Origin: Candidatus Aenigmatarchaeota archaeon
Lineage (GTDB): Archaea; Aenigmatarchaeota; Aenigmatarchaeia; JACPZZ01
Direction: 5' to 3'
Assembly: GCA_043801595.1 (NCBI GenBank)
Contig: JAZDLW010000003.1
Span: forward strand, 1 to 13,494
Length of the DNA stretch: 13,494 nt
The position numbers were made by a program, and so were the translations under genes. Numbering within the stretch: the first letter of the stretch is position 1; every line of letters begins with the position of its first letter. The notes beneath the pieces were generated by a model, which was not told the origin of the DNA, made no database searches, and saw only the letters and a program-made list of their open reading frames with translations. Positions 1-13,494 of the stretch are shown one piece after another.

Positions 1-91
1 AACAGTTAGAAGAGCTGGGGTTGACAGGGAGATTATAGATCAGATTATATATGAAAATTTATTTATAAAATCGTATAAAAGATGCTATTAA
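1..91 (+). CDS. Possible 3' end of an upstream gene (partial, unknown product)
   Basis: Frame 2 is open from base 2 to TAA at 89-91 (TVRRAGVDREIIDQIIYENLFIKSYKRCY*), 24 nt before the DUF262 start. Frame 3 offers an alternative ending at TAG 36-38 (QLEELGLTGRL*). The frame cannot be resolved. Confidence 0.3.
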   Translation, partial: TVRRAGVDREIIDQIIYENLFIKSYKRCY

Positions 92-115
92 TACATACCT
101 AAGAGAGGACATTTT

Positions 116-1135
116 ATGAAACACCGTATTGAACAATGGAAAGTAATAGATATATTTAAAAAACGAGGTGCTATAGAATTTCCAGATTATCAAAGAGAAC
201 CAAATGTTTGGGACAGCTCACAAAAATCTAAATTAATAGACTCGATTATCAGTGATATACCAATACCCCTGATTTTTTTATACGAAAAGAATGACGGTTT
301 CTTTGATTGCATAGACGGTCGACAACGAATTAACAGTATTGTCGAATTCTTCAATGGTGATGTTATAGTAGATGATAAATGCATAGAAGACTTTAACGAG
401 ACAACAAAAGAAAGAATTGAAAATTTTAAGATACCAATAGCAATCATCGAAGAAGGTGCCGAGGATCAAGAATTAAGAGAGATGTTTAGACGATTACAAT
501 TAGGTAAGCCGCTCAACGTTGGAGAAAAATTACATTCTCTTTCGGGTGATATGAAAGATTTTGTATTCAAAACTGCGATAAATTATCCCTTCATCAAGAA
601 AGTAAGAATACCTAAAAAAAGATTTTCTAAAGAACAGATTATTGCTCAAATTTGCATAAATTCTTTTGGAATTTCTATCTTAGGTAAATATCAAAGTGCT
701 AATTATGATAATTTGTTATCATTTTTTAAACAGTATCAGTCCTTGAAAAATAATAAAGAAAATATCGAATTAATAGAAAAGACGTTCGATGTGCTCAATA
801 AATCTTTTGGCAAATCAGCTAACGAAATAGGTAATAGAGCATACATTATAACTGCTTACTTATTTGTCGAAAACTTGATAAGGACAAAAAAAGAAAACGA
901 AACTGCGAAATTTGCCGCATTTTATCTGAGATTTATCAGGACGTTAAAAGAACAGGTAAAAAAGGGTTTGGATTATGATAAAAAATACCGTAAATTGTTG
1001 TATTTTTATAATTTTGTGATACAAGCGGCATATGGACAATTCTCCATAAAGATGAGAAATGAAATAATAACAGAATTCTTCGAATACTATAACAATTACG
1101 GAAAAATTAAAGAAGACACGGCAATTGCTACATAA
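116..1135 (+). CDS. DUF262 (GmrSD N-terminal / ParB-Srx fold) domain protein, probable defence-associated protein
   Basis: 339 aa with DUF262 motifs in order: PDYQR..VW, LIDSI...IPIP, IDGRQR (canonical DGQQR), FRRLQ.GKPL (canonical F.R.N). GAGGA SD-like motif upstream. Visibly more AT-rich than the core genes. Confidence 0.85.
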   Translation: MKHRIEQWKVIDIFKKRGAIEFPDYQREPNVWDSSQKSKLIDSIISDIPIPLIFLYEKNDGFFDCIDGRQRINSIVEFFNGDVIVDDKCIEDFNETTKERIENFKIPIAIIEEGAEDQELREMFRRLQLGKPLNVGEKLHSLSGDMKDFVFKTAINYPFIKKVRIPKKRFSKEQIIAQICINSFGISILGKYQSANYDNLLSFFKQYQSLKNNKENIELIEKTFDVLNKSFGKSANEIGNRAYIITAYLFVENLIRTKKENETAKFAAFYLRFIRTLKEQVKKGLDYDKKYRKLLYFYNFVIQAAYGQFSIKMRNEIITEFFEYYNNYGKIKEDTAIAT

Positions 1136-1150
1136 AGTGAAAATCATCGA

Positions 1151-1204
1151 CTTTAGCAACATTTAGCCTACTTTAGCAACATTCGCCAGTTTAGCAACAA
1201 CGCC
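1151..1204. repeat. Three direct repeats with core TTTAGCAACA (1152, 1172, 1190)
   Basis: ctttagcaacatttagcc / ctttagcaacattcgcc / gtttagcaacaacgcc, spaced 20 and 18 nt apart. Confidence 0.9.
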
Positions 1205-1213
1205 CCCCCCCCC
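1203..1213. repeat. Homopolymer C11 tract
   Basis: Eleven consecutive C directly before the BRE/TATA element. Confidence 0.9.
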
Positions 1214-1227
1214 GTAAACTTTATATA
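1214..1227 (+). promoter_or_regulatory. Archaeal promoter: BRE-like GTAAAC followed by TATA box TTTATATA
   Basis: TTTATATA at 1220-1227 matches the archaeal TTTAWATA consensus and is preceded by a purine-rich BRE-like stretch; predicted start about 1250. Confidence 0.6.
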
Positions 1228-1230
1228 CAA

Positions 1231-1265
1231 GGTAGTATACAGTAGTATAAGGTCGTATAACGTAT
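1231..1265 (+). repeat. 10-bp period tandem repeat (RGTMGTATAM x3 plus partial copy)
   Basis: ggtagtatac / agtagtataa / ggtcgtataa / cgtat. Confidence 0.75.
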
Positions 1266-1299
1266 GATAATAAATGAAACGATGCAATTGCCTAAAATC

Positions 1300-1527
1300 G
1301 CGGGCGGGTCGGCTGTCGAAACAGGTTATACCTGTTTCAACTCGACTGTCCGCTTCCCTCTCACCAGCGAATGTGGGGGTGTCCGGCTATTTCTAAGCCA
1401 GCCAGTAATGGACATCGTAGCAGTTGGAGTAGATCAAAACGTGTCATTGACACGCTTTAGATAGCAGTCGGGGGTGGTGCGAGTTCGTATAAAAGGAGGT
1501 CCGTTAACGCGTTGTTGGCGGATCTCC
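1300..1527 (+). ncRNA. Candidate structured non-coding RNA of unrecognised family
   Basis: Hand-folded stems: 1300-1353 (inner gaaacaggt/acctgtttc), 1358-1379, 1380-1414 (enclosing ggct/agcc), 1440-1454, and 1495-1527 (14 bp, 3 G-U). Most non-Watson-Crick pairs are G-U on the + strand. GC-rich against AT-rich flanks and downstream of a TATA box. Confidence 0.5.
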
Positions 1528-1538
1528 GATAAGATTTG

Positions 1539-2168
1539 TTAATTTTCGTTGCGCATTTTGGCAGCGTTTGATTTGACTTTCTCAATATCAACGCCGGAAT
1601 TTTTTAATTTTTCCAAAGCATCTTCTTTGACCATTTCATTGAACAATTTTATCGTTTCGTCGAATTCGCAATATTTATCAGCCGACACGAGGTTGAAGGC
1701 ATGCTCAATTTCTTTCCATGTTTTAATGTCAGCCTCGTTGTGCTGTATCAGTACTTCTATTCTGTCAAGGGCTTTGGCAAATTTAGCTTCCAATGTTATG
1801 AGATTTTCAAACTCCTGCCACAAATCATAAATTTCGTTGCCAGTTTTGCTATCGAGCATTGTTCTTATATTTTCAATCGCTTTTTGTTCATTCCGGACTT
1901 TTTCTTCTTTCCTGCCTTGTTCAAATGCAGGAACATCCTTTGCTTCAGCTTCTACGATGTCATGTATAATAACCATTTTCAAAACCTTTTCCAAGTTTAC
2001 AGGCTTTTTTAGAAGAGGTTCAAGAAGTATAGCCATCAGCGACGTTCTCCATGTGTGTTCGGCAACGCTTTCGCGCCTTCCGTCGGACAGCCAGCTGTGC
2101 CGCAATTCTGACTTTAGTTTTTCGGCCAAGTGCAGGAATTTAAGAATTTTACCAAGATCGTCATTCAT
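1539..2168 (-). CDS. HD-domain phosphohydrolase (HDDC2/YfbR-like, putative 5'-deoxynucleotidase)
   Basis: LK...RH.W....RESVAEHTWR, HD in IIHDIVEA, WQEFE and KALDRIE motifs typical of the HD_3/HDDC2 family. Confidence 0.85.
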   Translation of the reverse strand: MNDDLGKILKFLHLAEKLKSELRHSWLSDGRRESVAEHTWRTSLMAILLEPLLKKPVNLEKVLKMVIIHDIVEAEAKDVPAFEQGRKEEKVRNEQKAIENIRTMLDSKTGNEIYDLWQEFENLITLEAKFAKALDRIEVLIQHNEADIKTWKEIEHAFNLVSADKYCEFDETIKLFNEMVKEDALEKLKNSGVDIEKVKSNAAKMRNEN

Positions 2169-2189
2169 AACAACAATATAGATTACAGG

Positions 2190-2197
2190 TTTTTATA
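2190..2197 (-). promoter_or_regulatory. TATA box (TATAAAAA) for a probably leaderless HD-gene transcript
   Basis: Minus-strand TATAAAAA lies 22-29 nt upstream of the ATG at 2168. Confidence 0.4.
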
Positions 2198-2210
2198 CAA
2201 GTTCTGTTGT

Positions 2211-3074
2211 TCAATCCTTGTGTTCTGTTGAAATTTTGTAGGATACGACCAGGATTATCGTTGCGCCAACCAGCTGGATGAAATTTATAGATTCTCCCAA
2301 CCAGACGAAAGCTATCAATCCGCCGGCTATCGGACTTAATGACAAAAGCGATGCAACGATCCACGCCTTTGTTGTTTTCAACGATTTGAACCATAGCGTC
2401 AAACCGATCACGTAGAACAAAATCACGCTCGCCATTGTGAACCCGAAAGCCTTGTCGGACATAACGAGGCTCGGGAGAATTATGACCGATGCAACGAGCA
2501 ATACCAAACCGCCTGCGAAATTGGAGAATGCGGTTATCTGGACCGGATCCGAATTTTGCGTTATTCGTCGTACGGGTATGTACGAATAACCCATGAAGAC
2601 TACAGCGAGCGCTATCAAAAGATCTCCTATCTGCGCTGTACCGAGCGATAAATTCCCAGCGGTCGACATCAATATTGCTCCGACAATCATTGCTAAAACG
2701 TAGAGAATTTCCCTTGTTTTCATCTTTTCTTTTAGCAGCAAATGGCCGAACGCCATTACGAAGACCGGTTCCAAACGAAGCATGACGACCGAGCTTATCA
2801 CGCTTGTCATGCTCAGGCCGTATTGCAGCAAAACCGCCCCGGCTATATTTCTCGATATTGTTATTTTCCAGAAATCGGCGGACCTGCTTATTTCGTATAT
2901 ACTTGGAATTTTATTTTTGGTGCAGAAAATGATTATGAAAAGAAGCGCTGCGGATATTAACAATGCGTAGGTTGAGACGAGCAACGGAGACGTGTTTTTT
3001 GAGGCGAGATTCGAGAATACGGTGCTTACGCCTATCAGTATCGCTGACAGCATTGCCAGCCGGCCGCCGTTCAT
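2211..3074 (-). CDS. EamA/DMT family drug/metabolite transporter
   Basis: 287 aa, about 10 hydrophobic segments in two repeats; LEPVF...FGHLLLKEK, GDLL and LSPI...IAFVWLGE motifs. Confidence 0.9.
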   Translation of the reverse strand: MNGGRLAMLSAILIGVSTVFSNLASKNTSPLLVSTYALLISAALLFIIIFCTKNKIPSIYEISRSADFWKITISRNIAGAVLLQYGLSMTSVISSVVMLRLEPVFVMAFGHLLLKEKMKTREILYVLAMIVGAILMSTAGNLSLGTAQIGDLLIALAVVFMGYSYIPVRRITQNSDPVQITAFSNFAGGLVLLVASVIILPSLVMSDKAFGFTMASVILFYVIGLTLWFKSLKTTKAWIVASLLSLSPIAGGLIAFVWLGESINFIQLVGATIILVVSYKISTEHKD

Positions 3075-3670
3075 ACGTCAACGCCCAGCTTCTTCAAAGA
3101 ATCAATTGTTTGCGGTGCCGAGATAAAATGAATCGTAGTCAATCCGGCTGCCTTCGCTCCTTTGATGTACGAAAGGTTGTCGTCGATGAATATTGTTGAT
3201 TTCGCATCGGAGTTTGCGCGTTTCAATGCTATGCCGAATATTTTTTTGTGCGGCTTGCGCGTGCGCACCTTATGGGAAAATACGCCGAAGTCAAACATGT
3301 CGGTAAAGCCGTATTTCTTTTCAAGGTAGCCTGTTATCTCTTTTGTGCTGTTTGACAAGAAACCCACTTTGTAGCCGTTTTTTTTAAGACGCGCAATGAG
3401 ATTTTTGACGCCGTTGTTTATCTTGTAATACTCGTGAAGTTCTTTGCTTAACTCCGCGGTGCCGTTGTTCAGGCCGAACTTATAATCGAATTTTTTCCAG
3501 AACTCGTTCTCGGACAGTTTTCCGACAAACATCCGCCTGAAGCCTGCTACGGAGAACCTTTTAACCTCGCCGTAATCCAGATTGAATTTTTCGCTCAGGT
3601 TCCGCTGCATCGGGTATACGCCGTCTTCTACCAGAACGCCGCCCAAATCAAAGATTATTGTTTTTTTCAT
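3071..3670 (-). CDS. HAD superfamily phosphatase (YihX-like, subfamily IA)
   Basis: Motif I IIFDLGGVL, motif II LSN, motif III RKP, motif IV FIDD..SYIKGA..AG. Overlaps the EamA start by 4 nt (ATGA). Confidence 0.9.
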   Translation of the reverse strand: MKKTIIFDLGGVLVEDGVYPMQRNLSEKFNLDYGEVKRFSVAGFRRMFVGKLSENEFWKKFDYKFGLNNGTAELSKELHEYYKINNGVKNLIARLKKNGYKVGFLSNSTKEITGYLEKKYGFTDMFDFGVFSHKVRTRKPHKKIFGIALKRANSDAKSTIFIDDNLSYIKGAKAAGLTTIHFISAPQTIDSLKKLGVDV

Positions 3671-5852
3671 CCTTAGCCAGCTTTTTTCTTTTTCTGGGTT
3701 TAGAAGCTTTTACTTTAATATTGGCTTCGGGAGTTTTTGTAGCTATCGTTTCCGTTATGGCTATTGTCCCTTCCGCGGCTTTCGCAGGCGAATCTGCGCC
3801 AACTTCGGATGTTGCGGCTTTACCAGGCGGCTTGCAGTTCATGTCTATGCAGTTGCGGAACACGCGCCCGATGCGACGAACAACGATCATCGGTTTCCCG
3901 CACCTTGCGCAGTCCTGTTTCAACGGCTCGATAATGCCTGTTTGCGGCAATGGGAAGCCTGTCTTGCAGTCCGGATAAGACGAACAACCTATAAAACGCT
4001 TGCCGGATTTCATTGACCTTATGATTTTTAACTCTCCCTTCTCGCAGTTCGGGCATTTGCCTATCAGTTTTGCTGCGCGCCTCATTGTTATGAACGCAGC
4101 TAGCAGCGTTTCGCCGATCTCCTTCTCATTCTTCTTGAAATTGTTCAGGGTCTTTTCGAGCAATACTTCGGCGTCTTTGATTATTTTTTCCTTTTTAACC
4201 TCTCCGGATTGTATTTTCTCCATCTCAACCTCAAAGCTTCTTGTCAGCTCTTCGGAGAGTATTTCCGGCGAGTACTTGCTAAGCGTGTCCGCAACGGTCA
4301 TTCCCAGATCTGAAACCTCGATGGACTTTCCCATAACGTAACCGCGCGAGAATAATGTCCTGACTATTGTTGCCCGCGTTGCTTTCGTACCGAGCGAGCG
4401 CGACTCAAGTTCTTTAACGAGCGATGCCTCGTTAAACCTTTTCGGCGGCTGCGTTTCCTTGGATAACATCTCTATAGACCCGCTGAATGAATCGCCTTTC
4501 TGGAAGTCAGGCAGCGAGATATCTTCAGCGGAGATGTACGGTTTATAAAATCTCAGCCAGCCGTCGCTTATTGTTGTTTTTCCCGTGACATTGAATTTGT
4601 TTTCGTTGATCGAAAGCGTGTACTTTACAGACTCGCGCGTCGCCTCCTCTGCGAACACGGCAAGGAAACGTTTGACAATAAGATCGTACAATTTTTCCTG
4701 CTGCGCTGTTATTTTCTGCGGCATCTCGCCTGTCGGGAATATTGACGGGTGGGCGGGATCGGATTTCTCGCCTTCGTTCGGCTTTAGTTCGGATTTAGAA
4801 AGCAGTTCTTTTGCGAGCTTTGAATAACTGCGCTGTTTTGACAGTTGTTCGAGTATGTTTTTCAATCCCAGCTGTTCAGGCAGCTTTTGCGAGGAGGTTC
4901 TGGGATACGAAATTAATCCGGACTCGTAAAGCGATTGCGCGAGATTTTGCGTCTGGACTGGCGTGTAGCCGAACCAGCGGTAGGATTCGCCTTGCAGCGA
5001 TGTCAAATCAAACGGAACAGGAGGTTTCTGCCTGTATCTTTTCTTTTCTATATCGGTTATTGCCGCGTCTTTGTCAGTGCAGTCCGCAACTATTTTTGTC
5101 GCTTCTTTCTTGTCCCAGAATTTATCCTTCTCATGCTGGGCTATGATCTTTTCGTTCTCAGCAATGAAATGAAGCTCAATCTCCCAAAATGGAACAGGGA
5201 TAAACGCTTTTATTTCCTTTTCGCGTTCTGCGAGAAGTCCCAAAGCCGGGCCCTGTACACGGCCTGTTGATAAAACGAAGAAACGGCCGGCAGCCTTCAT
5301 TGCAAGGCTGAGCGCGCGGCTTGTGTTTATGCCGTAATACCAGTCCAGGACATGGCGGGCCAAACCTGCGTTAACCTGTCCCGCATCCATTGTCGGGAGC
5401 GCATGTTCGTATGAGTCTTCAAGTTCGGATTTTACCAGTGTGGAGAATTTCATGCGTTTTGCGTTGGTCTGGTTGCAGATAATGTTAAGTATGTTCGTTG
5501 CGATCACATCGCCTTCGGTGTCATAGTCTGTTGCGACAATGAAATCCGAGGCGTCTTTTGCAACAGCGGCGATGTTGTCAAAGTATTTTTTGGTGTACGC
5601 GCTGCGCTTGTTTTCGTAGATAGGTTTCCAGACAACGTCAAACACAGGATATTTCCAGCCTTTCGACGCCTGCTTTAACCCGAACAAATGGCCTACTGCT
5701 GGAACAACGACTATGTTTTTTCCGCCTCGGGTGATCGTGTAATAAACAGCGCCTTCGTCGTTTTTTTTCGATTCAACCCGGCCTTCGGCCAATGACTGTG
5801 CAATACGAAATGCTGCTTTTGGCTTTTCCGAAATGATCAAAGTGTACGGCAT
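3648..5852 (-). CDS. topA: DNA topoisomerase I (type IA, archaeal)
   Basis: TOPRIM ISEKP and ATDYDTEG, GRVQ, catalytic Tyr in ISYPRT, GTKATR, and C-terminal zinc ribbons (CPNC..CSSYPDC, CARC..CIDMNC). Confidence 0.96.
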   Translation of the reverse strand: MPYTLIISEKPKAAFRIAQSLAEGRVESKKNDEGAVYYTITRGGKNIVVVPAVGHLFGLKQASKGWKYPVFDVVWKPIYENKRSAYTKKYFDNIAAVAKDASDFIVATDYDTEGDVIATNILNIICNQTNAKRMKFSTLVKSELEDSYEHALPTMDAGQVNAGLARHVLDWYYGINTSRALSLAMKAAGRFFVLSTGRVQGPALGLLAEREKEIKAFIPVPFWEIELHFIAENEKIIAQHEKDKFWDKKEATKIVADCTDKDAAITDIEKKRYRQKPPVPFDLTSLQGESYRWFGYTPVQTQNLAQSLYESGLISYPRTSSQKLPEQLGLKNILEQLSKQRSYSKLAKELLSKSELKPNEGEKSDPAHPSIFPTGEMPQKITAQQEKLYDLIVKRFLAVFAEEATRESVKYTLSINENKFNVTGKTTISDGWLRFYKPYISAEDISLPDFQKGDSFSGSIEMLSKETQPPKRFNEASLVKELESRSLGTKATRATIVRTLFSRGYVMGKSIEVSDLGMTVADTLSKYSPEILSEELTRSFEVEMEKIQSGEVKKEKIIKDAEVLLEKTLNNFKKNEKEIGETLLAAFITMRRAAKLIGKCPNCEKGELKIIRSMKSGKRFIGCSSYPDCKTGFPLPQTGIIEPLKQDCARCGKPMIVVRRIGRVFRNCIDMNCKPPGKAATSEVGADSPAKAAEGTIAITETIATKTPEANIKVKASKPRKRKKLAKDEKNNNL

Positions 5853-5948
5853 GTTAATCAGCTAATATAATAGCGGCTTTTCGATTAACCATATATATTA
5901 TGGCTGGATTTAAATAGTTTTTCCTTTCCAAAAAGGTTGTATTAGCGA

Positions 5949-6398
5949 CTATGCTTTTTTTGTAGGCAGCGTTTCCTTAGTTACGATTATACGCTCCCCG
6001 AAGGGTATGCGCTTCGGCTCGAAACCAAGGCGGTTCGCCTTGTCCCACAAGCCTTTGAAAACATCGTAAGAGACGCGGTTGTATTCGACGCCCTTCGGCC
6101 CGTGCGTCTTGATTGTGCAGCTTTTTTTGTCGCCGATTATGGTGTAAGTGAACTCTACCACAGGCGAGCCGAGATAATTAAGGATATCCTCAACGCGTTC
6201 CTTGATAACGCCCTTTTTCTTTAGCACGTTGGTCCACATCTTCCTTTCGGCTATGTTAAGCGATTTTAAAAAGCATTTTACGCAGTTCGTCGATTCGCTG
6301 CTTGCTATTGCGCATTTTTCGCATGAGAATTCGCTGCACTCGGCACACAGCACTGGTTTTGCGGTCTTGTCGCCGCAGTTGGAACATTGCACGCTCAT
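5949..6398 (-). CDS. Hypothetical protein with N-terminal 8-Cys zinc-binding region
   Basis: Four CxxC pairs in the first ~42 aa (CSNC, CAEC, CEKC, CVKC). Fills the gap between same-strand genes; TATA-like TTTATTTTAA about 25 nt upstream. Confidence 0.7.
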   Translation of the reverse strand: MSVQCSNCGDKTAKPVLCAECSEFSCEKCAIASSESTNCVKCFLKSLNIAERKMWTNVLKKKGVIKERVEDILNYLGSPVVEFTYTIIGDKKSCTIKTHGPKGVEYNRVSYDVFKGLWDKANRLGFEPKRIPFGERIIVTKETLPTKKA

Positions 6399-6443
6399 AT
6401 GATATTATTGGGTATCAAAGTTAAAATAAACTTGCAAAAATTG

Positions 6444-7370
6444 TCAGAGGTTTTCCCTGACAAGCGACCGGACGGTTTCGGCGACCGTTTTTTCAGAGTC
6501 ATATGAAGGCGACCAGCCCAGCGTCTTTGCGAAACCGATGTCCGGCTGGAAAACTTTGACATCGCCTTTCCAGCCCTTTGCCTCGTTTGATGTGAATACG
6601 ATTTTCGCGTCAACATTCATCTCTTCGATCACGATTTCGGCTATTCTTTTGATGCTGATAACATCTTCGGAGCCGAGATTAACGACATTAACCGTACTTT
6701 CCGCGTGTTCGATTATGTGCATTATTCCTTTAATGCAGTCTTTGATATCCAGATAGCATCTCAACTGCGAGCCGTCGCCAAGAACCTCAAGCTGTTTCGG
6801 GTTTTTCTTAAGCTTGATTACGAAATCGTAGATCGGTCCGTGTTTAAGCCTCGGTCCACCGACATTTGCGAAGCGGAATATCCACGCATTAAGGTTGAAA
6901 GTGTGGCAATATGATGAGATAAGTGCTTCACATGCAAGTTTCGAGGCTGCGTAGAGCGAATGCGGGGTTAGCGGACCATACGATTCCTTGGTAGGCGAGG
7001 GCGCGTTTCCGTAGACTATTGCCGATGATGCGAAGGCTATGTTCCTGATGTTGTTCGTTTTCATCGCTTCAAGGATGTTATGGGTCATGAGTATGTTTTC
7101 AAGCATTTCCGACGAGTCGGTCACGCTGGCCAGCGGGTTTGCCGCAAGATGGATGACCAGATCAAAATTTTTCATAACAGACTGAACCGAGTTTTTGTCG
7201 AGCAGGTTGGCGTTGACATAATCGGCTTTGCTGTTGATAGTCTTTATCCGGTCGGGCGGGAGGTTGTCCGCAACGGTCACGGAATTGTTTGAAACAAGAA
7301 GATCGACAAGATGCGATCCGATAAAGCCTGCGCCGCCAGTTACAACAATGCGTTTGTTTTCCAGTCGCAT
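6444..7370 (-). CDS. NAD-dependent epimerase/dehydratase (UDP-glucose 4-epimerase-like extended SDR)
   Basis: TGGAGFIGSH Rossmann motif, HLAA, ASS, catalytic YAASK, RFANV.G and GDGSQ.R motifs. Confidence 0.93.
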   Translation of the reverse strand: MRLENKRIVVTGGAGFIGSHLVDLLVSNNSVTVADNLPPDRIKTINSKADYVNANLLDKNSVQSVMKNFDLVIHLAANPLASVTDSSEMLENILMTHNILEAMKTNNIRNIAFASSAIVYGNAPSPTKESYGPLTPHSLYAASKLACEALISSYCHTFNLNAWIFRFANVGGPRLKHGPIYDFVIKLKKNPKQLEVLGDGSQLRCYLDIKDCIKGIMHIIEHAESTVNVVNLGSEDVISIKRIAEIVIEEMNVDAKIVFTSNEAKGWKGDVKVFQPDIGFAKTLGWSPSYDSEKTVAETVRSLVRENL

Positions 7371-7388
7371 GAAACTGTTATGTGCTTG

Positions 7389-7423
7389 GAAAGCTTAAAT
7401 CTCTGGACGGTGAATTAGAGGTG
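7389..7423. promoter_or_regulatory. Short divergent promoter region (GAAAGCTTAAAT) and carA Shine-Dalgarno GAGGTG
   Basis: 58-nt gap between divergent genes; TTAAAT at 7395-7400; GAGGTG at 7418-7423 before TTG at 7429/7432. Confidence 0.45.
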
Positions 7424-7428
7424 GGTTT

Positions 7429-8529
7429 TTGTTGGCGGCAAATTACAAAAATGCGAAGCCGGATACACAAGCCTTTCTTGTTCTTTCAAATGGAATGGTT
7501 TTTCGAGGCGACGGCTTTGGAGCTAAAAAGACTTCAACAGGCGAGGTAGTTTTCAACACAGGAATGGTCGGGTATTGCGAATCCATAACAGATCCCAGCT
7601 ACAAAGGCCAGATACTTTGCCAGACTTATCCGATGATCGGAAACTACGGCGTAGACCCAGACAGCTTTGAGTCTGATAAACCGAAAATTGAAGGTTACCT
7701 GATACACGAGCTCTGTGAATCGCCTTCGCACAGGACATCTGTTTGCAGCCTGAATGAATGGCTGTCGCGCGAGGGCATACCCGGAATAACGGGCATAGAC
7801 ACGCGCACACTTACGAAAACCTTGCGCATTCATGGAGTTATGTTAGGCGTTATTTCGAATGACGGAACGGACCCTGAAAAGTTAAAAGAAATTGCGAAAA
7901 ACATGCCTAATCCGAATGAAATTGATCTTGTCAGCGAAGTCACAACCAAAGAACCGAAAGAGTACAACACGAATGGGAAAATGAGAGTTGTTATTCTGGA
8001 TTGCGGGGCAAAAGAAAATATCATACGCAGCCTTGTTGCAAGGGATGTTCACGTCATACGCGTCCCGGCAAACTTCAATGCGGACAAGATAATGAGCTAT
8101 AATCCGGACGGTATCCTAATTTCAAACGGGCCGGGTGACCCGAAAAAAGTTGATTATGCGATTGAAACAACAAAAAATCTCATCGAGTATAAAATTCCGA
8201 TTTTCGGAATCTGCTTAGGCGTACAACTTCTTGCTTTGGCGTTGGGCGGGAACACTTACAAGCTTAAGTTCGGCCATCGCGGACAGAATCACCCTGTTAT
8301 AGATGCGAACAATCGCTGTTACATTACAAGCCAGAACCACGGCTTTGCGGTCGATGTCAAAAATTGCGAAGACGTCAAGGTTACTATGACACACGGTAAT
8401 GACAAATCAATAGAAGGGGTAGCGCACACCAGACTTCCTGTGTTTGGCGTGCAGTTCCATCCCGAGGCTGCGCCCGGGCCTGTCGATACTGGTTTTTTAT
8501 TTGACAAATTCGTCAGGATGGCAAGATAA
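7429..8529 (+). CDS. carA: Carbamoyl-phosphate synthase small (glutaminase) subunit
   Basis: GEVVFNTGMVGY..SITDPSYKGQ, SNGPGDP, catalytic Cys in GICLG, KFGHRGQNHP, SQNHGF, QFHPE. TTG start (7429 or 7432) with SD. Confidence 0.97.
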   Translation: MLAANYKNAKPDTQAFLVLSNGMVFRGDGFGAKKTSTGEVVFNTGMVGYCESITDPSYKGQILCQTYPMIGNYGVDPDSFESDKPKIEGYLIHELCESPSHRTSVCSLNEWLSREGIPGITGIDTRTLTKTLRIHGVMLGVISNDGTDPEKLKEIAKNMPNPNEIDLVSEVTTKEPKEYNTNGKMRVVILDCGAKENIIRSLVARDVHVIRVPANFNADKIMSYNPDGILISNGPGDPKKVDYAIETTKNLIEYKIPIFGICLGVQLLALALGGNTYKLKFGHRGQNHPVIDANNRCYITSQNHGFAVDVKNCEDVKVTMTHGNDKSIEGVAHTRLPVFGVQFHPEAAPGPVDTGFLFDKFVRMAR

Positions 8530-11500
8530 TGCCAAAGTTTGAGTGGATAAAAAAAGTTTTGATCATCGGTTCTGGTGGAATTCGAATAGGCCAGGCTGCC
8601 GAATTCGACTACTCCGGCTCGCAGGCGCTGAAAGCGCTGAGGGAGGAAGGGATAAAGACGGTTTTGATAAACCCGAACATAGCGACAATACAAACATCGA
8701 AAGAAATGGCGGATAAAATATATTTGGAGCCTATAACGCCCGAGTTCGTCGAAAAAGTGATAGCCAAAGAAAAGCCCGACGGCATTATGCTAAGTTTCGG
8801 CGGCCAGACATCTTTGAATATCGGAGTTAAGCTGGCAAGATTAGGCGTCCTGCAAAAGTACAACGTAAAAATTCTGGGAACGCCCATCGAAGCGATAGAA
8901 AAGGCCGAGGACAGGGCGCTGTTCAAAGAAGCGATGAAAGATTCCGATGTCCGGATTCCAACAAGCTATGTGACATATTCTATGGAAGACGCTGAAAGAA
9001 TGGTTGATAAGACGATCTATCCTGTAATTGTAAGGACAGGTTTTATGCTGGGCGGCGGCGGTTCGGGCGTCGCGAAGAACAGGACCGAACTGATAAACAT
9101 AGTTAAAAAAGCGCTGGGCTGGACAGTGAACTCGCAGGTTCTCATCGAAGAGTATTTGGCCCACTGGAAGGAAATTGAGTACGAGATTGTGCGGGACATG
9201 AATGATAATACTGTGATAATCTGCGCGATGGAAGGGTTTGACCCTCTGGGAATACACACAGGCGAAAAGATTGTCGTCGCGCCAACACAAACACTGACCA
9301 ACAAGGAGTATCACATGATGAGGGAAGCTGCCATACGTATAGTAAAGACGGTAAACATAATCGGCGAGTGTAACATACAATTCGCGCTGGATCCGAAAAG
9401 CGAGAGGTTCGTTGCGATAGAGATGAACCCCCGCATGTCTCGTTCTTCCGCGCTTGCGTCAAAAGCCACAGGTTATCCGCTGGCGTACATTGCAGCTAAA
9501 CTTGCAATAGGTTACACATTACCAGAATTAAAAAACAACGTGACCGGCATAACCATAGCGGATTTTGAGCCTGCGTTGGATTATGCGGTTGTGAAAATAC
9601 CCAAATGGGACTTCCAGAAATTTCCGGGCGTGAACAGAGACATAGGCTCGCAGATGAAATCTGTAGGCGAGGTAATGGCAATAGGAAGATGTTTTGAAGA
9701 GGCGCTGCAAAAGGCTTTGCGCTGTCTGGATCTGGATTTGCTGAATGCGGAAGAAGAAACCGGTATGGCGACGCTGCGATTCGCGTTATCGAATCCAACG
9801 GACAAACGCATTTTCCGGATAGTTGATGCGCTAAGGCAGGGGATGAATGTGGGAGAGATCCATGATTTGACAGGCATAGACAAATGGTTCCTTTGCAAGA
9901 TAAAAAATATTCTGGACATGGAAAATGCGTTAAAGGAACAGGGTCTGAACAAAAAAATTCTCGCCGAAGCCAAGAAGCTTGGTTTCAGCGACGAACAGAT
10001 CGGTAAAATCTCAGGAAAGGGCGGAATGGAAATAAGAAGGCTGAGAAAAGAACTGGGCATTACACCGAGCATAAAACAAATAGACACTCTGGCTGCGGAA
10101 TGGCCGGCCCAGACAAATTATTTGTACGTTACTTATGGCGGTTACGAGAACGACGACACAGGCAAATCCGGCAAAGAAAAGGTGCTGGTAATCGGGTCCG
10201 GGCCTATCAGGATAGGGTCGTCTGTTGAATTTGACTGGTGCACCATGAACTGCGTATGGGCTTTGAGATCAAAAGGCTATGAGGCCATAGTTCTTAACTG
10301 TAATCCTGAAACTGTATCGACGGATTACGACATGTCCGATAAGCTCTATTTTGAAGAAATCACGCTTGAAAGGGTAATGGACATCATTGAACATGAAACT
10401 AAAAGCGGAAATTTCAAAGGCGTTGTCGTGTCTGTTGGCGGACAAACGCCAAACAATCTTGCTAAAAAACTGGCAGAGTTGAATATCAATATCCTTGGCA
10501 CTTCAGCGGAATCCATAGACATAGCTGAAGACAGGTCCAAATTTTCAAAGCTATTGGACGAGCTTGGGATAAAACAGCCTTTGTGGCTAAGTCTGAATTC
10601 GATGGACGAGATCAAGGAATCCATGAAAGGCGTGGAGTACCCTGTTATTGTAAGGCCTTCCTATGTGCTGAGTGGCGCAGCGATGCGCGTTGCGTACAAT
10701 GAGGTTGAGTTAAAAGATTGTGTAAAAACAGCTGCCAAGATATCTGCAGAATATCCGGTTGTTGTTTCCAAGTTCATAGAAAACGCAAGAGAAGTCGAAG
10801 TCGACGCTGTGTCCGATGGCAATAATGTCCTGGTAGGCTCCATAATAGAACACATAGAGCAGGCCGGTGTACATTCGGGCGACGCCGTAATGGTGATACC
10901 GCCGCAATCGATAAGCAAACAAGCCCAGGAGAAGATTGTCGACTATACTAAAAAGATAGCCCTTTCCCTGAAAATAAAGGGTCCGTTCAACATGCAGTAT
11001 ATCACAATAGATGGCACAGAGCCTGATGTGTTTGTCATTGAATGCAACCTGCGCGCCTCGAGATCTATGCCTTTTGTATCCAAGGCGACGAATGAAAATC
11101 TGATCACGATTGCGACAAACTGCATGCTGGGAGAGAAATTGAAAATCGATAGCATGCTGGACGCCAAGATATGCGTGAAATCTCCAATGTTCTCTTTCAT
11201 ACGGTTGTCTGGTTCGGATCCTTTACTAGGCGTGGAGATGCTGTCCACAGGAGAGGTTGCCTGCCTCGGCGACACGTTCCAGGAGGCACTGGTAAAATCT
11301 TTTTTGGCAACCGAAATTCCTTTGCCCAGCCATGGAAACGTGCTGCTTTCTCTCTCGCGAGACCTCCAGCCAAAACTTTTGGATACGGCAAATAACCTAA
11401 GGGCTTTAGGCTATGCCATATTCACAACCGAAGGAAATGCAGAGCGTTTGGCGAACAGCGGGTTCAAGGAGTTTGTTGTGCTTAAAAAAATAGGCAAAGG

Positions 11501-11738
11501 TTATCCTAACGTCCTGGATTTCATCCAGGAAGGCAAGATAAACTTGGTTATAACCGTGCCAGGCACATCAAAACAGAGTATCGAGGACGAGAGAACCATG
11601 CGCGTCGCGGCCACAGAACTGCAAATACCAGTATTCACGCAATTTGAAACAGTCGAGGTTCTGATACGCTCCTTGTTGGCAAATAATTCCAAAGGTTACG
11701 AAGCAAAAAGCTTGGACGATTACTTTTCAAGAGGCTGA
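8529..11738 (+). CDS. carB: Carbamoyl-phosphate synthase large subunit
   Basis: IGQAAEFDYSG, EMNPRMSRSSALASKATGYP, MKSVGEVM, second ATP-grasp half with RPSYVLSG and GVHSGD, C-terminal MGS-like domain. TAATG overlap with carA. Confidence 0.98.
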   Translation: MPKFEWIKKVLIIGSGGIRIGQAAEFDYSGSQALKALREEGIKTVLINPNIATIQTSKEMADKIYLEPITPEFVEKVIAKEKPDGIMLSFGGQTSLNIGVKLARLGVLQKYNVKILGTPIEAIEKAEDRALFKEAMKDSDVRIPTSYVTYSMEDAERMVDKTIYPVIVRTGFMLGGGGSGVAKNRTELINIVKKALGWTVNSQVLIEEYLAHWKEIEYEIVRDMNDNTVIICAMEGFDPLGIHTGEKIVVAPTQTLTNKEYHMMREAAIRIVKTVNIIGECNIQFALDPKSERFVAIEMNPRMSRSSALASKATGYPLAYIAAKLAIGYTLPELKNNVTGITIADFEPALDYAVVKIPKWDFQKFPGVNRDIGSQMKSVGEVMAIGRCFEEALQKALRCLDLDLLNAEEETGMATLRFALSNPTDKRIFRIVDALRQGMNVGEIHDLTGIDKWFLCKIKNILDMENALKEQGLNKKILAEAKKLGFSDEQIGKISGKGGMEIRRLRKELGITPSIKQIDTLAAEWPAQTNYLYVTYGGYENDDTGKSGKEKVLVIGSGPIRIGSSVEFDWCTMNCVWALRSKGYEAIVLNCNPETVSTDYDMSDKLYFEEITLERVMDIIEHETKSGNFKGVVVSVGGQTPNNLAKKLAELNINILGTSAESIDIAEDRSKFSKLLDELGIKQPLWLSLNSMDEIKESMKGVEYPVIVRPSYVLSGAAMRVAYNEVELKDCVKTAAKISAEYPVVVSKFIENAREVEVDAVSDGNNVLVGSIIEHIEQAGVHSGDAVMVIPPQSISKQAQEKIVDYTKKIALSLKIKGPFNMQYITIDGTEPDVFVIECNLRASRSMPFVSKATNENLITIATNCMLGEKLKIDSMLDAKICVKSPMFSFIRLSGSDPLLGVEMLSTGEVACLGDTFQEALVKSFLATEIPLPSHGNVLLSLSRDLQPKLLDTANNLRALGYAIFTTEGNAERLANSGFKEFVVLKKIGKGYPNVLDFIQEGKINLVITVPGTSKQSIEDERTMRVAATELQIPVFTQFETVEVLIRSLLANNSKGYEAKSLDDYFSRG

Positions 11739-11772
11739 AAAACGTATATATATCAGAAAAATAAAATAAAAG

Positions 11773-12110
11773 TACCTTTTTAGAAAAAGGTATAGTAACT
11801 ATTGTCAAAACTTCTGGACAAAGTTTTGATTGTGATCAAATCTGTCTGGACAACAGATTATGATTCGATTCGTTTGGACTGCTCTAAATTTTCAGACTTG
11901 TTAATGCACTACTTTCCAACAGTGATTAGAAAACCATTGGTTTTCTAATTGAGAAAACAACTTGTTTTCTCAATGGAAGCACTGGTGAAAAATTCTTTCT
12001 AGAGAAAGATGGTGAAGCTTAAATAAAAACTTTTGGGTCTGGAAAAATATATTTTTGACCCTATTGAAGCGAACAACGTTCGCTTCATACAAGCTTTTAG
12101 AAAAAGCTTG
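11773..12110. repeat. Cluster of inverted repeats in the carB-ftsZ spacer
   Basis: Perfect IRs at 11773-11792, 11805-11829, 11839-11859, 11925-11949, 11948-11974, 11994-12009, 12043-12056, 12065-12087 and 12090-12110. Confidence 0.9.
12014..12026 (+). promoter_or_regulatory. Putative ftsZ promoter (GAAGC + TTAAATA)
   Basis: BRE/TATA-like AAGCTTAAAT, the same 10-mer seen upstream of carA. Confidence 0.4.
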
Positions 12111-12131
12111 AGCAAAATGGGGGTGCGGAAT

Positions 12132-13256
12132 TTGAGTAGTTTACTCCAGTCCGCTTTTGAAAAAGCGTACGGATATAGTAACGAGCCCAGTGTGGCAGAG
12201 AAATTCGACATGAAGAGTTTGGATGAAAAAATAGCCAGCGAATTTGGCATTGAAGTCAAGAAAGCAAAGATCATGGTCTTCGGTTGCGGTGGCGGTGGTT
12301 GCAATACTATCAGCCGTCTCACAGAGATGGGGATAGAGGGCGCATCCACGGTTGCCGTGAATACAGACGCAAAGGCTTTGGCAATGACAAAGGCTGACAA
12401 GAAAATCCTGCTAGGCAAGGAAATTACCAGAGGATTGGGAGCAGGCGGTTATCCGGAGATAGGGCGCAAGTCGGCTGAAGAGAGTCGTCAGCAGATAAGA
12501 GAATCCATCCAGGGCTGTGACATGCTTTTCGTGGTTGCGGGAATGGGAGGCGGGACAGGAACAGGTGCTGTGCCGGTCGTTGCGCAAATTGCCAAGGAAG
12601 CCGGATCAATGGTAATCGGGACAGTGACGATGCCGTTCAAGATCGAAGGCGCGCGCATTGTTAAAGCCGAAGACGGCTTAAGCAGGCTGAGAGAGAACTG
12701 CGACAGCGTAATAGTAATAGAAAATGACAAGCTGCTAGAGTTTGCAGGAGACCTGCCGATCAACCAGGCGTTCGCGCTTGCGGACGAGCTTGTTGCGACA
12801 ATGATCAAAGGAATATCCGAGACAATATCGCAACCTTCGTTGGTTAACCTCGACTATGCCGATATAAAGGCAGTAATGCACACAGGCGGAGTTGCTGCGA
12901 TCGGCTTTGCCGAATCTTCGACATCGAATCGCGCGGAAGATGCGATAACAAAGGCGTTATCAAACCCGTTGATCGAGGTTGATTATCAGGGCGCCAGCGG
13001 AGCGTTGGTCCACATAACCGGAGGACCCGACCTTAAGCTGGACGAAGTCAATACGATCGGCGAGTTTGTATCGAAACAACTCGATCCATCGGCCCAGGTA
13101 ATCTGGGGCGCACGCATTGTGCCAAACTTCGGGAACAAGGTTCAGGTGATAACCATTGTTACGGGAGTAAAAAGTCCGTACATACTTGGACACACAACCG
13201 AGAACCTCACAAAGACCGAGACGTCGTCGGAGCTGGGAATCGAAATACTCAGGTAA
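12132..13256 (+). CDS. ftsZ: Cell division protein FtsZ (archaeal FtsZ2-like)
   Basis: GCGGGGCN, NTD, GLGAGG.PE.G, tubulin signature GMGGGTGTG, T7 loop NLDYAD, and GALVHITGGPDL typical of the FtsZ2 branch. Start placed at TTG 12132, 6 nt after SD GGGGTG; ATG 12117 is the alternative. Confidence 0.96.
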   Translation: MSSLLQSAFEKAYGYSNEPSVAEKFDMKSLDEKIASEFGIEVKKAKIMVFGCGGGGCNTISRLTEMGIEGASTVAVNTDAKALAMTKADKKILLGKEITRGLGAGGYPEIGRKSAEESRQQIRESIQGCDMLFVVAGMGGGTGTGAVPVVAQIAKEAGSMVIGTVTMPFKIEGARIVKAEDGLSRLRENCDSVIVIENDKLLEFAGDLPINQAFALADELVATMIKGISETISQPSLVNLDYADIKAVMHTGGVAAIGFAESSTSNRAEDAITKALSNPLIEVDYQGASGALVHITGGPDLKLDEVNTIGEFVSKQLDPSAQVIWGARIVPNFGNKVQVITIVTGVKSPYILGHTTENLTKTETSSELGIEILR

Positions 13257-13290
13257 AACCAGGGAAAATTTAGCTAACCCAAAAAATTTG

Positions 13291-13339
13291 GACGGCCGGA
13301 CAGTTGTAAATACCATCCGGCCGTCATCCTTATTTTTTT
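13291..13339 (+). terminator. GC-rich hairpin plus T-tract between convergent genes
   Basis: GACGGCCGGA (13291-13300) / TCCGGCCGTC (13316-13325) perfect 10-bp IR, followed by a T-rich run. Confidence 0.55.
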
Positions 13340-13360
13340 AGTTGCCGGACATATGCGGTG

Positions 13361-13494
13361 CTATAAACAATCCATTGTCATCTCAGCAACATTGCTTCTT
13401 GTCCCTATGCGCACAGTGTATTTTCCGCTGGCGAACACGGGATAATTCCTTATCAGCTGCATCCCTTGGTTCGGGCCAATCGTGAAATTTCCCG
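13361..13494 (-). CDS. 3' end of a convergent gene, possibly a beta-rich surface/pilin-like domain (partial)
   Basis: Open frame from 13492 to TAG at 13361-13363: GNFTIGPNQGMQLIRNYPVFASGKYTVRIGTRSNVAEMTMDCL*. The G.Y.V.I.T pattern suggests beta strands; product call is weak. Confidence 0.5.
   Translation of the reverse strand, partial: GNFTIGPNQGMQLIRNYPVFASGKYTVRIGTRSNVAEMTMDCL

Follow-up and report, generated by a model that had tools for sequence, protein, structure and literature searches.

A conserved structured element behind its own promoter in an archaeal genus, likely a novel regulatory RNA linked to sugar-phosphate metabolism

The window analysed here (13,494 nt) is the start of contig C2 of a Candidatus Aenigmatarchaeota archaeon genome (G000; 0.81 Mb, 86% complete). 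It carries, between a low-GC GmrSD_N (DUF262) gene on one side and convergent HD, EamA, HAD and topA genes on the other, an intergenic stretch that was proposed, from its letters, to encode an undescribed structured RNA. Is this stretch really an RNA, and does it belong to the defence island that it adjoins? As set out below, the likely answer is a novel regulatory RNA linked to sugar-phosphate metabolism, separate from the defence island. The features of the locus are as follows.

116-1135, + strand: GmrSD_N (DUF262) gene (Pfam PF03235, E 1.4e-15), apparent cargo of the last-inserted module, outside the RNA unit
1149-1216, no strand assigned: 13-nt direct repeat in three copies (spacing 20 and 18), with a C tract; likely right end of a module, at an insertion hot spot
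1220-1227, + strand: TATA box, invariant in 6/6 genomes
1226-1265, + strand: 10-nt direct repeat in four copies (KATANNGTNN) straddling the inferred start; an RHH-nucleotidyltransferase repressor is predicted to use it as operator
1264-1464, + strand: open frame of 66 codons; every homologue keeps it open, over 66-135 codons, with no conservation of the peptide
1282-1292, + strand: 5' motif with invariant CAATTG, in frame with the ATG in 6/6
1300-1353, + strand: helix P2, found here in all six folds; its distal part, 1318-1338, is a dispersed palindrome
1351-1357, + strand: pyrimidine heptamer over the 3' end of P2, alternative partner (helix Pc) of 1470-1476
1360-1377, + strand: hairpin P3, RCCAGC in or beside the loop, 30/30 anchored pairs standard
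1379-1416, + strand: helix P4, holding the invariant TTCTA-N(1-2)-GCCAGCCA at 1391-1404
1440-1454, + strand: variable hairpin P5, different or absent in homologues
1470-1494, + strand: Shine-Dalgarno-like heptamer and linker; a start and a stop codon lie 6 nt on in 5/6 sequences, not in the window
1495-1527, + strand: terminal hairpin P6, place kept, sequence variable

Folding, homologues and identity of the element

All five proposed stem-loops fold where they had been placed, with 23, 7, 9, 6 and 14 pairs and a one-sided bulge of 10 nt in the third, and the G-U pairs on the + strand (3+2+0+0+3) come to eight, the approximate number given before. The expected folding signal is also there: the full stretch reaches -92.9 kcal/mol on the + strand (z -4.11; 1 of 200 shuffles equally good), and 0 of 250 GC-matched 228-nt windows, sampled from the 540 that exist in the same genome, fold equally well, the best of these controls overlapping the RNase P RNA. 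As the minus strand scores z -3.94, close to the + strand, z by itself is not informative about strand. Part of the folding signal is borrowed as well, since a palindrome that is dispersed across the genome has one of its copies in the core of hairpin 1 (1318-1338). Several hairpins of the element are copies of this genome-wide palindrome family, which is also found in the tRNA flanks, rRNA leaders and 5S rRNA of relatives. These REP/MITE-like palindromes of the genus are the source of the distal part of hairpin 1 and of other variable arms; they are passengers, and the conserved core of the element lies outside them.

Homologues that BLAST had missed were located through HD orthologues, synteny and the promoter or other short patterns. 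One copy each is present in G001, G002, G003, G005 and G006, beside the EamA-HAD-topA block, so that the element is single-copy and at the same chromosomal site in all six genus genomes in which the neighbours are assembled. Genome G004 gave no match to the element and also no orthologous EamA or CBS gene, so its absence there says little; G007, from a sister genus, likewise gave no orthologous EamA or CBS neighbour. The homologues share a common order of CAATTG, P2, pyrimidine heptamer, P3, P4 with TTCTA-N-GCCAGCCA, variable hairpin, G-rich heptamer, linker and terminal hairpin, and the P4 motif occurs once per genome in all six. The + strand folds with z from -2.9 to -8.8 in the six sequences, each of which has its G-U pairs more commonly on that strand. 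The strands of P4 vary among genomes but still pair, and the changes in P3 and Pc (an A-U/G-C double change in P3, and U-A/U-G changes) favour the + strand. Two of the six sequences are near-identical in the RNA, leaving about three lineages; conservation of the structure across homologues has good support, whereas covariation in the formal sense is not established by these six.

The element changes far less than the neighbouring genes: between G002 and G006, 72 of 80 codons are identical in the RNA frame, compared with 142 of 288 in EamA. With homologues in six genomes, pair-preserving changes and no Rfam family, the proposal of an unnamed, conserved + strand element with its own promoter holds, and from these patterns we consider it quite probable that a structured RNA is indeed transcribed here.

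Which RNA might it be? Rfam 15 gave no match at E<=5 in the window and only sub-threshold miRNA-type matches in the homologues, ARAGORN found no tRNA or tmRNA gene, and RF00005 had no match on the contig, in agreement with the earlier impression that no known family is represented. The suggestion of a very divergent housekeeping RNA fails for RNase P, SRP and 5S RNA, all three of which were found elsewhere in the genome (63.6 bits for RNase P RNA, below the cut-off of 84, with the catalytic motifs aligned; 136.4 bits for SRP RNA; 63.7 bits for 5S rRNA). An rRNA fragment, considered from a likeness to 16S/23S helices, was rejected with a best BLAST E of 0.12 (G003 16S, G000 23S), and a Y RNA with no TROVE (Ro60) match in this 86% complete genome. 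By eye, no C/D or H/ACA box lies among the invariant columns, and the sole notable complement in rRNA is one of 7 nt at the 5' end of 5S rRNA. A duplex scan for mRNA targets in one genome covered 1108 candidate starts, and no target stood out clearly from the shuffled queries.

The known range of the RNA is one genus so far. Used as a BLAST query on the order and on 301 class genomes, the window RNA returned no significant homologue, and the promoter pattern had no exact match in metagenome or viral contigs; of its one-mismatch matches in the class outside the genus, 30 loci and G296 were examined, and none continues into the motif. The core motif has 19 matches outside the genus (371 genomes), none with flanking motifs and 17 within stop-free frames of at least 139 codons. 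Models R1 (one sequence) and R2 (two) missed most of the known homologues, so their negatives are weak; profile R3 (six sequences) recovered all six training loci, and in 151 of the 371 class genomes it gave, under strict filters, four weak matches outside the genus, in frames of at least 183 codons. The sensitivity of these range searches is limited, as BLAST with the relatives' sequences misses even the window. An EamA search of metagenome contigs yielded one distant locus. The element had no phage match and the module ends described below no viral match, while three viral matches to the 10-nt array all lie inside an ORF. One DNA sequencing run gave a 151-nt contig covering only 1188-1295. 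Searches of the open-access literature returned no paper on this RNA, the array motif or the regulator.

Housekeeping in a broader sense is the alternative that survives best. The RNA would then be a constitutive, protein-bound and stable molecule, with the open frame and the two-state fold described below as by-products and the promoter array merely tuning its level. In favour, the element has taken up the palindrome insertions that are also seen at the 5S, 16S leader and tRNA loci, it is single-copy at a fixed site, and in all six genomes its invariant GCCAGCC is perfectly complementary to the 5' end of 5S rRNA. That match is 7 nt long and was noticed post hoc, and covariation cannot test it because both sides are invariant. 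Against such a role, no counterpart was found outside the genus (151 genomes by profile, 371 by motif), and the ATG frame is depleted of stops. We consider it unlikely.

An open frame and two overlapping helices

The ATG of the 5' frame lies at position 41 from the TATA box in five of the six sequences and at 45 in the sixth, always in the frame of CAATTG. From CAATTG to the end of P4 the six sequences hold 1 stop in the ATG frame compared with 14 and 17 in the other two (shuffle probabilities 0.001-0.08 per genome, mutually non-independent), so that translation of the frame is likely on sequence grounds. The inner motifs sit in differing frames among genomes. Conservation of the 66-aa ORF had been named as the case that would speak against an RNA; the peptide proved to be unconserved, and the frame has no Pfam or PHROG match.

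A messenger for a small protein of a sugar regulon, in which only about the first ten residues are important and the structure serves to stabilise the mRNA, would account for the M-S-Y...Q-L shared by five homologues with one synonymous Ser change, and for an ATG that is near-fixed in place, in the CAATTG frame, and followed by 66-135 open codons. The pattern of substitution argues against it: non-synonymous changes equal or exceed synonymous ones (single changes between G002 and G006 are 1 synonymous to 6 non-synonymous in the RNA, compared with 93 to 19 in EamA), and the other two genome pairs compared are likewise without third-position bias in the RNA frame. Together with the shifting of frames among genomes, the empty domain searches and a window peptide that does not begin M-S-Y, this makes a small-protein messenger distinctly unlikely.

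Further downstream, the G-rich heptamer ranks first or second in every RNA as a match to the 16S tail, and the 6-nt spacing to the start codon that follows it coincides with the peak of the genome (32/63 at 5-7 nt). The start-stop pairs in five of the six sequences (ATG TAA three times, ATG TGA, and GTG TGA) vary by A/G transitions throughout; the window has no such pair, which weakens the case for a Shine-Dalgarno-like site with start-stop.

The same heptamer can pair with the pyrimidine heptamer to form helix Pc. With hand-set anchors, 42 of 42 anchored Pc pairs are standard in the six sequences, and on a MAFFT alignment, which displaces the window's strand by two columns, 92.9% of the Pc cells are paired, compared with 55-71% when Pc is slid. 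Of the homologues and covariation that the earlier note suggested looking for, the homologues with their pair-preserving changes were found, but covariation in Pc is not above shuffles (83 of 500 as high). Since Pc overlaps the end of P2 and has a pairing probability of merely 0-0.2 in full-length ensembles, where it is outcompeted, it is either an alternative fold or never formed. A closing helix from 5' to 3' through CAATTG was also tried and, by eye, fails in G003 and is weak in G000.

Promoter, 10-nt array and candidate regulator

The TATA box and the repeats upstream of it that had been reported are both present, at 1220-1227 and 1149-1199. From the peak of the TATA-to-ATG distance at 29-31 nt and from the 5S promoter, transcription would start at about 1249-1251, and the RNA unit is probably longer than 1300-1527, beginning near 1250. 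Over the 49 nt from the TATA box, 43-49 positions are identical among the five relatives and 36-38 between these and the window; for comparison, EamA DNA identity is 63-79%.

Only three three-unit arrays were found in G000 (0-1 in each of five shuffles), at this promoter, at the regulator's own promoter and at a fusion gene for phosphomannose isomerase and phosphomutase (PMI-PGM), which comes after an AMP phosphorylase gene. In all six genomes with the RNA, the best array of the genome is the one at this promoter. The regulator is a fusion of an N-terminal RHH_1 domain to an NTP_transferase domain and occurs in 63 of 201 class genomes; the NTP_transferase domain is present in both the G218 and the G000 protein, and RHH_1 scores 22.5 bits in the former (cut-off 20.5) and 19.2 bits, just under, in the latter. 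Of 29 class-wide regulator orthologues among the matches listed (30 of 65 matches, minus one without upstream sequence), 7 have a two-unit array within the 80 nt before the gene, with a shuffled mean of 0.115 and a maximum of 2 in 200 runs; the remaining 22 have none. Within the genus, such an array precedes 4 of 6 regulator orthologues, and in another family it precedes HAD and PfkB genes that adjoin the regulator. At that stringency, the seven other genomes of the order showed no array before PMI-PGM. In the sister genus (G007), an operator-like array lies at the syntenic place, after the GTPase gene that is also upstream of the element in relatives (L242 3532-3609), without visible 13-nt repeats; sequence loosely like the RNA's 5' motif comes next, and the contig ends 50 nt later. 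These patterns make it reasonably probable that the RNA is controlled by the RHH-nucleotidyltransferase regulator, whose ligand, judged from its domain only, would be a sugar-phosphate or nucleotide-sugar.

Loci with the regulator fusion and arrays, some of them including sugar-phosphate genes, are L181 558-1377, L182 2212-2313, L051 1002-2621 and L183-L212. The PMI in L182 (2-2212, minus strand), which is fused to phosphoglucomutase/phosphomannomutase (more than 737 aa in all), is preceded by two genes, one RuBisCO-like and the other AMP phosphorylase-like.

The reading that we prefer may be set out as follows. A genus-wide RNA of 250-470 nt would be made from a promoter repressed by the RHH-nucleotidyltransferase regulator, repression being suggested because the operator spans the start site; the regulator would sit on the array and let go, or tighten, upon a change in its ligand, so that the RNA is switched by sugar-phosphate or nucleotide-sugar status. 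A ribosome would begin at the 5' ATG and traverse P2 to P4. It is the passage that would count and not the peptide; the open frame and the overlapping helices together suggest that ribosome passage resets the fold. Melting of P2 would let Pc form, hiding the Shine-Dalgarno-like site and altering the exposure of the GCCAGCCA motif. The RNA would finally act in trans, likeliest on the translation machinery or an RNA-binding protein and not by mRNA pairing, although this output step is a guess. As a whole, this model of a regulated, translated, two-state RNA in a sugar-phosphate/nucleotide-sugar regulon is tentative, and we hold it at somewhat under an even chance. A narrower version, in which ribosomes read the RNA merely to refold it and the start-stop site parks or tests ribosomes after repressor release, seems rather improbable; if true, it would couple host sugar supply to translation capacity in a minimal-genome symbiont.

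Regulation in this group of tiny symbiotic archaea is usually regarded as sparse, and a structured RNA behind the strongest operator array of a 0.8-Mb symbiont suggests an RNA layer in sugar control. The locus further allows an operator and a regulon to be predicted for the widespread RHH-nucleotidyltransferase fusion, and it offers an RNA whose reading frame is kept open while its peptide is unconserved. The operator-like array, the frame that remains open in every homologue and the Shine-Dalgarno/start-stop feature are all additions to the earlier note.

Several known systems invite comparison. GlmY and GlmZ are structured bacterial non-coding sRNAs tied to the supply of nucleotide-sugar precursors; neither matches the element in Rfam searches. 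Translational attenuators and T-box-type leaders also have two overlapping helices, one of which hides a Shine-Dalgarno-like site, and an upstream open frame. Unlike them, the element has no downstream gene on the same strand, its site being followed by a start-stop or by nothing, and the T-box motif UGGNACC is not kept. SgrS/SgrT of enteric bacteria is an RNA of about 230 nt with a 5' open frame and a conserved 3' RNA part, under a dedicated sugar-phosphate-sensing transcription factor, and its ORF is unevenly conserved among homologues (PMC12612679). The element resembles SgrS in size, in its 5' open frame and in its candidate metabolite-sensing promoter control, which is a likeness of role and not family membership: there is no sequence or Rfam match, the RHH-nucleotidyltransferase probably represses whereas SgrR activates, and the element has multiple helices, an unconserved peptide and no mRNA target found. 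The same paper describes sRNA154 of Methanosarcina mazei, a nutrient-regulated archaeal RNA with a translated short ORF near its 5' end (PMC12612679), which differs in belonging to a nitrogen regulon, in its conserved 20-aa ORF and in its known mRNA targets, the element again having no Rfam match.

Neighbouring genes and inserted modules

The EamA-HAD-topA genes are oriented toward the element in all six genomes, with an HD gene intervening in three. This arrangement would suit a cis-antisense attenuator, in which the promoter and the folding leader govern read-through into the convergent EamA, HD or HAD genes, and HAD enzymes are among the neighbours of the array in other families. Synteny within one genus is expected by descent, though, the adjacent gene varies (HD or EamA), and no U-rich terminator/antiterminator pair was identified; we regard attenuation in cis as improbable.

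On the other side of the element, the DUF262 gene has a GC content of about 30%, compared with about 45% for the genome. Contig C21 probably joins C2 here, because it holds the GTPase and dehydrogenase genes found upstream of the element in relatives. The 13-nt repeats and C tract, with inverted partners, recur near the end of C21 of G000, at ~99,030, ~100,030-100,135 and 103,107-103,235, and once in an island of G005, in every case separating blocks of defence-type or IS genes; at the element itself, three clear repeats are present in four of the six homologues and degenerate ones in G001 and G003. The repeats look like the ends of modules inserted one after another upstream of the promoter. 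The suggestion that the locus is an integration target therefore stands as far as the repeats mark such modules; in the sister genus, the operator-like array lacks visible repeats. A replication origin at the repeats was considered and rejected: cdc6 is on another contig, the flanking genes converge, and the repeats recur between modules.

The link to the DUF262 island that the earlier note proposed was not supported. At this locus the gene adjoins the element in one of six genomes, while the chromosomal position of the element is fixed, and the RNA is kept without any island in four of the six. The best reading is that the defence island is a passenger using a site just upstream of the promoter. 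A mobile or defence RNA, either a DUF262 antitoxin or a guide for the module-inserting enzyme, could still be argued from the module ends, which border the promoter in every one of the six genomes and do so clearly in four. Besides the adjacency counts, this has against it that no tyrosine recombinase (PF00589) scores over the cut-off in G000, where the island has an assembly gap, that a reverse transcriptase (RVT_1) is found in two of eight genomes, with none in G000 and the G005 copy about 80 kb off, that the sister-genus array lies without repeats, and that, by eye, there is no conserved match between loops of the RNA and module ends; we hold it to be very improbable. A retron or DRT ncRNA was rejected, there being no adjacent reverse transcriptase gene. 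Equally improbable is an element that is functionless as RNA, consisting of a degenerate gene or a spacer in which mobile palindromes have accumulated behind a conserved promoter: several hairpins are genome-wide palindrome copies and the window's identity to its relatives is too low for BLAST, but outside the palindromes there are invariant motifs in a set order and at fixed spacings, together with pair-preserving changes, and the region is far better conserved than the adjoining synonymous sites.

The site just upstream of the promoter is a likely insertion hot spot for defence modules, with defined ends. Tandem defence-type cargo modules, flanked by inverted ends with multiple sites and by C or G tracts, lie at ~99,030-107,093 of C21 in G000 (L010 2030-10094) and at L049 1250-10212 in G005; the former carry DUF3800, proteasome-like, PD-(D/E)XK and HsdM genes, and the latter MazG and a Schlafen-group-3 helicase. 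No recombinase was found in them, and they are possibly an undescribed site-specific mobile element. The 395-aa protein of the G005 island (L049 8455-9642, minus strand) is not recognisable as a recombinase; it has no Pfam, NCBIfam or PHROG match, and atlas leads below 0.9 point to TIM-barrel-like archaeal clusters.

Insertions are also seen in the stable RNA genes of these genomes. The 5S rRNA genes of G002, G006, G001 and G005 (L156, L157, L158 and L159) are interrupted at a common position by a palindromic insertion of ~40 nt, which is absent in G000 and G003, and a tRNA-Leu-like gene of G005 (L173; C5 40,141-40,219) has the mobile palindrome inserted in its D-arm region and another insertion. 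The 16S rRNA gene of G003 (L086 760-4250) is about 3.4 kb long, with many short insertions and two long ORF-bearing ones, and within the 23S gene of G000 a 170-aa ORF (L011 1921-2433, minus strand) is, by eye, LAGLIDADG homing endonuclease-like.
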